Source: an uncultured Candidatus Saccharibacteria bacterium (GTDB lineage Bacteria > Patescibacteriota > Minisyncoccia > SW-4-49-11). Taken from it: DNA of 60,966 bases. The stretch is from the NCBI GenBank assembly GCA_964633865.1, contig CAZWIJ010000008.1:1-60966 (forward strand), written 5' to 3'. The stretch's first letter is position 1. Each line of letters begins with the position of its first letter. The notes under the pieces were generated by a model that made no database searches, had not been told where the DNA came from, and saw only the letters and a list, made by a program, of their open reading frames with translations. Positions 1-60,966 of the stretch are shown one piece after another. The translations under genes and the position numbers were made by a program.

Positions 1-73
1 AATCAAGAGTTGGAATTTCTATAATATGTGTCTTTATTCCATTTATAAGATATTGGTATATTTTTGTCTGCAT
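1..73 (-). CDS. Possible 5' end of a gene running off the left edge (partial)
   Basis: The minus-strand ATG at 73-71 opens a frame (MQTKIYQYLINGIKTHIIEIPTLD...) that stays open to position 1. A promoter lies upstream at 105-132. Only 24 codons are visible, so no function can be called. Confidence 0.3.
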   Translation of the reverse strand, partial: MQTKIYQYLINGIKTHIIEIPTLD

Positions 74-104
74 AAAAAATTGTTTATTATTATTAATTAT
101 CTTT

Positions 105-132
105 ATTATATCATTTAGTATAATTTAATCAA
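105..132 (-). promoter_or_regulatory. Sigma70-type promoter for the left-edge gene
   Basis: On the minus strand it reads TTGATT (132-127), a 16-nt spacer, then TGaTATAAT (-10 at 110-105). Confidence 0.4.
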
Positions 133-186
133 TAAAAGTTGTTATTAAATATAATTAACTCATGTATTTAAATCAAAATTTATTAC

Positions 187-215
187 TTGACATTTTATCA
201 GAAATTACATATTAT
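187..215 (+). promoter_or_regulatory. Sigma70-type promoter of the YcaO fusion gene
   Basis: TTGACA at 187-192, an exact 17-nt spacer, and TATTAT at 210-215. It sits about 60 nt upstream of the ATG at 276, with a GAGGGA RBS at 262-267. Confidence 0.6.
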
Positions 216-222
216 AAAAATT

Positions 223-240
223 AGTAATTTTAAAATTACT
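223..240. promoter_or_regulatory. Perfect 18-bp palindrome at the predicted transcription start (operator or 5' stem-loop)
   Basis: AGTAATTTTAAAATTACT is a perfect inverted repeat. It starts about 8 nt after the -10 hexamer. Confidence 0.4.
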
Positions 241-275
241 TTAGTGTACTTTAAAAATTTGAGGGAAACTAAAAG

Positions 276-2435
276 ATGAGTCAAATACAAGATATCTCTT
301 TTCAACCTTTTGCTTGCTGTATTTGGGACTACTGTAAAAATTCTCAAACACTCACAATATTCTTGGTGAATGAAGAACAAGATGTAAAAATAGAAGGTGA
401 AGATACAGAAGATATTTACAATTTTTTAAAAAGTTGTAATGGATTAAATACTATTAGTGAGATTTCTAATGAGTTACAAATTGATCTACAAAAATGTATT
501 TTAATATGTGACTTTTTATTACAAGAAAAAGCTATATATGATTCTAGACAATTATATAAATGGTTTTTAACTTGTTCTCAAAATCCAAATTATTTTTCTA
601 GATCTATAACTAGACAAGATGCTATTGATATTCCTTTAGAAAAAAATACTGAATACAATCAGAATCCTGAGTACTCAACAAATTCTTCATTTGAATCAAT
701 ACTAACTAACCTTTTCCTTAAAAGAAAAAGTTGTAGAAATTTTGATAACAAAAAACTATTAAGCAAAGAATCTATAATGTTTTTACTTAAAGGAATGCTT
801 AGAGTTGAAGATGTTTGGACATTACCATCAGCAGGAGGTATGTATTCATTTGTTCCAATAGTAATATTCCCTAGAGAAGTTGAGGATATTAAAAAAGGAG
901 TCTATGCCTACAATCCTCAGACCTACTCTCTATACAAATGGAGAGATGAAGATTATTTTCAATCTATTGGTTGGTATGAAAGACTTTTAGATTCAAAACA
1001 TTTTGTAGCATGTGCTACTATGATAGTATTATTAACATCAAATATTTCCAAAATTGATAAAAAATATTCAAATCGAGCTTTAAGATTTGCTCTTATTGAA
1101 GCCGGTCATATAGCTCAGAATGCAATATTATTATCTACTGAAAAAGAAATTGGTTGTTTAGAGTACGGAGGATTTGATGATTTGGTTGCAGAAATGATTG
1201 TTGATTATAAAAAATTAACAACTCTAACCTGCTTGATATTTGGAGTTCCTGAAGATACTTCTAAGATTGATATTAAGGAGAATTCATTGTATCAGCTTGA
1301 GCACAAATACCCCCACTTACATAGTTCTCTTATCAGAACTAAAAGATCATTAGAAGAATATACTTCTTATTCTTTAGGTTATGTATCTAGAGAACACTCA
1401 CAATATACTGGATTTGGTTCTGGAACAACGAGTGAAGAAGCTTCTTTGAAATCCATAGTTGAAAGTATCGAAAGAGAAGTCTCAATGGGCTTATGGTTTG
1501 ATAAACAATGTTCTATAAAAGACCTGGATTATCCAAATTTTAACCAAAATGAAATTTGGGGATATCATAAAAAAGTTTTCAGTCTAACTTCCTTGAAAAG
1601 ATTAAATGAAACTGATATTACTGATTGGGTTTTAATGAAAAATATCAAAGGAGATGATCTAAAATATGCTTTATCAGATATGATATTTTACGGACATAAT
1701 CCAAAATATGGCTTTAGTAATTCAAACGGAATAGCTGGAGATATTAATTTAGATAGAGCATTTAAATCAGCTTTATTAGAGTTAATCGAGAGAGATTCAT
1801 TTTTAGTTATTTATCATACTAAGAGGGTTGTTAGTCAAATTGATTTTAAAATGTTACCAAAATGGTTACAGCTACAAATCACTAGTTTGAAGAAAATTGG
1901 ATATAAAACAACTGTTCTTGACATAACTTTAGATAGTATACCAGTTTATTTGATTTGCATTCATTCTACTGAAAAACACCCTTGTTTTGTCTGTGGAGCT
2001 TCAGCAGGGTTTGAATACGAAAGTATTCTTTTAAAAGCATTTAGCGAAGCTGAATCTATGCTGTTAAGTTGGCAAGATAATTGTGAAGAACCGTTGCATG
2101 AACCAGATGTTAATACACCTCACAAACATGCTTCTCTTTATATGAATCCTATTTATTTAAAGAATATCTCTTGGATATTAAATGCACCTGTTACAGATAC
2201 TATATCCACTAATAAGTTTTGTTTAGAGGATTTAATTGAAAAATACAACCCATATATTGTAGATTTATCATCAAAAAATAAATCTAGTTTTATTAAGGTT
2301 GTTAAGGTCTTAAGTTCTGAATTACTTCCTATGTACTTTGGGTTTGGATTAGAACCAATAAACCATTCTAGAATTAATAAACTTGGTCTAAAGTGGATTA
2401 ATAAATATCCTAGTTTTCCTCATTTCTTTTCTTAA
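276..2435 (+). CDS. Three-module fusion: RRE-like wHTH, SagB-type FMN dehydrogenase and YcaO cyclodehydratase domain
   Basis: 719-aa ORF. Residues ~40-90 look PqqD/RRE-like (EDIYNFLKSCNGLNTISEISNELQIDLQKCILICDFLLQEKAIYD). Residues ~140-335 carry SagB/nitroreductase motifs (LKRKSCRNF, PSAGGMYSF, ALIEAGHIAQN, GGFDD). Residues ~370-719 carry YcaO motifs (GFGSGTTSEEASLKSIVESIEREVS, SNGIAGDINLDRAFKSALLELIERDSF, C-terminal PSFPHFF). Confidence 0.85.
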   Translation: MSQIQDISFQPFACCIWDYCKNSQTLTIFLVNEEQDVKIEGEDTEDIYNFLKSCNGLNTISEISNELQIDLQKCILICDFLLQEKAIYDSRQLYKWFLTCSQNPNYFSRSITRQDAIDIPLEKNTEYNQNPEYSTNSSFESILTNLFLKRKSCRNFDNKKLLSKESIMFLLKGMLRVEDVWTLPSAGGMYSFVPIVIFPREVEDIKKGVYAYNPQTYSLYKWRDEDYFQSIGWYERLLDSKHFVACATMIVLLTSNISKIDKKYSNRALRFALIEAGHIAQNAILLSTEKEIGCLEYGGFDDLVAEMIVDYKKLTTLTCLIFGVPEDTSKIDIKENSLYQLEHKYPHLHSSLIRTKRSLEEYTSYSLGYVSREHSQYTGFGSGTTSEEASLKSIVESIEREVSMGLWFDKQCSIKDLDYPNFNQNEIWGYHKKVFSLTSLKRLNETDITDWVLMKNIKGDDLKYALSDMIFYGHNPKYGFSNSNGIAGDINLDRAFKSALLELIERDSFLVIYHTKRVVSQIDFKMLPKWLQLQITSLKKIGYKTTVLDITLDSIPVYLICIHSTEKHPCFVCGASAGFEYESILLKAFSEAESMLLSWQDNCEEPLHEPDVNTPHKHASLYMNPIYLKNISWILNAPVTDTISTNKFCLEDLIEKYNPYIVDLSSKNKSSFIKVVKVLSSELLPMYFGFGLEPINHSRINKLGLKWINKYPSFPHFFS

Positions 2436-2458
2436 ATAGAATAATCAAAAATTATTAT

Positions 2459-2492
2459 GACAAGGTATTTTTATAACACCTTGTCTTTTTTT
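2459..2492 (+). terminator. Intrinsic terminator after the YcaO fusion gene
   Basis: Stem GACAAGGT (2459-2466) pairs with ACCTTGTC (2478-2485) and is followed by T7. The right arm overlaps the 3' end of the convergent gene. Confidence 0.6.
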
Positions 2493-3331
2493 ATGTCTAA
2501 CCATAATTGCCATATTTCTAAAGGCTCTTTTTTAGTTATTTCTATCCATGAAAATTTATATTTTTCTTGAATATCTCTAATTATAATATATCCTAAAGAA
2601 TAACCTAACCACTGAGGATGAATTTCATCTCCCATAAATAAAGCATCATACTGAGAATCTTCTAAAAAAGCATTTTGATTCCAATTATTAGCAAATTCAG
2701 GAACAAAAGATATAAGAGTTTTTTCATACTCTTTATTTATTTTTTCGATCCAAGGTGATTTTTTACCCCCTACAATCTCATCACGAAAATATTCTGCCAA
2801 ACCCTCAAATATTAATATCTGTCCTATTGTTTCCCAATTATGATATTCATGAATAATTACATGGTGATATTCATGAGCAATAGTGTCTTGTAAACTTTTT
2901 TTCCAATTTTCAGTAGATGTATTTATACTAATAAAAATAGTACCACCTATTGTAGGAGCATATCCCATAACTCCATCTAATTCCTCTAAAAAAAATTTAT
3001 AAAATGTTGGTAAAACTATAATATTTATTTTCTTTGGAAGAGGAAGTTTTTTATTAGATTTTATTAGTATGTCTTCTATTATCAACTTAATTTCACTTTC
3101 ATTATAATTTATAACTGGTATTTTGTCAGGAAGTTGTGTTACATTCCAAAAATATTCAGAATCATCTTGTGACAAACTACTAAATAATTCAGGAAATAAA
3201 ATTTTGGCTTCATTTCTAATATTATTACTTATTAAATTTGAATCAAAATTATATTTTAAAAGAGACAAAAAAGAAACAATATTATAATCCATAGATAATT
3301 TATTGACATTAATTAATAATAATGATACCAT
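2471..3331 (-). CDS. Putative zinc metalloprotease (HExxH; DUF2268-like)
   Basis: 286-aa ORF with AHEYHHVIIHEYH, which contains an HExxH motif. It is convergent with the YcaO gene. The family assignment rests on motif recall only. Confidence 0.5.
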   Translation of the reverse strand: MVSLLLINVNKLSMDYNIVSFLSLLKYNFDSNLISNNIRNEAKILFPELFSSLSQDDSEYFWNVTQLPDKIPVINYNESEIKLIIEDILIKSNKKLPLPKKINIIVLPTFYKFFLEELDGVMGYAPTIGGTIFISINTSTENWKKSLQDTIAHEYHHVIIHEYHNWETIGQILIFEGLAEYFRDEIVGGKKSPWIEKINKEYEKTLISFVPEFANNWNQNAFLEDSQYDALFMGDEIHPQWLGYSLGYIIIRDIQEKYKFSWIEITKKEPLEIWQLWLDIKKDKVL

Positions 3332-3408
3332 TTATTTAATTGATAAGCAAGTTATTTATAAAAATCTTGCCAACTATATTGTTCTATAAAATTCAAGGAT
3401 TAACCTTT

Positions 3409-3513
3409 ATGAAACTCAAAATAATTGTCTCAAAAGTTCAAAAAAACAGTAGTAATGCTGTCGCTATGAAGTCTGTCGGTAAATGTGGTGGAGATAAATG
3501 TAAGTTGGGTTAA
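3409..3513 (+). CDS. Unannotated 34-aa ORF; candidate RiPP precursor peptide
   Basis: Hand translation gives MKLKIIVSKVQKNSSNAVAMKSVGKCGGDKCKLG. An AAGGA RBS lies about 10 nt upstream and its own hairpin terminator follows at 3535-3566. It sits between the two peptidase genes. The C-terminus is Gly/Cys/Lys-rich. Confidence 0.5.
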   Translation: MKLKIIVSKVQKNSSNAVAMKSVGKCGGDKCKLG

Positions 3514-3534
3514 ATAAAAATAATCTAATTATAA

Positions 3535-3566
3535 GGAGTGGTTTTTATAAATCACTCCATTTTTTA
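3535..3566 (+). terminator. Intrinsic terminator after the 34-aa ORF
   Basis: GGAGTG (3535-3540) pairs with CACTCC (3553-3558) and is followed by a T-run. Confidence 0.55.
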
Positions 3567-3641
3567 TTATACAAAATTTATTATAATAAAACAAACTATT
3601 ATATAACATGGTTTATTAATTTACAAGTTTAAATCAAAGAC

Positions 3642-4670
3642 TTATTTTAGAGAGGTGAAATATTCTTGAAAATCTTGTGTTTGTAAAAGTTTTATTTTAT
3701 AATAAATATCTTCCAGAGAATTATTCTGGATATCTGTTATTTTATTATACAATTGCAACCTATTTAATGTAGATTTATAATTTATTCCGTCAATATCCAT
3801 TCCTAATCCTGATAAATATATTTTTTTTATATAATCAAAAGCTTTTTTAAAGCTTTTATATTCAAATAGATTAAGATTTATATCAATATCAGAAATAATA
3901 GAGAAATATTTTTTATTTCCTCTATTAAAAATTAGGCTCTCCATATTATTTTTATATACTACTTCTTCCAACCAAGAAAGAAATATATCTTGCGTTATTG
4001 TATAATTAATTAAATATTCATATATTAGCTCTTTTGAGGAAGTTTTCATAATTTTCATTTCACTTTTTTTAATTGCTTCTATAGAACTTTTTTGTTTAAA
4101 GATATTTTGAAAGTCTTTTATCCAATCATCTTGCCAATTTCCTATAAAATAATTTTCTATAGAACTTTTTTGTACTGAGGTATTCCAATATTCTTGAGCT
4201 TCCTTACAAATTTTATAAGTAAGTTCTCCTTCTTCCCAATTACCAACTAATGAGTGAAGTTTTGGAATATATTTTTGGACTCTCTTTTTATGATAAAAAG
4301 ATGAGCTTTCAGTATATTCTTGAATTTCTTCATAAATTTCTCTACTTACAAAAGAAAAGTCTTTCTCTTGTAAATCAGAATTATAAATCATGTTAGATAA
4401 GAACACTTTGACTAATTCTATGTCTTTTATATCAAACTGGGCATAAATTCTTACAGAATTGGGATCTGTGACAGCCTCTAATTTCCCAAATAAATTATAT
4501 ATATCTTCTGAAAGCTTATTATAATCTTTATCTTTATTCCCATAAAACAAAAGGTGTTCAGCTAAATGGGTAAACCCTTGTTGGTCTCTAGTTTCTTTCT
4601 GTGAAGATATCTGTATCTCTAACATTAATCCAAGTGTATATTTCCAATTTAAATGATGATATTTTATCAT
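3642..4670 (-). CDS. M16 (pitrilysin/insulinase) family metallopeptidase, short form
   Basis: 342-aa ORF with the inverted zinc motif HxxEH in GFTHLAEHLLFYGN near the N-terminus, as in M16 peptidases. Confidence 0.7.
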   Translation of the reverse strand: MIKYHHLNWKYTLGLMLEIQISSQKETRDQQGFTHLAEHLLFYGNKDKDYNKLSEDIYNLFGKLEAVTDPNSVRIYAQFDIKDIELVKVFLSNMIYNSDLQEKDFSFVSREIYEEIQEYTESSSFYHKKRVQKYIPKLHSLVGNWEEGELTYKICKEAQEYWNTSVQKSSIENYFIGNWQDDWIKDFQNIFKQKSSIEAIKKSEMKIMKTSSKELIYEYLINYTITQDIFLSWLEEVVYKNNMESLIFNRGNKKYFSIISDIDINLNLFEYKSFKKAFDYIKKIYLSGLGMDIDGINYKSTLNRLQLYNKITDIQNNSLEDIYYKIKLLQTQDFQEYFTSLK

Positions 4671-4697
4671 GATAGGTATATTTTATATAAGTAATTT

Positions 4698-4729
4698 ATA
4701 AAAATAAGGAAGTAATATGTTACTTCCTT
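4698..4729 (-). terminator. Intrinsic terminator of the 48-aa gene
   Basis: A perfect 10-bp stem, AAGGAAGTAA (4706-4715) with TTACTTCCTT (4720-4729). On the minus-strand RNA it is followed by ATTTTTAT. Confidence 0.6.
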
Positions 4730-4746
4730 GAAACGGTATTTATAGA

Positions 4747-4893
4747 CTATTTATTGAAAGAGCTTCTGCCTTTATCTCTTCCCTTGTCTTTCTTAGAATG
4801 TTCTTCACCATTCTGATGTCCAACATTTCTTTCTCGATTAGCATTCTGCTGATTTCTGGCAGCTTTCTTTTCCCAACTGTGTTTTTTAGCCAT
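4747..4893 (-). CDS. Small basic hydrophilic protein (48 aa), unannotated
   Basis: Hand translation gives MAKKHSWEKKAARNQQNANRERNVGHQNGEEHSKKDKGRDKGRSSFNK. It has its own promoter (4924-4953) and terminator (4698-4729). It falls below the ORF-track length cutoff. Confidence 0.5.
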   Translation of the reverse strand: MAKKHSWEKKAARNQQNANRERNVGHQNGEEHSKKDKGRDKGRSSFNK

Positions 4894-4923
4894 CTTAACT
4901 TTTTTCAAATAAAGTACATATTC

Positions 4924-4953
4924 AGTGTATTAAAAAAAATTAAAACTTGTCAA
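4924..4953 (-). promoter_or_regulatory. Promoter of the 48-aa gene (T-rich spacer family)
   Basis: The minus strand reads TTGACAAGTTTTAATTTTTTTTAATACACTGAATATGTAC. It resembles the promoters at 10660-10687 and 14653-14680. Confidence 0.45.
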
Positions 4954-4981
4954 GTAGAAACTTTAAATAAATTATACCCCC

Positions 4982-7144
4982 CTACAACTCCACGAAAAAA
5001 TCTGAACCAACATTTTCTTCACTTTCAAACCAAAATCTCCCATTATGTAGTTCTACAATTCTTTTGGTCAAATATAATCCTAAGCCTGAACCATCTATAT
5101 AAACCATCTCTCCATTTTTTCCTCTTGTGAATTTATTCATTACATTTTTCCTATCTGTCTTTAATATACCTATTCCTGTGTCTTTTATCTCTAATAATAC
5201 TTTTCCATTGATAATGTCTATATTTATCTTAATCTCACCTTTTTTAGTATATCTAAGTGCATTATCTACTAAACTTTGTATTGCTTTCTTTATATATTCT
5301 CTATTTCCTATTACTAATATTTCTTCTTTCTTTGTTAAATTATTAAATATTAATTTCAGATCGTGTTTTTTTGCTAAATCTTCATAAGATTCTTTTACTT
5401 CCTTTATTATACCTATAATATCAAATTCTTCTTTTCTATTTAATTGAAAGTTAACACTGTCTATCTCTGATGATAATAAGATATCATCTATTATATTGCT
5501 AAGCTTGATACTTTTCTCATACATTCCACTTATGAATTTATTTTTATCTTCTGGTGTCCATTTATCAAATTCATCTTCTACCATCATAGATAAAGATCCT
5601 TTTATTACTGTGGTAGGTGTTCTTAATTGATGTGATGCTATTGTTAAAAATTCATCTTTCATCTTGATTAATTTTTCTAATTTTTTTGCCTTCTCTAATA
5701 TATCTTGTGTTTGTATTTTTACTTTTTGATTTAATGTACGATTAAAATCATTTATTTCTTGATATAATAATGCATTCTTAATTGCTATTGCTGATTGTTG
5801 TCCTAAAATTTTTATTAACTTTAAATCTTGTGTAGTAAACACTTCTTTTTTGTCTTTTTCTCCTATTAAAAATATTCCTAATAACTCTTTTCCATATATA
5901 ATGGGATAATATATTTCATATGGTGTTCTCATTATATTCTTATATATTAATTGTATTTCTTTATTTTCTGTTTGTTCTACTATCAATTTTATTTCGGATC
6001 TTATTATTAGATCCTTGCTTCTTCTCATTTGTGCTATAAAATTTTTATCTCTTAAAAATTGATATTTCTTATATTCTAATATTGGATTTGCTGATATAAT
6101 CTTACCATCTTTATTATATAAAATAATTTCCATCTGCCCTAAATGAAAGTTCTGTATTAAAGTATTCTGTATCAAATTTACTATATCATCTATTTTTATT
6201 ATTGTAGTTAATCTCTTTGTCAAATCTTCCAGTATATTCTGATTCAAATATACTTCTGAGAAAAAATTATTCTGTACAAATCTCAATATTATTGACTTAA
6301 ATGGTGTAAATAAAATTGTGATTATAATAAAAATGACTCCCGTTAAAACATATGACCTTATATCATAAATATCTCCAAATATTCTTTGTTCTAAACCTAA
6401 AATAGCATAAAATATTATATACATTGAGATTAATGCTATCCAATATATTATAAATTTATTTATAACTAGTCTAATATCTAGGAATCTATATCTTACGATT
6501 GCATAAGCAACAAATCCTATCATAATTAATCCTGATATAGGTCCAAATATATATGCATATGGCAAATCTATAAAAAACGATATTATATTAGTAAAAATTC
6601 CAAATGATAATCCTAAAAATGATCCTATTGATACATACTTTATTTGTACTTTAATAATTCCAGTAGATACTTTAAATACATTATGTAAATTTTTAAATGC
6701 TATAGATAAATATCCTAGAAAATAAATAAAAATAATATAATACAACCATCCAACTTTCACTTCCGTCCCCCAATCTCTAAAAATTACTTCTGAGACATTG
6801 GCATCTGTAAAGGTAAATAATAGTATAAATAAAATGGGAAATAGTAATAGTATTTGTAACTTACGAGTTATTTTAAATTTTTTATTTATTAATTCATAAA
6901 ATGCATAACTTAATAGTACAAAATAATATGGGATAAATGATGCAGGAAGAACAACTATCCTATTTGAAAATAATGTGTAATTACTAGGTATATCTGAAAG
7001 TATTAAAGTAAAGACCCAAAAAGATACTGCTAAGGTAAATCCGAGAAAATTTTTATTAATATTACTTTTAGGATTTTTTTTATAAACTAATATTCCCGTA
7101 ATAAAAGTTGTAATACAAGACAATATATAAACCAACAATATCAT
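4982..7144 (-). CDS. Membrane sensor histidine kinase (multi-TM N-terminus, GAF-like middle, HisKA and HATPase_c)
   Basis: 720 aa. The N-terminal ~270 residues are hydrophobic. H-box TIASHQLRTPTT, and C-terminal G-boxes DTGIGI and GSGLGLYLTKRIVELHNG. Confidence 0.8.
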   Translation of the reverse strand: MILLVYILSCITTFITGILVYKKNPKSNINKNFLGFTLAVSFWVFTLILSDIPSNYTLFSNRIVVLPASFIPYYFVLLSYAFYELINKKFKITRKLQILLLFPILFILLFTFTDANVSEVIFRDWGTEVKVGWLYYIIFIYFLGYLSIAFKNLHNVFKVSTGIIKVQIKYVSIGSFLGLSFGIFTNIISFFIDLPYAYIFGPISGLIMIGFVAYAIVRYRFLDIRLVINKFIIYWIALISMYIIFYAILGLEQRIFGDIYDIRSYVLTGVIFIIITILFTPFKSIILRFVQNNFFSEVYLNQNILEDLTKRLTTIIKIDDIVNLIQNTLIQNFHLGQMEIILYNKDGKIISANPILEYKKYQFLRDKNFIAQMRRSKDLIIRSEIKLIVEQTENKEIQLIYKNIMRTPYEIYYPIIYGKELLGIFLIGEKDKKEVFTTQDLKLIKILGQQSAIAIKNALLYQEINDFNRTLNQKVKIQTQDILEKAKKLEKLIKMKDEFLTIASHQLRTPTTVIKGSLSMMVEDEFDKWTPEDKNKFISGMYEKSIKLSNIIDDILLSSEIDSVNFQLNRKEEFDIIGIIKEVKESYEDLAKKHDLKLIFNNLTKKEEILVIGNREYIKKAIQSLVDNALRYTKKGEIKINIDIINGKVLLEIKDTGIGILKTDRKNVMNKFTRGKNGEMVYIDGSGLGLYLTKRIVELHNGRFWFESEENVGSDFFVEL

Positions 7145-7154
7145 AATTTTATTT

Positions 7155-8288
7155 TTAATTATTAATGTAAATTTCTGGAGTAATTAAACCATTAAATGAG
7201 GTTGAACAAGCTGTAGTATATGCACCTGTATTTAAGATAATTATCTTATCTCCTAATTTTATATCTTCTGGCAAATCATAATTTTTAAACATAATATCTA
7301 TACTATCACAAGATGGACCTGCAATATTATAAGGAATTTTTCTTACATTATCTTTATAAATATTTCCATTTCTAATTAAAAATAATTCATACGAAAAATT
7401 CTCTAATGTCTCCATTAATCCATTATATACTCCCACATCTAAATAAATCCAATTTTCTTCATTGTTTTTCTTTAGTAAAATGACTTCAGCCACCATATAT
7501 CCACAATCACCTATTAACCCCCTCCCTGGCTCCAAAACTAATTTTGTATTTTGGAAGTTTTGAAAATAACTCTTAAAAGAATCTTTAATTACTTTCTTTA
7601 TCTCATTGAGATTTGGTATTTCTTTTTTATATTTTACAGGTATTCCACCTCCTAAATTTAGGAAACTTAAATTTATATTTATATCTTTGGCTAATTGAAA
7701 TATTTCTGCAGATGTTTTCATTGCTTTTTCCCAATTATCCAGATTCAGACACTGAGATCCAACATGAAAGTTAAGACCGATCACATCAAGATTTTTACTT
7801 TGTGCATATTCCATCAAAGGAATTGCTTCACTCTTATCTACTCCAAATTTATTTGTAAGTGGCCAATCACTACCTTCATTATCTACTTTAAGTCTTAGAT
7901 ATACCTGTGATTTTGGAGCCAATCTTTCTATTTTATCTATTTCCTGATAACTATCGAAAGAGAATCTATTTACACCATATTCATAAGCTTTTTCTATAAA
8001 CTTACTTATTTTGATTGGATTACTAGATATTATTCTCTCTGGACTAATTCCTAAAGATATCAGTTGATCTAATTCAGATATTGAAGCTATTTCAAAATTA
8101 CAACCCAAATCATCTAATATTTTAAGTATCTGATCATCTGAATTAGCTTTTATTGCATAATATATATCTATATTTTCAAATGTATCTTTTATTTTTGTAT
8201 ATTTGTCTTGAACTTTTGACTCACTAATAACCAAAACTGGTGTTTCTAACTTTTCTACAATATCTTTATTTATATGAGATATATCCAT
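7155..8288 (-). CDS. PLP-dependent Orn/Lys/DAP-type decarboxylase (alanine-racemase fold)
   Basis: 377 aa. YYAIKANSD contains the PLP lysine; GGGIPV, EPGRGL and GPSCDSIDI (ODC-like CDxxD) are also present. Confidence 0.7.
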   Translation of the reverse strand: MDISHINKDIVEKLETPVLVISESKVQDKYTKIKDTFENIDIYYAIKANSDDQILKILDDLGCNFEIASISELDQLISLGISPERIISSNPIKISKFIEKAYEYGVNRFSFDSYQEIDKIERLAPKSQVYLRLKVDNEGSDWPLTNKFGVDKSEAIPLMEYAQSKNLDVIGLNFHVGSQCLNLDNWEKAMKTSAEIFQLAKDININLSFLNLGGGIPVKYKKEIPNLNEIKKVIKDSFKSYFQNFQNTKLVLEPGRGLIGDCGYMVAEVILLKKNNEENWIYLDVGVYNGLMETLENFSYELFLIRNGNIYKDNVRKIPYNIAGPSCDSIDIMFKNYDLPEDIKLGDKIIILNTGAYTTACSTSFNGLITPEIYINN

Positions 8289-8301
8289 ACTATAAGATTT
8301 A

Positions 8302-8330
8302 TTGACAAAACATTTATATAGTTGTATAAT
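8302..8330 (+). promoter_or_regulatory. Consensus sigma70 promoter
   Basis: TTGACA at 8302-8307, a 17-nt spacer, and TATAAT at 8325-8330. Confidence 0.6.
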
Positions 8331-8362
8331 ATCATAGTTCTTTCGTTTTGAAAAGTAAATTT

Positions 8363-8896
8363 ATGTTAAAAGTTGAATGTTTTGAAAAAATAGAATCTTT
8401 TTTAGAAAAAAAGATTCTCTGGGATTTATATAACATATCCTTTGGAGATGATATTATCTGTGCTCAGGATCAAATGTGTTATGACGAAGATTTTTTCACA
8501 AAAGCTTTGGATGATCCCGACTATCTCAAGTTCATTCTTTATCAATACAACTCTCCTGTAGGGATTGCTCTTATGACTAACAATTTAGTCAAAGCAAGAA
8601 TTGCTTATTGCAATGATAAGTTTTTGATAAATAAATATCCTGAATATGCTAAGGATAAAAAAATTTATTATATAACATGTTTATGTGTTGATAAGAAACA
8701 TAAAGGTGAAGTAAGATATATATTATTTAATATGTGTAAATTTATTTATTTAAATCAAGCTATTGTTGTTTTTGATTATTCCAATAACAAAAATTCTTCA
8801 CTACCAATTCTAATAAAAAGAGTTGCGAATAGAATCTCTAAAATAAATGAAACAACTTTGGATCATCAAATCTTTGAATCCATGGTTTTTACCTAA
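8363..8896 (+). CDS. Hypothetical protein, possibly a GNAT-like acetyltransferase
   Basis: The ORF-track start at 8348 is a TTG too close to the predicted TSS, so the ATG at 8363 (MLKVECFEKIE...) is preferred. IYYITCLCVDKKHKGEVRYILFNMCKFI followed by VVFDYSNNKN weakly resembles GNAT motif A. Confidence 0.45.
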   Translation: MLKVECFEKIESFLEKKILWDLYNISFGDDIICAQDQMCYDEDFFTKALDDPDYLKFILYQYNSPVGIALMTNNLVKARIAYCNDKFLINKYPEYAKDKKIYYITCLCVDKKHKGEVRYILFNMCKFIYLNQAIVVFDYSNNKNSSLPILIKRVANRISKINETTLDHQIFESMVFT

Positions 8897-8935
8897 ACTC
8901 ATCCTCCCATTATTGGGAGCTTTTTTATTTTATTT
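8887..8935 (+). repeat. Copy 1 of a repeated ~45-nt terminator module
   Basis: TTTTACCTAAACTCATCCTCCCATTATTGGGAGCTTTTTTATTTTATTTAGATT, with hairpin CTCCCA (8904-8909) and TGGGAG (8914-8919) plus T6. Near-identical copies occur at 11638-11690 and 15292-15333, and a variant at 10717-10750. Confidence 0.7.
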
Positions 8936-8964
8936 AGATTATTTATTCACCTTATGTCTTAATA

Positions 8965-9004
8965 ATTTTTATAATAATCTCAGATTTATCTTTTTTAATT
9001 TTAT
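8965..9004 (-). pseudogene. ~40-nt remnant of the 3' end of an S66 (MccF-like) LD-carboxypeptidase gene
   Basis: The minus strand reads AAAATTAAAAAAGATAAATCTGAGATTATTATAAAAATT, nearly identical to the last codons (KIKKDKSEII...) of the pseudogene at 11876-12286. It abuts the stop codon of the hydrolase gene. Confidence 0.5.
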
Positions 9005-9005
9005 T

Positions 9006-9857
9006 TTATTTTTCTAAAAATTCTTTTATTATTAAATCTTGTAATCTTTTTGAAATACCATTTAAATGATGGTCTACATAAGGAAAATAATGAAATTCTA
9101 TATTTTTAAAATCATTGTTAATCAAACTATGATAAAATGCTATTGTTTTTAAAGGATTAACATTAATATCTAATCCCCCTTGAATAAGTAATATTTTTGT
9201 ATTTTTATTGATTTTTGAAAAATTATAAAATGGAGATCTCTTTAAATTTTCTGATTTAGATTCTACATCATACATATCTTTTCTAAATTCTTTTAACTCT
9301 GGTCTCTTTTCATAACTATCTTCTAAATCTAACTCTGGATTAATAATTATAGCTTTTTTGATCCAATCTTGACTTTTAAGTAAATTTAGAGCCATCAGTC
9401 CACCTCTACTTGCTCCATAAATATTTATATTATTAATATCGGCATTTGGAATTTCTTTTATTACTTCTTTTAAATTAATTAAATCTTTTAGATCCATACC
9501 TGATAATTCATCTTTTCCTTCACTTCCATCATTTCCAGAATATTGGGTTGTAATAACTATAAATCCCCAAGAAGCTATTCGAGATAAAGGAAATGTTATT
9601 ACTCTATCATTTATTATCCCAAAATTTTTACTTCCACCTCTGGCATATATTAAGACAGGTAACTTTTTAGTAGAATCTTTTGGAGTAACAATATAACCTT
9701 TGATTTTTCTTCCATCAGAATTATACCAAATCTCATAACATTGAACTGAATTTATTATAGATATTAGATTTTCCTTTTTTTCCATTGACAATTCTTGAAA
9801 AAAATCTTTTTTTAAAAATTCTTCATAATTGATTTTAGTTTGAGTTATAATTTTCAT
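9006..9857 (-). CDS. Alpha/beta hydrolase (S9 prolyl-oligopeptidase/dienelactone-hydrolase-like), paralog A
   Basis: 283 aa. Nucleophile elbow IYGASRGG, with a C-terminal D and H (VDHHL). Clear paralogy to 12301-13143 (LPVLIYARGGSKNFGII versus LPVIIYNRGGSKDYGII). Confidence 0.7.
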   Translation of the reverse strand: MKIITQTKINYEEFLKKDFFQELSMEKKENLISIINSVQCYEIWYNSDGRKIKGYIVTPKDSTKKLPVLIYARGGSKNFGIINDRVITFPLSRIASWGFIVITTQYSGNDGSEGKDELSGMDLKDLINLKEVIKEIPNADINNINIYGASRGGLMALNLLKSQDWIKKAIIINPELDLEDSYEKRPELKEFRKDMYDVESKSENLKRSPFYNFSKINKNTKILLIQGGLDINVNPLKTIAFYHSLINNDFKNIEFHYFPYVDHHLNGISKRLQDLIIKEFLEK

Positions 9858-9889
9858 AGGTTTATATAATTAATAATATATAATTAAAA

Positions 9890-9914
9890 TGTGGATTAAA
9901 ATAATTAATCCACA
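9890..9914 (-). terminator. Hairpin terminator
   Basis: TGTGGATTAA (9890-9899) pairs with TTAATCCACA (9905-9914). It lies downstream of the stop of the 9937-10350 gene and is T-rich after the stem on the minus strand. Confidence 0.5.
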
Positions 9915-9936
9915 CAGATAACTAGAATTTATTGTA

Positions 9937-10350
9937 TCAATCAGAGCAAGCAAATTTAATCAAATCTAGTATTTCTAATAATTGTTTAAATTCTTCTTGA
10001 TAATCTGAATTAGAATACAATTTATCATGTAAATCTAATATTAAAGATTCAAATTCTTTAGAAATTTTTTTTGATTCAACAATACCAGCTATACTCAAAA
10101 CTTGTTCTAAATATCCTGTTGTAATAATTTGTCTATCAGGAAAATCATTTGGCATACTAAAATAATTATTAGCAAATATATATTTTTCATCTAAAAAAAA
10201 TGGCATTATCATATGAATATCTAATTTTTGATTTAAAAAATCTGTCATTTTTCCAGAAAACAAAATCAATGATTCTTTAGCTTTTTGTGAAGCTCTTGAA
10301 TTTTTAGCTTTTTTCAGAATATCAATTATTTCAGTATATAATGTTTTCAT
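9937..10350 (-). CDS. Hypothetical protein (137 aa)
   Basis: Intact ORF in a clean intergenic context. I recognise no motif. Confidence 0.5.
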   Translation of the reverse strand: MKTLYTEIIDILKKAKNSRASQKAKESLILFSGKMTDFLNQKLDIHMIMPFFLDEKYIFANNYFSMPNDFPDRQIITTGYLEQVLSIAGIVESKKISKEFESLILDLHDKLYSNSDYQEEFKQLLEILDLIKFACSD

Positions 10351-10394
10351 AAAGTAATAAGGTAGATGTGTTTACATCTACCAATAAAAATTAA

Positions 10395-10619
10395 TTATTT
10401 AGTATTGTCTTTACAGACTTTACATTCTCCACGATGGACTACTCCGATTTCTCCAGTTGAAGGATTATTCCAACCATGACAGTGATTTCCTGATGATTTA
10501 TCAGTTCCAACATAGGAATCTCTTTGACCAGTTTTTTCATTGACTTTATCAGAACCCCATGTACCTTCTGAATCAGATACTTTATCTGAACTAGTTCCCC
10601 AACCAAACAACTTAGCCAT
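10395..10619 (-). CDS. Small hydrophilic Gly/Ser/Asp/Lys-rich protein (74 aa) with an HCH...CxxC tail
   Basis: GGAGG RBS (minus strand) 8 nt before the ATG. Strong promoter at 10660-10687. Sequence MAKLFGWGTSSDKVSDSEGTWG...NHCHGW...GECKVCKDNTK. Confidence 0.6.
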   Translation of the reverse strand: MAKLFGWGTSSDKVSDSEGTWGSDKVNEKTGQRDSYVGTDKSSGNHCHGWNNPSTGEIGVVHRGECKVCKDNTK

Positions 10620-10659
10620 TTTTAAACCTCCAAATGGTTTTAATTAAATGTACATATTT

Positions 10660-10687
10660 AGTATATCAAAAAAAAAAGATTTGTCAA
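10660..10687 (-). promoter_or_regulatory. Promoter with a poly-T spacer
   Basis: The minus strand reads TTGACAAATCTTTTTTTTTTGATATACTAAATATGTAC (-35 at 10687-10682, -10 TATACT at 10665-10660). Confidence 0.6.
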
Positions 10688-10716
10688 AAAGACTTATAAA
10701 TCTATTTACTTCATCT

Positions 10717-10750
10717 AAAAATCATACTCCCATTTTTGGGAGTTTTTTTA
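10717..10750 (+). repeat. Orphan variant copy of the terminator module
   Basis: AAAATCATACTCCCATTTTTGGGAGTTTTTTTATTTTATTTAAGATTTTT, with hairpin 10726-10743 plus a T-run. No plus-strand gene precedes it. Confidence 0.55.
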
Positions 10751-10798
10751 TTTTATTTAAGATTTTTACTACTATTTTAATAAGTTGTACTTTAAAAT

Positions 10799-10830
10799 AA
10801 TTAAAAACCACTCTTCACTTAAAGAGTGGT
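10799..10830 (-). terminator. Intrinsic terminator of the 68-aa gene
   Basis: AACCACTCTT (10805-10814) pairs with AAGAGTGGTT (10821-10830), with a T-run on the minus strand. Confidence 0.6.
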
Positions 10831-10871
10831 TAAAATTTAATATAGATTAAGTTTAGTATATTTCTTAAACA

Positions 10872-11078
10872 TTAATCATCTTTATTAGTACCAAATACAG
10901 CATTGAAAATTGAATAAAGTATTGGACCTGTAGTTGAGTCAGAAACTTTATCATAATTTCTTTCTTGTAAAGATCCTTCACTAGCTGCATCATCTCGTGC
11001 TTGATGCCAAGATTGACTTACTTCTTTACAAGATGATCCAGTGTCTTTAGCTGCATCATTTTTACCATATCCAGACAT
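10872..11078 (-). CDS. Small hydrophilic protein (68 aa)
   Basis: MSGYGKNDAAKDTGSSCKEVSQSWHQARDDAAS...YDKVSDSTTG. It shares the hexapeptide DKVSDS with the 74-aa protein. A GAGG RBS lies upstream. Confidence 0.55.
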   Translation of the reverse strand: MSGYGKNDAAKDTGSSCKEVSQSWHQARDDAASEGSLQERNYDKVSDSTTGPILYSIFNAVFGTNKDD

Positions 11079-11136
11079 TTTTCATACCTCATGCGTGAAT
11101 TGACATATTTAAATTATCATAGTATATTATATTTGT

Positions 11137-11680
11137 CAATATTCAATCTATTTAAAATTATGTCTATAAAAAAATTAAATGCAGATCTTATTTTGATTAG
11201 CTCTTATAATAAAAATTTTCAATTAATAGCTAATCTAATTTTTCATAATAATAAAAAAGAAGAAGATTTCATAAAATATTTTTCTGATAAATTTTTCTCA
11301 GACTCTCCAAATAATAGTAAAAAAATATCAGAAAATTATTTTTTAGATAATATTTTTTGGGACATAGAACAATATCTCGTAGATCATAAATATATACAAA
11401 TAATTAATTATAATGATCTTCTGAAAATAGCAGAAAATAATTTAAATATAAAAGATTTATTCATTATAAAGAGTTTTTTAGGTTTTGGAATACAAAAAGG
11501 GGATCCTCTTACACTTTCTGAATTTAGGGAAAAATATTCTTTTGCATACAATACTGATGATATTATACTCAGTATTGGTAAATACTTTAATCTTGTTTTA
11601 AAACTAACCAAAGACTTAAATATATGAAATCTATATATTTTACCTAAAATCATCCTCCCATTATTGGGAGCTTTTTTATT
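11137..11680 (+). repeat. Direct repeat copy 1 (~545 bp), identical to 14791-15335
   Basis: Read side by side, the two copies match at every base I compared, from CAATATTCAATCTATTTAAAATT through GGGAGCTTTTTT. The only difference is T6 versus T7 at the end. The offset is 3654 bp. Confidence 0.9.
11160..11627 (+). CDS. Hypothetical 155-aa protein, duplicate copy 1
   Basis: The ATG at 11160 (MSIKKLNADL...) is the start shared with the second copy. The ORF-track extension from 11091 lies outside the repeat. The C-terminal IIKSFLGFGIQKGDPLTLSEFREKYSF is faintly HTH / sigma region-4-like, which is speculative. Confidence 0.65.
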   Translation: MSIKKLNADLILISSYNKNFQLIANLIFHNNKKEEDFIKYFSDKFFSDSPNNSKKISENYFLDNIFWDIEQYLVDHKYIQIINYNDLLKIAENNLNIKDLFIIKSFLGFGIQKGDPLTLSEFREKYSFAYNTDDIILSIGKYFNLVLKLTKDLNI

Positions 11681-11875
11681 TTGTTTTAGATTTTAAATTA
11701 TGACTAAAAAAAAGCTTGTTAAGCTCTTTTTCTGTTAACTAGATTAAAATTTTATCAAATATTATTTATCTTTGAATATCAATCCATAAAATTTTCATAA
11801 TTATCTTCTATTTATTCATTTTACACCGTTGTATTAGATTTCTGAACCGAAGATTTAAAAGGAATATCGCAGAAC

Positions 11876-12286
11876 TTAATTTTTTACAATAATCTCAGAT
11901 TTATCTTTTTTAATTTTAAGAGTAACACTCCCACCAATAGGAAAAACGAACATAGGATGAGTATGACCAAAATCTAAATTAGCAATAATAGGTATGTTCT
12001 GTAATTCTTTTTTTGTTTTAATAGATTTTATCAGAAGCTCATCTTTAACTTTACTATCTTTTTGGAATCTACCTATTACAAGAGCTTTTACCTTATCAAA
12101 ATTAGGTTGATAGATTAATGATTGTAAATCTCTGTCAAATATTCCTATATTAGATTAATTATCTACTTTAACCAAAATAACACTGCTAGACATACCTTGA
12201 AAAGGAACACTTTTATCAATAATCTTGCATTTCCATTTACATTCTATATGATTTATAAGTCTTGTCTGTATGTTTAAATTTTTCAT
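11876..12286 (-). pseudogene. Truncated, stop-interrupted S66 LD-carboxypeptidase (MccF-like) pseudogene
   Basis: Hand translation of the minus strand gives MKNLNIQTRL...VKVDN*SNIGIFDRDLQSLIYQPNFDKVKALVIGRFQKDS...IPIIANLDFGHTHPMFVFPIGGSVTLKIKKDKSEIIVKN*. It contains the C-terminal GRF...DFGHTxP signature of S66 peptidases. The N-terminal Ser-nucleophile domain is absent and there is an in-frame TAA. Confidence 0.65.
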
Positions 12287-12300
12287 CTTTAAAAATAATA

Positions 12301-13143
12301 TTATAAATTTTTCTTTATAAAATCCACTCCTCTTTCTAAAACAAATTTTTTATACAAAGGCAAACAATGTTGATCATCTAATATATGTAAATTATAATCT
12401 ATCCCTGCTTTAGATAATTCTAAAGCTAGTTTTAAAGTATCTTCCAAAGGAGCTCTGTCGTCTTTTGTTCCATGAAAAATAATTAAAGGGACATTTTTCG
12501 GAAATTTATCAACCAAGTATAATGCCGATCTCTTTTTATTTTCTAAACCTGAATCAACATCATACATATCTCTTCTAAATTCTTTTAATTTAAGTCTCAA
12601 TTTATAATTATTCTCAATATCTGTTGGAGCACAGTTAATTACTCCTGATTTTATCCAATTTACCTCATTAATAAGAATATATGTCATCATACCACCTCGA
12701 CTATCTCCCCACATACTTATTTTAGATTCATCACTAATTTCAGATTCTTTGATACATTCATATAAATCAATTACTGATTGTATATCTTCTTTACCACCGC
12801 ATTCATCCTTACCTTCACTACCTGCATTACCTGTGTATTGAGAACAAAAAACACTAAAACCTGATAATGCTAATGGGATTAAAAGATTTATTATGATACG
12901 AAAGTCAATTATACCATAATCCTTTGATCCTCCTCTATTATAGATTATAACCGGTAGCTTTTCTGTTGCATATTTAGGATATAAATGAAATCCATTCACA
13001 TTATAATTCTGTGATTTATATGTTATATCAAAAATTTCAGTTGCTTCAATTTGTTTCAATATCTTTTTAGCTTGAACTTCTCCTCTTCTTTTTATCAAAT
13101 TCTCTTTTAGATTTCTGTGAAATGTATAAGGATTTTTTTTCAT
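12301..13143 (-). CDS. Alpha/beta hydrolase (S9-like), paralog B
   Basis: 280 aa. Nucleophile elbow MWGDSRGG. Collinear similarity to 9006-9857. Confidence 0.7.
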   Translation of the reverse strand: MKKNPYTFHRNLKENLIKRRGEVQAKKILKQIEATEIFDITYKSQNYNVNGFHLYPKYATEKLPVIIYNRGGSKDYGIIDFRIIINLLIPLALSGFSVFCSQYTGNAGSEGKDECGGKEDIQSVIDLYECIKESEISDESKISMWGDSRGGMMTYILINEVNWIKSGVINCAPTDIENNYKLRLKLKEFRRDMYDVDSGLENKKRSALYLVDKFPKNVPLIIFHGTKDDRAPLEDTLKLALELSKAGIDYNLHILDDQHCLPLYKKFVLERGVDFIKKNL

Positions 13144-13199
13144 ATATGTATAATGTTATAAAAATAACTCCTAAAAGTAAATTTAAGAGTTTTTAAAGT

Positions 13200-13955
13200 C
13201 TAATAGATTAAATTTGTAGGATAATAATTCCAACCTTTAATAAGAGATGTTACTTTCTTATTAATAAAAGGGTGATTCTTTTTCAAACCCAGAAATGAAA
13301 CCATTGATATTCTAGATGTATCATTATTTGAAGATAGAACTGCATGAGGTGATGGAAAAATATCTAGATTTAAATTGTCTTTTAACCTAACACCTGGAAT
13401 TATGATTGGAAAAGAATCTTCTTTAACATGATTTAAATCTTTTATTTCTAATCTATCCTCAAACTTTAATGAGTATGGTGCTATTAAGAAATTTTCATGC
13501 AATATATTTGATCCCCAAACAACAGAAAAGAGTGTCTTATCAAAATGTGGATGATTAAAAAATAATTTATTATCAAATTTATATTCAATTAATTTTATCA
13601 CTATTGTAGTATAATTTAATATTAACAACAAACTGTTATTTGATATTAATTTAATATATTTATTAAATATCCTTTCTGATTCAATAAATACATCTTCAAG
13701 GAAAGATATTTCTGGCATATATATTGGATTTTCTTTGATTTTAAAGAAAAACTCTTTAGATATTAGAACCTCATTCCTGTTTCTTCCATCGTTTAATTTC
13801 TCACAATGAAAGTATGGGGATTTAGGAATATCAAAATATTTATATTTCTGCAAAAAAAATGAGTAGTCTTGAAAAATTTGAGTTTTTACAAGACCAATTA
13901 ATTTCTTAACAGATATGTGAGAGTTTATAAAATGGTACCCTTTATCTTGAAACAT
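13200..13955 (-). CDS. Hypothetical protein, possibly a 2OG-Fe(II) oxygenase fold
   Basis: 251 aa with a strong AGGAGG RBS. HPHFDKTLFSVVW (HxD), then SPHAVLS, then RISMVSF, matches the HxD...H...RxS spacing of 2OG oxygenases. Motif-level only. Confidence 0.45.
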   Translation of the reverse strand: MFQDKGYHFINSHISVKKLIGLVKTQIFQDYSFFLQKYKYFDIPKSPYFHCEKLNDGRNRNEVLISKEFFFKIKENPIYMPEISFLEDVFIESERIFNKYIKLISNNSLLLILNYTTIVIKLIEYKFDNKLFFNHPHFDKTLFSVVWGSNILHENFLIAPYSLKFEDRLEIKDLNHVKEDSFPIIIPGVRLKDNLNLDIFPSPHAVLSSNNDTSRISMVSFLGLKKNHPFINKKVTSLIKGWNYYPTNLIY

Positions 13956-14035
13956 AAATACCTCCTAATAAAAATACAGATGGCATATTCTTTATATACC
14001 ATCATAAAATATTAAAATTATAGTTTTGAATTTAG

Positions 14036-14617
14036 CTAAAACAATCTTGGTCTTACCATAAGTAATTCGTCAATCGATTTTAACAAATTAATTGCAGGTG
14101 TGCAATCATTACTATCACAGACATTTGCATCACAAGTTGGACCATCACAAGAAGCCTCACACCATGAACTAGGTGTAGAATTAGAAAAAATAAATTCTGC
14201 CTCAAAGATGTCTCCATACTTTGTGTATAATAATTTACTTTCTTCAAAAGCATTCTTTAGTGCAAGAGCATCCTCTTTACCTCTCAAACCAAAATATGGG
14301 AAATGATGTAAGTAGTAGCCAAAAATCATTTGACAGTTAGCATGATATAGTTGAGTATCAAGAATATGTGTATGCCATACAACATCAATATTCTTTGTAG
14401 GTACAATTGATACATTTTGTTTTTGATGACACAAAACTGTAAAAAGAAATACTTTGTATTGTTTTACAGCTTTAATAGCTCTATCTTTTGTCCAAGAATT
14501 ACCATCTTCACAACATGTCAATTTAAAAGCAATGGGTGATAAATCAATATTTTTGATTATATCAATAGAGCTTTTCATGTTTTCTTTTAAGTCTACTTGT
14601 AAATTCGATAAACTCAC
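14036..14617 (-). CDS. GRDP/DUF1399-like protein with a Cys-pentad C-terminal tail
   Basis: 193 aa with a GTG start. VVWHTHILDTQLYHANCQMIFGYYLHHFPYFG resembles the glycine-rich-domain-protein (DUF1399) core. The tail is WCEASCDGPTCDANVCDSNDC. Confidence 0.5.
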   Translation of the reverse strand: MSLSNLQVDLKENMKSSIDIIKNIDLSPIAFKLTCCEDGNSWTKDRAIKAVKQYKVFLFTVLCHQKQNVSIVPTKNIDVVWHTHILDTQLYHANCQMIFGYYLHHFPYFGLRGKEDALALKNAFEESKLLYTKYGDIFEAEFIFSNSTPSSWCEASCDGPTCDANVCDSNDCTPAINLLKSIDELLMVRPRLF

Positions 14618-14652
14618 AGAACTATCTTCCTAAAATTGTAAGGTACACATTT

Positions 14653-14680
14653 ATCATATCAAAAAAAAAAGACTTGTCAA
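14653..14680 (-). promoter_or_regulatory. Promoter with a poly-T spacer (sibling of 10660-10687)
   Basis: The minus strand reads TTGACAAGTCTTTTTTTTTTTGATATGATAAATGTGTAC. Confidence 0.6.
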
Positions 14681-14790
14681 GCAAAAATTTTGAATTAATT
14701 AAAGATACCAATCAGATCACACTTAAATTTATAAAAATCATTTTTTATGTTATAATAAGTGTAATCTTTTTATCTAAAATAATATACTTG

Positions 14791-15335
14791 CAATATTCAA
14801 TCTATTTAAAATTATGTCTATAAAAAAATTAAATGCAGATCTTATTTTGATTAGCTCTTATAATAAAAATTTTCAATTAATAGCTAATCTAATTTTTCAT
14901 AATAATAAAAAAGAAGAAGATTTCATAAAATATTTTTCTGATAAATTTTTCTCAGACTCTCCAAATAATAGTAAAAAAATATCAGAAAATTATTTTTTAG
15001 ATAATATTTTTTGGGACATAGAACAATATCTCGTAGATCATAAATATATACAAATAATTAATTATAATGATCTTCTGAAAATAGCAGAAAATAATTTAAA
15101 TATAAAAGATTTATTCATTATAAAGAGTTTTTTAGGTTTTGGAATACAAAAAGGGGATCCTCTTACACTTTCTGAATTTAGGGAAAAATATTCTTTTGCA
15201 TACAATACTGATGATATTATACTCAGTATTGGTAAATACTTTAATCTTGTTTTAAAACTAACCAAAGACTTAAATATATGAAATCTATATATTTTACCTA
15301 AAATCATCCTCCCATTATTGGGAGCTTTTTTTATT
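14791..15335 (+). repeat. Direct repeat copy 2 (~545 bp)
   Basis: See 11137-11680. Confidence 0.9.
14814..15281 (+). CDS. Hypothetical 155-aa protein, duplicate copy 2
   Basis: Protein identical to 11160-11627. An extended -10 (TGtTATAAT, 14748-14756) lies upstream, outside the repeat. Confidence 0.65.
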   Translation: MSIKKLNADLILISSYNKNFQLIANLIFHNNKKEEDFIKYFSDKFFSDSPNNSKKISENYFLDNIFWDIEQYLVDHKYIQIINYNDLLKIAENNLNIKDLFIIKSFLGFGIQKGDPLTLSEFREKYSFAYNTDDIILSIGKYFNLVLKLTKDLNI

Positions 15336-15362
15336 GACATAAAAAGGTTATAAGAATATAAT
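15334..15362 (+). promoter_or_regulatory. Consensus sigma70 promoter upstream of the ATP-grasp leader
   Basis: TTGACA at 15334-15339, a 17-nt spacer, and TATAAT at 15357-15362. Confidence 0.6.
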
Positions 15363-15420
15363 ATATAGGTGCATGATGTATATTGGTTTATCTCTGCTCC
15401 TGTTATCGAAATTTAGTAAA

Positions 15421-15455
15421 AATAGAGATGCTATACTCTCTATTTTTATTTTTAT
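15421..15455 (+). terminator. Intrinsic terminator/attenuator inside the 5' leader of the ATP-grasp gene
   Basis: AATAGAGA (15421-15428) pairs with TCTCTATT (15437-15444), followed by TTTATTTTTAT. It lies between the promoter and the ATG at 15499. Confidence 0.5.
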
Positions 15456-15498
15456 GAAAATTGTCTTTCAAATAATGAGTTTTTAACCACTAAGTAAA

Positions 15499-16326
15499 AT
15501 GTTAAACCATATTAAAGCCATAATTAAAGCCTGTGATAAATTAAATTTAGAGTATAATATACTACATAAATCTCAAAATGTATTAGAAATAAAAACACCT
15601 AAACAAAATCTTCTTTTCACAAATGGAATTACTCCTTTTAATAGTGAATCCGTCGCAAATATCTGTAGAGACAAAGATTTTACATATACTCTTTTTCATA
15701 ATGACTTAAACTTACCAAAAACAGTTAGTTTTTTTGATCCAAATGGAGGTGAAGAGTATAAAAGTTATATTGAATTTAAGAGTCATCAAATCATATGTGA
15801 GCAAATTATAAATCAATTTTCTTTTCCTGTAATAGTGAAAAGAAATTCTGGCTCACAAGGTAAAAATGTTTTTAAATGTACTTCCAAAAAAGAGATTCTC
15901 AAAGCTTTAGAATTAATTTTTGACAAAAAAAGTAATCAATATGATTATGTAGCTCTTGCTCAAGAATTTGTGAATATAAAAAGAGAATTTAGAATAATTT
16001 TATTCCAATCAAAGATAATGTTAGTTTATGAAAAAATTATTAATAATGCTAAGTTTGTAGGAAATTTAAGTCCTCTACATTGGGAGAAATCCAAAACTGA
16101 AGTTATTACTGATAAAGTTCTGATAAAAAGAATTCAAGAATCTATCAAATCAATGTCAAAATTTCCAGATTTTCAATATATTGGATTAGATATTGTTATT
16201 GATGATAAAGATAAATTTTGGATTATTGAACTAAATTCTCATCCAGGATATACAAAATTCTTAGAAGATAATGACGAGGAGCATTTAGTAAATATGTTTG
16301 AGAAAATACTAAAAAATTATATCTAA
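15499..16326 (+). CDS. ATP-grasp family ligase (RimK / glutathione-synthetase-like)
   Basis: 275 aa. FPVIVKRNSGSQGKNVF, REFRIILF and IGLDIVIDDKDKFWIIELNSHPG are typical ATP-grasp motifs. Confidence 0.65.
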   Translation: MLNHIKAIIKACDKLNLEYNILHKSQNVLEIKTPKQNLLFTNGITPFNSESVANICRDKDFTYTLFHNDLNLPKTVSFFDPNGGEEYKSYIEFKSHQIICEQIINQFSFPVIVKRNSGSQGKNVFKCTSKKEILKALELIFDKKSNQYDYVALAQEFVNIKREFRIILFQSKIMLVYEKIINNAKFVGNLSPLHWEKSKTEVITDKVLIKRIQESIKSMSKFPDFQYIGLDIVIDDKDKFWIIELNSHPGYTKFLEDNDEEHLVNMFEKILKNYI

Positions 16327-16342
16327 TTCTTTAATAAATAAA

Positions 16343-16371
16343 AGCTCTAACTTCAAATTGAAATTAGAGCT
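16343..16371. terminator. Hairpin between convergent genes
   Basis: AGCTCTAA (16343-16350) pairs with TTAGAGCT (16364-16371). The T-run is present only for the minus-strand transcript. Confidence 0.5.
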
Positions 16372-16395
16372 AAAAACTTAACTTAGGATAATATT

Positions 16396-16902
16396 TTACC
16401 CTTCTTTTCTATTAGAATTAATTGGAATAACATTATTTTTAATAGTATCTGTTTTCTTATTTAAAGAATTAAATATACTATTGATTAATAATACTGTAAA
16501 TATCATACCTATCTTTAATAAGGCATAATATGTTATCAAATAAGATGATCCTTCATCGTAATTTTTAAAATTTTCTGAAGTAACCATCACTAAAAATCCA
16601 ACAAAAAGGGCACTACTTATTAATGAAATTATTACAAATCCAAGAATTTCTCCAAAAAATTCTCCCGCTTCTTGTTTTACCAAATCATTATATATCGGCT
16701 TAGATTTTTTTAGGAAAAATAGAAATATCATTGTATAGTAAAATGTATTAACTATATAATAGGTAATTAAATTAAAAATTCCATCTGACAAATCCATCTT
16801 TGGAACTTGATTTCCTACCATATTTATTGTCACAATTAATCCAATCACATATACAAAAACAAACACATATTTTTTGATGTTCATATATTTTTTAAAGTGC
16901 AT
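16396..16902 (-). CDS. Integral membrane protein (168 aa, ~4 TM)
   Basis: Hydrophobic segments throughout. A TTGACA-17-TATACT promoter lies upstream on the minus strand (~16925-16955). Confidence 0.5.
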   Translation of the reverse strand: MHFKKYMNIKKYVFVFVYVIGLIVTINMVGNQVPKMDLSDGIFNLITYYIVNTFYYTMIFLFFLKKSKPIYNDLVKQEAGEFFGEILGFVIISLISSALFVGFLVMVTSENFKNYDEGSSYLITYYALLKIGMIFTVLLINSIFNSLNKKTDTIKNNVIPINSNRKEG

Positions 16903-16996
16903 TTTACTAAGACAGTATATAGGATAAATTTATTTCTGTCAATGGTTTTTGTCAAAGAATCAAGTGTCCATTGGATATTTTTAAAATAAAGTCTTA

Positions 16997-17060
16997 TTAC
17001 ACCAACAAACTTCCCAAAAATCATTTTTTCTGTTAAAATAAGTACATTATCATAAATAAA
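16997..17060 (+). promoter_or_regulatory. Conserved ~60-nt promoter/leader element, copy A
   Basis: TTACACCAACAAACTTCCCAAAAATCATTTTTTCTGTTAAAATAAGTACATTATCATAAATA, with an extended -10 TGtTAAAAT at 17031-17039. By eye it is about 90 % identical to 17493-17555. Confidence 0.55.
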
Positions 17061-17064
17061 CTCT

Positions 17065-17454
17065 ATGGAAAAAAGTAAAGCAGGTTCTATTATACTATCT
17101 GAAGATAAAAAATCTATATTACTTATTTATAGAGGAAAGCAACAAGATTATACATTTCCCAAAGGGCATGTTGAAGAAAATGAAAAACTAGAAGAAGCTA
17201 TGAGACGAGAAGTTCTAGAAGAAACTGGTCTTACTATAAAAGAAATTCTTGCTAAATTACCTCCTCTTATATATATTGATTCTTCAGATAAAAAAACCTC
17301 AACTTATTATTGGCTATGCTCTGCAACTGGTACACTTAAAATTGAAAAAGATGGAGATATCCTCGAATGGATTCCTATAAATGAAGTTAAAGATAAATTA
17401 AGCTATGAGAATCTAAAAGAATATTTTGAATCAATCAAGAGTTTTATTAAATAA
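17065..17454 (+). CDS. Nudix hydrolase
   Basis: 129 aa. Nudix box GHVEENEKLEEAMRREVLEETG. Confidence 0.8.
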   Translation: MEKSKAGSIILSEDKKSILLIYRGKQQDYTFPKGHVEENEKLEEAMRREVLEETGLTIKEILAKLPPLIYIDSSDKKTSTYYWLCSATGTLKIEKDGDILEWIPINEVKDKLSYENLKEYFESIKSFIK

Positions 17455-17492
17455 ATATTTAAATTCCATAAAACACTTTTTTATAATATTTC

Positions 17493-17555
17493 TTACACCT
17501 CCCAAACTTCCCAAAAACCATTTTTTCTGTTAGAATAAATACATTATTATAAATA
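17493..17555 (+). promoter_or_regulatory. Conserved ~60-nt promoter/leader element, copy B (valS)
   Basis: TTACACCTCCCAAACTTCCCAAAAACCATTTTTTCTGTTAGAATAAATACATTATTATAAATA, with an extended -10 TGtTAGAAT at 17528-17536. Confidence 0.55.
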
Positions 17556-17570
17556 TGTTTCACAACTAAT

Positions 17571-19922
17571 ATGAGTCTACCTAACAAATATGAACCAAAA
17601 ATTCAAGAAAATATCTGGAGAGATTTTTGGGACAAAGAAAAAATCTATAAATTTGATGAGAAATCCACAAAACCAATTTTTTCAGTAGATACTCCACCAC
17701 CTTATGTCTCAGCTGATCATCTCCACCCTGGGCATATTATGAGTTATTCTCAAGCTGAATTTGTAGTTAGGTTCAAAAGAATGCAAGGATTCAATGTTTT
17801 TTATCCTATGGGATTTGACGATAATGGACTACCAACTGAAAGACATATTGAAAAAAAATATAAAATCAATAAAAACTCTATCTCAAGACCTGACTTTGTA
17901 AAACTTTGTTTAGAAGAGACACAACAAGGAGCTAAGAATTATAAAGAACTTTGGGAGCTAATGGGAATATCCGTAGATTGGACAAAAACCTACTCTACCA
18001 TCAATCCTCATTCTCAAAAAATAGCTCAATGGTCATTCCTAGATTTATATCAAAAAGGATATTTAGAGAGAAGAGAAGATCCAATTATGTGGGATATTTC
18101 CTTCCAATCTGCCCTAGCTCAAACTGATCTTGAAGATGATGAACAACAATCTTTCCTCAACGATATAGAATTTTTATCAGAAAATGGAGAAAAACTTATT
18201 ATATCTACCACCAGACCAGAATTAATTCCTGCTTGTGTAGCTTTGTTTTGTAATCCAAATGATGAAAGGTACAAGCACTTAATAGGCAAAAAAGCTATCA
18301 CTCCTATTCTAAATCAAGAAGTACCAATTATGACTGATGAGGCTGTGGATATTGAATTTGGAACTGGACTTATGATGGTTTGTACTTGGGGAGATGCCGA
18401 GGACATTTTGAAATGGAAAACTCACAAGTTAGAAACAAAAGCTATACTAAAAGAAAATGGAGTAGTGAATGAACTCGGAGGAATATACGAAGGAATCCAT
18501 ATCTCCAAATTAAGAAAAATTATCCTAGAAGACCTAACCAAAGAGAATAAATTAATCTCACAAAAAGAAATTACCCATACCGTGCAAGTATCCGAAAGAT
18601 CTGGTGTCAATGTAGAATTTATCAAGACCAAACAATGGTTTATCAATATCACTCAATATAAAACAGAACTCTTGGAGCAAGCCCAAAAATTAAACTGGCA
18701 TCCAAAGAGAATGTTTAGTATTTATCAAGATTGGGTTACTTCCCTAAAGTGGGATTGGTGTATCTCTCGCCAAAGATATTATGGGGTCCCTCTTCCAGTT
18801 TGGTATCACAAAGAAACAGGCGAAATTATTTTACCAAAAGAAGATGAGTTACCAGTAGATCCAACCACTTATACTCCAAAAGGTTATAATCCTGAAGATT
18901 TGGTAGCCGAAGAAGATGTTATGGATACTTGGATGACTTCTTCCCTATCCCCTATGATTGGAGCTGGTTTGGTAGAAGACAAATCTGTTCAAGCTCAATT
19001 ATATCCTTCCACTCTTAGGCCTCAAGCCTTTGAAATTATCCGAACTTGGCTATTTTATACTGTAACAAAATCTCTTTTCCATCACAAAAGTTTACCTTTT
19101 AGGGATGTTATGATTTCAGGACATGGACTAGATAAAGCAGGTAAAAAAATCTCAAAGAGATTAGGTAATTATACTCCTCCCCAAAAAACAATTGAACTCT
19201 ATGGAGCTGATGCTTTCAGATTCTGGGCTACTGGTACTACTCTTGGTGAGAATATAAGGTTCAATGAAGATGAAATCAAAAAAGGTAAAAAGACTGTTAA
19301 TAAACTTTTCAATGCTTCAAAATTCTTAGAAATGCATCTTGGTGATTTTGATCCTAAATCTAAGGTTAGTCTAGAAAATTCTGACAAATGGATTCTGGAT
19401 GAACTTAATCAGACCATCAAAAAAGCTACTGAGAGCTTCGAGTCTTATGAATATTTCCGAGCGAGAAGTGCGGTTGATACTTTCTTCTGGAGTGTTTTTA
19501 CCGATAATTATTTAGAATTTATCAAGTACAGATTATACGGTGAAGACAAGGATCCCAAAGAATCTGCTTTATATACTCTTTACAATGTCTTGCTTGCGAT
19601 TATTAAGCTTTATGCTCCTATTTTGCCTTTTATTACTGAAGAAATTTATCAAGGTATTTATGCAAAATTTGAAGATGCAAAGAGTATTCATCTTTCCGCT
19701 TGGCCTGTTGTGGATTCAACCTTAGATTTAAGTGAAGAGAAGAGATTAGAGTTTGAAGAGGTTTTGAAATTTGTGGAACAGATTAGAGCTTATAAGTCTC
19801 AAAATTCTATTTCTCTTGGTAAAAATATTGAGTCTTTTGAGATTAAATCTAATATTGATTTGAGTGAGTATAAAGAGTTTTTTGAAAAAGCTTTGAGAGT
19901 TGATGATGTGAGGTTTGGGTAG
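17571..19922 (+). CDS. valS: Valine--tRNA ligase
   Basis: 783 aa class Ia aaRS. TPPPYVSADHLHPGH (HIGH-type motif), PMGFDDNGLPTE, and KISKRLGN (KMSKS motif). The pattern matches the archaeal/actinobacterial-type ValRS as I recall it. Confidence 0.8.
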   Translation: MSLPNKYEPKIQENIWRDFWDKEKIYKFDEKSTKPIFSVDTPPPYVSADHLHPGHIMSYSQAEFVVRFKRMQGFNVFYPMGFDDNGLPTERHIEKKYKINKNSISRPDFVKLCLEETQQGAKNYKELWELMGISVDWTKTYSTINPHSQKIAQWSFLDLYQKGYLERREDPIMWDISFQSALAQTDLEDDEQQSFLNDIEFLSENGEKLIISTTRPELIPACVALFCNPNDERYKHLIGKKAITPILNQEVPIMTDEAVDIEFGTGLMMVCTWGDAEDILKWKTHKLETKAILKENGVVNELGGIYEGIHISKLRKIILEDLTKENKLISQKEITHTVQVSERSGVNVEFIKTKQWFINITQYKTELLEQAQKLNWHPKRMFSIYQDWVTSLKWDWCISRQRYYGVPLPVWYHKETGEIILPKEDELPVDPTTYTPKGYNPEDLVAEEDVMDTWMTSSLSPMIGAGLVEDKSVQAQLYPSTLRPQAFEIIRTWLFYTVTKSLFHHKSLPFRDVMISGHGLDKAGKKISKRLGNYTPPQKTIELYGADAFRFWATGTTLGENIRFNEDEIKKGKKTVNKLFNASKFLEMHLGDFDPKSKVSLENSDKWILDELNQTIKKATESFESYEYFRARSAVDTFFWSVFTDNYLEFIKYRLYGEDKDPKESALYTLYNVLLAIIKLYAPILPFITEEIYQGIYAKFEDAKSIHLSAWPVVDSTLDLSEEKRLEFEEVLKFVEQIRAYKSQNSISLGKNIESFEIKSNIDLSEYKEFFEKALRVDDVRFG

Positions 19923-21395
19923 ATGATGGATAATATACTAAATATTTTACATGCGATAGAAAAATTTATCCAAAGTAATCATTTTGATATCTCTATTTTT
20001 CAAAATTTATTTATAGCTTTACTCACAATCTTAATTCCTATTTCTTTATATATCCTGCAAGAAAAAGATTTTTCTTTTGAATGGGAAAAATTAGCTATAA
20101 TAGATAAAATCATAAAATTTAAAGAACTTATATCTTATACTATTATATTTTTCCTTTCTCTTTTACTTATAAAAATTGATATCTCTATTTTTATCTTTTC
20201 ATATTTACTTATTATTATTTCCATTTATAAAGTTCTTAAAATTATTACAAATTCTTTAAAATGGATTTTGGATATATATGGTGGGGATTTTAGATTCAAC
20301 ATTAGAAAAAAATATATTGAAAAGTTGCCTTATGATAAAAAGCTAGATTTTTGGAAAATGACTTGGAGTAAAGACATTTTAGATTCTAGATTTGAAAAGT
20401 TTTTGCTCAATAATTTCTTTGGTGATTCAGGTGATTTAGATAAATTATATAAAAATAAAAATCTTGATTTGTATAGAAATTATCTAAAAATATTCTCTGA
20501 TAATTTTTTGAATAAATTAAATTCATCAATAGATAAATCTATATCAGATAAAAAAGATCATTTATATCTAATTGATTTTAATTGGCAAATATATTTAGAA
20601 AAAACCATTACACATCATAAAACCCTATCTATTTCATCACATGAAGAAAAAGTCTTTGATGGAGTAAATTTTTATGCTTTATTTAATTTTACCCATAGTA
20701 TATTATCTAAATCTTATTTATACCCTATATATATTAATGATTTTTTTAATATAATGAAAGAAGACCCTTCAATTTTTAAAGAAACTTATCCTGAAATATT
20801 TTATGATTTCTTCAAAGCCATAATGTCATTTGAATTTAAACCAGAAGAGGCACATCGTGATTTTTATTTAAATACTGAACATAAAATTACTTTACTAAAT
20901 TACAATGAAGAGTTCCAACAATCTATATTTAATAATTTCACGGAATACATAAAAAACAATTATATAAGACCACTTATTAGTTTTGGTTATTATCCTGAGA
21001 AAAAGAGCTCTCGTGAAATTTTAGAAAATATATTGAAAATTTGGCAAACATTATCTGGAGAAAAATATACTATTGATAAAAAAATAATTCTATTTGACTT
21101 TATTTTAATATTGAAAATTTCAGACTTTATTATAAGTCAAAAAGAATTCGATACAAAACTTCTCAAAGATTTATATCAAGATCTAAGTAAAAATGTATAT
21201 ATAACCGACCCTACTATTGTTTATATTGGAGATTCCGATCCAAGTAGAAAAGAAGAAATACAATATACTAGACAGATATTAAGTGCTTTTTGCATTTTAA
21301 ATGATACCTTTAAAAATTCTATGCAAAATTTAAAAAATTCCAAGGATGAAAAACTTAAAAAAATATATAATCGGTTGGAAGACTATTTGGATTGA
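19923..21395 (+). CDS. Hypothetical membrane-anchored protein (490 aa)
   Basis: The ATG abuts the valS stop (TAGATG). There are three N-terminal hydrophobic segments. No motif recognised. Confidence 0.55.
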   Translation: MMDNILNILHAIEKFIQSNHFDISIFQNLFIALLTILIPISLYILQEKDFSFEWEKLAIIDKIIKFKELISYTIIFFLSLLLIKIDISIFIFSYLLIIISIYKVLKIITNSLKWILDIYGGDFRFNIRKKYIEKLPYDKKLDFWKMTWSKDILDSRFEKFLLNNFFGDSGDLDKLYKNKNLDLYRNYLKIFSDNFLNKLNSSIDKSISDKKDHLYLIDFNWQIYLEKTITHHKTLSISSHEEKVFDGVNFYALFNFTHSILSKSYLYPIYINDFFNIMKEDPSIFKETYPEIFYDFFKAIMSFEFKPEEAHRDFYLNTEHKITLLNYNEEFQQSIFNNFTEYIKNNYIRPLISFGYYPEKKSSREILENILKIWQTLSGEKYTIDKKIILFDFILILKISDFIISQKEFDTKLLKDLYQDLSKNVYITDPTIVYIGDSDPSRKEEIQYTRQILSAFCILNDTFKNSMQNLKNSKDEKLKKIYNRLEDYLD

Positions 21396-21437
21396 TTCTA
21401 TGAGATGAATAAATATTATTATGAAAACTAAATATGT

Positions 21438-22103
21438 ATGTTACAATTATATATAATAAATTATATTAAGAGCTATGAACAAATCCTTTTATTCGTTGAT
21501 TTTAATGGAGTTATATCATATGATCCTTTTTGGAAGTCTTTGTTAGATAAAAACCATATATTAAATAGGGATCTTCAAAGAATTGAGGATTTTGTGTTTA
21601 AAGAAAATTTTGATTTGATTTTAGACTGGATGGTAGGAAAATACAATAGTGAAGATATACATAAAATTATTTCTAAAGAGTTAGATATAGATTATACATT
21701 ATTATTTGATAATTTTGTATCCGATTGTAAGAAAATTGATATATCAGAAAAAATACTAAATAAACTAAAATCAATCAAGAGTAATTATGTATTAATTTTA
21801 GCTACAGGTAATATGGATAGTTTTGATAGATTTACCCTACCAAATAATAAATATTTATATAATATTTTCGATGAAATACATAATTCATTTAATTTTGGAT
21901 TATTAAAAACAACAAATAATGGAGAATATTTTAAAAAGATTATAAAAAAATATAATTTAAATCCAAAAAACTCTTATTTGATTGATGATTCTAATTCTAC
22001 TTGTAAAATTTTTTCTGATTTAGGAGGCACTTCTTTTAGAACTAAAACTGAAAATGATGTTTTAGATATTATATCTAATAAATTATCCCTTCCAATCATA
22101 TAA
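21438..22103 (+). CDS. HAD-superfamily-like hydrolase (weak)
   Basis: 221 aa. LLFVDFNGVISYD (DxxGV motif I-like) and LIDDSNS (motif IV-like). Confidence 0.4.
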   Translation: MLQLYIINYIKSYEQILLFVDFNGVISYDPFWKSLLDKNHILNRDLQRIEDFVFKENFDLILDWMVGKYNSEDIHKIISKELDIDYTLLFDNFVSDCKKIDISEKILNKLKSIKSNYVLILATGNMDSFDRFTLPNNKYLYNIFDEIHNSFNFGLLKTTNNGEYFKKIIKKYNLNPKNSYLIDDSNSTCKIFSDLGGTSFRTKTENDVLDIISNKLSLPII

Positions 22104-22634
22104 ATCTACAATCTCATAAACTTCATTTAATGCTTTCAAATCACTTGGAAATCTTTCTGGTCTTTTTGCCACTTCATTTCTAATCCAATATGCATCTATA
22201 CCACTATCTTTAGCTGCTTGATAATCATAAAAATACGAATCACCAATCATAAGTGCTTGGTCTTTCTCAATCCCCATACTTTTAATTACTCTCAAAATAA
22301 CATTTGTTTTATCCATCGGATCATCTCCTAAAGAAGAGTGATAAGAAGTAAAAAAATTAAGAATATTAAAGTACTCTAATTTTTCTAAGAGTTCTGGTTC
22401 TGCAATTTCAGGAGGTTCAGGATTTGCAGAAACAAGGACAAATTGAACTCCAGATGAATGAAGAGTTTCTAAAGTTTCAATGATTTTTGGAGCTAGTTCC
22501 ATGTGCTCAAGATAATTTTCTTTTGTTTTTAGATCATGATATATCCAATGAGGTTTTTGAGTTCTTTTGGTAGATTTAGGGTACCAAATTGTTCCGTCTC
22601 CATCTAAAAAGACAACTTTTTTATATGATTTCAT
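22083..22634 (-). CDS. HAD-superfamily phosphatase
   Basis: 183 aa. VVFLDGDGTIW (DxDGT motif I), LVSANP, and MIGDSYFYDYQAAKDSG. Confidence 0.7.
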   Translation of the reverse strand: MKSYKKVVFLDGDGTIWYPKSTKRTQKPHWIYHDLKTKENYLEHMELAPKIIETLETLHSSGVQFVLVSANPEPPEIAEPELLEKLEYFNILNFFTSYHSSLGDDPMDKTNVILRVIKSMGIEKDQALMIGDSYFYDYQAAKDSGIDAYWIRNEVAKRPERFPSDLKALNEVYEIVDLYDWKG

Positions 22635-22672
22635 AAATGTATAAATTATATTATTCTAAAAATTTTTATCCC

Positions 22673-23122
22673 CTATTCCCAACCTGATTCACTATAAAAA
22701 ATTTTATTTCTTATACCATCAATTGCTTGTTTGATATATGGAATAACATTGTGAGGAATATTATCTAAATCAAACCAAGACAAATCATCGCATTTATGAG
22801 GTTCTCTATTTTCAATTTCACCATCCCATTTCTCAGCTATGAAAAACACATCCACTCTCTCATTATTTTCAATATCTCCAGAATTTCTATGCATTACATG
22901 AACCACTTTTAAATCTTCTGGCTTTATTAGGATTCCTGCCTCTTCTTCGGCTTCTCTTATTATGCATTGAGTAAATGTTTCATTCGGCTCGACATGTCCA
23001 GCTACCATAGAATATTTACCATCTTCATATCCTGTATTGAATCTTCTCAGAAGTAAGATTTTATTATCTCTAAATAAAGTTAGATACGAAGCAGGAATAT
23101 TATGATGTCTTTCTTTGCTCAT
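22673..23122 (-). CDS. Nudix hydrolase
   Basis: 149 aa. Nudix box GHVEPNETFTQCIIREAEEEAG. Confidence 0.8.
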   Translation of the reverse strand: MSKERHHNIPASYLTLFRDNKILLLRRFNTGYEDGKYSMVAGHVEPNETFTQCIIREAEEEAGILIKPEDLKVVHVMHRNSGDIENNERVDVFFIAEKWDGEIENREPHKCDDLSWFDLDNIPHNVIPYIKQAIDGIRNKIFYSESGWE

Positions 23123-23209
23123 AAATAATTATGTTATTTGATTTATAATTGGACTATACCTATATTTTACTCTATTTATACAGATTATTCTAGTCTAGAT
23201 AACTAAACC

Positions 23210-23238
23210 TTGCACTCTCAATTTATCAGTGTTAGAAT
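23210..23238 (+). promoter_or_regulatory. Promoter (TTGCAC-17-TAGAAT with a TG extension)
   Basis: TTGCAC at 23210-23215, TG at 23230-23231, and TAGAAT at 23233-23238. The -10 ends directly at the ORF-track ATG (23239), so that start is unlikely. Confidence 0.5.
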
Positions 23239-23265
23239 ATGATTATAATAATGATTTTTAATTTT

Positions 23266-23793
23266 ATGTGGAAGACAATCTCATCAAAAGAAATTTTTCG
23301 TCACCCTCGTCTAACCTTGATCGAGGATGAGGTTATTTTACCTAATGGTCTTAAAACCAAATATTTAAAATATAAAGATGATGGTAGTTGCGGAGTTACT
23401 ATTATTGCTAAAAGAAAAGATGGTAAAATTCTTTTACAAACTGAATATTCATATCCTCCAAACCAAAAACTGTTTCAATTTCCAGGAGGGCTTGTGAATC
23501 CAGATGAAAATCCTGAAATCGGTGGAAACCGTGAATTAATGGAAGAAGCCAATCTAAAAGCTAATCAACTTGAATTACTTGGTTCATATTTATTCAATAA
23601 TCGTCGTTCAGTAAAGAAAATGTTTATTTATTTAGCAACCGATCTAGAAGAAAAATCCTTGGAAGGAGATCCTGAAGAAGATATCGAAAGTTTTTGGTTT
23701 ACTGAAGATGAAATTTCACAAAAGATCAAAAATGACGAAATCCAAAACTGTCATGTTCTAACCGCTTGGTGTTTATATAAAATTAAAAAGTAA
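23266..23793 (+). CDS. Nudix hydrolase (ADP-ribose pyrophosphatase-like)
   Basis: Nudix box GGLVNPDENPEIGGNRELMEEANL. The start at 23266 (MWKTISSKEIF) is preferred over 23239 because of the promoter position; 23251 is also possible. Confidence 0.75.
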   Translation: MWKTISSKEIFRHPRLTLIEDEVILPNGLKTKYLKYKDDGSCGVTIIAKRKDGKILLQTEYSYPPNQKLFQFPGGLVNPDENPEIGGNRELMEEANLKANQLELLGSYLFNNRRSVKKMFIYLATDLEEKSLEGDPEEDIESFWFTEDEISQKIKNDEIQNCHVLTAWCLYKIKK

Positions 23794-23797
23794 ATTT

Positions 23798-24364
23798 ATG
23801 ATAATAGAATTCAAAGATCAGCTGATAGGAAATAGATTAATTCTAAAAAGAACAAAACCTACTTTAGAAATGGCTAAAGCTATGTTTAGGGTAGTAGATC
23901 AAAATCGTAAACATTTGGAGGATTGGTTACCTTGGGTAAAATTAACCTTGAAGGTAGAAGATAGTCTAAAATATTTATTTGACAAAGAAGAAGAAATAAA
24001 AAAAGGAACTAAAGTTGGATATGGGTTATTTCTAAAAGATGAATATATAGGAGACATATCGATTTTTGATATTGATGAAAAAAACAAATCCGCTGAAATT
24101 GGTTATTGGTTATCTTCCTCTTATCTCAGAAATGGATACATGACAGAAGCTGTAGGAATACTTGAAAAAGAAGCTTTTGAGGAAATTGGATTAAACAGGA
24201 TCCAGATAAGATGTGATGAAAGAAACAAGGCTTCTGCTGGAGTAGCTAAAAAATGTGGTTACACATATGAAGGTAAATTAAGAGAAGATGCTTTTAGTGA
24301 TGTTTTTAATGATTTTAGAAATACATTAATTTTTTCTAAATTGAAATCTGAATATAGAAAATAA
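23798..24364 (+). CDS. GNAT N-acetyltransferase (RimJ/RimL-like)
   Basis: 188 aa. AEIGYWLSSSYLRNGYMTEAVGIL, RIQIRCDERNKASAGVAKKCGYTYEG. Confidence 0.75.
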   Translation: MIIEFKDQLIGNRLILKRTKPTLEMAKAMFRVVDQNRKHLEDWLPWVKLTLKVEDSLKYLFDKEEEIKKGTKVGYGLFLKDEYIGDISIFDIDEKNKSAEIGYWLSSSYLRNGYMTEAVGILEKEAFEEIGLNRIQIRCDERNKASAGVAKKCGYTYEGKLREDAFSDVFNDFRNTLIFSKLKSEYRK

Positions 24365-24414
24365 TAATTTATATAAGTTTTTTATTCAATTTTCATACAA
24401 TTTGTAAACAAACC

Positions 24415-24443
24415 TTGACAAATTTAAAACAATACTTTATAAT
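24415..24443 (+). promoter_or_regulatory. Consensus sigma70 promoter
   Basis: TTGACA at 24415-24420, a 17-nt spacer, and TATAAT at 24438-24443. Confidence 0.6.
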
Positions 24444-24474
24444 TTAAATTGCACATCCAAAAACCATGTGAATT

Positions 24475-24720
24475 ATGAGAAATTTAAAAATTGACGAGAT
24501 CAATAATCTAGCTTATTTTAATATAACTCAAGAAGAGTTTTTTAATCTCTTAAAAGAGTTAACAAGAGGTCAAGTTATTTAGTACAAAGTATCTCAAGTT
24601 CAATTACCCTTTACACTTGAGAATACTTATAGATTAGAAATCTATAAAAATACTCCTTCCCATAAATTCATAGTCGAAAGTATTGGAGTTAACTTAATGG
24701 AACTTGGATATACTTGCTAA
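24475..24720 (+). pseudogene. 81-codon frame with a single in-frame TAG (24580-24582)
   Basis: Hand translation gives MRNLKIDEINNLAYFNITQEEFFNLLKELTRGQVI*YKVSQVQLPFTLENTYRLEIYKNTPSHKFIVESIGVNLMELGYTC*. The frame is bracketed by a consensus promoter and a terminator. Confidence 0.4.
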
Positions 24721-24745
24721 ATTTAGATAATTAAAATTTTAACCA

Positions 24746-24778
24746 AACTTCACTTTAATATTAAGGTGAAGTTTTTTA
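24746..24778 (+). terminator. Intrinsic terminator
   Basis: AACTTCAC (24746-24753) pairs with GTGAAGTT (24766-24773), followed by a T-run. Confidence 0.55.
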
Positions 24779-24801
24779 TTAAATATTTTTGTAAATTACT
24801 C

Positions 24802-24830
24802 TTGACAAAATACTAATTATATGATATACT
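24802..24830 (+). promoter_or_regulatory. Sigma70 promoter with a long leader before the GC-rich gene
   Basis: TTGACA at 24802-24807, a 17-nt spacer, and TATACT at 24825-24830. Confidence 0.55.
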
Positions 24831-25008
24831 ATATTCATGATTAAGAGAGGTTAAGACCTACTAATCAAAGATATTAGAACTTTCACACAATGTCATAATA
24901 GATACTTACTATTGACAAAAAGACTTTTCATTGGCAAATTGTATATTAGATTTACTAGTATATAGCTTGCTGATGGGAATGCCTTTATGTCCCACGGTAA
25001 GTAATTTT

Positions 25009-25404
25009 ATGACAATTATTAATTTAACACCCCACGGTGTTCAGGTTTACAATGAAGACCAATTCGTTGGTTTAGAACAAGTCAACCCCACCACCTGGGT
25101 GGCTGATTCAGTTGAAGGAAATCCTATTTTGGATCTTCCCTCCGTTGGAAGTCTCCGTATATCCACCGCTACGGTGGATGGAGACCCCATCGATGGAGTT
25201 CCTATAGTGGAAACAACTTATGGGGAATTGGTGGGCCTTCCCACCGATTATATTGATCAGTTTATGATTGTTTCCCTGCCCTGCCAATCAATGGCAAAAC
25301 AGTCTGGTCACAATTTAGCCAGCAAAATGCTGGCACCTTACAAAGTTGTTCGTCTTAGATCCAACACTTCCCAAGTGTTGGGGTGTATGGGATTCACCAA
25401 ATAA
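25009..25404 (+). CDS. Hypothetical protein (131 aa) with atypically high GC
   Basis: MTIINLTPHGVQVYNEDQF... The ORF-track start at 24931 is a TTG. Codons such as CCC, ACC, GGG and GTG are frequent here, unlike in neighbouring genes. Confidence 0.6.
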   Translation: MTIINLTPHGVQVYNEDQFVGLEQVNPTTWVADSVEGNPILDLPSVGSLRISTATVDGDPIDGVPIVETTYGELVGLPTDYIDQFMIVSLPCQSMAKQSGHNLASKMLAPYKVVRLRSNTSQVLGCMGFTK

Positions 25405-25441
25405 TCCTACCAGTTGTATGTCTGGTCAAAACATACAAAAC

Positions 25442-25476
25442 GACTCTTCACACCTTGTGTTGAGTCTTTTTCTTTT
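25442..25476. terminator. Hairpin terminator between convergent genes
   Basis: GACTC (25442-25446) pairs with GAGTC (25462-25466), followed by TTTTTCTTTTT. A second hairpin, GTATGT/ACATAC, lies just upstream. Confidence 0.5.
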
Positions 25477-25477
25477 T

Positions 25478-26983
25478 CTACAATTCAGTTAATGCCCCGT
25501 CAGATTTGATATTAGCTACTCTTTTATAGACCATCTCAGCACTTATAAGACAAATTGGTACTCCTATACCAGGATTAGTATTTGCTCCTACATAATACAA
25601 GTTTTTCACCTTAGATGAGACATTGTTTGGTCTAAAAATTGCAGTTTGAGTTATAGTATGTGCAAGACCAAGAGCGGTACCTTTATAAGAATTATAATCT
25701 TCTTTAAAATCTTTCACCGAATATAATCTTTTATAAATAAGATTTTCTCTCAACCCTTCCAAGCCCATTTCATCTTCCATTAACTTTAATGTTTTATCTG
25801 CATATTCGTCCAAAGAATCTTCTGTATAGTTAAGTCCTGATGCAATTGGAACTAGAACAAATAAATTCTCATGATTCTTTGGAGCTACACTAGGATCTGT
25901 CTTTGAAGGAGCACAAACATAAAGTGAAGGATCTGTTGGCCATTGAGGATCATCAAATATCTCTTCAAAATTTTTCTCCCAATCTTTAGAAAACAGAAGA
26001 TTATGGTGCTGTAGTGATAGAAATTGCTTTTTAACTCCTAAATACATAATCAAAGCTGATGGTGCTAAAACTCTTTTTTCCCAATACTCTTGTTTATATT
26101 GTCTGTATTTTCTTCCTAATAATTGAGTTTCTGTATGATGAATATCCCCATTTGAGATGACTATATCTGCTTTTATTACTTTACCACCAGATAATTCAAC
26201 TCCTTTTACTTCACCTTGTTTTACCACTATTTGGGATACTGGTGTACTTGTATATAATTTTGCACCATTTTTTTCGGCTATATTAATCAGTGATTTTGCT
26301 ATTTCATACATACCTCCCATAGGATAAAAAACCCCCATATTGAAATCTATATGATTCATTATACTATAAAGTGCAGGAGTAGTATAAGGGGAAGAACCCA
26401 AGAAAACTAGAGGGTACTGAATAATTTTTTTTACTTTATCATTAGAAAAATAGGATGACACATAATCTTCCATTTTAGAAAACACAGAAAGTTGAGTCCC
26501 TTGAATCATTGTTCTAATATTTATAAAATCAAATATAGAATTGTAATTTTTATATATAAAACTTTCTTTAGAAATATTATATTGTTTTTCAGCTCTGTTT
26601 AAATATTTTTTTAAGTTTTCACCAGATCCTTTTTCTAATTTTTCTAAGGTGGGGATATCTTTTTTTAAATCAGAATACATATCCACACTTTCATCTCCTT
26701 TAAAAAAAATTCTATATGATGGGGATAACTTCACTAAATTCAAATGATCTTCTATCTTTTCCCCCATCAAATTATAGAAATTTTCAAAAATATCTGGCAT
26801 AAGATACCAAGATGGACCCATATCAAATGTGAATCCTTTTTTTGTAAATATATTCATTCTTCCACCTAATTTTTCATTTTTTTCATATAAACTTACATCG
26901 TACCCTTTCTTTGCCATTATACATGCTGTAGCTAATCCACCAACTCCACCACCAATAATTACTACTTTTTTCATATAATTCAA
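25478..26983 (-). CDS. Phytoene-desaturase (CrtI) family FAD-dependent oxidoreductase
   Basis: 501 aa. N-terminal dinucleotide fold KKVVIIGGGVGGLATACIMAKKGYDVSLYEKNEKLGGR. C-terminal YYVGANTNPGIGVP is typical of the CrtI family. Confidence 0.75.
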   Translation of the reverse strand: MNYMKKVVIIGGGVGGLATACIMAKKGYDVSLYEKNEKLGGRMNIFTKKGFTFDMGPSWYLMPDIFENFYNLMGEKIEDHLNLVKLSPSYRIFFKGDESVDMYSDLKKDIPTLEKLEKGSGENLKKYLNRAEKQYNISKESFIYKNYNSIFDFINIRTMIQGTQLSVFSKMEDYVSSYFSNDKVKKIIQYPLVFLGSSPYTTPALYSIMNHIDFNMGVFYPMGGMYEIAKSLINIAEKNGAKLYTSTPVSQIVVKQGEVKGVELSGGKVIKADIVISNGDIHHTETQLLGRKYRQYKQEYWEKRVLAPSALIMYLGVKKQFLSLQHHNLLFSKDWEKNFEEIFDDPQWPTDPSLYVCAPSKTDPSVAPKNHENLFVLVPIASGLNYTEDSLDEYADKTLKLMEDEMGLEGLRENLIYKRLYSVKDFKEDYNSYKGTALGLAHTITQTAIFRPNNVSSKVKNLYYVGANTNPGIGVPICLISAEMVYKRVANIKSDGALTEL

Positions 26984-27125
26984 CTTAAATTAATATATAT
27001 ATTACTATTATAACATAATCTGATCAAAGAAAAAATATTGATTTTTCTAAGTTATATTCTAAAATAAACTATTCCATTGGAATTAACATATATATTTATA
27101 AGGTCAATAAATATAAAATATAAAA

Positions 27126-27152
27126 CCCACACTATAATTAAGACAGTGTGGA
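27126..27152 (-). terminator. Intrinsic terminator of the 49-aa gene
   Basis: CCACACT (27126-27132) pairs with AGTGTGG (27146-27152). The sequence after the stem is T-rich on the minus strand. Confidence 0.5.
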
Positions 27153-27158
27153 TATAAA

Positions 27159-27308
27159 TTAGATAGATAAGTTATTTTTAAGAGTATATCTAAGTTTTTC
27201 AGATATATTTTTATTTGATATTTTTATAATTATTCCTTCTAGATTTGTTCTAGAAATAAATTGAGAATTTATTTTATTTATATTCTGAGAATTACTTTTG
27301 AGTTTCAT
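27159..27308 (-). CDS. Unannotated small protein (49 aa)
   Basis: MKLKSNSQNINKINSQFISRTNLEGIIIKISNKNISEKLRYTLKNNLSI. GAGG RBS, promoter at 27347-27374 and terminator at 27126-27152. Confidence 0.4.
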   Translation of the reverse strand: MKLKSNSQNINKINSQFISRTNLEGIIIKISNKNISEKLRYTLKNNLSI

Positions 27309-27346
27309 AATAAAAACCTCTTTTCAATTACGAATGAACATTTGTT

Positions 27347-27374
27347 ATTATATCATATTTTGAAATTATGTCAA
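27347..27374 (-). promoter_or_regulatory. Sigma70 promoter
   Basis: The minus strand reads TTGACA (27374-27369), a 16-nt spacer, then TGaTATAAT (-10 at 27352-27347). Confidence 0.55.
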
Positions 27375-27532
27375 TAAATGTAAGATTAAAAAGAGAAAAA
27401 GTAAAGATTGCAATACACCCTATGTAATTATATTACTTATTAGAGGGTTTTCATCTTTACTTTTATAATTTTAGTTATTATGATATTAAGTCTATATGTA
27501 TCTATTTAATATAATAACAACATCATATTTTC

Positions 27533-27802
27533 TTATCACCAATCTTTGGTTGTACCTATTTATTTTAAAGAAAGTGCTTTTAGTATATTTGTTTGTATTC
27601 TATTTCTAGTCAAAAGTATTATTAATTTTTATAATTTATTTTTAGATTAACTTGTAAAGATCAGCTCAAAGAATACAACCACAAACTTCTTCTTTTATTT
27701 ATCCACAGTATATTTTTGTAAATTTATGGTTGTATTACTAAGCTTACTTACATCTATATTATATCAGATCTTTACTATTTAATCCACAATAAGTTATCCA
27801 CA
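27533..27802. promoter_or_regulatory. Cluster of DnaA-box-like 9-mers in a long AT-rich non-coding region
   Basis: Perfect TTATCCACA at 27699-27707 and 27794-27802. TAATCCACA at 27780-27788 has 1 mismatch and TTATCACCA at 27533-27541 has 2. The 9-mer TGGTTGTAT/C also occurs at 27547-27555, at 27727-27735 and inverted at 27673-27681. Confidence 0.45.
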
Positions 27803-27816
27803 GTTAGCTTAGGTTT

Positions 27817-29193
27817 TTATTTATTCTCAAAAGACTTACTTAAAGATTCCATAGAGAATTTAGAAGAAGAAATGAATATATATTTATCATCTTTTATATA
27901 ACCAACATCAATTGCATTACTTGGTGTAGTATAATTATAATAATAAATTGAAAGTTGCTTTCCATCAGAAAGAGTATTTGTAACCTTTGAAGGTTCTGAT
28001 GATAGCATTCCTCTAGAAGAAGAGTTAAGAGAATAACCCGACATATTTCTTGAAATAGCTGACTTCCATTCTTCTACAAACGATTCTGTAGCATTATTAT
28101 TCATTTCTAAGATATTTGTAATTTTGTATAAACCTTGTTCCTTATAAAGATATGTCCACCACTTATTATTATTTGTTAAAATATTTTCTGGAATAGTTAT
28201 CCCCATATAAGACGAAAAGTCTCTTAAAGATATATTTTCACCAGAAGAATTTTTTAATTCTAAATAAATAACTTCTTCTTGCAATCCAGATATTTGTGCT
28301 ATTATATCAGATCTAATAGAAGAGGGAGTTACTGTAACTGGAACCATTGGAGTATCGGGAAAAAGTGAAGCTGAAGATATATTTGATCCTGAATCATCTA
28401 AATTATTATCAATAACAGAATCATCTTCTTGCTCAGGTATATCAGTAACTATATTATCATCTTCTGTTGTATCAGCTTGTTGCTCCATATTATCAGTAGT
28501 ATTCCCTAATAAAAAGAATGCCACTCCTCCACCTATTAAAGCAACTACCAAGAAACCTCCTATTATATAATAAATTGTTTTATTTCTTTTTTTAGGTAAA
28601 TTATCTTCATAAGTTGGAATAGGTGTAGGTTCAGTTGTTTCTGTTGCAGAATTCAAATTAGAGTCTATTGACATCTCCTTAAATAAAGGATTATTATCTA
28701 AAGAGTTATTTTTAGAAAAAGGAACTTCATCTTTAGAAAAAAGCAAATTATTACCTAAAGTATCATTATCTTTTTTATTAAATAATTCTTTTGACTTTTC
28801 CTCTAATTCTTTTTTATGATTTATCTTATCTTCTTTAGATATGTCTAATTCAGGAGATAAATTTATCTGAAAATCATCTTTTGGTAAACTATTATTGATT
28901 TTTTCATCAGATTTATCAGAATAATTTTCATTATCTATACTTAAATTTGGTTCTTTATTTTCATCGGATAAAATAAAAGGAATATTTGTTGAAGTAATTT
29001 CATTAAGTGAACTAGAGTTTTTAATCTCATTTTCTAATTGAACTGATTCTTGTTTTGCTCCAAATATATTATTTGATAGATTAGCCCTATCTTGAGGTGA
29101 TTGGACTTCCTTCATGTCATCACTCATTGTTCTTATTTGTCCTAATGGTTTTAATGTTACAGATTTTGGTATATTTTTCTTTATATCTTGCAT
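27817..29193 (-). CDS. Single-pass membrane protein with a low-complexity acidic/Asn-rich N-terminal half
   Basis: 458 aa. TM segment IYYIIGGFLVVALIGGGVAFFLLG near residue 210. No catalytic motif recognised. Confidence 0.55.
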   Translation of the reverse strand: MQDIKKNIPKSVTLKPLGQIRTMSDDMKEVQSPQDRANLSNNIFGAKQESVQLENEIKNSSSLNEITSTNIPFILSDENKEPNLSIDNENYSDKSDEKINNSLPKDDFQINLSPELDISKEDKINHKKELEEKSKELFNKKDNDTLGNNLLFSKDEVPFSKNNSLDNNPLFKEMSIDSNLNSATETTEPTPIPTYEDNLPKKRNKTIYYIIGGFLVVALIGGGVAFFLLGNTTDNMEQQADTTEDDNIVTDIPEQEDDSVIDNNLDDSGSNISSASLFPDTPMVPVTVTPSSIRSDIIAQISGLQEEVIYLELKNSSGENISLRDFSSYMGITIPENILTNNNKWWTYLYKEQGLYKITNILEMNNNATESFVEEWKSAISRNMSGYSLNSSSRGMLSSEPSKVTNTLSDGKQLSIYYYNYTTPSNAIDVGYIKDDKYIFISSSKFSMESLSKSFENK

Positions 29194-29213
29194 AAATTTG
29201 TTAGTAAACTTTT

Positions 29214-31289
29214 TTATAACTTAAACTTTTCTTTTAAATACAGATTAACTTTGCCAGAATCATCTACATTTTTGATAATAACTGAAACTAAATCTCCTTC
29301 TTTTAAAACTTGCTCTACTTTATCTAATCTGGTTTCTGCCATTTCTGATATATGTAATAACCCATCTATATTATATCTTATATTTATAAATGCTCCGAAT
29401 GGCATAACTTTAACTACTTTACCTTTATATTCTTCTCCTTCTTTGGGTTCAAAAGAAAGTTCTTGTATCCATTTTGAAGCTTCATTTATATTATCAATAT
29501 TTTCTCCAGTTATAAATACCTTACCATCATCTTCTATATCTATTTTTACATTTGTTTTTTCTATAATTTTATTAATTATTTTACCTCCAGAACCAATTAC
29601 ATCACCTATTTTAGTAGGATTTATTCTTAAAACAACTATTTTAGGAGCATATACAGATATTTCTTTTCTTGGCTCAGAAATTATTTGTGACATAATGTCT
29701 AATATAGATAACCTTGCTTTTTCAGATTTTATTAGAGCTTCTTTAAACATATCAATCGTCATACCAGAACCTTTTACATCCATTTGAATAGCATTGATTC
29801 CAGTTTTTGTACCCGCAACTTTAAAATCCATTTCTCCATAATGATCTTCTGGACCTTGAATATCTGTTAACAATTTATATACTCCTGTAGATTCATCTTC
29901 TAAGATTCCCATTGCTATTCCAGCAACAGGTTCTTTTATAGGAACTCCTCCAGCTAATAAAGCTAAAGTAGAAGAACATACACTAGCCATAGAAGATGAT
30001 CCATTTGAACCTAATACCTCAGTGACTAATCTAATTGTATATGGAAAATCTTCTGATTCAGGAATAACAGATTCTAATGCTTTTTCTGCTAAAGCACCAT
30101 GCCCAATTTCTCGTCTACCTGGCCCTCTCAAAGGTCTAACATCTCCAACAGAATAAGGAGGGAAATTATAATGATGTAAAAATCTTTTTACATACTCATG
30201 CTCCATTTCATCAATAATTTGAGCTTCACTCGGAGCTCCTAGAGTTAAGAGAGATAAAGTTTGAGTATCTCCTCTATTAAATAATCCTACTCCATGAATT
30301 CTAGGAACTACATCTATTTCACCAGATATAGCTCTTATTTCATCTAAACTTCTAAAATCAGGTCTTTTTTCATTATTTATAATATTTTGCTTAAACATTT
30401 TACCTATAGCATCATCAATAATTAACATTGCCATAGATATATGATCAGGAAAAGTTTCTTTTACTTTCTGAAATAAATTTTTTCTAGCCAAATCAATAGA
30501 TTTTTTATCTCCATACAAAACATTTTCTAAATATGGATTAACAAACTCTATAACTTGAGATTCTATGTCTTTATCATATAAATACACATGAGCATCTCTT
30601 TTTTTTATAGAAATTTGACTGCATATCTCTTTTTGAAAATCAATCATATCTTGAATAGAATTCAATGAATCCAAAACACAATTTGTGATTACTTCATTTG
30701 AAAGAGATTTGGAACCTGTCTCCATCATCACAATTCTCTGTTTGTCATTCATTGTTAATATCAGATCTAACAAACCATTTTGCCTATCATCAAATGATGG
30801 ATTTAATATAATCTTATCATCACGAAAACCAACTCTCAAAGCAGCAACAGGCCCATTCCAAGGAATATCAGACACCATTAAGGCCAAAGAAGCTCCAAAT
30901 AAAGAAGGCACATCAGAATCATTATGTTCATCTAAAGACAATACTGTTACTATAATCTGTATTTCATTCCTTATTCTTTGATCAAAAAAAGGTCTTACCG
31001 CTCTATCAATTAATCTTCCTGTCAAAATAGACTCATCACTTGGTCTACCTTCTCTTTTAATAAACCTACTTCCTTTAATTTTTCCTGCTGCATAAAATTT
31101 TTCTTGATAATCAACAAAAAGAGGGAGATAGTCACTTGATATCAACTTATCCCCCATAACAACTGTAGCTAAAATAGTCGTATCACCATATTTAACAAAA
31201 ACAGAACCATCAGCTTGATTAGCAAATTTACCTATTTCTACAATTAATTTTTCTCCTGCTATTTCTTTTTCAAATTTTTGATAACTCAT
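29214..31289 (-). CDS. pnp: Polyribonucleotide nucleotidyltransferase (PNPase)
   Basis: 691 aa. Duplicated RNase PH domains, a KH domain (IGDVIGSGGKIINKI) and an S1 domain (GKVVKVMPFGAFINI). Confidence 0.95.
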   Translation of the reverse strand: MSYQKFEKEIAGEKLIVEIGKFANQADGSVFVKYGDTTILATVVMGDKLISSDYLPLFVDYQEKFYAAGKIKGSRFIKREGRPSDESILTGRLIDRAVRPFFDQRIRNEIQIIVTVLSLDEHNDSDVPSLFGASLALMVSDIPWNGPVAALRVGFRDDKIILNPSFDDRQNGLLDLILTMNDKQRIVMMETGSKSLSNEVITNCVLDSLNSIQDMIDFQKEICSQISIKKRDAHVYLYDKDIESQVIEFVNPYLENVLYGDKKSIDLARKNLFQKVKETFPDHISMAMLIIDDAIGKMFKQNIINNEKRPDFRSLDEIRAISGEIDVVPRIHGVGLFNRGDTQTLSLLTLGAPSEAQIIDEMEHEYVKRFLHHYNFPPYSVGDVRPLRGPGRREIGHGALAEKALESVIPESEDFPYTIRLVTEVLGSNGSSSMASVCSSTLALLAGGVPIKEPVAGIAMGILEDESTGVYKLLTDIQGPEDHYGEMDFKVAGTKTGINAIQMDVKGSGMTIDMFKEALIKSEKARLSILDIMSQIISEPRKEISVYAPKIVVLRINPTKIGDVIGSGGKIINKIIEKTNVKIDIEDDGKVFITGENIDNINEASKWIQELSFEPKEGEEYKGKVVKVMPFGAFINIRYNIDGLLHISEMAETRLDKVEQVLKEGDLVSVIIKNVDDSGKVNLYLKEKFKL

Positions 31290-31331
31290 ATTTTTATTTA
31301 GTAATGTATTTTAGTTTTAAGAAATACGAGA

Positions 31332-31598
31332 TTATACTCTTAAACTCAATTTTGAGACTATATCTTTAAAGGATGCTTCATCTGTTCTTTTTAGATAATT
31401 TAATAGCTTTTTTCTTGTTGAAACTAACTTTATTAAACCTCTTCTAGAATGAAAATCTTTTCTATTAACCTTCAAATGCTCTGTCAATTTTGCAATATTT
31501 TCTGTTAAAATAGCTATCTGCACTTGTGATGAACCGCTATCTTTCTCATGAATCTGATACTTTTTAATAATCTCTTTTTTAGTAGCTGTGTCTAACAT
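31332..31598 (-). CDS. rpsO: 30S ribosomal protein S15
   Basis: 88 aa. [34 protein letters not shown]. Classic rpsO-pnp linkage. Confidence 0.95.
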
Positions 31599-31727
31599 AA
31601 ATCAATTTAAATAAATCTTATATAAGTACATATTATCATATTTTGCATAATAAGTCTACACTTTATTTCTAAATAAATAAAGCTAAACTTAGTGTAGAAT
31701 CTAGGCAAAATTCATTATCTACAATTG

Positions 31728-31808
31728 TGCTGAGAAGAGGACTTGAACCTCCAAGCCAATGGCACATGCTCCTAAGGCATGCGTGTCTACCAATTCCACC
31801 ACCTCAGC
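31728..31808 (-). tRNA. tRNA-Leu (anticodon UAG)
   Basis: The minus strand reads GCTGAGGTGGTGGAATTGGTAGACACGCATGCCTTAGGAGCATGTGCCATTGGCTTGGAGGTTCAAGTCCTCTTCTCAGCA. Acceptor GCTGAGG/TCTCAGC, anticodon stem CATGC/GCATG with loop CTTAGGA, a long variable arm, and T-arm GGAGG-TTCAAGT-CCTCT. No encoded CCA. Confidence 0.9.
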
Positions 31809-31819
31809 TTTATAAACTT

Positions 31820-31862
31820 ATTATATACCATGATTGACAATATGTCAATTCTATGGTATAAT
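31820..31862. promoter_or_regulatory. Back-to-back consensus promoters sharing a palindromic -35 region
   Basis: Plus strand: TTGACA 31834-31839, 17-nt spacer, TATAAT 31857-31862. Minus strand: TTGACA 31848-31843, 17-nt spacer, TATAAT 31825-31820, driving the tRNA. The two -35 boxes form TTGACAATATGTCAA. Confidence 0.6.
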
Positions 31863-31973
31863 ATTTTTTATGTTTACAAAATAAGGATATTTTATTCTTT
31901 ATATAAATATAATAGAATATTCGCACTGTGTCTGGTAGATTTTTGTAACACTGTATTATACATTAAGTTATTA

Positions 31974-32504
31974 ATGAAAAATTTTACGATAGTTACGATT
32001 ATATTATTGTTCTCCATAAATACATTTATATTACCATCAGCAGTTATAGCTGAAGATTTAAATTATAATAATAGTTCTTTATTAGTTATTAGAGATATTC
32101 AATCTCCAAATACAATTATTACACAGAAGCCTATTATTAAGCCTGAACCAAAAGTTCAAGTAAGAAAACAGGACTTAAGTAATTATTATAATAATATACC
32201 AGAACAAGGATCTTGTTTTGATTATGTTGATAAATATTCTACTTTATATGGTGTTGATAGTGATTTATTAACAAGAATTATTAGAGCAGAAAGTGGTGGT
32301 AATCCCCTATCTAAAAATAAAAATTCTACCGCTTCTGGTTGTGGACAGTTCATTCAATCTACTTGGAATTCTACTTTGAGACAGATGGGTAGGGAATGGG
32401 TTTCTCCTTTCAATGCTGAGGCCAATGTTGAGGCCATGTCTTGGAAAATAGCCCACGGTGGTATTGGAGCATGGAATGCTTCTAAATCTAAGTGGTCTAA
32501 ATAA
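31974..32504 (+). CDS. Secreted lytic-transglycosylase-like (lysozyme-like) protein
   Basis: The start at 31974 (MKNFTIVTIILLFSINTFILPSAVIAEDL, a signal peptide) is preferred. The ORF-track start at 31779 overlaps the tRNA and the promoters. The motif RAESGGNPLSKNKNSTASGCGQFIQSTW is present. Confidence 0.65.
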   Translation: MKNFTIVTIILLFSINTFILPSAVIAEDLNYNNSSLLVIRDIQSPNTIITQKPIIKPEPKVQVRKQDLSNYYNNIPEQGSCFDYVDKYSTLYGVDSDLLTRIIRAESGGNPLSKNKNSTASGCGQFIQSTWNSTLRQMGREWVSPFNAEANVEAMSWKIAHGGIGAWNASKSKWSK

Positions 32505-32589
32505 TAAAAAGTACTAGTGTAAAAGCTAGTGCTTTTTTTATTTACAGAATTATGATATAATTAACTTGAAATTCATTCCTAATAATAAA

Positions 32590-33126
32590 ATGAATAAGTA
32601 CTATACCATATTTGAAATTCTAGATTTCATCTCAGAACCAAATAAATCAATTTTCTTAAAGATTATAACCGAAAATAAAGATATATTTTTTTCAGCTAAA
32701 GGGTCTAATACCAAACATCAAGCTTGGGAGGGAGGCTATATAGATCATATAACTGAATGTTGCAATATCGCTATTAACATGTACAATACTTTAGATACAC
32801 TAAGATCATTACCTTTTTCAATTGAAGATTGTATTATTGTTCTATTTCTTCATGATATAGAAAAGCCTTGGTTATATAATGGTAAAATATCTATCAAAAA
32901 AAGAGATTATCGATATGTATTTAGAGAATCTTTATTTACTAAGTACAAAATTTCTTTGACAGAAGATCATTTTACAGCAATTAGATATATAGAAGGTGAA
33001 GGTAAAGACTATTCAAGCACAAAAAGAATTCTAAATCCTTTGGGAGCTTTCTGTCATAGTTGTGATATTATCTCTGCTAGAATATGGTATGATAAGCCAG
33101 AAGTAGATCAAAAAAATAGTTGGTAA
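32590..33126 (+). CDS. HD-domain-like phosphohydrolase (hypothetical)
   Basis: HQAWEGGYIDHI...LFLHDIEKP. An extended -10 (TGaTATAAT, ~32550-32558) puts the TSS near 32565, so the ATG at 32590 is preferred over the TTG at 32566. Confidence 0.5.
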   Translation: MNKYYTIFEILDFISEPNKSIFLKIITENKDIFFSAKGSNTKHQAWEGGYIDHITECCNIAINMYNTLDTLRSLPFSIEDCIIVLFLHDIEKPWLYNGKISIKKRDYRYVFRESLFTKYKISLTEDHFTAIRYIEGEGKDYSSTKRILNPLGAFCHSCDIISARIWYDKPEVDQKNSW

Positions 33127-33263
33127 TTCCAAATTATAAACCTAAACAAAATGTATTTTTATAAAAATACATTTTTTATTTTATTCAATTTAAATCTAGG
33201 TTAATAAAATAAAAAATTACTCTTTGACATTATCTCTGAGTAATTCTTATAAACAAGGTTTAA

Positions 33264-35381
33264 TTAACCTTTGTTTGTTCTTTTTTCAATAATAGCTTGT
33301 TGAATATTATTTGGAACTTGTTGATAGTTACTAAACTCCATAGAAGCATTTCCTCTTCCTTGAGTCATAGATCTCAATGTTGTTACATAACCAAACATCT
33401 CTGATAAAGGTACTTTAGATGAAACAACTTTTAATCCTCCCATTCTATCTTCCATCTCTTCGATAAGTCCTCTTCTAGCATTTAAATCTCCAACTACATC
33501 TCCCATGTATTGTTCTGGTATTACAACTTCAACCTTCATAATTGGCTCTAATATAACAGGAACAGCTTTTTTAACTGCAGCTGAAACTGCCATAGAACCT
33601 GCTATTTTGAAAGCTGATTCTGATGAGTCAACATCATGATAAGAACCATCATAAACAGTAACCTTAACATTTATAAGCTGATATCCAGCAATAACTCCTC
33701 TCTGAATAGATTCCTTAACTCCTTTCTCTACAGCAGGTAAGTATTCTGATGGAATAGCTCCTCCTTTAATTTCATTAACAAATTGAAATGTTTCTTGAAC
33801 TTCTCCTTCCTCTGCTTCTTCTGGAATATAAGGTTCAACTTTAGCATAAACATCACCATACTGTCCTTTTCCTCCAGATTGTTTGATATATTTACCTTGA
33901 GCTTCTGCTTTAGCTGTAATAGTTTCTTTGTAAGCTACCTGTGGTTGCCCAACATTAACCTCCACTTTAAACTCTCTTTTCATTCTATCCACAATAATAT
34001 CTAAGTGAAGCTCTCCCATACCTGCAATCAAAGTATCTCCTGTAATATCATCACTAGTTACTTTTAAAGTAGGATCTTCTTCAGATAATTTATGCAAAGC
34101 TAAGCTCATTTTTGTTTGATCAGCTTTAGTTTTAGGCTCCAACTTAATCTGAATAACTGGCTCAGGGATAGTCATTCTTTCCAAAATAATAGTATCTTTC
34201 TCATCACATAGAGTATCTCCTGTTGTAGTATTTTTTAACCCAACAATAGCACCTATATCTCCTGCTTTTAGCTCTGATACTTCTGATCTTGAATTTGCAT
34301 GCATCTTAACAAGTCTAGAAATTCTTTCTTTTTCACCTTTTGTTGAATTAAGAACATATGAACCACTTTTCAATATTCCTGAATATACTCTAAAGAAAAC
34401 CAATTGCCCGATATAAGGATCTGAAACCACTTTGAAAGCTAGTCCAGCCAAAGGAGCATTATCATCAGCTTCTCTTTCAATTTCTTTTTCTTTATCTTTA
34501 ATAGAAGTACCTATAGCAGCAGGAATATCTAGTGGAGAAGGTAAATAATCTATAACTGCATCTAATAGCTTTTTAACAATTGCTGTTCTAGAGTCCCCTC
34601 CCAAGATAGGAAAAATCTTACTTTCTAAAGTCCCTTTCCTTATAGCATATTTTAGTTCCTCTTCTGACAAAACTCCATCATTCAAAAATAATTCTATCAA
34701 TCTATCATCTACCTCAGAAACTTTTTCCATTAATTCCATTCTGTACTCTTCAACCTTTTCTACCATATCAGCTGGAATAGGTGCTTCGATAATATCAGTC
34801 ATCCCTGTTTCATCTGAATAAACAAATGCTTTATTTAAAACCAAATCAACAATTCCTTTGATTCCTTGTTCAAAACCAATAGGAAGAGCAACTACCACTG
34901 CATTTTTAGATAATCTTTCTTTAATTGAATCAACTGATTTATAAAAATCTCCTCCTGTTTGATTAATTTTATTAACAAAACAAATTCTAGGTACTTTATA
35001 TCTATCAGCTTGTCTCCAAACAGTTTCTGATTGAGGTTCTACACCCATTTTCCCATCAAATACAGTGACAGCTCCATCAAGAACTCTAAGAGATCTCTCT
35101 ACTTCCATTGTAAAATCAACATGTCCAGGAGTATCAATAATGTTAATTCTATGATTATCCCAATAACAGGTTGTTGCTGCTGATGTAATAGTTATACCTC
35201 TTTCTTGTTCTTGTTCCATCCAATCCATAGTAGCAGCACCATCATGAACTTCTCCTATTTTATGAGATACTCCTGTAAAATAAAGTATTCTTTCTGTTGT
35301 AGTAGTTTTTCCAGCATCTATATGAGCAATAATTCCAATATTTCTACTATTTTTTAATGAAATATTTTTTTCTTCTGACAT
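33264..35381 (-). CDS. fusA: Elongation factor G
   Basis: 705 aa. [30 protein letters not shown]-type NKIN. Confidence 0.97.
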
Positions 35382-35420
35382 AATAATTTATTATTTTAAA
35401 ATTAAATAGATTTAAAAGTA

Positions 35421-35888
35421 CTATCTCAAATGAGCAAATGCTCTGTTAGCTTCAGCCATTCTATGAGTATCTTCTTTTTTCTTAATAACAGATCCTGCTT
35501 TGTTGTAGGCATCTATTATTTCTGTTGCTAGTTTTTGATGCATAGCTCTACCTTTTTTCTTTTTTGCAGCATCTAATATCCATCTAAAAGCTAACGAGAT
35601 TCTTCTTTCAGCTCTAACTTCAATAGGTACTTGATAATTCGCTCCTCCAACTCTTCTTGATTTAACCTCTACCATAGGGGCTACATTTTTGATAGCTGCA
35701 TTAAATGAAGTCATAGCATCTTTACCAGTTTCTTTCTCAACTAATTCCATACAATCATAAAATATTTCTCTTGCAACAGATTTTTTACCGTGCAACATGA
35801 TATAATTAATGAATTGAGCAGCTAGAACACTTTTATATTTTGGATCAGGTTCTAGGACTCTTGTATAATTTCTACTTTTTCTAGGCAT
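35421..35888 (-). CDS. rpsG: 30S ribosomal protein S7
   Basis: 155 aa. MPRKSRNY...GKKSVAREIFY...ANRAFAHLR. Confidence 0.97.
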   Translation of the reverse strand: MPRKSRNYTRVLEPDPKYKSVLAAQFINYIMLHGKKSVAREIFYDCMELVEKETGKDAMTSFNAAIKNVAPMVEVKSRRVGGANYQVPIEVRAERRISLAFRWILDAAKKKKGRAMHQKLATEIIDAYNKAGSVIKKKEDTHRMAEANRAFAHLR

Positions 35889-35899
35889 AATAGTTTAAA

Positions 35900-36313
35900 T
35901 TATTTCTTCTCTTTTTTAACTCCATATTTACTTCTCTGCTGAGAACGACCACTTACTCCTGCAGTATCTAGAGTTCCTCTTACAATATGATATCTAACTC
36001 CAGGTAAATCTTTTACTCTTCCTCCTCTAATCATTACAACAGAGTGCTCTTGTAAATTATGTCCTTCTCCTGGAATATATGCTGTAACTTCTTGATCATT
36101 AGATAATCTTACTCTAGCAATCTTTCTTAAAGCTGAGTTAGGCTTTTTAGGTGTTACGGTTGTAACTTTAACACAAACCCCTCTCTTGAAAGGAGAATTT
36201 GACTCTAAAGGCTTATTTTTAAGTACATTGAAGGTTTTTCCAAGTGCTGGAGACTTGGTTTTTTTAGTAGAACTAATTCGTCCTTTTCTCACTAATTGTT
36301 GAGTTGTTGGCAT
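35900..36313 (-). CDS. rpsL: 30S ribosomal protein S12
   Basis: 137 aa. [12 protein letters not shown]...[10 protein letters not shown]...GHNLQEHS. Confidence 0.97.
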
Positions 36314-36395
36314 AAATATTTTTAAATAATAAATTATATATAAATTTCTTCCTCTCTAAACACCAAAAGAAAGGTTCGCTGGGGAACTTGTATCT

Positions 36396-36424
36396 ATTGT
36401 ATTACTAAATTTGATTTTTGTCAA
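36396..36424 (-). promoter_or_regulatory. Promoter of the rpsL-rpsG-fusA operon
   Basis: The minus strand reads TTGACA (36424-36419), a 17-nt spacer, then TACAAT (36401-36396). The leader is about 80 nt. Confidence 0.5.
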
Positions 36425-36464
36425 ATAAAATACCACCTCTTAAATTAAAGAGATGGTTTAAATA

Positions 36465-36686
36465 TTAAAAAATATATTTAAGCATTTCACTAGCTTTTTC
36501 ATAAGCTTGATCATAAGATGAAAATGGTCCAGCAACCCTTACCATTCCATCATTTTCACAATGCCCCCAAAAGACATGATTATCTTTATCTTCAAATATA
36601 GATATATAATCTATACTTTTTACAATCTTCCAATTATCTTGGTTTTTTAAACTAGTTTTCTCTAAATTATCTCCAACTATTGACAT
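36465..36686 (-). CDS. Hypothetical protein (73 aa)
   Basis: Intact ORF with GAGG-type RBS context. A hairpin plus T-run lies downstream (~36431-36456). Confidence 0.5.
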   Translation of the reverse strand: MSIVGDNLEKTSLKNQDNWKIVKSIDYISIFEDKDNHVFWGHCENDGMVRVAGPFSSYDQAYEKASEMLKYIF

Positions 36687-36737
36687 ACAGAAACCTCTTT
36701 CTAAATATCCTTTCTAATTATATGCAATTTATAAATT

Positions 36738-36766
36738 TTGTCAATATCAATTATCTATGCTATAAT
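36738..36766 (+). promoter_or_regulatory. Promoter giving a probably leaderless mRNA
   Basis: TTGTCA at 36738-36743, a 17-nt spacer, and TATAAT at 36761-36766. The ATG lies 7 nt downstream. Confidence 0.5.
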
Positions 36767-36773
36767 AAGCTAT

Positions 36774-37181
36774 ATGAAAAAATTATTTAAATTTTTACCT
36801 ACTATACTTATCTGTTCCATAATTATTTTATTATCTCACAAATCTGGGCTTAAAAGTAATTTTAGTCAAGTAACAGATATTATTCTAAGAAAACAAGCTC
36901 ATATATTTGAATTTGCTCTTTTATATCTGTCTTTTTTCTTAGCTATTAGTGATAATATAAAAAAGATAAGATACAGTGAATTTAAAAATTTATCCATTAT
37001 TTCTTTTATTTTTGTATTGATATTTTCCCTATCTGATGAATGGCATCAATCTATGGTGATATCAAGAACAGCGAAACCGATTGATATATTGTACGATTCT
37101 TTGGGTGGGCTTGTAGGGTATGTATTAATGTGGAATATTTTTATTTATCACAAGATTAAAGATAATGTTTTTGAGAAGTAA
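36774..37181 (+). CDS. VanZ-like membrane protein
   Basis: The start at 36774 (MKKLFKFLPT...) is preferred because the ORF-track start at 36738 lies inside the -35 box. The motif SDEWHQS is typical of VanZ-like proteins. About 4 TM segments. Confidence 0.6.
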   Translation: MKKLFKFLPTILICSIIILLSHKSGLKSNFSQVTDIILRKQAHIFEFALLYLSFFLAISDNIKKIRYSEFKNLSIISFIFVLIFSLSDEWHQSMVISRTAKPIDILYDSLGGLVGYVLMWNIFIYHKIKDNVFEK

Positions 37182-37266
37182 AATTTGTTTATCTTTTGTT
37201 ATGTGTACTCAGCTAAATGAAATTTAGCTCAAGCTCGAGTAGTAGGAGCAAAGAGGAGAAGCTGAT

Positions 37267-37515
37267 TTAACGATTTTTAATTTTATCGCTTATTATTAGA
37301 ATGATAAATATTATAATTGACCAAATAATAATATTTCCAAAATAAGCATAATTGTTTGAAATACCTGCATCACCAAACATTTGATATGTTTTTATTGGAA
37401 ATCCAGTAGAAAAGTAAGGTCCAATATCTGTATTATAAAAATTAAATGGAATTAAGCTGGTTATCATTGTAATTACAAATCCAGATATTGAGGAGATAAG
37501 AATTTTTTTCTTCAT
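37267..37515 (-). CDS. Small membrane protein (82 aa)
   Basis: Two hydrophobic helices. No motif recognised. Confidence 0.45.
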   Translation of the reverse strand: MKKKILISSISGFVITMITSLIPFNFYNTDIGPYFSTGFPIKTYQMFGDAGISNNYAYFGNIIIWSIIIFIILIISDKIKNR

Positions 37516-37864
37516 ATTTTTAGTTTGTAAAAGATTTTATATAAATATTGCATAATCTATTTTTTCTTATTTTTTTATTACAATACTAGAGTTTATTTTT
37601 GAGAAAATGCAATAATATAATAAAGCCATACCTTATTTCTTTCCACTTACTACAACTATTTCTAATTGGCGATGTACTACTCCGTTTTTGGCGGATTTTT
37701 AAAAAATCTTCAATTGTCATTGTAATATTGGTTTAATAATAAATTCAGATAAAGTCTAACTGATGTAGAAATAATAATTTTATTTGTCATTATATAATCA
37801 TATTTTTTTATTGGGCCTTAGTTACATTTTCTGCTAATGATTATTGATATCTGATTTCAAGGTA

Positions 37865-38206
37865 TTAATCAATCGGAAAATCCAACTGTTCTTTTGGAAT
37901 TCCTAGAGATAAACCATATTCAAAAACAGGTTTCCAAGTAACTTTGCTATCAAAATTAAACTCAAATTTTTTATCTTTAAAAATTGCAATAACGTTTCGT
38001 CCTTTCCAAAAATGCATATACCATTTCTGCTTAATATTTTTAGAAAGTCGAACAATATCTTCTTTGGAAACCTGAACAGTATAAATATGCCATCTATCAG
38101 CTGGATTTTCTTCTTTTGATATACGAAATTCAATAATTTTAAAATCGTTGAGAATTCTATTATCTGCCAAGCTTTCTTCAATGATTACACCTTTATATTG
38201 ACTCAT
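37865..38206 (-). CDS. Hypothetical protein (113 aa)
   Basis: Longest frame at this locus. The overlapping 37903-38181 frame has an implausible composition. Confidence 0.5.
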   Translation of the reverse strand: MSQYKGVIIEESLADNRILNDFKIIEFRISKEENPADRWHIYTVQVSKEDIVRLSKNIKQKWYMHFWKGRNVIAIFKDKKFEFNFDSKVTWKPVFEYGLSLGIPKEQLDFPID

Positions 38207-38398
38207 ATTATCATTAAAATTATCTAATGAGCCAGCCGTAATTGGATTACATATAACACAAATTTATAAGAAGTTCGACTAAACTCTGTATATTATTCTC
38301 TTTATTATTATACTTTTTTTATAAACAATATACAAGTATATATAAATATATTATTACTAAGCTTTTAAAATTATTAGAAATTACATTACAAATACATA

Positions 38399-38429
38399 AC
38401 AAAAAACAAGATCTTTTTAGGAGCTTGTT
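38399..38429 (-). terminator. Terminator after rpsI
   Basis: AACAAG (38405-38410) pairs with CTTGTT (38424-38429), with T6 on the minus strand. Confidence 0.5.
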
Positions 38430-38445
38430 TTGAAATAGAACATTT

Positions 38446-38856
38446 TTATCTCTTAGACCACTGTCCAGCTTTTCTAGCTTTCTTTAATCCCGGTTTCTTT
38501 CTTTCCTTAGCTCTAGGATTTCTAGTTAGATATCCATTATCTTTCAATTGTTTCTTTAGAGTCTCATCATACTTAACTAAAGCTCTTGATAATCCTAGTT
38601 GAATTGCTTCAGCTTGACCTGTAATTCCTCCACCATCAACATGAACTGATATGTCAAATATTTCAGTTGCGAGTACGGATAATGGTTTTTTTACAGATGT
38701 AATTTTGTCTTCTAAATCAAAATATTTGTCTATAGCCAAGTCATTAACAACTATAGCATGTGTTTTTTTTGTTGAAGGAGTTATTCTTACTCTAGCGGAT
38801 GAAGTTTTTCTTCTTCCAATTCCTTCAAAATATGTAATTTGCTTACTTGTAGCCAT
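38446..38856 (-). CDS. rpsI: 30S ribosomal protein S9
   Basis: 136 aa. GRRKTSSARVRI...C-terminal KKARKAGQWSKR. Confidence 0.95.
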   Translation of the reverse strand: MATSKQITYFEGIGRRKTSSARVRITPSTKKTHAIVVNDLAIDKYFDLEDKITSVKKPLSVLATEIFDISVHVDGGGITGQAEAIQLGLSRALVKYDETLKKQLKDNGYLTRNPRAKERKKPGLKKARKAGQWSKR

Positions 38857-38862
38857 AAAAAT

Positions 38863-39225
38863 TTAATTTATATCTCCTTTATACATAACCAATCTATTTA
38901 ACATCTTAGCTCTAAGTCTATTCTTAGGTAACATACCATAAATAGCTTTTCTTAAAACTTGTGTTGAATCTTTAATCATTAATTTATCTGCTGTTATAGA
39001 CTTGATTCCACCTGGTCTTAGTGTATGTCTATAGTATGTTTTTTGAGCAATTTTATTAGGATGTATAGATAATTTATCTGTATTTGTAACTATAACTTTA
39101 CAACCTTCATCTTTATGGTACTCAAAACTTGGGTCATTTTTACCCATTAATAACTTAGAAATATCAGATGCTAGAGATCCAAGTCTAATATTTTCAGCAT
39201 TTATAATAACTTCTTTTCTTTGCAT
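38863..39225 (-). CDS. rplM: 50S ribosomal protein L13 (short N-terminus)
   Basis: 120 aa. LGSLASDISKLLMGKNDP, KTYYRHTLRPGG, AIYGMLPKNRL. Confidence 0.9.
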   Translation of the reverse strand: MQRKEVIINAENIRLGSLASDISKLLMGKNDPSFEYHKDEGCKVIVTNTDKLSIHPNKIAQKTYYRHTLRPGGIKSITADKLMIKDSTQVLRKAIYGMLPKNRLRAKMLNRLVMYKGDIN

Positions 39226-39232
39226 ATATTTA

Positions 39233-39583
39233 TTACTTGACTAGTTCTATAATGGCCATTTTTGACACATCGCTCTTTCTTATAGGAGCTTTAATAATTC
39301 TTGTATAACCTCCATTTCTTTCTACATACATTGGAGCTATTGTATGTATTAACTTATTAGTAGAGTCTTTGGTTAAATATCTCATCAATAGTCTTCTAGA
39401 AGACAAATCTCCTTTCTTTGCATATGTGATCATTCTTTCAACAAAAGGTCTTAGTGCCTTAGCTTTAACTTCTGTTGTAGTAATACTCTCATGCAAAACT
39501 AGGTCATTTGACAGAGACCTTAACAAAGATTTCCTTTGTTCTCTATTTCTACCTAACTTTTTAAGCTTATTTCCTTTATTCAT
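39233..39583 (-). CDS. rplQ: 50S ribosomal protein L17
   Basis: 116 aa. LGRNREQRKSLLRSLSNDLVLHESITTTEVKAKALRPFVERMIT. Confidence 0.95.
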   Translation of the reverse strand: MNKGNKLKKLGRNREQRKSLLRSLSNDLVLHESITTTEVKAKALRPFVERMITYAKKGDLSSRRLLMRYLTKDSTNKLIHTIAPMYVERNGGYTRIIKAPIRKSDVSKMAIIELVK

Positions 39584-39607
39584 AATAATTTACACTAAAT
39601 AATACAT

Positions 39608-40552
39608 CTATTCTATTTCTACACCAAATTGCTTCAACTGATCTAACAAATTATCAACTGCTTTTGCTGAAATTCCCTTTATTGCTGAAAGCTGATCTTT
39701 ACTCAATTGAGCAAGTTGAGCTACATTAAGTATACCTGCTGATTCCAAAGCTTTGATTGTTCTTTGAGTAACTTTAAGAATATTTAAATCTATACTAGAT
39801 AATTCTACTGTAGGTTCTTTATATTCATCTTCAACTTTTCCATTACCAAATGTCATACTGGATCTCGCATCTCCTGCCAAACATTCTAACTGAGCAATCA
39901 AAATTGTTGCTGATTGTTCAATAGCTGACAATGGAGAGATTGACCCATCGGTTGTTATATCTAATATAATTTTATTATAATTAGTTTTATCACCTACTCT
40001 AACATCTTCCACTTCATAAGAAACTCTATTTATAGGTGAAAATATTGAGTCTACAGCCATTAATCCTATTTCAGTTTTTGAGTGTTGTTCAGTACCTCTT
40101 CTCAAGCCAAATCCTTTCTCAACTATCAATTCCATCTCAATAGTTTTATCAGCTTCGGTAACTGTCATAATATGTGCATCCTTATTAATCAAAACTAATT
40201 CAGCTGGAAGTTTTATATCATTCCCCGTAATTTTCTTTGCACCTGTTGATTTTATTGTTACTCTAATAGGTTCATTTAATGTTGTTTCAAATCTAAGTTC
40301 TTTTATATTTAATGTAATATCCAAAACATCTTCTAGAACACCTGGTATTGTTGTAAATTCATGATCTACACCATTAATTTTGTAATATGTAACAGATGTT
40401 CCAAGAAGAGAAGACAACATAATTCGTCTCAATGAATTAGCTATAGTAACTCCATAACCTGGATTTAGAGGTTCAATTGAGAACTTAGATCTATTACTAG
40501 ATATTTCTTCAACTAAAGCTGGTTTATTTGGAAGGATGATATGTTTGTGCAT
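39608..40552 (-). CDS. rpoA: DNA-directed RNA polymerase subunit alpha
   Basis: 314 aa. GYGVTIANSLRRIMLSSLLG. The C-terminal domain contains LSVRTxNxL-like LKVTQRTIKALESAGI. Confidence 0.95.
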   Translation of the reverse strand: MHKHIILPNKPALVEEISSNRSKFSIEPLNPGYGVTIANSLRRIMLSSLLGTSVTYYKINGVDHEFTTIPGVLEDVLDITLNIKELRFETTLNEPIRVTIKSTGAKKITGNDIKLPAELVLINKDAHIMTVTEADKTIEMELIVEKGFGLRRGTEQHSKTEIGLMAVDSIFSPINRVSYEVEDVRVGDKTNYNKIILDITTDGSISPLSAIEQSATILIAQLECLAGDARSSMTFGNGKVEDEYKEPTVELSSIDLNILKVTQRTIKALESAGILNVAQLAQLSKDQLSAIKGISAKAVDNLLDQLKQFGVEIE

Positions 40553-40576
40553 ATAATTATATTTATTATACTTCTA

Positions 40577-41179
40577 TTATCTAGAATAAAATTGAACAAC
40601 TAATGAAATATTAAATTGTTTACTAATCTCTTCTATATTTGGGTTTCCTTGAACTTTAACCTTTCCAGAATTCTTATCTAAATTCAACCAACCGTTTACA
40701 TCTAAAGTCTTTAAATATTCTTTTCTTTCTAATACTAACTTTGATTTAACATCTTTAAATTCTACAACATCACCTGATTGTACTGAGTAACTTGATATTG
40801 TTACTTTCTTCCCATTAACTAAGATATGACCATGCAAAATTAATTGCCTAGCTTGCTCTCTAGTCAGAGCCATTTGTGATCTATAGACTATATTGTCTAA
40901 TCTTCTTTCTAATAAATTTAATAGTTCTACTGGGGTAGATTCAGATGAAGATAGAGCTTTATTATAAACATTTCTAAACTGTGTTTCTTTCATTCCATAA
41001 ACTATCTTCATTTTTTGTTTTTCTTTTAATTGCATTCCGTACTCAGATAAATTCTTTCTTCTTTTTTGAGTACCATGAACTCCAGGTGGAGTTGCTAACT
41101 TATTATCTGATACCTTAACTTCAGGAAATAATCTTTCCCCAAATTTTCTACATAACTTTGTCTTCTTTCTATTATACAT
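40577..41179 (-). CDS. rpsD: 30S ribosomal protein S4
   Basis: 200 aa. S4 RNA-binding domain [34 protein letters not shown]. Confidence 0.95.
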
Positions 41180-41202
41180 AGTATTATAACAATAAAATTA
41201 AA

Positions 41203-41631
41203 TTATACTCTTCTAGGTTTTCTTTGTCTTGTACCATTGTGAGGGACAGGTGTCACATCTTTTATGGAGACAATACTAAGACCTGTTGCTGCAAGACCTC
41301 TAATCGCTGCTTCTCTTCCTGATCCAACTCCTTTTACAATAATCTTTATTTCTTGCAATCCTGTTTTCTTTACTTTTTCAAAAACATTTTTTGCAACTAA
41401 AGTAGCAGCATAAGGGGTAGCTTTTTTAGCTCCTTTAAATCCAAGAGATCCAGAAGAACTCCAAGATAAAATATTACCAGACAAATCAGCAAGTGCTACT
41501 TTTGTATTATTATAAGTAGATTGAATATATCCAATACCTCTTATAACCTTTTTCTTGGATGAAGTTTCTTTTACACTAGATTTTAATCCAGATGCGGTAT
41601 CTCCTTTTTGTACAACTCTTTTTTTTCCCAT
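41203..41631 (-). CDS. rpsK: 30S ribosomal protein S11
   Basis: 142 aa. GYIQSTYNNTKVALADLSGNILSWSSSGSLGFKGAKKATPYAA. Confidence 0.95.
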   Translation of the reverse strand: MGKKRVVQKGDTASGLKSSVKETSSKKKVIRGIGYIQSTYNNTKVALADLSGNILSWSSSGSLGFKGAKKATPYAATLVAKNVFEKVKKTGLQEIKIIVKGVGSGREAAIRGLAATGLSIVSIKDVTPVPHNGTRQRKPRRV

Positions 41632-41666
41632 ATATAATTATAATAATCTAATATTCAAGTTAATAA

Positions 41667-42050
41667 CTATGTTTTATCAACTGATCTTCTTCCACTTCCC
41701 ATAGTCCTTCTTACATTGCCTCTTACAGTTCTAGAATTTGTCTTTGTTCTAGCTTTTATAGGTAATTTTTTAGCATGTCTAGAACCTCTATATGATGCTA
41801 TATCTTTCAATCTTTTAATATTTGTAGACACTTCTCTTCTCAAATCTCCCTCAATTTTATAGTTTTTCTCAATATATTCTTTCAGGGATGACACTTCTTT
41901 TACAGTTAAAGTTTTAGCTTTTCTGTATGGATCTATATTAACTTGACCCAAAATAAACTTAGACCTAGTTGGTCCTATACCATAAATATAGGTAAGTGCG
42001 ATATCTATGTTTTTTGATTCTGGAATTATTACTCCTGCTATTCTTATCAT
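41667..42050 (-). CDS. rpsM: 30S ribosomal protein S13
   Basis: 127 aa. MIRIAGVIIPESKNIDIALTYIYGIGPT. Confidence 0.95.
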   Translation of the reverse strand: MIRIAGVIIPESKNIDIALTYIYGIGPTRSKFILGQVNIDPYRKAKTLTVKEVSSLKEYIEKNYKIEGDLRREVSTNIKRLKDIASYRGSRHAKKLPIKARTKTNSRTVRGNVRRTMGSGRRSVDKT

Positions 42051-42075
42051 TATAGTATTATATTAATTAACAAGA

Positions 42076-42192
42076 TTAACCTTGTCTTTGTTTATGACGA
42101 GGACTAACATCACAGATAACTCTAATGACACCTCTTCTCTTTATAACTTTACACTTATTGCATCGTTTTTTGACTGAAGCTTGAACTTTCAT
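42076..42192 (-). CDS. rpmJ: 50S ribosomal protein L36 (unannotated in the ORF track)
   Basis: Hand translation gives [38 protein letters not shown] (38 aa). It lies between infA and rpsM, as expected. Confidence 0.9.
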
Positions 42193-42198
42193 ATAGGT

Positions 42199-42429
42199 TT
42201 AATTTCTTCTTATAATTCTTCCCTTAGCTAAATTATACAAACTTAACTCGACTAGTACTTTATCTCCTGGCAAAACTCGAATATAATTCATTCTCATTTT
42301 TCCTGATAAGTGAGCTAGAGTCTCTGTACCATCTTCAAACATTACTATGAATGTAGTGTTGGGTAAAACTTCTTTTACCAGACCTTCTTTCTCTATAATG
42401 CTCTTAGATTCACTTTGACTTTTTGCCAT
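42199..42429 (-). CDS. infA: Translation initiation factor IF-1
   Basis: 76 aa. [43 protein letters not shown]. Confidence 0.95.
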
Positions 42430-42474
42430 AAATTATTGTTAAATTAATACTTTTGCTAAGACTACTTGTTAACT

Positions 42475-42503
42475 AGTATAAAATATGTTAACAGTTTTGT
42501 CAA
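42475..42503 (-). promoter_or_regulatory. Promoter of the infA-to-rpsI ribosomal block
   Basis: The minus strand reads TTGACA (42503-42498), a 17-nt spacer, then TATACT (42480-42475). Confidence 0.55.
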
Positions 42504-42700
42504 CATAAAAACTAGTTTTTAAAATATCAATACTAATGATACTACAAATCCTAAAATTTATCAAGTGTTATTACTTGTATAATATCATTATTTTTAAAAT
42601 TTTAATAGTGAATTATATATAATTTGTATTATTCTCATAAATTTTGTATAATTTATATAAATAGTATCCAAATAATTTTAAATTTTAACCATAAAACAAT

Positions 42701-44260
42701 ATGATAATACAACTTATAAAGAAAATTCTAAAAAAAATCATCTATGCTCAAATAGTTATATTAATAATAAGTTTTTTCTTTTTGAATAAGGATTTTTCTG
42801 ATTTAGGGAAAATAATGGCAAATCTAGCTATAATTACTTTTTGGATTATAGCAATAGCAGGAATTCTACAAAGATTCAAAGTTAAAGGGATATTACAAAA
42901 AATACAATTAATCTTGATATCTAACAGGAGATATCTTGGAATATTAATGTTCTTATTTGGATTTACACATTATACTTGGAATAAAGGTTTCATTATTATC
43001 AAAAATGGAGTACCTTCTTCTTTTCCTTTATACCAAATATTTGGTTTTATATCTCTAAGTCTCTTATTTCTATTATTTATAACTTCTAATAATTACTCTG
43101 TTAAAAAATTAGGTAAGTTTTGGAAAACCTTACACTCTTTAGTATACCCAGTTATGTTGTTATTAATATTACACATAACTATGCAAGGATCTGACTTTAA
43201 AATTTTAGGTATATATTTTGGAATAGAGCAAACTTTAAAGTATGGTATTCCTTCATTGATTATATTATTTTTACAAATTTATTCTCATTTCTATTATAAT
43301 TCTACTAAAAAGGCTACTAGTCATCACAAATTGGAAATAATAAATATTTATACTGATACTAAAGATTCAAAAATAATAGAATTAAAAATACCTCCCCACA
43401 TCCAAAAGAACTTTTCATTTGTGGCTGGACAACATGTTAGTCTAAAGTTTAACCTAAATAATAAAGTGTTTTATAGATCTTATTCAATTTGTAATTCACC
43501 TTCTAAATTTGGAAATAATTCTAAAATAACAATATCAGTAAAAAGAAAATTGGGTGGTATTATTTCTAATTATATTAATGATTCTCTTAAAGCAGGGATT
43601 TTTATTGAGGTATCAAAACCTTTTGGAAGATTCTTTAAACCTGAAGATATTAACTCAGAAACACAAAATATTTATTTCTGGGCTGGAGGAAGTGGAATTA
43701 CTCCTATATTAAGTGTTATTGAATATATTCTAAAATCTAATTTTGATCAAAATGTATACTTAATTTATGCAAATAGAACCCTTGATTCTATTATGTTTAA
43801 AAATTATTTAAATAAACTTGAAATTAATTCAAACAAAAAACTTAAAATCATAAATATTATATCTGATGAAACTGAAATCAATATTCAAAACTCCTCTAAT
43901 CATAATATGAGTTCATATATTTTTGAGAGAATGAATGCTGAGACAATATCTGATTTAGTTAAAGATAAAAATTCTATTCATTACATATGTGGCCCAGAAC
44001 CAATAATGATCCTAATCAAAGATAATTTAAAAACAATAGGAATAGATGATAATAATATACATCTTGAGTCCTTTGTAATTAACTCAGATAATGAGACTCT
44101 TTATAATAAAGGAACTTTAGTTCCTGAAGATGGAGAATATATGTGTATAGATTGTGGCTATAGTCAGTTTTTCAAAAAAGGAGAGGTATTTCCAGTTTGT
44201 CCTGTATGTCTAGCTGGAGAGGAAGATTCTGAATATGAATTCTGGAAAAAAGTAAAATAA
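42701..44260 (+). CDS. Ferric-reductase/NOX-like flavocytochrome: 6-TM heme domain, FNR-type FAD/NAD(P)H domain and a rubredoxin-like Cys4 tail
   Basis: 519 aa. TM His pair HSLVYPVMLLLILH (H-x12-H) plus FGFTHYTW. FAD motif RSYSICNSP. NAD(P)H motifs WAGGSGITP and HYICGPEPIM. C-terminal CIDCGY...CPVCLAG. Confidence 0.7.
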   Translation: MIIQLIKKILKKIIYAQIVILIISFFFLNKDFSDLGKIMANLAIITFWIIAIAGILQRFKVKGILQKIQLILISNRRYLGILMFLFGFTHYTWNKGFIIIKNGVPSSFPLYQIFGFISLSLLFLLFITSNNYSVKKLGKFWKTLHSLVYPVMLLLILHITMQGSDFKILGIYFGIEQTLKYGIPSLIILFLQIYSHFYYNSTKKATSHHKLEIINIYTDTKDSKIIELKIPPHIQKNFSFVAGQHVSLKFNLNNKVFYRSYSICNSPSKFGNNSKITISVKRKLGGIISNYINDSLKAGIFIEVSKPFGRFFKPEDINSETQNIYFWAGGSGITPILSVIEYILKSNFDQNVYLIYANRTLDSIMFKNYLNKLEINSNKKLKIINIISDETEINIQNSSNHNMSSYIFERMNAETISDLVKDKNSIHYICGPEPIMILIKDNLKTIGIDDNNIHLESFVINSDNETLYNKGTLVPEDGEYMCIDCGYSQFFKKGEVFPVCPVCLAGEEDSEYEFWKKVK

Positions 44261-44297
44261 ATATATAAATAAAGGCTCATAATTTTATAAAAATATT

Positions 44298-45953
44298 TTA
44301 TCTTTTTATTGATGCTCTTATAAATCCTTTGAATATTGGATGTGGATTTAAAGGTCTTGAGATTAACTCTGGGTGAAACTGTGTTCCTACAAAAAATGGA
44401 TGGTCTCCTAGTTCTATTATCTCTACTAAGTCTTTTTCTTTATTTATACCTGAAATAACTAAACCATTATCAACTAACTGTTCTTTATACTTGTTATTAA
44501 ACTCATATCTATGTCTATGTCTTTCTTTTATATTACTAGCTCCATATAATTTTCTCACTAATGTTTTTGACTGAATCTCACAATCATACTCACCCAATCT
44601 CATAGTTCCTCCCATTTTTTTATTATTAAGATTTTCTTTTTGTTCTTCTATTATATCAATTACTGGATCTATAGTTTTTGGATTAATTTCTGTTGTATGA
44701 GATTTTGTTAATCCTACTACATTACGAGCAAATTCAATAACTGACAATTGCATACCATAACAAAGTCCTAGATAAGGTATTTTATGTTCTCTTGCAAATT
44801 GTATTGCTTTTATTTTACCTTCTATACCTCTTTCTCCAAACCCTCCTGGAACAATAATCCCATCATAAATATTAAGGTCAGCCAAATGCTGTTCATCTTT
44901 TTCGAACTCTTCGCTATTTATCCAATCAATTACTGGTTTCACTTTATAAAAATATGATGCATGTTTGATAGCTTCTATCACAGAAATATATGAGTCAGAT
45001 AAAACAAAATCTCCAGTATTAAAATATTTACCTACTATTCCAATTCTAATTTCTTTAGTTGAAGCATCTATTTTATTAGTAAATGTTGTCCAATCTTTCA
45101 GATCTTTTTTCTTAGGTCTTAAATCAAATTTTTTAATTATTTTGGTGGATAATTGATCATTTTCAAAATTAATTGGGACATGATAAATACTATCAACATC
45201 TGGAGCTGATATTATATCGTCTGGATGAACATTACACATTACAGAAATTTTTTGCTTCCTAATAGAATCTAATGCATGACTTGATCTTGCAATAATAAAA
45301 TCTGCCTGTATACCTGATGAATTTAATAATCTTGAGGCATGTTGGGTGGGTTTAGTTTTCATTTCACCTATTTTAGATGGAACAGGAAGATAACTTACCA
45401 AAAAGAAAAGGACATCTTGTGGATTATCTAATTTCATTATTCTGGCAGCTTCAAGAAATAATAAATTTTCATATTCACCTACTGTACCTCCTATTTCTAT
45501 AACTACTATTTCTGCCTGACTTTTTTTCTGAGCAATTTGAATTCTTTGAATTACTTCATTAGGAATATCTGGCACAACACTAACACATTTCCCTCCATAT
45601 TCAAGATTTCTTTCCTTATTTATAACAGATTGATAAACTGCCCCTGTTGTCATATAATTCTCTTTTGGTAAATCCTGATTCAAAAATCTCTCATAATTTC
45701 CCATATCTTGATCACATTCTAGACCATCTGCTAGAACAAATGTTTCACCATGTTCTCCTGGATTCATAGTCCCAGCATCAACATTTACATATGGATCAAT
45801 TTTTACGGAAGTGACAGAAAATCCTCTAGATTTTAGAATAAGAGCTACAGATGAGCTAGTTATTCCTTTACCTACACCGGACATCACACCTCCTATTACA
45901 AATATATATTTAGGAGAAATTTTCTTAATTCTTCTACTTTTCACTGCTGACAT
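44298..45953 (-). CDS. pyrG: CTP synthase
   Basis: 551 aa. YIFVIGGVMSGVGKGITSSS. Glutaminase domain GLCYGMQL...HRHRYEFN. Confidence 0.95.
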   Translation of the reverse strand: MSAVKSRRIKKISPKYIFVIGGVMSGVGKGITSSSVALILKSRGFSVTSVKIDPYVNVDAGTMNPGEHGETFVLADGLECDQDMGNYERFLNQDLPKENYMTTGAVYQSVINKERNLEYGGKCVSVVPDIPNEVIQRIQIAQKKSQAEIVVIEIGGTVGEYENLLFLEAARIMKLDNPQDVLFFLVSYLPVPSKIGEMKTKPTQHASRLLNSSGIQADFIIARSSHALDSIRKQKISVMCNVHPDDIISAPDVDSIYHVPINFENDQLSTKIIKKFDLRPKKKDLKDWTTFTNKIDASTKEIRIGIVGKYFNTGDFVLSDSYISVIEAIKHASYFYKVKPVIDWINSEEFEKDEQHLADLNIYDGIIVPGGFGERGIEGKIKAIQFAREHKIPYLGLCYGMQLSVIEFARNVVGLTKSHTTEINPKTIDPVIDIIEEQKENLNNKKMGGTMRLGEYDCEIQSKTLVRKLYGASNIKERHRHRYEFNNKYKEQLVDNGLVISGINKEKDLVEIIELGDHPFFVGTQFHPELISRPLNPHPIFKGFIRASIKR

Positions 45954-46383
45954 TTAGATTTATATTAGCTAATAAATTATTTAACAACTTTACCTTAATA
46001 GAATATTCTCCTACAGATTTTATTGGTTTATCTATAATTAAATTACTCTTATCTATATTTATATTATAACTTTGATTTATTAGTTTAGCAATATCATGAT
46101 CTTTAATTGACCCGAATAAATGTCCTTCTTGACTTGCATTAACTTTCATCTCTAATGTTACACCAATAATTTTCTTATAAATATTTTCCATTTCTAACTT
46201 ATGATTTTCTTCTTGTTTGATTTTATCTTGATTCATTTTTTGAATTCTAGATAAATCCTGATTATTTGGCAAAATAGCAAATTTATTTTTAAGTAAAAAG
46301 TTTCTTCCATATCCATCCGATACATCTACTAAATCATTTTTTCTACCTACATTTTTTATATCCTGTAATAAAATCAACTTCAT
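45934..46383 (-). CDS. rplI: 50S ribosomal protein L9
   Basis: 149 aa. MKLILLQDIKNVGRKNDLVDVSDGYGRNFLL. The 3' end overlaps the pyrG start by 20 nt. Confidence 0.9.
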   Translation of the reverse strand: MKLILLQDIKNVGRKNDLVDVSDGYGRNFLLKNKFAILPNNQDLSRIQKMNQDKIKQEENHKLEMENIYKKIIGVTLEMKVNASQEGHLFGSIKDHDIAKLINQSYNINIDKSNLIIDKPIKSVGEYSIKVKLLNNLLANINLNVSSEK

Positions 46384-46395
46384 ATAATTTAATAC

Positions 46396-46668
46396 TTATC
46401 TTATAATTTTAAATTCTTTTTCACCTTCATATTCCATATTATCCCAAATTTGCTCTATATCATCAACTCTTGATAAAAATGAGCCTTTATTAAGAATTCC
46501 CAAAAAATCTACTAAATTAAATTTTTCTCCATAAGCATCTACCAATACTCTTCCATCAGGTAAATTTTGAACTGATCCAAGTATATAGAGTTTATCTGCA
46601 TTTTTCTTCACAAAAAGTCTATACCTCACCATCTGGACTCTACCTGTAATTTTTGCTTTTAAATGCAT
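46396..46668 (-). CDS. acyP: Acylphosphatase
   Basis: 90 aa. ITGRVQMVRYRLFVKKNADKLYILGSVQNLPDGRVLVDAYG. Confidence 0.8.
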   Translation of the reverse strand: MHLKAKITGRVQMVRYRLFVKKNADKLYILGSVQNLPDGRVLVDAYGEKFNLVDFLGILNKGSFLSRVDDIEQIWDNMEYEGEKEFKIIR

Positions 46669-46669
46669 A

Positions 46670-47374
46670 TTATCCTAAAATTAAATTAATTAATAATGAA
46701 AATATAGGGTAAATAAATGAAATACCACCAAACAAAACTATTACTAATAATAACCACGTTCCATTCATTTCTAAACTTCTATAAAAATCGCTTCTTGTGA
46801 ATGAGTAAGGTAATAATGGCTCAATTATTTTAGAACCATCTAAAGGTGGTATTGGAATTGAATTAAAAATTGCTAACATAAGATTAATTCCTACAACTGT
46901 AACAAATAATTCTTGTGTTGCTACTGAAGCATTACCGTATAAAGAATATATCCTAAAAATGATTCCTATTAACACTGCTAGTATAAGATTAGAAGCTGGA
47001 CCAGCCAAAGCAACCAATGATGAGCCCCATTTTTTATTATTTAAATTATTAGGATTAAATGGAACTGGTTTGGCATAACCGAATAGGAATGGAGCTCCTA
47101 AAAAAAACATTAAAAAAGGTAATATTATAGAACCATAAAGATCTATATGAGGAATAGGATTCATTGTTAATCTTCCTTGCACCTTTGCTGTCGGGTCACC
47201 CAAAGAATAAGCAGCAAATCCATGAGAAACCTCATGAATTATTACAGACATAATTAAGATGATTAAACTAAATAGTGATTGAACTAAATTAGTCTCTAAC
47301 ATAAATATTACAAAATTATTGACTTTTATTAAAATAACTGTTATTATTCTATCATATACAGAGATATATTTCAA
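46670..47374 (-). CDS. Site-2 protease family (M50) membrane metalloprotease
   Basis: 234 aa. HEVSHGFAA (HExxH within a TM helix) and a later PPLDGSKI. Confidence 0.8.
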   Translation of the reverse strand: MKYISVYDRIITVILIKVNNFVIFMLETNLVQSLFSLIILIMSVIIHEVSHGFAAYSLGDPTAKVQGRLTMNPIPHIDLYGSIILPFLMFFLGAPFLFGYAKPVPFNPNNLNNKKWGSSLVALAGPASNLILAVLIGIIFRIYSLYGNASVATQELFVTVVGINLMLAIFNSIPIPPLDGSKIIEPLLPYSFTRSDFYRSLEMNGTWLLLVIVLFGGISFIYPIFSLLINLILG

Positions 47375-47410
47375 TTATATATCTTTATAAATTGAATTAA
47401 TTTTAAAATT

Positions 47411-47617
47411 ATGTCTAAAAAATGCGAATTGTCAATCTGTAAGAAAAAGCCTCTAGTTGTAACAAAAAGAAAGCTTTTAAGAGGAAACTACAATCCTACA
47501 AGTAATCATACCCAAAAAATAAATGTTCAACCTTATACATTAGAAGATGGAACAAAAATCAAAGCTTGTACAACATGTATCAGAACTTTGAAAAAAGGAG
47601 CAGCAGCTTTAGTCTAG
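47411..47617 (+). CDS. rpmB: Probable 50S ribosomal protein L28
   Basis: 68 aa, basic. The N-terminal MSKKCELSICKKKP...NPTSNHTQKINVQ resembles the L28 pattern (MSxxCxxxGKxP...N..t.r...pNvq). Assigned from recall only. Confidence 0.5.
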   Translation: MSKKCELSICKKKPLVVTKRKLLRGNYNPTSNHTQKINVQPYTLEDGTKIKACTTCIRTLKKGAAALV

Positions 47618-47763
47618 GTTATAAAAAAATCCCCAGTATTAAATTGTTAGGGATTTTTTATTTATATAAAAATTAGTAAATTTTCTTTAAATTTATGATA
47701 TAATAATAAATATTATGATAGAAATATAATATTTATACTAAAAAAACAATAAACTCTTATGCT

Positions 47764-50667
47764 ATGAAGACCTCTCATAAACTTAAATTTGGATTTTTAT
47801 CTATAGCCATATTATCAAGTTTATCACTAATAACTGGTTATGATACAAATTATGTATTAGCTGAAACTTCAATAATTCCTTCATCTTCACCCACATATTC
47901 TCTAGATCCTAATCAAACATATGTACTAAACAACAAAGACTTAATTAAAAAACCTGGATCCGGAACATATTTATATCAGAACAACACTAAACATCTAATT
48001 TTTAGTACAGAAATATTTGATAGCTATAATTATAAAGAAGAAGATATCAAGGTTATCGATGCTTTAACATTTGATAGTTTTCCAACAGGAAATTATGTTG
48101 CCATTAAAAATGGTACTTTAGTAAAAACATCATCTGATTCAACCGTATATATAATTGAAGGTGGGAAAAAAAGAAAAATTAGTAATCCAGGAGATCTTTT
48201 AGCCCAAGGCTACACTCCTGATAAAATTAAAATTATAAGTCAAGTTACCCTAGATTTACATCCAACTGGATTAGACTATTTTGTTACTTTAGACACCTAT
48301 TCTGAATCTACAATAACTTTAGTTAGAGCTTCTGGTACTCAAATTTATCTAGTAAAAAATAATATAAAATACCCCTTTGTTAATTCAGAAATATTTGATA
48401 GCTATAATTATAAAGAAGAAGATATCAAGGTTATCGATGCTTTAACATTTGATAGTTTTCCAACAGGAAATTATGTTGCCATTAAAAATGGTACTTTAGT
48501 AAAAACATCATCTGATTCAACCGTATATATAATTGAAGGTGGGAAAAAAAGAAAAATTAGTAATCCAGGAGATCTTTTAGCCCAAGGCTACACTCCTGAT
48601 AAAATTAAAATTATAAGTCAAGTTACCCTAGATTTACATCCAACTGGATTAGACTATTTTGTGAGCTCAACCTCATCTTTTGAATCTATAATATCTTTAG
48701 TTAGAGCCTCTGGTACTCAAATTTATCTAGTAAAAAATAATATAAAATATCCCTTTGTTAATTCAGAAATATTTGATAGCTATAATTATAACTATTCTAA
48801 TGTACAAATTGTTAATCAAGAAACTTTAAATTCTCTACCTACAGGAGAAAATATACTTATTAATAGTGGTACATTAATAAGATCCTCACTTAGTCCAAAT
48901 ATATATATAATTGAAGATGGTAAAAAAAGGAAGATACTTGATACAGCAGTTTTTTTTAGATCTGGATATAAATGGAATGATATTAGAATAGTTAGTCAAG
49001 CTACAGTAGATATGCATCTCAATGGACCTGATTTCACAGATTCCAATTGGCAAATTAATGGCTCTTTAATAACAGCTTATGGAAAGATTGGTAAACTAGA
49101 AAATGGAACTATACGATTGTTTCCTGATATTGAGACTTTTTTATCTCATTATAGAAATTGGGATTTAGTAAAACCTGTTTCAAATACGGTATTCAACTCT
49201 ATACCAAAAGGAGACAATATGTCTAAATTAACAGTGCAAAATCTTTCTGATGAAGAATTTGTGTATTTTATTATAAATGATAATGAAAAATCTTCAGAAT
49301 TTAGAAATACAGATGAACTAAGATTAATAAAAACATCAAGTTCTGAAGTTCATTTAGTAAGAGATGATAAAAAATATTCTTTTAATAGTTCTGATGTATT
49401 TAATAGTTATAATTATAAAGATGGTATCATTGAAACTACAAATCAAGTAACATTTGATTCTATACCTACAGCTGGATCTATGCCTTTTAGAGGTGGGTCT
49501 TTAATTAAAGAAAATGGATCTGATATACTTTATATTATAGACAAAAATAAAAAAAAGAGAGTTGATTTTCCTTTTGATGTAAATAATGAAAGAAATTTAT
49601 TTAATAATTTTCTTGTAACTGGGTCTATGGCTTTTAAAGATGGCATATTAACCAGAATCAGAGAAATCACTACCCCAACATTATTTATAATTAATAAATC
49701 TAAAGAACCTCAAGAAGTTACATTTAATTACTTTATTAATGAAATAAGAAATTCAAATGACTTTCTAAACGATGAAAATTCATTTAATCAATTTTTAAAG
49801 ACAGGGTCTATTCCTTTTCAAGGTGGAACTTTACAAAGAAATGAAATAAATAAATTATTTTATACAAAAAATGGAATAAGAACAGAAGTTACTGAAGACT
49901 ACTTTGAAGAGAATATGAGAGAACCTCTTAGCCTTAGACCTTTACTTGGAGAAAATATTAGCTTTGACAATATACTTACAAAAGGAGGATTTATATTTTT
50001 TGAGGGTGGTAGATTAGAAAGAAGTAAAAATGATACATTATTTTTAACACAAAATGGAACAGAAACAGAAGTCACATTTGATTATTTTAGAAACAATATC
50101 AGAAATTCAAATGCCTTTCTTAATAGTGAAGAAAGTTTCAATCAATTTCTTGTAACAGGATCCCTACCTTTTCAAGGAAAAACTTTAAGAAGATTAAAAG
50201 AAAGTAGTAAATCAGATTTACCACCTTTATTTTTTGTAAGAGGAGAAGAAAAAACATTAGTAACCTTTGATTACTTTATTACTGAAATAAGACCTAGAAA
50301 TATTAACCAGTTTATACAATATGGATTCAATCCTTCAACAGCAAAAGTAGTAGATTCTAATGTATTTAATCTTTACCCTGAAGGAGGATTTTATAGAAAC
50401 ATAAGGTATCAACCCGATGGATCTTTGATTTATTACAATGGAAAAATTGCTGAAATTCAAGCTGGAAAACTCAGAGAATTTTCTGACACTAAAAGCTTTT
50501 TATCTTATTATAGAGACTGCAGCACAATAAGAACAGTACCTAAAGATGTTTTTGATTCAATTGTTAAAGGAAATATTATTGAAGCTTATTTGTCACCAAA
50601 CAATATCTCTGATGAAGATGAAAGATCATGTATAGAAACTATAAATTCAAATAATAATTTACCATAA
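47764..50667 (+). CDS. Secreted multi-repeat surface protein (967 aa)
   Basis: Signal peptide KLKFGFLSIAILSSLSLITGYDTNYVLAE. At least four ~126-aa modules (..KYPFVNSEIFDSYNY..PTG..G.L..S....VYIIE.GKKRKI..) are followed by ~5 shorter ~57-aa repeats (FNQFL.TGS.PFQGGTL...EVTFDYF..EIR). Confidence 0.8.
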   Translation: MKTSHKLKFGFLSIAILSSLSLITGYDTNYVLAETSIIPSSSPTYSLDPNQTYVLNNKDLIKKPGSGTYLYQNNTKHLIFSTEIFDSYNYKEEDIKVIDALTFDSFPTGNYVAIKNGTLVKTSSDSTVYIIEGGKKRKISNPGDLLAQGYTPDKIKIISQVTLDLHPTGLDYFVTLDTYSESTITLVRASGTQIYLVKNNIKYPFVNSEIFDSYNYKEEDIKVIDALTFDSFPTGNYVAIKNGTLVKTSSDSTVYIIEGGKKRKISNPGDLLAQGYTPDKIKIISQVTLDLHPTGLDYFVSSTSSFESIISLVRASGTQIYLVKNNIKYPFVNSEIFDSYNYNYSNVQIVNQETLNSLPTGENILINSGTLIRSSLSPNIYIIEDGKKRKILDTAVFFRSGYKWNDIRIVSQATVDMHLNGPDFTDSNWQINGSLITAYGKIGKLENGTIRLFPDIETFLSHYRNWDLVKPVSNTVFNSIPKGDNMSKLTVQNLSDEEFVYFIINDNEKSSEFRNTDELRLIKTSSSEVHLVRDDKKYSFNSSDVFNSYNYKDGIIETTNQVTFDSIPTAGSMPFRGGSLIKENGSDILYIIDKNKKKRVDFPFDVNNERNLFNNFLVTGSMAFKDGILTRIREITTPTLFIINKSKEPQEVTFNYFINEIRNSNDFLNDENSFNQFLKTGSIPFQGGTLQRNEINKLFYTKNGIRTEVTEDYFEENMREPLSLRPLLGENISFDNILTKGGFIFFEGGRLERSKNDTLFLTQNGTETEVTFDYFRNNIRNSNAFLNSEESFNQFLVTGSLPFQGKTLRRLKESSKSDLPPLFFVRGEEKTLVTFDYFITEIRPRNINQFIQYGFNPSTAKVVDSNVFNLYPEGGFYRNIRYQPDGSLIYYNGKIAEIQAGKLREFSDTKSFLSYYRDCSTIRTVPKDVFDSIVKGNIIEAYLSPNNISDEDERSCIETINSNNNLP
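47941..49074 (+). repeat. Tandem 378-bp coding repeats (3 units; units 1 and 2 are partly identical)
   Basis: The anchor GAAATATTTGATAGCTATAATTATAA recurs at 48010, 48388 and 48766, a period of 378 nt (126 codons). By eye, 48008-48284 equals 48386-48662 base for base. Unit 3 has diverged. Confidence 0.85.
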
Positions 50668-50751
50668 TTTATATTCTATTAACTTTTTTAAAAAATATGA
50701 TATAATGTTATTACATAGTAATTCTATGTTTATATTATATAAATTTATATT

Positions 50752-52149
50752 ATGAAAAATTCTAGTAGAATTAAGCTCGGATTACTTTCTGTAGCTATAT
50801 TATCAAGTTTATCTTTGATAACTGGTTATAATGTAGTTAGTGCATCAGAACAAAATATTCCCTTATATACAACAAATCAAACTAATACTAACCTAAAAGT
50901 TTTATTAACTGATGGAGCTTTGATAAGAACTTCAGATACTGGTATTTATCTTCTTGAGAATGGAGTAAAATATCCTTTTATTAATCCAGAAATTTTTGAT
51001 AGTTATAATTATAGTTATCAAAATGTTGAGGTGATAGATAAAGCAACATTTGATCTTATTCCAACTGGAAAAGCTATGCCTATAAGAAGTGGTATGCTTA
51101 TTAGAGCAAATACTAGTCCTAATGTATATGTGATTGAAGATGGAATGAAAAGAAGAATAGATAATCCTGGAGTTCTATTAGGAGCTGGTTATAAATGGAG
51201 TGATGTTAGATTAGTGAGCCAAGCTACAGTTGATATCCATCCAACTGAATTTGATTATAAAGACTCCAATTGGCAAGTCAATGGGTCTTTGGTTACTGCA
51301 AATGGTCAAGTCGCTAAGATAGAAGACGGGAAATTAAGACCATTTCCTGATGTTCAAACATTCCTATCTAATTACAAAAGTTGGGATATGGTAAGGCCTA
51401 TTTCAGTAGATTTATTTAACAAAATCCCAAGAGGGGAAATGATGAGACCTCAAGACAGAAGTTTAATTTCTGATTCAAAATCAGTATATTTGATAGAAAA
51501 TGATACCAAAAGAGGATTTACCTCTCAAGTTGAATTCTTAAATTATGGATTCAAATTTGATAAAATTTTACCACTTAACCAAACTTTAGTATCAGAGATT
51601 GCTTATGGGGGTACATTAGACACAAAAGATACTTATTCTACAAAAAAGAATTCTTTTACTTTAGCTAAAAACAATGTGGTTGATCTAATAATCAATGCAG
51701 AGAATTATAGTATTCTAAGAGAATTACTGATTAAAGCTGATATGGTTGAGGAAATACAAACCAATACAACAGTAACTATATTAGCTCCTACAAATCAAGC
51801 TTTTCAATTATTACCTAAAGAAACATTAGATAATTTAATTAAACCTGAAAATAAAGCTTCTTTGCAAGCATTATTAAGATATCATATAATTCAAGGTAAT
51901 TATAAAGTTTCAGATGTAAGAACTAAAGTAAATGAAACTAAAAATAGTATTGAAGTACAAACATCATATCCTCAAAGAAGGATGACATTGTTTGTAGATA
52001 TAAATAAAAATGATTCTCAATTATTTGTTAATGAAATATTTACAGGTAGCCCAATTTGGTATGAATTTGGAGCAACTGGACAAAGTGATATAATGGCAAG
52101 TAATGGTGTTATCCATAGTATTAATAAAGTACTTGTTTCATCTAAGTAA
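50752..52149 (+). CDS. Secreted paralog of the repeat protein with a C-terminal fasciclin (FAS1) domain
   Basis: 465 aa with a near-identical signal peptide (RIKLGLLSVAILSSLSLITGYNVVSA). One ~126-aa module plus the SNWQVNGSL...LRPFPD.QTFLS.Y..W segment. FAS1 motifs TILAPTNQAFQLLP, LLRYHIIQGNY and NGVIHSINKVL. Confidence 0.8.
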   Translation: MKNSSRIKLGLLSVAILSSLSLITGYNVVSASEQNIPLYTTNQTNTNLKVLLTDGALIRTSDTGIYLLENGVKYPFINPEIFDSYNYSYQNVEVIDKATFDLIPTGKAMPIRSGMLIRANTSPNVYVIEDGMKRRIDNPGVLLGAGYKWSDVRLVSQATVDIHPTEFDYKDSNWQVNGSLVTANGQVAKIEDGKLRPFPDVQTFLSNYKSWDMVRPISVDLFNKIPRGEMMRPQDRSLISDSKSVYLIENDTKRGFTSQVEFLNYGFKFDKILPLNQTLVSEIAYGGTLDTKDTYSTKKNSFTLAKNNVVDLIINAENYSILRELLIKADMVEEIQTNTTVTILAPTNQAFQLLPKETLDNLIKPENKASLQALLRYHIIQGNYKVSDVRTKVNETKNSIEVQTSYPQRRMTLFVDINKNDSQLFVNEIFTGSPIWYEFGATGQSDIMASNGVIHSINKVLVSSK

Positions 52150-52236
52150 AAATATCTATACTTAAACAAAAAATAGATTCATTAATTTGAGTCTATTTTT
52201 TATTTTAAACATCAATTATAATAATGTAATATTTGA

Positions 52237-52264
52237 TTGACAAAAAAATAAATTGTGTTAGAAT
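52237..52264 (+). promoter_or_regulatory. Promoter (TTGACA-16-TGtTAGAAT)
   Basis: TTGACA at 52237-52242 and TAGAAT at 52259-52264, preceded by TGt. Confidence 0.55.
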
Positions 52265-52302
52265 ACTAAAGTCAATTGTACCTTAAAAATAGGGATTTTC
52301 TT

Positions 52303-54429
52303 ATGAATGACACAATCATTATCAAGTTAGATGAGCTAATTACTTATTATCAGAATATTAAATTTAGTAATGCATCAGCAAGACTAATTTCTAAATCACA
52401 AGAAATGTGTGCTTGGTTAAGAAAAATTAAACAAGAATATATTTCTGGATCATCATTTCTTAATCTAGTTAAAGAAAAAGAACAACTCACTATCCTATCA
52501 GGGATAGTTTTATCTACTCTAGATAAACTCTTTCCTATAAATTGGAATAAATATGGAGTTCCTACCGATGATAAAGATTTATTAATTGATCCTAATCAAG
52601 GTAATTTTGAGCTTAATAATTATCTAAATCTAGATTATCTAAAGAATTTTTTTGAGATTTTAAAAGAAATTTATCAAGAACAAGATTTAGCAAAATGCCT
52701 TTTGAATATTGAACACAACAGAGGTATTACAGATCCAAATACTGTAAGAAAACACAGTTATATAGCTTTCTCGCTAAAAAACCTGAAAGCAAATATAATG
52801 ATTCTTGAGAGCTTTGCTTATGGGAATGTGATCTATCTTATCTTTGGTGATAAAAAAAGAGAATGGTATCTTGGTAAAACTAAAGAAGAATTGAATTCTC
52901 TACCAAATGTCTTTAGATTTGAGCATAGAGATGATTATTCTTTAAAGATTATTCAGCAAATTAAAGATTACTTAGCTAATAGTGATGAATTAACTAATTC
53001 TAAATCTGATCAAATCAAAGATGCGAATCCAAATCTAAATACAGACCCAGAATATCTTGATTCTCCTATAGCAAAAGAAAGATATCTAAATTTAGTATTT
53101 ATTCTTGATCAACTTGGACATGTAGATGATGATGGTAATTTTAAAAATGTTATCTATAGTGTAGAGCAATCTCCTGAAAGAAAGCAAAAGTATTTTATGG
53201 TAAGTCTTCTTGGTTATTCTAAATCAGTAATAATTATGGAAAGCCTACAATATACTCATGATCATAAAATATATATTATTGACGGTGATAAAATTCTTGA
53301 TATAAAAGATGAAGATTATAAAAGAATTTATTTATTAAACTTGTCTTATGAATCATTGCATAATCTCTCTTATAATCATGGTGTTATCAGATATCAATCA
53401 TATACAGCACAAGCTGTTGCTAAAATTTCTGAAATAATAGGAGAAGAATCTAAAATTATTATTGATAATGATAATGAAAATGAAAATCACTTTTGTTTAC
53501 TTAATCCAAATGATTATGAGAGTTGGTTTACAAAATATGATTCTATATTAACGAAAAGAGATTATTATCTGAAAGAAGCTCTATACTTTATGCAGAAAAA
53601 TTATAAAATTCCTTCTGTAATTTCTAAAGATGTAAATGAAAGTAAGATGGGAAAACATCTTAGTAAGCTTATTTATGGAAACATACATAAGGTATCAAAA
53701 ATCTTTAAATTAAATCAGGATTTAATTAATTGGAGAGAGAAAATTCACAATTTTAATATTCTTTCGGATCAAGATATTTGGGAAAAATTAATAAATTATA
53801 TTCAAATTAATGGTAAAAGACCTTCTATTAAAAATAAAATAGAAACTTTTAAAGGGGAAGTTATTAATTTAGGCGGCAAATGTCAAAATGCCAAAAGAAA
53901 AAATTATCCTAATGCTACTGAAGAACAAATAAAACTTTTTGATTGGCATTCAAAAAGAATGATTGTAAAAAAATATCTTCAAGTCTGGAATCTAATTTGG
54001 TATATGAAATTTCATAAACAAGTTCCTCCTGAATTTATTCGAGATATTGATGAAAAAACTGTGGAAAGAACCCAAATTAGAACATATTATGATAGTTCTA
54101 ATAAAAAAGTAAATTGTATAGATAAATTTTTAGGTAGCTTAAGGACACTTTATCAAAGTTACTTCTCTAAAAATGATCTTAATTATAATTGGATGTCTCC
54201 TAGAATGCATCTTGAGCTTAAAAAAGCTAAACAAATCTGTGATGATGCAAGATTACAAGAAAATATTCTTTTCTACACTCCTCTTATAATTAAGTTGAAA
54301 AAAGGAGAAATATTGAATTATAATGAGAGAAGGTTAATTTCTGGATTTATTAAAGGTACCAGTTCTGGTCCTCTTGATCCGGAGCAAAAGCAAGAATTTG
54401 AACAATTAATTAAACAATTCAAAGATTAA
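52303..54429 (+). CDS. Large hypothetical protein (708 aa from the ATG at 52303) with internal duplications
   Basis: The ORF-track start at 52276 is a TTG close to the TSS, so the ATG at 52303 (MNDTIIIKLDE) is preferred. Two related segments are present: RKHSYIAFSLKNLKANIMILESFAYGNVIYLIFGDKK and RKQKYFMVSLLGYSKSVIIMESLQYTHDHKIYIIDGDK. The C-terminal half has Trp-anchored repeats. Confidence 0.6.
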   Translation: MNDTIIIKLDELITYYQNIKFSNASARLISKSQEMCAWLRKIKQEYISGSSFLNLVKEKEQLTILSGIVLSTLDKLFPINWNKYGVPTDDKDLLIDPNQGNFELNNYLNLDYLKNFFEILKEIYQEQDLAKCLLNIEHNRGITDPNTVRKHSYIAFSLKNLKANIMILESFAYGNVIYLIFGDKKREWYLGKTKEELNSLPNVFRFEHRDDYSLKIIQQIKDYLANSDELTNSKSDQIKDANPNLNTDPEYLDSPIAKERYLNLVFILDQLGHVDDDGNFKNVIYSVEQSPERKQKYFMVSLLGYSKSVIIMESLQYTHDHKIYIIDGDKILDIKDEDYKRIYLLNLSYESLHNLSYNHGVIRYQSYTAQAVAKISEIIGEESKIIIDNDNENENHFCLLNPNDYESWFTKYDSILTKRDYYLKEALYFMQKNYKIPSVISKDVNESKMGKHLSKLIYGNIHKVSKIFKLNQDLINWREKIHNFNILSDQDIWEKLINYIQINGKRPSIKNKIETFKGEVINLGGKCQNAKRKNYPNATEEQIKLFDWHSKRMIVKKYLQVWNLIWYMKFHKQVPPEFIRDIDEKTVERTQIRTYYDSSNKKVNCIDKFLGSLRTLYQSYFSKNDLNYNWMSPRMHLELKKAKQICDDARLQENILFYTPLIIKLKKGEILNYNERRLISGFIKGTSSGPLDPEQKQEFEQLIKQFKD

Positions 54430-54442
54430 TCCATTTTACCAA

Positions 54443-54468
54443 AGTCTCACACAAAAGTGAGACTTTTT
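54443..54468 (+). terminator. Intrinsic terminator
   Basis: AGTCTCAC (54443-54450) pairs with GTGAGACT (54457-54464), followed by TTTT. Confidence 0.6.
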
Positions 54469-54518
54469 AATTTTGTATTGATTTTAAGATGAAAAAAGAG
54501 TAAATAAAAATTTTTAAC

Positions 54519-55628
54519 TTAACTTTGTATTCTAATATTCAAAGAATAATATCCATTAGAGTCACTGATTAGTATCTCATTAAGTTCCATCATAGATATT
54601 TCCGTCATCAGATTTGTAATATCCATATCTAATTTATGGCTAAGAGAATTTAGATTATAAGATTTTTCATTCAGAATATGTATAATTCTCTGTTCTATTT
54701 CTGTAAATTCTGTCAATAACCTCACTTCCAAATTTGTATCTATATTATACTGATCTAAAATACTTTTCTCATTTAGAACCACAATTGCTCCTTCAGATAT
54801 TAGATAATTTGTACCTTCTGAATTTTTCTGATCGATATTACCAGGAATAGCAAAAACATCTCTATTTTGTTCCAAAGCAAAGTTAACAGTAATCATAGTT
54901 CCACTTTTCAAAGGAGCTTCTATCACAAGTAAGCCTTTTGAGATTCCTGAAACTATCCTATTTCTCATAGGGAAAAACTCTTTTCTAGGCTCTGTTTTTG
55001 GGCTAAATTCACTAATCAAAGCTCCTCCAGTCTCAACAATTTCTTTTGCTAAACCTAAATTTGATTTTGGATAAATAACTTTAGGATCAAGTCCACCACC
55101 CAGAACAGCTATTGTTCTACCTCCTGCCAAAAGACAAGCTTGATGAGAAATACTGTCTATCCCAAGAGCCATACCACTTACTATCACCATTCCTGCTTTT
55201 GATACTTCTTTGACTATCTGTGTACAAACCTTCTTGCCATATTGAGAAAATTTTCTTGTACCAATAACAGCTAATGTATTCCCTAGATTCTCTATATTTC
55301 CTTTATAATATAATAAAGTTGGCTTAGCAGAGATTTCTAATAAACTCTTTGGATATAATTCATCTTTGATAGAAACTAATTGAATTTGACTATCCAAAAA
55401 ATATGCTTTTTCTTGACTCCAAAGAATTTCTTTATCAATTTTATGATATTCTTGATAAATATCTAGAGCTTTACCTTTAAATACATTCTCAAAATCTTTT
55501 AAATTAGCATTATTAAAGAACTTTACTGGATCCTTATATTTAATAATTTTAGATAATCCACCTTGTCCAATATTTTTGATACTATAAAGACAGTGTAATG
55601 CTAAATTAAATGGACTTGGCTCAAACAT
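54519..55628 (-). CDS. dprA: DNA processing protein DprA (Smf)
   Basis: 369 aa. AVIGTRKFSQYGKKV, SGMALGIDSISHQACL, GGRTIAVLGGGLD, FPMRNRIVSGIS, VIEAPLKSGTMIT, VFAIPGNI. Confidence 0.9.
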   Translation of the reverse strand: MFEPSPFNLALHCLYSIKNIGQGGLSKIIKYKDPVKFFNNANLKDFENVFKGKALDIYQEYHKIDKEILWSQEKAYFLDSQIQLVSIKDELYPKSLLEISAKPTLLYYKGNIENLGNTLAVIGTRKFSQYGKKVCTQIVKEVSKAGMVIVSGMALGIDSISHQACLLAGGRTIAVLGGGLDPKVIYPKSNLGLAKEIVETGGALISEFSPKTEPRKEFFPMRNRIVSGISKGLLVIEAPLKSGTMITVNFALEQNRDVFAIPGNIDQKNSEGTNYLISEGAIVVLNEKSILDQYNIDTNLEVRLLTEFTEIEQRIIHILNEKSYNLNSLSHKLDMDITNLMTEISMMELNEILISDSNGYYSLNIRIQS

Positions 55629-55773
55629 AAAGTTAAAGTTAGTTTGGTATGAATATTATATCTAGTATATCAAATTAAGTAATTTTTTCAAAATTTTTAT
55701 ATTTTTTGATAATTACTATTGACAAAATTAAGATATATGATATGCTATTAACTGTAATTTACAACTAGTGTAT

Positions 55774-55971
55774 ATGCAAAAAAATAACCATGAATACATG
55801 TTAGATTGCAGTAGTGTCTTAGCTAAAGACATTAGTTCCTGTCACAAATTCAATCGCCATGTTTACCAACACGGGGAATACAAAAGAATTAGAAAACAAT
55901 ATATCCATAACCAAAGACAAGGTTACAAAAGAATTCTCAATAGTATCCATGCTGACTATGAACTAATTTAA
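55774..55971 (+). CDS. Small basic His/Lys/Arg-rich protein (65 aa)
   Basis: A TTGACA-16-TATGCT promoter lies at 55719-55746 and a terminator at 55978-56010. Either the ATG at 55774 or the GTG at 55768 could be the start. Confidence 0.45.
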   Translation: MQKNNHEYMLDCSSVLAKDISSCHKFNRHVYQHGEYKRIRKQYIHNQRQGYKRILNSIHADYELI

Positions 55972-55977
55972 CCAAAA

Positions 55978-56010
55978 GCCCTAGAGATAAAATCTAGGGC
56001 TCTTATTTTT
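55978..56010. terminator. Hairpin terminator between convergent genes
   Basis: GCCCTAG (55978-55984) pairs with CTAGGGC (55994-56000), followed by TCTTATTTTT. Confidence 0.55.
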
Positions 56011-56026
56011 GTGAATTACTCCGCCG

Positions 56027-56800
56027 TTATTGTTTTTTGTTTGATGTATAAATGATTTTACCAACAAAAAATCCAAATAGTATCAAACAAATTATAACAG
56101 TAGCAATAACTATTGGATATTCTCCATCAAATCCATCAACTGACAAATGCTTAAAAAGTATCCAGAAAAATGCCCATACAAGAACCAGCCCATATGATAT
56201 ACTTCTATCCTTACACATCCTAATTATACCAATCATAGCTCCTACAATTAATATAATACTTGTCCAAATAAAATCAGAGATTCCAAATCCATTCCAACCA
56301 ATACTTACCAAAAATATAGTTATATTAGCAATAAATGCAACCGTAATCCAACCAAAATAAATACTAAAAGCTTCCTTAATAAAAGGTTTTTCAAGTTTTG
56401 TAAATTTCTCGGCACGAATTATATCAGCAATCTTAATCAATAACAAAAGCAATATAGCCATCATAAGAGTTGATATCCCGATATAATCATAGTGCCATGT
56501 AAATATCCATCCAATATTAGCTAAAGAAGTACCTATAAAAAGTGGGTTAATTTTATTCAAAAGAATTTCTATTTTTTTATCCTTGTTCAAAAACTGATAA
56601 ACTACATACCCTCCAAGCAAAAGATAAATCAAAGCCCAGATAGCAAAAGCTGGACCAGCTGGAGCAAAAAGATTAGGATAAGAATCAGATATTGCACCTG
56701 TAAGGCGGTTATTTAGTGGTAAAGCATTGGCCAAAAAGTTCATTCCAATCATAGCAATATAACTAAATCCTGCAAATATTTTTAGGTATGTATTTTTCAT
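56027..56800 (-). CDS. Polytopic Trp-rich membrane protein (TspO/MBR-related?)
   Basis: 257 aa with ~8 TM segments. The N-terminal NFLANALPLNNRLTGAISDSYPNLFAPAGPAFAIWALIYLLL resembles the long TspO-like proteins of Firmicutes as I recall them. Confidence 0.45.
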   Translation of the reverse strand: MKNTYLKIFAGFSYIAMIGMNFLANALPLNNRLTGAISDSYPNLFAPAGPAFAIWALIYLLLGGYVVYQFLNKDKKIEILLNKINPLFIGTSLANIGWIFTWHYDYIGISTLMMAILLLLLIKIADIIRAEKFTKLEKPFIKEAFSIYFGWITVAFIANITIFLVSIGWNGFGISDFIWTSIILIVGAMIGIIRMCKDRSISYGLVLVWAFFWILFKHLSVDGFDGEYPIVIATVIICLILFGFFVGKIIYTSNKKQ

Positions 56801-56984
56801 AAATTTATTGTTTATTATAACTTAAAAAACAATCTACTATTTAGAATATATTTTGTAATAGATTATTTTAATAATAACATTCATAAAGAAATTCTACAAA
56901 TATTATCTCAAAAGATATTTATAAATTAAATTTTTAAAAACAATACTCCCAGAAATCCTTATAATTATATAGGGCCATTATTTT

Positions 56985-59939
56985 TTATCCATATATCTCT
57001 CCCCCACCCCAAACTTCACTCACCAAATCTGCTATCTTCTGATTGCTAAATTGCTTTTTAAATTTGATTTTGACATCATCTCCAAAGAATTTTTCGGCAT
57101 ATCTAATTTTTTGCTTCTCTTCATCTCTTAAACTCTGCTCATCTGTATTTTTGGTCTCAACGATAAAATAAAGCTTTTTATTACCATCTTTCATATTCAG
57201 AACATAAGCAAAATCTGGGGAATAAGATTTACCACCAGCCACAGGAATTTTGATAGAATTTTTTGGTATTTTGGTAAAAACAGTTATTTCAGAAAGATTT
57301 GTCTTGATATTATCTTTTTCAAGCTCACTATCATAAAAACTTTTGTCAAATAAATAATTTTCAGCTACTCTATCATCCGCAGGAAAAACACCTATATCTG
57401 AAGAATTTATTTCTTGTTTTGGCTCTCCATCTTGATTTGTAAATTTGGTAGGGTGAACTTTACTTGATATTTTTTGATATTCTACACCGCATTGATTGAT
57501 CGCATTATACATAAGATAATTATCAAACTTTGTTTTAAAAGCTCTTAGATTCAACTGATTCAGATAATTATTTATTTTAAGGTGCAAATCTGTACTTATA
57601 AAAGCTTTGTGTATAGTTTTTATATTTATATTAAGCAATTGAGATAATTGCTCTAAAAACTCACTATATTTGATTGTGCTAATTTTAATATTATCATTTC
57701 CATAAATAGCCTGCTCTTCTCTTACCATAGCTTGATTATTCTCAATACTAACTTTTTTAGTTTTCTCCCTAGCTCCTTCCAGCATAAAAAAAGAATTTCT
57801 TAGAAAATCAGTAAAAATTTGCTCAAATTTCGACTCATTTGCTATTTTATATTCCAAAATAACTTTCTGATTAATTTTTTCCCATAAATCTTTTAGTTGA
57901 GTATATTTTTCAGCCCTGATCGCAACTTTTTTTCTAGAATCAGTAGATTTTCTAATTTTATTAGAATCAATTCCATCAAAAATAAGTGGGTATGCTGATT
58001 TTATATATTCATAACCATTTTCCTTAAAATTATTATTCCTCTTAATAATCCCCTTATTATCCAAATCTTCCAACAATTTTTCTTCAGTAATATGATATTT
58101 TTCTATGATATTTTTGATCATACCCTCATCAAGCTTGGTATAAATTATCTCTCTTGAAATTGCTCCAGATTTTTTATTAATCTCATTCACAAGCTTATCT
58201 ACAAAATCATTTTCCGTAAAATCTACAAAATAATTCAGATAAAATTGTTCGTCTTTGACTCGGTTTCCATATTGATTGACAGGCAAACGAAGCCCCCTAC
58301 CCACTTCTTGTAATTTTGAAATGTCTGATCCGCTACTTCTAAGCTTACAAATCTGAAAAATATTTGGATTATCCCAACCTTCTCGCAATGTCCATTTAGA
58401 AAAAATAAATCTTCTTGGATTATCCAAACTCAAAACAGCTTGTTTGTCATGCAAGATTTCATTAACTTCTTTTTCAATTAATTCATCTTTTTCTGTATTA
58501 TCTTTGGAAAAATATCCTCCATGAGTCTTACTAATATCCTGTAAAGTTTTTTCTAAATAAGATCTATAAAAAATATCTTTTTCTGTATTCAAAAGATGCT
58601 CTGCCTCAGCTTTGATATACTTTTCAATTGTCTTTCTGATATATCCATCCTGATTTCTGTATTCATCTATATTATCAATAAAAAATAAGGTCAATGGTTT
58701 TATCTTGACCGATCTTGTAAGATATTCTTTTTCTTGCTCAAAATGATGTTTGATAGCCTTTTCAATAATAGTTTCTTGTAGAGTCTCTGAATAAGAGTAA
58801 GGATTTAATTTATCACCTTTCTTCAACTCCAATCCATTAGATAAAACTACAGTCCCTGTATTTAATTTTTCTATAAATAAATCTGCCATAGCCAAGTGAG
58901 CTTTTTCTAAACTCTCTTTTTTGGTTATCTTAAAGATTTTTTTAGTATTATTGTCAATCAAATGAAAAGTTGCTTCCACACCATCAGAATAAATAAATTT
59001 GAGCATAATATTTTTACCTTCATCAAATTCGGTAATATGACCAATCACTCCTTTCACCAAATTTTGATTAAAAGAATCAACTGCAGACAGAGTATAAAGC
59101 AAATTATGATAATCTTTTAGCTTAATTTTCTCTATTTTTCCCAAAATATTTTTTTGTTTAATCTCTTTTTCTGGGAAAGTTGCCCCATATCTGATCATAA
59201 CTTGAGGATTCATTTTTTGAATATTTTCCCAAGTTTTATTAGAATTACCAAATTTGTGAGGTTCATCAATAATCATAAAAGATTTAGTTGCAGAAATCGC
59301 TTCAAAAGGAATAGCATATTTATCCAAAATATTTTTATCAAAACTCTGTTTTAAAGTCTCAGAGTTTATCATACCAGCATTAATAATCAAAACTTGAATT
59401 TTATTTTTCTCAAAACTACCCGCATTCACAAAATTATTAATGGAAGCCGGCATATATGCTTTTTTGCCTTTATTGTTAGATTTCTTACTGTCTACAATAT
59501 GAAGCTGAATTTTTTTTCCATATTGCTCTTTGAAATGCTCTCTACTAGCCTCAGAATTCAAAAAATCAATTGTTCCTGCCTTGATAGGAAGAGTTGGAAC
59601 TACAATTATAAATTTAAAAATACCATATAGTTTATTTAACTCAAAAATAGTTTTGGCATAAGTATAAGTTTTACCAGTACCTGTTTCCATCATAATATCA
59701 AGAATATTTTGTTCTATATCTTTAGCTTGAATTTGGGTTAAATCAATAGAATTTCTTGATTGAACTTTTTTTATGTTCTCTCTATATCTAAAATTATCTT
59801 TAATCTCAAAGATTGGATTGATAAATTCTTTATTTACTCCCTTTGATTTTGTAATATCTACACCCTCAAAAATTTCAGTTACAGATTTTACTGCTAGCTC
59901 TTGATGTAATAAATTCTTCTCAAAGTTAAATCCAGCCAT
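56985..59939 (-). CDS. res: Type III restriction enzyme Res subunit (SF2 helicase plus PD-(D/E)xK nuclease)
   Basis: 984 aa. Walker A METGTGKTYTY, DEAH-like IIDEPHKF, helicase motif VI QEVGRGLRLP. C-terminal nuclease motif SPDFAYV...YFIVETK. Confidence 0.8.
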   Translation of the reverse strand: MAGFNFEKNLLHQELAVKSVTEIFEGVDITKSKGVNKEFINPIFEIKDNFRYRENIKKVQSRNSIDLTQIQAKDIEQNILDIMMETGTGKTYTYAKTIFELNKLYGIFKFIIVVPTLPIKAGTIDFLNSEASREHFKEQYGKKIQLHIVDSKKSNNKGKKAYMPASINNFVNAGSFEKNKIQVLIINAGMINSETLKQSFDKNILDKYAIPFEAISATKSFMIIDEPHKFGNSNKTWENIQKMNPQVMIRYGATFPEKEIKQKNILGKIEKIKLKDYHNLLYTLSAVDSFNQNLVKGVIGHITEFDEGKNIMLKFIYSDGVEATFHLIDNNTKKIFKITKKESLEKAHLAMADLFIEKLNTGTVVLSNGLELKKGDKLNPYSYSETLQETIIEKAIKHHFEQEKEYLTRSVKIKPLTLFFIDNIDEYRNQDGYIRKTIEKYIKAEAEHLLNTEKDIFYRSYLEKTLQDISKTHGGYFSKDNTEKDELIEKEVNEILHDKQAVLSLDNPRRFIFSKWTLREGWDNPNIFQICKLRSSGSDISKLQEVGRGLRLPVNQYGNRVKDEQFYLNYFVDFTENDFVDKLVNEINKKSGAISREIIYTKLDEGMIKNIIEKYHITEEKLLEDLDNKGIIKRNNNFKENGYEYIKSAYPLIFDGIDSNKIRKSTDSRKKVAIRAEKYTQLKDLWEKINQKVILEYKIANESKFEQIFTDFLRNSFFMLEGAREKTKKVSIENNQAMVREEQAIYGNDNIKISTIKYSEFLEQLSQLLNINIKTIHKAFISTDLHLKINNYLNQLNLRAFKTKFDNYLMYNAINQCGVEYQKISSKVHPTKFTNQDGEPKQEINSSDIGVFPADDRVAENYLFDKSFYDSELEKDNIKTNLSEITVFTKIPKNSIKIPVAGGKSYSPDFAYVLNMKDGNKKLYFIVETKNTDEQSLRDEEKQKIRYAEKFFGDDVKIKFKKQFSNQKIADLVSEVWGGGEIYG

Positions 59940-59945
59940 AGATTT

Positions 59946-60959
59946 CTAGTTTTTAGTTAATAGGTTTGAGTTTTTAGTTGTTTTTGAATTTAAAAGCAAT
60001 AAAATTATTCCGATCATTTTTTCTTTATCTTTTGGATTAGATTCAGCAATAAGAATAGTCAAAGTAGATAATGTCTCAGGGTTTATCTTTTCTTTAAACT
60101 GAATTCCTGCTTTTTGTAAGAACCAGATAAAACTAAAAGCCCCACTTCTTTTATTTCCATCAATAAAAGGATGATTTTTAATTATAAAATAGAATAAATG
60201 AGCAGATTTTTCTTCTAAAGTTTGATATACATCTTGACCAAAAACACTTTGAAATACATTTCCAATAATTCCTTCTAAATTTCCTTTTTGTCTTTCCTCT
60301 CCAAAAATTGTAGTCGCTTCTTTTTTAGTGATTAATTCTAATTTTAACTTTTCTAAATCTATTTTTAATTCCTCTGCTGTAACTTGAATTTTCTTTTTAG
60401 AACCTTTTTTAGGGAATTTGTCCTTATCATAACTGTCAAGAGAAAACCAAGTATAAGAAAAACTTTTGATAAGTTCCAAAATATCATCGGTTTTTAAATT
60501 TTGATTATTTTTAACTAACAACTTTATATCTTCCACTGCTTCCAGAAAAGACTGATGATTCTTTTCTATACTATTTGGATTAATAGTAAATCCTTTGGTT
60601 ATATGCTCTTTTAGAGTTTGAGTTGCCCATTTTCTAAAATTTGTACCTGTAACTGAATCTATTCTGTACCCAACAGAAATTAATACATCTAAATTATATT
60701 CTTTTATCTTCCTTTTTATAATTCTATCACCTTCTTTTTGAACTTGTAAGGATTCTTTACAAGTTGAGTTCTCATCTAATTCAGCACTTTTATAAATGTT
60801 TTTAAGGTGAGTTGTAATATTCTGTGGAGTAACATTAAATATATCAGCTATTTGTTTCTGACTTGCCCAAACAGTATCTTTATCAAAGTCTGGATGCAAT
60901 ATAATTTCACCTTTTTTTCCTTGGTAGATTATATTTAATTTATCCTTTTTTCCTTCCAT
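59946..60959 (-). CDS. RhuM-family N-terminal region fused to a Fic/Doc-type domain
   Basis: 337 aa. The N-terminal part TVWASQKQIADIFNVTPQNITTHLKNIY...YNLDVLISVGYRIDSVTGTNFRKWATQTLKEHITKGF matches RhuM-family proteins. The C-terminal motif HPFIDGNKRSGA is Doc-type, HxFx(D/N)(A/G)NKR. Confidence 0.75.
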   Translation of the reverse strand: MEGKKDKLNIIYQGKKGEIILHPDFDKDTVWASQKQIADIFNVTPQNITTHLKNIYKSAELDENSTCKESLQVQKEGDRIIKRKIKEYNLDVLISVGYRIDSVTGTNFRKWATQTLKEHITKGFTINPNSIEKNHQSFLEAVEDIKLLVKNNQNLKTDDILELIKSFSYTWFSLDSYDKDKFPKKGSKKKIQVTAEELKIDLEKLKLELITKKEATTIFGEERQKGNLEGIIGNVFQSVFGQDVYQTLEEKSAHLFYFIIKNHPFIDGNKRSGAFSFIWFLQKAGIQFKEKINPETLSTLTILIAESNPKDKEKMIGIILLLLNSKTTKNSNLLTKN

Positions 60960-60966
60960 AAACTCA

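Follow-up and report, generated by a model that had tools for sequence, protein, structure and literature searches.

Organization of the locus

The window, i.e. the whole stretch of 60,966 nucleotides that was analysed, carries in its first 5 kb four ORFs, all of which are present at the coordinates reported in the first-pass annotation of this DNA. The features are as follows.

187..215, forward strand: candidate sigma-70-like promoter 5' of the fusion gene (TTGACA, 17 nt spacer, TATTAT; 11 of 12 matches)
261..265, forward strand: RBS GAGGG, 10 nt 5' of the fusion-gene ATG, from direct sequence reading
276..2435, forward strand: gene for a 719-residue tri-domain putative azole synthetase (RRE, SagB dehydrogenase, YcaO), from Pfam, NCBIfam, AlphaFold2 and Foldseek
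303..575, forward strand: RRE-like winged helix, about residues 10-100, from the model, Foldseek and profile matches
699..1244, forward strand: predicted SagB/McbC-type FMN-dependent azoline dehydrogenase domain, about residues 142-323 (PF00881, TIGR03605)
1416..2432, forward strand: predicted YcaO ATP-dependent cyclodehydratase domain, residues 381-719 (PF02624, invariant acidic motifs)
2471..3331, reverse strand: DUF2268 HExxH zinc metallopeptidase, putative leader peptidase (PF10026, E = 9e-28; HEYHH)
3395..3399, forward strand: RBS AAGGA, 9 nt 5' of the peptide-gene ATG, from direct sequence reading
3409..3513, forward strand: putative precursor peptide gene, 34 residues, MKLKIIVSKVQKNSSNAVAMKSVGKCGGDKCKLG (RBS, terminator, orthologues)
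3535..3558, forward strand: intrinsic-terminator-like hairpin and T-run 3' of the peptide gene, from a hairpin scan
3642..4670, reverse strand: adjacent short M16 (HxxEH) peptidase gene (PF00675 N-terminal domain alone, HLAEH, E = 8.7e-13)

The promoter candidate is weak evidence, because shuffles of the AT-rich region give equal numbers of such sites (38 found, 37 expected). The 5-kb region has seven terminator-like sites, where 1.1 would be expected; the hairpin behind the peptide gene has a 10-bp stem with four G-C pairs, followed by ATTTTTTATT, and the M16 gene is preceded by a separate terminator-like site at 4729-4706.

The tri-domain fusion enzyme

The AlphaFold2 model of the 719-residue protein (pLDDT 88.6, pTM 0.82) is matched in Foldseek by LynD, TruD, MusD, McbD, BmdC, ThcOx and McbC, with LynD and TruD as the best matches. 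The order RRE, SagB, YcaO, first read from the sequence motifs, is real and conserved according to Pfam matches, an alignment of 60 homologues and the AlphaFold2/Foldseek comparison, and the motifs quoted at that stage are found in the ORF.

The N-terminal domain, modelled at pLDDT 91, runs strand-strand-strand and then three helices (strands 11-39; helices 44-52, 60-67 and 71-83; strand 87-89). Its top Foldseek matches are RREs, namely PbtF (8t19; TM-score 0.63, normalised to the target), McbB, ThcOx, PqqD, TbiB1 and CteB, at E = 0.06-0.4. The best solved-structure matches of a 42-sequence profile of the N-terminus are the RRE segments of LynD, TruD and MusD, together with PqqD (E = 0.011-0.24), the LynD match covering residues 10-82 at E = 0.011. 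Positions G56, I63, D89, H98 and P104 are near-invariant among 60 homologues. The original call of a PqqD-type winged-helix RRE is upheld as regards the fold by model, Foldseek and profile, but no PqqD match to the N-terminus was found in the Pfam search. We assign an RRE fold to this domain, on support that is structural and weak by E-value; the weak E-values count against reading the locus as a linear azole-containing peptide (LAP) cluster.

It has been suggested that RREs found as fusions with dehydrogenases of LAP, cyanobactin and thiopeptide pathways may be inactive, or vestigial (PMC7470986). This suggestion, the missing Pfam match and the partner-independent YcaOs thought to occur in the bottromycin and trifolitoxin pathways (PMC4603692) would fit a real fusion whose RRE-like domain is a vestige or serves a structural purpose, with the core recognised directly or an unlinked host factor needed; the enzyme would therefore not be a self-sufficient synthetase. 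We regard this as unlikely, since the domain is family-wide with nearly invariant positions and a confident model, the loci encode no further protein with an RRE, and a strand-like leader motif is common to the precursors.

The Pfam Nitroreductase family PF00881 matches residues 149-302 (45 bits, cutoff 23.5) and YcaO PF02624 residues 381-682 (97.8 bits, cutoff 25.7). The HMM comparison thus sustains both assignments at the Pfam level, but the NCBIfam SagB model TIGR03605 (76.2 bits) falls slightly below its cutoff of 78.4. The best NCBIfam match is the TOMM SagD model TIGR03604, at 94 bits far below its cutoff of 219. That both scores lie below curated cutoffs also counts against the LAP reading.

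The dehydrogenase motifs RxSxRxF (R150, S152, R154, F156) and Lys-Tyr (K263, Y264) are nearly invariant in 60 homologues, and the best solved sequence relatives of the domain are the azoline oxidases BmdC (E = 1.8e-11) and McbC. The YcaO domain carries the acidic motifs ExxER (E396, E399, R400) and ELxERD (E502-D507); of these residues, E396, E399, R400, E502, E505 and R506 do not vary in any of 60 sequences. Its solved relatives are MJ1094, MusD, TruD and LynD, the top sequence match being the thioamide-forming archaeal MJ1094 (E = 5e-9). The canonical C-terminal motif of azoline-forming YcaOs is PxPxP. The tail is PSFPHFFS instead, a further observation that counts against the LAP reading.

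The MJ1094 match, a weak match to TIGR03266 (McrA thioamidation) and the non-canonical tail raise the alternative that the YcaO domain performs other backbone chemistry (thioamidation, amidine formation or ATP-dependent cleavage) and that the nitroreductase domain does not oxidise azolines and forms, e.g., a dehydroamino acid. Dehydrophenylalanine can indeed come from RiPP-cluster nitroreductase domains (PMC12636437), and the title of PDB entry 7u58 refers to YcaO peptidase activity in MusD. Such chemistry is quite improbable here in view of the Lys-Tyr motif, the closest solved relatives of the dehydrogenase (BmdC, McbC and ThcOx, all azoline oxidases), the SagD model as top NCBIfam match, and family cores dominated by Cys, Ser and Gly. 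Furthermore, the survey of locus neighbourhoods gave no conserved gene for TfuA or for sulfur delivery close to the fusion.

The neighbouring peptidases

HExxH, E176-G177 and GYxxG are invariant among 26 homologues of the DUF2268 protein, and the best solved relatives of its profile, lugdulysin (E = 8e-4), glutamyl aminopeptidase (M1 family) and an M48 peptidase, are all zinc proteases. Of 53 single-polypeptide loci, 37 have a DUF2268 homologue at most 360 bp from the fusion gene, which bears out the HExxH protein as a conserved partner. To our knowledge, there is no demonstrated case of a DUF2268 protein acting as RiPP leader peptidase, and some of the HExxH proteins encoded in RiPP clusters work as oxygenases, not as proteases (PMC12636437); both points count against the LAP reading.

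The short M16 peptidase had been proposed as a second protease of the cluster and was rejected as a member. A search of 85 other loci (L001-L085) found no homologue in any of them, L003 included, where the ~210 bp from the peptide gene to the contig end hold no M16 match; homologues at 60-71% have unrelated genes as neighbours, and adjacency to the cluster is kept only in 96%-identical strains. The M16 peptidase is probably a chance neighbour and not part of the system, which therefore has one dedicated protease and not two.

The putative precursor peptide

The leader of the 34-residue peptide is proposed to span about residues 1-22, with a strand-forming LKIIVSKV followed by an AMKS motif, and the core to be about VGKCGGDKCKLG. 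The core holds just two Cys, and this counts against the LAP reading. An orthologue, MKLNVQVTKVQKKIVSTATMKSIGKCGGDKCKATA, occurs in L003, whose fusion protein is 58% identical, and others occur in the 96%-identical strains L091 and L092. Three of four nucleotide changes are synonymous between L003 and the window peptide (core region), as are three of four between L091/L092 and the window peptide (whole ORF).

Under a strict rule, 35 of 65 loci have Cys/Gly/Ser-rich small ORFs next to the fusion or DUF2268 genes. Their frequency is 39/752 near these genes against 6/1114 far from them (odds ratio 10, p = 1.6e-10), so that the co-occurrence check gives an approximately tenfold enrichment beside homologous genes. 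The small ORFs share a leader motif, hydrophobic-x-hydrophobic-x-hydrophobic and then often K/R-P-Y/H, and the family cores consist mostly of Cys, Ser and Gly, as in known LAPs. With its own RBS and terminator, its orthologues and the enrichment of analogous ORFs, the 34-residue ORF is a credible RiPP precursor, as first suggested.

The ORF could conceivably be incidental or regulatory, the real substrate being a protein or peptide encoded elsewhere: its core cysteines are few, remote TOMM precursors such as that of heterocycloanthracin exist (PMC4603692), and proteins such as McrA and uL16 are also YcaO-modified, to go by paper titles. The RBS and terminator, the conservation in L003, L091 and L092 with mostly synonymous changes, and the strong enrichment of analogous ORFs beside homologous enzymes make this very improbable.

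Family distribution and host

The full-length fusion family comprises at least 150 representatives of 50%-identity clusters (E < 1e-110), with the profile matching essentially end to end, and the best genome matches are mostly Patescibacteria. Across 65 loci, the only recurrent neighbours are the fusion (64 loci) and DUF2268 (40 loci), with a distant HExxH protein in three further loci. Split versions, RRE-SagB of ~320 residues and YcaO of ~505 residues, are found in L045, L046, L048, L050 and L052. The absence of an E1-like/Ocin-ThiF partner, remarked on at the outset, is borne out for the 60-kb window and for all fused-type loci; E1/ThiF-like genes were seen in just four loci, all of the classical split architecture, and in none that has the fusion. 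The loci share no conserved transporter or immunity gene, which counts against the LAP reading. So does the in-frame stop that interrupts the fusion gene of one 96%-identical strain, as the locus may therefore be decaying in some lineages.

The host is supported as an AT-rich bacterium of the CPR, whose members are ultra-small. The presumed rarity of such loci does not hold: LAP-type loci recur in CPR (PMC7298704), and dozens were found in our genome scan; the fusion proteins also form a large family. Overall, the tri-domain order, precursor, HExxH partner, missing E1 protein and host of the first-pass annotation stand, while M16 membership and rarity do not.

Comparison with known systems

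Sharrar et al. 2020 (mBio, PMC7298704) reported, by bioinformatics, 110 LAP clusters in 93 CPR genomes, in 89 of which clusters the nitroreductase adjoins YcaO. The host radiation, YcaO, nitroreductase, peptidase and adjacent precursor are common to both, and the form described there is matched by the split loci. What differs is that in that work YcaO and nitroreductase are encoded by two genes and the precursor has 84 residues; both systems are known from genes alone. A single RRE-SagB-YcaO polypeptide, an RRE, the DUF2268 identity and a missing C/F partner are not mentioned there.

McbBCD (microcin B17), SagBCD (streptolysin S) and BalhBCD/PznBCD share with the fusion the YcaO and Lys-Tyr FMN dehydrogenase activities predicted here, RRE leader recognition and Gly/Ser/Cys-rich cores; McbC and McbD match structurally, and the N-terminal domain has the McbB RRE among its top matches. 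Classical LAP systems need an RRE-carrying E1-like C (or ThiF-like F) protein that potentiates YcaO (PMC4603692). In contrast, the window locus has no C/F partner, its RRE precedes the dehydrogenase in a single chain, and the protein scores below the TIGR03604 and TIGR03605 cutoffs.

The cyanobactin enzymes LynD/TruD/PatD consist of RRE, E1-like and YcaO domains, and ThcOx, with RRE-like domains and a nitroreductase, offers an earlier example of an RRE fused ahead of an azoline oxidase. LynD and TruD provide both the best whole-model matches and, with their RRE segments, the best N-terminal profile matches. Cyclodehydratase and oxidase are separate in cyanobactin systems and the heterocyclase retains an E1-like middle domain, whereas the window protein has the dehydrogenase between RRE and YcaO, and its system lacks PatA/PatG proteases and macrocyclisation.

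The partner-independent YcaOs BotC/BotCD (bottromycin) and TfxE (trifolitoxin) likewise have no encoded E1-like/ThiF-like partner (PMC4603692), but are stand-alone enzymes without fused RRE or dehydrogenase and have other precursors and products. The TfxB/TfxC pair that defines trifolitoxin-like 'tiarin' clusters (bioRxiv 10.64898/2025.12.02.691738) is absent from the window locus. BmdC, the thiazoline oxidase of bacillamide NRPS and, among solved structures, the nearest in sequence to the dehydrogenase domain, aligns in Foldseek over 341 columns, roughly its own length, with a TM-score of 0.64 normalised to the target; it acts on a carrier-protein-bound NRPS intermediate rather than a ribosomal peptide and has no YcaO fusion.

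Proposed biosynthesis

The probable task of the three-part enzyme is to turn the cysteines of the 34-residue peptide into thiazole rings, and that of the adjacent zinc protease to trim the peptide. In the mechanism that we infer, with every step drawn from domain homology, the 34-residue precursor would be translated and its leader LKIIVSKV, of alternating hydrophobic pattern, would dock as an extra β-strand on the RRE of the 719-residue enzyme. The YcaO domain would use ATP to activate the backbone amide before both core cysteines (GKC and DKC), giving thiazolines, which the SagB-type FMN domain would oxidise to thiazoles with a net change of -20 Da per Cys. No E1-like (C) or Ocin-ThiF-like (F) partner would be needed, because the RRE is in the same chain. 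The DUF2268 zinc protease would then cut off the leader, perhaps close to the conserved AMKS motif, and a small, lysine-rich (cationic) bis-thiazole peptide would be released.

The locus is thus likely to be a minimal LAP cluster (LAP/TOMM class of RiPPs) on a CPR/Patescibacteria chromosome, working by this mechanism. Clusters of this general type are already known from CPR bacteria; the single RRE-SagB-YcaO polypeptide is the form absent from Sharrar et al. 2020 (PMC7298704).

Organization of the locus

The four open reading frames (ORFs) that the first-pass annotation placed at positions 1-4730 were all recovered at exactly the same coordinates, in a window with a G+C content of ~25%. The features are as follows.

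Features of the locus
276-2435, + strand: fusion gene with a 719-aa product
2471-3331, - strand: DUF2268 predicted zinc protease with an HEYHH motif (E = 9e-28)
3409-3513, + strand: 34-aa peptide ORF with AAGGA 9 nt upstream
3535-3558: 10-bp hairpin and T-run, 3' of the peptide ORF
3642-4670, - strand: M16 peptidase, N-terminal domain only, with an HLAEH motif

The window is ordinary chromosome, encoding PNPase, EF-G and a class I aminoacyl-tRNA synthetase. The EF-G (33264-35381, minus strand) shares 82% identity with proteins named Candidatus Parcubacteria or Candidatus Elulimicrobium and ~65% with those of other Patescibacteria (CPR), which places the host among the CPR bacteria.

Several further genes lie close to the locus. 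Just past the M16 gene, positions 4982-7144 (minus strand) encode a 720-aa multi-pass membrane histidine kinase (GAF, HisKA, HATPase) with no adjoining response regulator; a response-regulator/kinase pair is found upstream in L001, another locus of the fusion. A role of the kinase as regulator of the RiPP locus is possible but unproven. Between the kinase and M16 genes is a very basic 53-aa ORF (MKKVKMAKKHSWEKKAARNQQNANRERNVGHQNGEEHSKKDKGRDKGRSSFNK; 4747-4908, minus strand), and L091 and L092, the corresponding loci of 96%-identical strains, have a called gene of 48 aa in the matching place. Two paralogous S9/prolyl-oligopeptidase-like hydrolases (9006-9857 and 12301-13143, minus strand) are located a few kb away; no tie between such hydrolases and RiPP genes was found in the other loci.

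The YcaO and dehydrogenase domains

Pfam YcaO (PF02624) matches residues 381-682 of the fusion with 97.8 bits, above the curated cutoff of 25.7 bits. The nearest solved structures to this part by sequence are MJ1094, MusD, TruD and LynD, and the YcaO side of the full-length AlphaFold2 model (pLDDT 88.6, pTM 0.82) matches LynD, TruD, MusD, McbD and archaeal YcaOs in Foldseek searches. The first-pass annotation had let its reading stand or fall, among other things, with the ATP/Mg-binding residues of the YcaO domain. The residues of both ExxE(R) (E396, E399, R400) and ELxERD (E502, L503, E505, R506) are invariant across an alignment of 60 family members, and E396, E399, R400, E502, E505 and R506 probably correspond to the published ATP/Mg2+-binding residues, an equivalence drawn from the motifs rather than from a superposition of structures. 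TIGR03604 (TOMM SagD) gives 94.3 bits with the window protein, under its cutoff of 219.25, and is still the top-scoring NCBIfam model; relatives of the window protein score 106-138 bits. A C-terminal PxPxP motif is a mark of azoline-forming TOMM/LAP cyclodehydratases (LAP, linear azol(in)e-containing peptide). The canonical form is absent from the C-terminus of the window protein, which carries only a degenerate variant (YPSFPHFFS). P715 and H716 are conserved across the family, with the consensus C-terminus PxxPHFFA; phmmer alignments of the tail to LynD, TruD and McbD end short of the C-terminus.

In the dehydrogenase part, Pfam Nitroreductase matches residues 149-302 (45 bits, cutoff 23.5), and TIGR03605 (SagB) reaches 76.2 bits, slightly under its cutoff of 78.4 bits, with the window protein and 98.3 bits with the homologue from L041, a locus of a human oral Saccharibacterium. 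The nearest solved relatives of this part by sequence are the azoline oxidases BmdC (E = 1.8e-11) and McbC, and Foldseek matches on the oxidase side of the model are BmdC, ThcOx and McbC. A Lys-Tyr motif beside FMN is a defining feature of SagB/McbC-type azoline dehydrogenases, and RxSxR is an FMN-phosphate motif. Nearly invariant positions among the 60 sequences include K263-Y264 (KYSNR) and R150, R154 and F156 of RxSxRxF.

The N-terminal domain

Pfam PqqD has no match in the window protein or in four homologues, and a 5-sequence N-terminal profile retrieved only designed helical repeats and importins among PDB sequences. A 42-sequence profile of residues 1-108, searched against the sequences of solved structures, matched LynD residues 10-82 (E = 0.011), and further matches at the same profile size were TruD residues 9-80 (E = 0.13), MusD (E = 0.14) and PqqD (E = 0.24), the four together occupying ranks 1-3 and 5. 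All four matches correspond exactly to leader-binding segments of known enzymes.

A second confident AlphaFold2 model, of the N-terminus (pLDDT 91), contains strands at residues 11-39, helices at 44-52, 60-67 and 71-83, and a strand at 87-89, which form a winged-helix fold of a three-stranded sheet and three helices. [quoted passage not shown] The E-values are modest (0.06-0.4), which is no surprise with a domain of 85 residues, and RREs are still clearly enriched among the matches of the modelled domain. Nearly invariant positions in this region among the 60 sequences are G56, I63, D89, H98 and P104. By its model, the N-terminal domain of the fusion adopts an RRE fold. The RRE-Finder paper (PMC7470986) describes RREs fused to dehydrogenases of LAP, cyanobactin and thiopeptide clusters and raises the suspicion that they are vestigial.

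The order of the three modules differs from that of LynD-type fused cyclodehydratases, in which an E1-like domain occupies the middle position taken by the dehydrogenase in the fusion. ThcOx provides the precedent for an RRE placed ahead of an azoline oxidase.

Distribution and forms of the fusion

A word-indexed homologue search returned only 6 relatives with 24-59% identity, the nearest named ‘Minisyncoccia bacterium’, which would make the fusion a rare protein. This reading was overturned by an exhaustive profile search, in which 987 cluster representatives were found at E<1e-30, with at least 150 of them reaching E<1e-110. The members of this top group are nearly all ~700-750 aa long and align from profile position 1-35 to 719, and therefore have the same three-domain layout. 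The fusion thus belongs to a large conserved family and is not a single oddity, and the rarity of secondary-metabolite loci in streamlined genomes that the first-pass annotation assumed cannot be maintained for this class, CPR LAP clusters having also been recorded already. Family members go by generic database names (‘YcaO-like family protein’, ‘SagD family component’, ‘hypothetical protein’).

With one genome scanned for each species, at least 80 loci were obtained. Full-length fusions among the matches listed come mainly from Saccharibacteria, including the human oral Candidatus Nanosyncoccus nanoralicus (L041), Paceibacteria/Parcubacteria, and Yanofsky-, Kaiser- and Magasanikii-bacteria, with a non-CPR minority of Clostridia MAGs, proteobacterial and Bdellovibrionales MAGs and one Pacearchaeota MAG; the scan was seeded on one SagB motif, and these taxonomic proportions are indicative only. 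In loci of Uhr- and Moranii-bacteria (L032, L067) the fusion gene is spread over two or three separate ORFs. Two homologues carry strain names in their records and not MAG labels, namely the full-length proteins of Achromobacter sp. UMC71 (L066:5509-7689, WP_183004813.1) and the cyanobacterium Oxynema sp. CENA135 (P0166, WP_200669400.1), and are possible experimental entry points. The Achromobacter homologue ends in FPHPFN and has a different, high-GC neighbourhood, in which neither a DUF2268 gene nor an obvious Cys-rich small ORF was found.

Two other arrangements were observed. Five loci (L045, L046, L048, L050, L052) have a split form in the same order, with an RRE-SagB gene (~320 aa) and a YcaO gene (~505 aa), and four non-CPR loci (L057, L058, L074, L083) have the classical order ThiF-like, YcaO, SagB. 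Both are material for tracing the origin of the fusion and the timing of partner loss. The split members fit the cluster description of Sharrar et al., who reported 110 LAP clusters of this kind in 93 further CPR genomes (PMC7298704).

Individual genomes show further variation. One Saccharimonadales genome (contig JBOHNX010000001.1) has two fusion loci ~320 kb apart (L012 and L017), and two tandem DUF2268 genes are present at one of them (L017:8329-9638). In L092, codon E445 of the fusion gene (2762-4921, minus strand, equivalent to window 276-2435), GAA in the window, is replaced in frame by TAA, so that gene calling gives two ORFs, one of 444 aa and one of 266 aa. The same strain has intact peptide and DUF2268 genes and an M16 protein 96% identical to that of the window. 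The stop could be a real nonsense mutation, marking a decaying locus, or an assembly error.

Candidate precursor peptides

Small ORFs rich in Cys, Gly and Ser directly adjoin the fusion or protease gene in most loci. Representative products are given below.

Candidate precursors at other loci of the fusion
L003 (58%-identical fusion, orthologous peptide): MKLNVQVTKVQKKIVSTATMKSIGKCGGDKCKATA
L001: MTSKSPLKVTTKPHDQAKSSHAMAKSGGGGGSCSHTGCNCRAPVAVPAK
L013: MKNTKTVKVTVKSYKAVADPGAARTMCSSNGCNSSCGRCSVGKEQ
L028: MKNPKKFSWKATSKEKPISGTIVCQEQCSSGGGGNGKCGTGK
L041 (part): ...MKRLLNITRTPYRATHLNAASNCGGASCGSGCGGGCGG...

At the N-terminus of these candidates, hydrophobic residues alternate in a strand-like motif, after which K/R-P-Y/H often comes, and G-K/R-C-G is often present in the C-terminal core. 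Ahead of the core, the window's peptide and those of L003, L001, L014, L034, L040 and L024 have an ‘AMKS’-like motif; our guess is that it marks the region of leader cleavage. Three of the four changes between the window's peptide and that of L003 in the core region are synonymous, as are three of the four over the whole ORF in the comparison with L091/L092.

Whether small ORFs of this type accompany the enzyme elsewhere had been raised in the first-pass annotation, and they do. Under a strict rule requiring at least 2 Cys and at least 50% Cys/Ser/Thr/Gly within the last 20 residues, 39 of 752 ORFs lying within 1 kb of the gene block qualify, versus 6 of 1114 ORFs farther away in these loci (odds ratio 10, p = 1.6e-10). 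The locus contains the gene set of a LAP cluster, comprising a YcaO, a dehydrogenase and an adjoining short precursor with a Cys/Ser/Thr-rich core. It is best read as a genuine LAP-type RiPP locus and belongs to a large, mostly CPR family.

One candidate beside a fusion/DUF2268 pair, L024:8099-8221, has no cysteine (MKKASRRSGTPFRVIVRPRQSAVRAMKSGDSSGQSAQSKD), its core offering Ser only. This would imply oxazol(in)e formation or another substrate.

Neighbouring genes

For 65 loci, every non-overlapping ORF lying up to 5 kb from the enzyme was entered into a clustering. Only two families recur widely, the fusion itself (64 of 65 loci) and DUF2268 (40 of 65); a distant HExxH protein is present in 3 further loci. 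Histidine kinases (8 loci), peptidase-ABC exporters (6) and radical SAM/SPASM enzymes (5) are sporadic, and nothing of the TfuA or thioamide machinery kind recurs among these neighbours.

The apparent lack of an E1-like (C) or Ocin-ThiF-like (F) partner, remarked upon in the first-pass annotation, extends well beyond the window. The clustering and a ThiF-like HMM, the seed of which was confirmed by NCBIfam ThiF and TIGR03882 matches, detected such a partner only in the four classical-order loci (L057, L058, L074, L083); every fused-type locus lacks one within 5 kb, and the HMM likewise found none in the 60-kb window.

The DUF2268 gene lies within 360 bp in 37 of 53 single-polypeptide loci. The window protease matches PF10026 with 97.5 bits (cutoff 23.6), and its zinc site, HExxH (H153, E154, H157) with E176, is invariant in 26 cluster-associated homologues, as are a Glu-Gly ~20 residues after HExxH and a GYxxG motif. 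The nearest solved sequences are zinc proteases, namely lugdulysin, glutamyl aminopeptidase (M1 family) and an M48 peptidase. An alternative identity as an alpha-ketoglutarate HExxH oxygenase was rejected, as the NCBIfam search gave no match to that family.

A Clostridia-type sub-clade without DUF2268, with the core ...QQCGSGGCGGGAACGGNCGSGGGSGCGAG, has an ABC-F gene directly 3' of the fusion gene (L005:2706-4166, L021:8084-9541, L025:5156-6613). The encoded protein passes NCBIfam ‘ribosomal protection-like ABC-F’ (456 bits versus 380) and resembles the Lsa family. Its position beside the fusion hints that at least some of the products are ribosome-targeting antibiotics with self-immunity.

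The M16 peptidase

The M16 peptidase had been put forward as a second maturation protease, in the manner of PqqF/G. tblastn searches of the 85 other loci (L001-L085) gave no homologue, and the proposal was rejected for want of conserved co-occurrence with the modifying enzyme. No M16 match follows the peptide gene in L003, where the sequence runs ~210 bp to the contig end. Detectable relatives form two groups only: the 96%-identical strains (L091, L092), which keep the whole arrangement, and homologues of 60-71% identity, which have unrelated flanking genes and no RiPP genes. The latter are flanked by Mg-chelatase/ComM-like and L27 genes in L089 and L090 and by ABC, FeS-assembly and Bro-N genes in L086-L088. 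A terminator-like site (4729-4706) precedes the M16 gene. The M16 peptidase is probably a bystander.

Proposed pathway and significance

Domain identities, catalytic motifs, the N-terminal fold and a conserved triad of precursor, fusion and DUF2268 genes were observed, and the steps of a pathway can be proposed by analogy with characterised enzymes. As in RRE biochemistry, the leader would bind the N-terminal domain as an added strand. Both core cysteines would then undergo ATP-dependent cyclodehydration, as in YcaO cyclodehydratases, and the resulting thiazolines would be oxidised to thiazoles in an FMN-dependent reaction of the SagB/McbC dehydrogenase type. Finally, the leader would be removed by DUF2268, a putative leader peptidase. 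The chemistry of the locus is expected to be conventional; what seems unusual, judged from the genes, is the all-in-one, partner-less synthetase together with a dedicated DUF2268 protease.

In the TOMM survey and LAP review (PMC4603692; PMC7136475), C-D fusions are the only fusions listed, and the YcaO partners given are E1-like, ThiF-like and TfuA proteins. In the literature searched, which included these two papers together with PMC7470986, PMC12710340 and PMC8939145 and had the main YcaO review (Chem. Rev. 2017) outside its scope, we found no description of a single-polypeptide RRE-SagB-YcaO, which does not prove its absence, and no paper describing a DUF2268 leader peptidase. If the proposed functions are true, the fusion, which includes a domain for leader binding, would be the most compact of the thiazole-installing enzymes described and a handy one-gene tool for peptide engineering, and being partner-less it would test the rule that azoline-forming YcaOs require a C or F protein. 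The conserved pairing would likewise be the first functional context for DUF2268, as a RiPP leader peptidase.

CPR bacteria, with their tiny genomes, live attached to host cells; to our knowledge, almost nothing is known of the molecules they secrete. The three-gene module recurs over many CPR classes and is therefore a strong candidate for the source of such a molecule. It is quite possible, though we would stop short of calling it probable, that the fusion is a fully self-sufficient single-chain azole synthetase, combining recognition, cyclodehydration and oxidation with no E1/ThiF activator, and that, paired with its dedicated DUF2268 leader peptidase, it supplies ultra-small CPR episymbionts, among them human oral Saccharibacteria (L041), with their standard small-peptide weapon or signal, some products targeting the ribosome.

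Follow-up and report, generated by a model that had tools for sequence, protein, structure and literature searches.

A conserved 34-codon gene near a SagB-YcaO fusion enzyme gene of a Patescibacterium is most probably the precursor gene of a tiny thiazole-containing peptide

In a 61-kb stretch of DNA from a Candidatus Saccharibacteria bacterium (60,966 nt, analysed over its whole length and called the window here), a reading frame of 34 codons lies between two peptidase genes and close to the gene of a large YcaO fusion enzyme. Is this frame a gene, and does its product serve the enzyme as a substrate? The CPR bacteria (Patescibacteria) are uncultured episymbionts with reduced genomes, and to our knowledge no natural product has been characterised from them. 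A preliminary description of this DNA proposed that the frame encodes a leader-plus-core precursor for the YcaO fusion. We conclude that it is a real, conserved small gene, and its product is most likely the precursor of a tiny thiazole-containing peptide. With a probability of roughly 0.7, we read it as the precursor ('A' peptide) gene of a LAP/TOMM cluster, in which the leader would be bound by the enzyme, Cys26 and Cys31 would be converted into thiazoles and a DUF2268 peptidase would remove the leader. The remainder of the window is ordinary chromosome, with genes for an aminoacyl-tRNA synthetase, PNPase, EF-G, ribosomal proteins, RpoA and CTP synthase. The frame and its immediate surroundings comprise the following features.

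2471..3331, minus strand: DUF2268 zinc peptidase, 286 aa, HEYHH at residue 153 (Pfam DUF2268, 9e-28)
3303..3331, plus strand: promoter-like site TTGACA-17-TGaTACCAT, a consensus match only (10/12 plus the TG extension)
3395..3399, plus strand: Shine-Dalgarno sequence AAGGA, ending 9 nt before the ATG of the 34-aa ORF
3409..3513, plus strand: putative precursor peptide gene, 34 aa, MKLKIIVSKVQKNSSNAVAMKSVGKCGGDKCKLG (ATG...TAA reading frame)
3409..3465, plus strand: proposed leader and linker (residues 1-12, MKLKIIVSKVQK, and variable linker residues 13-19; from the family alignment)
3466..3510, plus strand: proposed core region, residues 20-34, MKSVGKCGGDKCKLG
3535..3568, plus strand: intrinsic-terminator-like hairpin and T-run (10 bp stem, 4 nt loop; terminator scan)
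3642..4670, minus strand: M16 peptidase, 342 aa, N-terminal M16 domain only, HLAEH at residue 35 (Pfam)

The position and translation of the frame are exactly as given in the preliminary description, and it is indeed the sole plus-strand unit between the two minus-strand peptidase genes. The AAGGA ribosome-binding site had been placed about 10 nt upstream and was found at 9 nt. The GGAGTG...CACTCC hairpin with a downstream T-run was found as well; it occupies 3535..3558, has the stem arms GGAGTGGTTT/AAATCACTCC and is followed by ATTTTTTATT. Terminator-like sites in the region 2300..4800 are more frequent than expected by chance (4 observed vs 0.5 expected). We disagree with the statement that there is no convincing promoter. 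A promoter scan detected TTGACA starting at 3303 and TACCAT at 3326..3331, with a TG ahead of the latter. Promoter-like matches occur at chance level in this 25% GC DNA (21 observed vs 19.5 expected), and the site carries weight for one reason only: its TTGACA has an aligned counterpart, TTGAGA, in the closest relative, the locus L007 described below.

The length of the 34-aa ORF is unremarkable, since the first 5 kb of the window hold 55 ORFs of at least 20 aa. What goes beyond chance is its conservation. It is also the sole Cys-containing intergenic ORF of the cluster. An upstream TTG start at 3340, which would give a frame of 57 aa, was rejected, as L007 does not conserve it and no ribosome-binding site precedes it. 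The ORF had been called unannotated. This is only partly correct: it is already called as a gene on the public metagenome contigs L001, L002 and L005, and a K2Q variant of the peptide exists as a cluster in the protein collection, where it was the sole match, near-identical, to the 57-aa upstream-extended frame used as query. The 34-aa peptide has no Pfam or NCBIfam match, even at a lenient E of 0.01, and eight related peptides have none at E up to 1, save a spurious hit to metallothionein. Six samples yielded contigs with 99.97-100% identity to the window, which makes population variation uninformative.

Might the region be untranslated and the frame accidental, for example within regulatory DNA or the 5' UTR, perhaps in antisense, of the DUF2268 or the M16 gene? 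ORFs of 30-57 codons are common in the window DNA and no promoter-like site for the DUF2268 gene is present within 3332-3408, while the nearest minus-strand promoter-like site (3626..3598) would give rise to a transcript antisense to the ORF. However, the substitutions between the window and its relative are of the coding type, with synonymous changes tolerated and replacements avoided in the Cys block. Moreover, the frame, the start, the Shine-Dalgarno sequence and a plus-strand terminator are kept in this relative, whose flanks are otherwise unalignable, and Rfam has no match within 3250..3700. We consider an accidental frame highly improbable.

The only close relative of the enzyme, with 58% identity, is encoded by a Minisyncoccia (Patescibacteria) MAG and was found at the loci L007 and L041. 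Order and strands of the genes are as in the window: the enzyme gene (+), the DUF2268 gene (-) and then a plus-strand ORF of 35 aa, which is an intact homologue of the 34-aa peptide (MKLNVQVTKVQKKIVSTATMKSIGKCGGDKCKATA). The preliminary description had asked whether the frame is absent or disrupted in syntenic loci; in this sole close syntenic lineage it is intact and has its own ribosome-binding site and terminator. The AGGAG of the L007 ORF is spaced much like the AAGGA of the window, its terminator is GC-rich and unlike the one in the window but stands at the equivalent place, and a promoter-like site lies at 2827..2855, as a scan-level match only. The two ORFs are 75% identical in DNA, whereas the flanking DNA can hardly be aligned.

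Using the Nei-Gojobori method, we obtained a dN/dS of 0.22/0.77 = 0.29 for the whole ORF of the window and of L007, an estimate from two lineages and 24 substitutions, 4 of them in the core. The ratio is 0.34 in codons 1-12 and 0.61 in codons 13-19, a seven-codon linker that is nearly free of constraint. In codons 20-32, MKS[VI]GKCGGDKCK, there are one conservative replacement and three synonymous changes, and dN/dS falls to about 0.05 (dN 0.03, dS 0.61). The counts are small, but the substitution pattern indicates a translated peptide under purifying selection, of which the C-terminal block would matter most. In a scan of metagenome DNA, GKCGGDKCK was found at no locus other than L041, which belongs to the same species as L007, and the exact peptide type is thereby found in two lineages only.

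A leader of about 23 residues had been suggested. While a leader is plausible, this length is only approximate because the conserved block starts at Met20, and the boundary between leader and core as we draw it would likewise be approximate. Residues 1-12 carry a beta-strand-like motif that is conserved in the family alignment. The core residues 20-34 contain two Cys and one Ser, and we propose Cys26 and Cys31 as candidate heterocyclisation sites.

The putative partner of the peptide is encoded on the other side of the DUF2268 gene.

276..2435, plus strand: three-domain enzyme, 719 aa, with an RRE-like domain, a SagB-type FMN dehydrogenase and a YcaO cyclodehydratase (Pfam, NCBIfam, PDB profiles, Foldseek)
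276..575, plus strand: RRE-like winged-helix domain, about residues 1-100 (AF2 topology, Foldseek, BmdC alignment)
693..1250, plus strand: SagB-type (nitroreductase-fold) dehydrogenase, about residues 140-325, with K263-Y264 (Pfam, NCBIfam, PDB profiles)
1413..2435, plus strand: YcaO domain, about residues 380-719, with ESIER (396), ELIERD (502) and a C-terminal PSFPHFF

Both the YcaO domain (1e-27, 97.8 bits vs a cut-off of 25.7) and the nitroreductase domain (1.7e-11, 45 bits vs 23.5) score above the Pfam cut-offs. The SagB model TIGR03605 (E = 2e-21) matches with 76.2 bits, just below its cut-off of 78.4. With 94.3 bits the SagD-type model TIGR03604 stays far below its cut-off of 219.25, yet it is the best NCBIfam match (E = 7e-27). 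K263, Y264, N266 and R267 are invariant in the enzyme alignment A2; K263-Y264, the Lys-Tyr motif of TOMM dehydrogenases, lies within KYSNRALRF. E396, E399 and R400 as well as E502, E505, R506 and D507 are also invariant in A2, and the latter four align with the ExxERD of MJ1094, MusD and TruD. Judged by sequence, the ATP/Mg-binding motifs of the YcaO domain and the Lys-Tyr motif of the SagB domain are intact. PDB profiles matched the enzyme to 3EO7, BmdC, McbC, ThcOx, MJ1094, MusD, TruD, LynD and McbD, and Foldseek to LynD, BmdC and MusD. The AF2 model of the whole chain is poor (pLDDT 57), and only its domain-level matches were used.

For the N-terminal 100 residues, AF2 predicts three strands followed by three helices, at medium confidence (pLDDT 69 for the isolated domain). 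The best Foldseek matches of this domain are the PbtF RRE (8T19), McbB, TbiB1, ThcOx, MccB, TbtB and CteB; as matches to RREs they are weak (E 0.015-1, TM 0.4-0.6). The enzyme profile aligns with residues 48-323 of BmdC (E = 9e-28). Taken together, the predicted RRE-like fold and the SagB and YcaO assignments give the architecture RRE-like, SagB, YcaO, without an E1-like domain. On the basis of the predicted fold, the N-terminal domain could be the leader-binding module, although a vestigial nature has been suspected for RREs that are joined to dehydrogenases (PMC7470986).

A Pfam search of the ORFs of at least 130 aa in the 61-kb window revealed no E1-like, ThiF or Ocin-ThiF partner, and no E1-like/ThiF partner was present among the called genes around the enzyme in L001-L010. 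Within the 719-aa chain there is no space for an E1-like domain between the three assigned domains. Characterised azoline-forming YcaOs normally need an E1-like or Ocin-ThiF partner. We suggest, as a tentative idea that we would not bet on, that the RRE-SagB-YcaO chain is a self-sufficient azole synthetase working without an E1-like or Ocin-ThiF partner and making, in this organism, one of the smallest LAPs known. Leader binding would then be supplied by the RRE on the dehydrogenase, and azole installation would be possible without an E1-like partner.

The missing partner bears also on the kind of modification. The peptide may be a substrate of the enzyme and receive something other than two thiazoles: unoxidised thiazolines, a modification of one Cys or of Ser22 only, a backbone thioamide or amidine, or a MusD-like ATP-dependent cleavage. 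That no E1-like protein was found in the window would be compatible with such a modification, as would the score of the YcaO domain well under the SagD-type cut-off. In a plain sequence search, the best solved relative of the YcaO domain is the thioamide-forming MJ1094, and the structural matches include MusD, which carries the PDB label 'YcaO-mediated ATP-dependent peptidase activity'. On the other hand, there is no TfuA gene nearby, the SagD-type cyclodehydratase model outranks the NCBIfam thioamidation marker (5e-11), and the cores of the family are rich in Gly, Ser and Cys, as in microcin B17. Moreover, a SagB domain with an intact Lys-Tyr motif is fused to YcaO in at least 150 family representatives, and this covalent fusion is sensible only if azolines are formed and then oxidised. 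A product other than the two thiazoles is unlikely in our view.

The enzyme is not confined to the two lineages that share the exact peptide type. A scan of a genome collection in which each species is represented by one genome, with six aligned enzyme homologues as the query, gave 30 loci. The alignment was needed as query, since the single enzyme sequence found no loci in the genome collection; a word-index search with the enzyme alignment gave no additional full-length homologues. The 30 loci are mostly from Patescibacteria (Saccharimonadales, Uhrbacteria, Minisyncoccia, Yanofskybacteria and WWE3), and the remaining ones are from a few Clostridia/Lachnospiraceae MAGs and one cultured Mycolicibacterium, strain sp. 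120266 (locus L027). SagB and YcaO are encoded by separate, adjacent genes in four loci. An exhaustive profile search with the enzyme yielded 989 representatives at E <= 1e-30, and the best 150 of these are nearly all 700-750 aa long and full-length, so the fusion represents a large family.

A small ORF adjoins the enzyme gene in about 22 of the 26 informative loci, that is, those with enough flank. These ORFs encode 34-64 aa and lie mostly directly downstream of the enzyme gene on the same strand. Common to them are a basic N-terminus and a stretch of alternating hydrophobic residues, phi-x-V/I-x-V/T, often followed by Tyr, with the variants LKVTT, VKVTV, VTITV, KVVVI, LKILT, ITVTV and IVTKV. 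Their tails are rich in Gly, Ser and Cys (e.g. QQCGSGGCGGGAACGGNCGSGGGSGCGAG). Close to the enzyme gene, up to 450 nt away, ORFs with such tails number 0.68 per kb, compared with 0.017 per kb in the remainder of the same loci, an enrichment of about 40-fold. In an HMM of 20 distant family peptides, built without the peptides of the window and of L007, the window ORF ranked first among 556 window ORFs, but with E = 0.13. At the level of sequence, the likeness to the distant family peptides is one of composition and motif and not statistically significant homology. The core had also been described as unusually small, with two Cys. It is small indeed, but not unique: two-Cys cores were seen in L012 and L014 as well, so that the core of the window stands at the small end of a continuum. 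Both Cys of the window peptide are preceded by Lys, whereas the relatives have mostly Gly, Ser or Asn before Cys.

These neighbouring ORFs help to judge whether the 34-aa ORF might encode a real small protein that has nothing to do with the YcaO enzyme, such as a metal-binding, membrane-active or regulatory peptide, and is placed there by coincidence. With its two Cys and its abundance of Lys, the peptide might bind a metal or nucleic acid; a promoter-like site and a terminator of its own put it outside the enzyme operon, and its exact type is known from just two lineages. A coincidence is nevertheless hard to reconcile with the place relative to the enzyme and DUF2268 genes that is kept in L007 and L041, or with the 40-fold enriched, analogous Cys/Gly/Ser-rich ORFs beside the enzyme gene across phyla. 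In addition, neither the protein collection nor the metagenome DNA scan contained the peptide without the enzyme. We regard an unrelated protein as quite improbable.

The preliminary description drew attention to the peptidases on both sides of the ORF. Of these, only the DUF2268 peptidase is conserved with the enzyme, not the M16 peptidase. Homologues of DUF2268 adjoin the enzyme gene in at least 17 related loci, and we propose the DUF2268 protein, which has no sequence relative in the PDB, as the leader peptidase. An M16 peptidase beside the enzyme was found in no other lineage among the loci compared, and the role of the 342-aa protein in the pathway is uncertain. A second M16 gene is present at the edge of the window.

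1..73, minus strand: 5' end of an M16 peptidase gene, the first 24 codons of a 418-aa gene (tblastn of the L001 protein onto window 73..2)

The 418-aa protein has M16 and M16_C domains and an HFFEH motif. It is encoded upstream of the enzyme on the contigs L001, L002 and L005, which carry an identical enzyme gene, and the gene is absent from L041. The M16 peptidases, an S9 peptidase, a histidine kinase and an ornithine decarboxylase were rejected as conserved members of the cluster, as they do not recur beside the enzyme in other lineages, except for the S9 gene in L012. The conserved genes of the cassette are those of the precursor, the RRE-SagB-YcaO enzyme and the DUF2268 peptidase. No evident transporter or immunity gene adjoins the cluster in the window.

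The proposal of a leader-plus-core precursor for the YcaO fusion is supported by the L007/L041 homologue, dN/dS, the family ORFs and the RRE-like domain, and we envisage the following pathway. The peptide gene would be a transcription unit of its own, driven by the site at 3303..3331 and ending at the terminator at 3535..3568; its translation would begin at the ATG at 3409. The N-terminal hydrophobic/basic leader stretch of the peptide, LKIIVSKV, may pair as a beta-strand with the sheet edge of the RRE-like domain of the enzyme. The YcaO domain would then use ATP to cyclodehydrate Cys26 and Cys31 to thiazolines, which the fused FMN-dependent SagB domain would oxidise to thiazoles, so that the peptide should become lighter by 20 Da for each Cys. 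The DUF2268 metallopeptidase would cut off the leader before or within the block starting at Met20, perhaps assisted, in this lineage only, by the two M16 peptidases. The peptide set free would be cationic, contain two thiazoles and measure about 15 residues at most; it might act as an antibiotic, as a signal or in the interaction of an episymbiont with its host.

If, in addition, the chain is a self-sufficient synthetase as tentatively suggested above, the product, with a net positive charge, would be one of the smallest LAPs known. No CPR bacterium would have had a natural product defined before it, and the bacterium might use it against its host or together with it. The chain belongs to a large uncharacterised enzyme family that has its centre in the Patescibacteria and counts at least 150 clusters at 50% identity. 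Existing precursor models miss the precursors of this family. The leader motif of the family, combined with the link to DUF2268, offers a simple rule to find the precursors of roughly a thousand related enzymes. A cassette of three genes with a 34-aa substrate is small enough for synthesis and for reconstitution in E. coli, and, should the single chain prove to work alone, the enzyme would provide peptide engineering with a compact catalyst that installs thiazoles under the guidance of a leader.

Sharrar et al. (2020, mBio; PMC7298704) reported 110 LAP clusters in 93 CPR genomes, predicted from sequence only, so that this kind of cluster is known. Those clusters combine, as here and in the same radiation, a YcaO protein, a nitroreductase-type dehydrogenase, a peptidase and an adjacent small precursor. 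Their example has separate YcaO and nitroreductase genes and a precursor of 84 aa. In contrast, our locus unites YcaO, dehydrogenase and RRE-like domain in one chain of 719 aa; its precursor has 34 aa with only two Cys, and its conserved peptidase is DUF2268. In the literature that we searched, whose coverage is incomplete, we found no description of an RRE-SagB-YcaO single chain without an E1-like partner, of DUF2268 in RiPP clusters or of the 34-aa precursor family.

In the microcin B17 system (McbA; McbB2CD; PDB 6GOS/6GRH), the YcaO protein McbD and the FMN dehydrogenase McbC act on a Gly/Ser/Cys-rich core after the leader has been bound by a wHTH/RRE, as we propose here. McbC, McbD and McbB are all among the sequence or fold matches of the enzyme, and family cores such as QQCGSGGCGGGAACGGNCGSGGGSGCGAG resemble McbA. 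The differences lie in the scaffold and in the substrate. Microcin B17 synthesis employs a separate McbB-type, E1-like scaffold dimer with the RRE, of which there is none in this 61-kb window, whereas here the RRE-like domain precedes the dehydrogenase, and both are joined to YcaO in one chain. Unlike McbA, the window core offers just two candidate sites. The leader peptidase of microcin B17 is TldD/E; this part would be taken here by DUF2268.

The cyanobactin heterocyclases LynD, TruD and PatD resemble the window enzyme in being single chains with a YcaO domain; they have an N-terminal RRE where ours has a putative one. Their azoline oxidase ThcOx also bears an RRE, and the LynD/ThcOx group provides the top structural matches. 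However, the RRE of LynD and TruD is part of an E1-like domain fused to YcaO, and their oxidase is a separate protein, while our enzyme lacks the E1-like domain and has the oxidase placed between the RRE-like domain and YcaO. The predicted N-terminal architecture is that of BmdC, the tailoring oxidase of the bacillamide NRPS (PDB 7LY4), in which a long linker joins an RRE-like N-domain, defined by crystallography, to a thiazoline oxidase of the nitroreductase fold (PMC8795117). BmdC works without YcaO on a dipeptide bound to a carrier protein, and its RRE-like domain is considered a relic (PMC8795117), whereas here a cognate peptide with a putative leader is encoded next door.

The 77 nt 5' of the start of the DUF2268 gene, which encodes a zinc peptidase, contain no promoter-like site for it (3332..3408). 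The nearest minus-strand site lies at 3598..3626; promoter-like matches in the AT-rich DNA of the window occur at chance frequency. A transcript starting there would run antisense to the entire gene of the proposed 34-aa precursor peptide, and this suggests possible transcriptional interference.

Further along the window, beyond the M16 peptidase gene, we noted the following features:

4729..4706, minus strand: terminator-like hairpin belonging to the basic ORF of the next line
4747..4908, minus strand: very basic, Cys-free ORF of 48-53 aa (MAKKHSWEKKAARNQQNANRERNVGHQNGEEHSKKDKGRDKGRSSFNK), between the M16 gene and a histidine kinase gene
9006..9857 and 12301..13143, both minus strand: two S9-family (prolyl-oligopeptidase-like) paralogues
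15499..16326, plus strand: RimK-like ATP-grasp protein; the neighbouring ORFs lack Pfam matches
56985..60959, minus strand: type III restriction-like helicase/endonuclease (984 aa), then a RhuM/Fic-domain protein at the window end; likely a defence or mobile region

The basic ORF is listed among the called genes of public contigs, and no homologue of it was found in other loci of the enzyme family. An S9-family relative near the enzyme was seen only in the Uhrbacteria locus L012 (10544..11449, minus strand; 41% identical, 3.4 kb from the enzyme).

Relatives also differ in the make-up of the cassette. In L012 the DUF2268 gene is present twice (2974..3741 and 9861..10514), and the precursor lies directly upstream of one copy, not adjoining the enzyme gene. 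Another locus, L018, carries the precursor twice (903..1007 and 4062..4172).

Three Clostridia loci and one locus from Saccharibacteria encode, immediately 3' of the enzyme, an ABC-F-like ATPase with tandem nucleotide-binding domains and without membrane domains. The organism of the window has such a gene too, upstream of the enzyme gene at a distance of about 3.3 kb and outside the window. The ABC-F-like genes, each in the coordinates of its own locus, are:

L010: 2706..4166
L024: 7084..8541
L026: 5156..6613
L028: about 8077..9516
L002 (public contig with the identical enzyme gene): 3190..4695

These ATPases could hint at immunity by ribosome protection, or else be the products of a housekeeping gene.

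A cultured actinobacterium, Mycolicibacterium sp. 120266 (L027, NZ_JAWQNH010000003.1), carries a fused member of the enzyme family, with a candidate precursor (MDDLSTLDVVIETRTQASAVANSGSGGNCGNSGSSSNGGGGGGCHIRTED) upstream of the enzyme gene in divergent orientation, and thus offers an experimental handle for the family. In four other loci (L029, L030, L032 and L037), the SagB-type dehydrogenase and YcaO are encoded by two adjacent or overlapping genes, where the split-form dehydrogenase has an N-terminal extension. Hence, fused and split forms of one system coexist.
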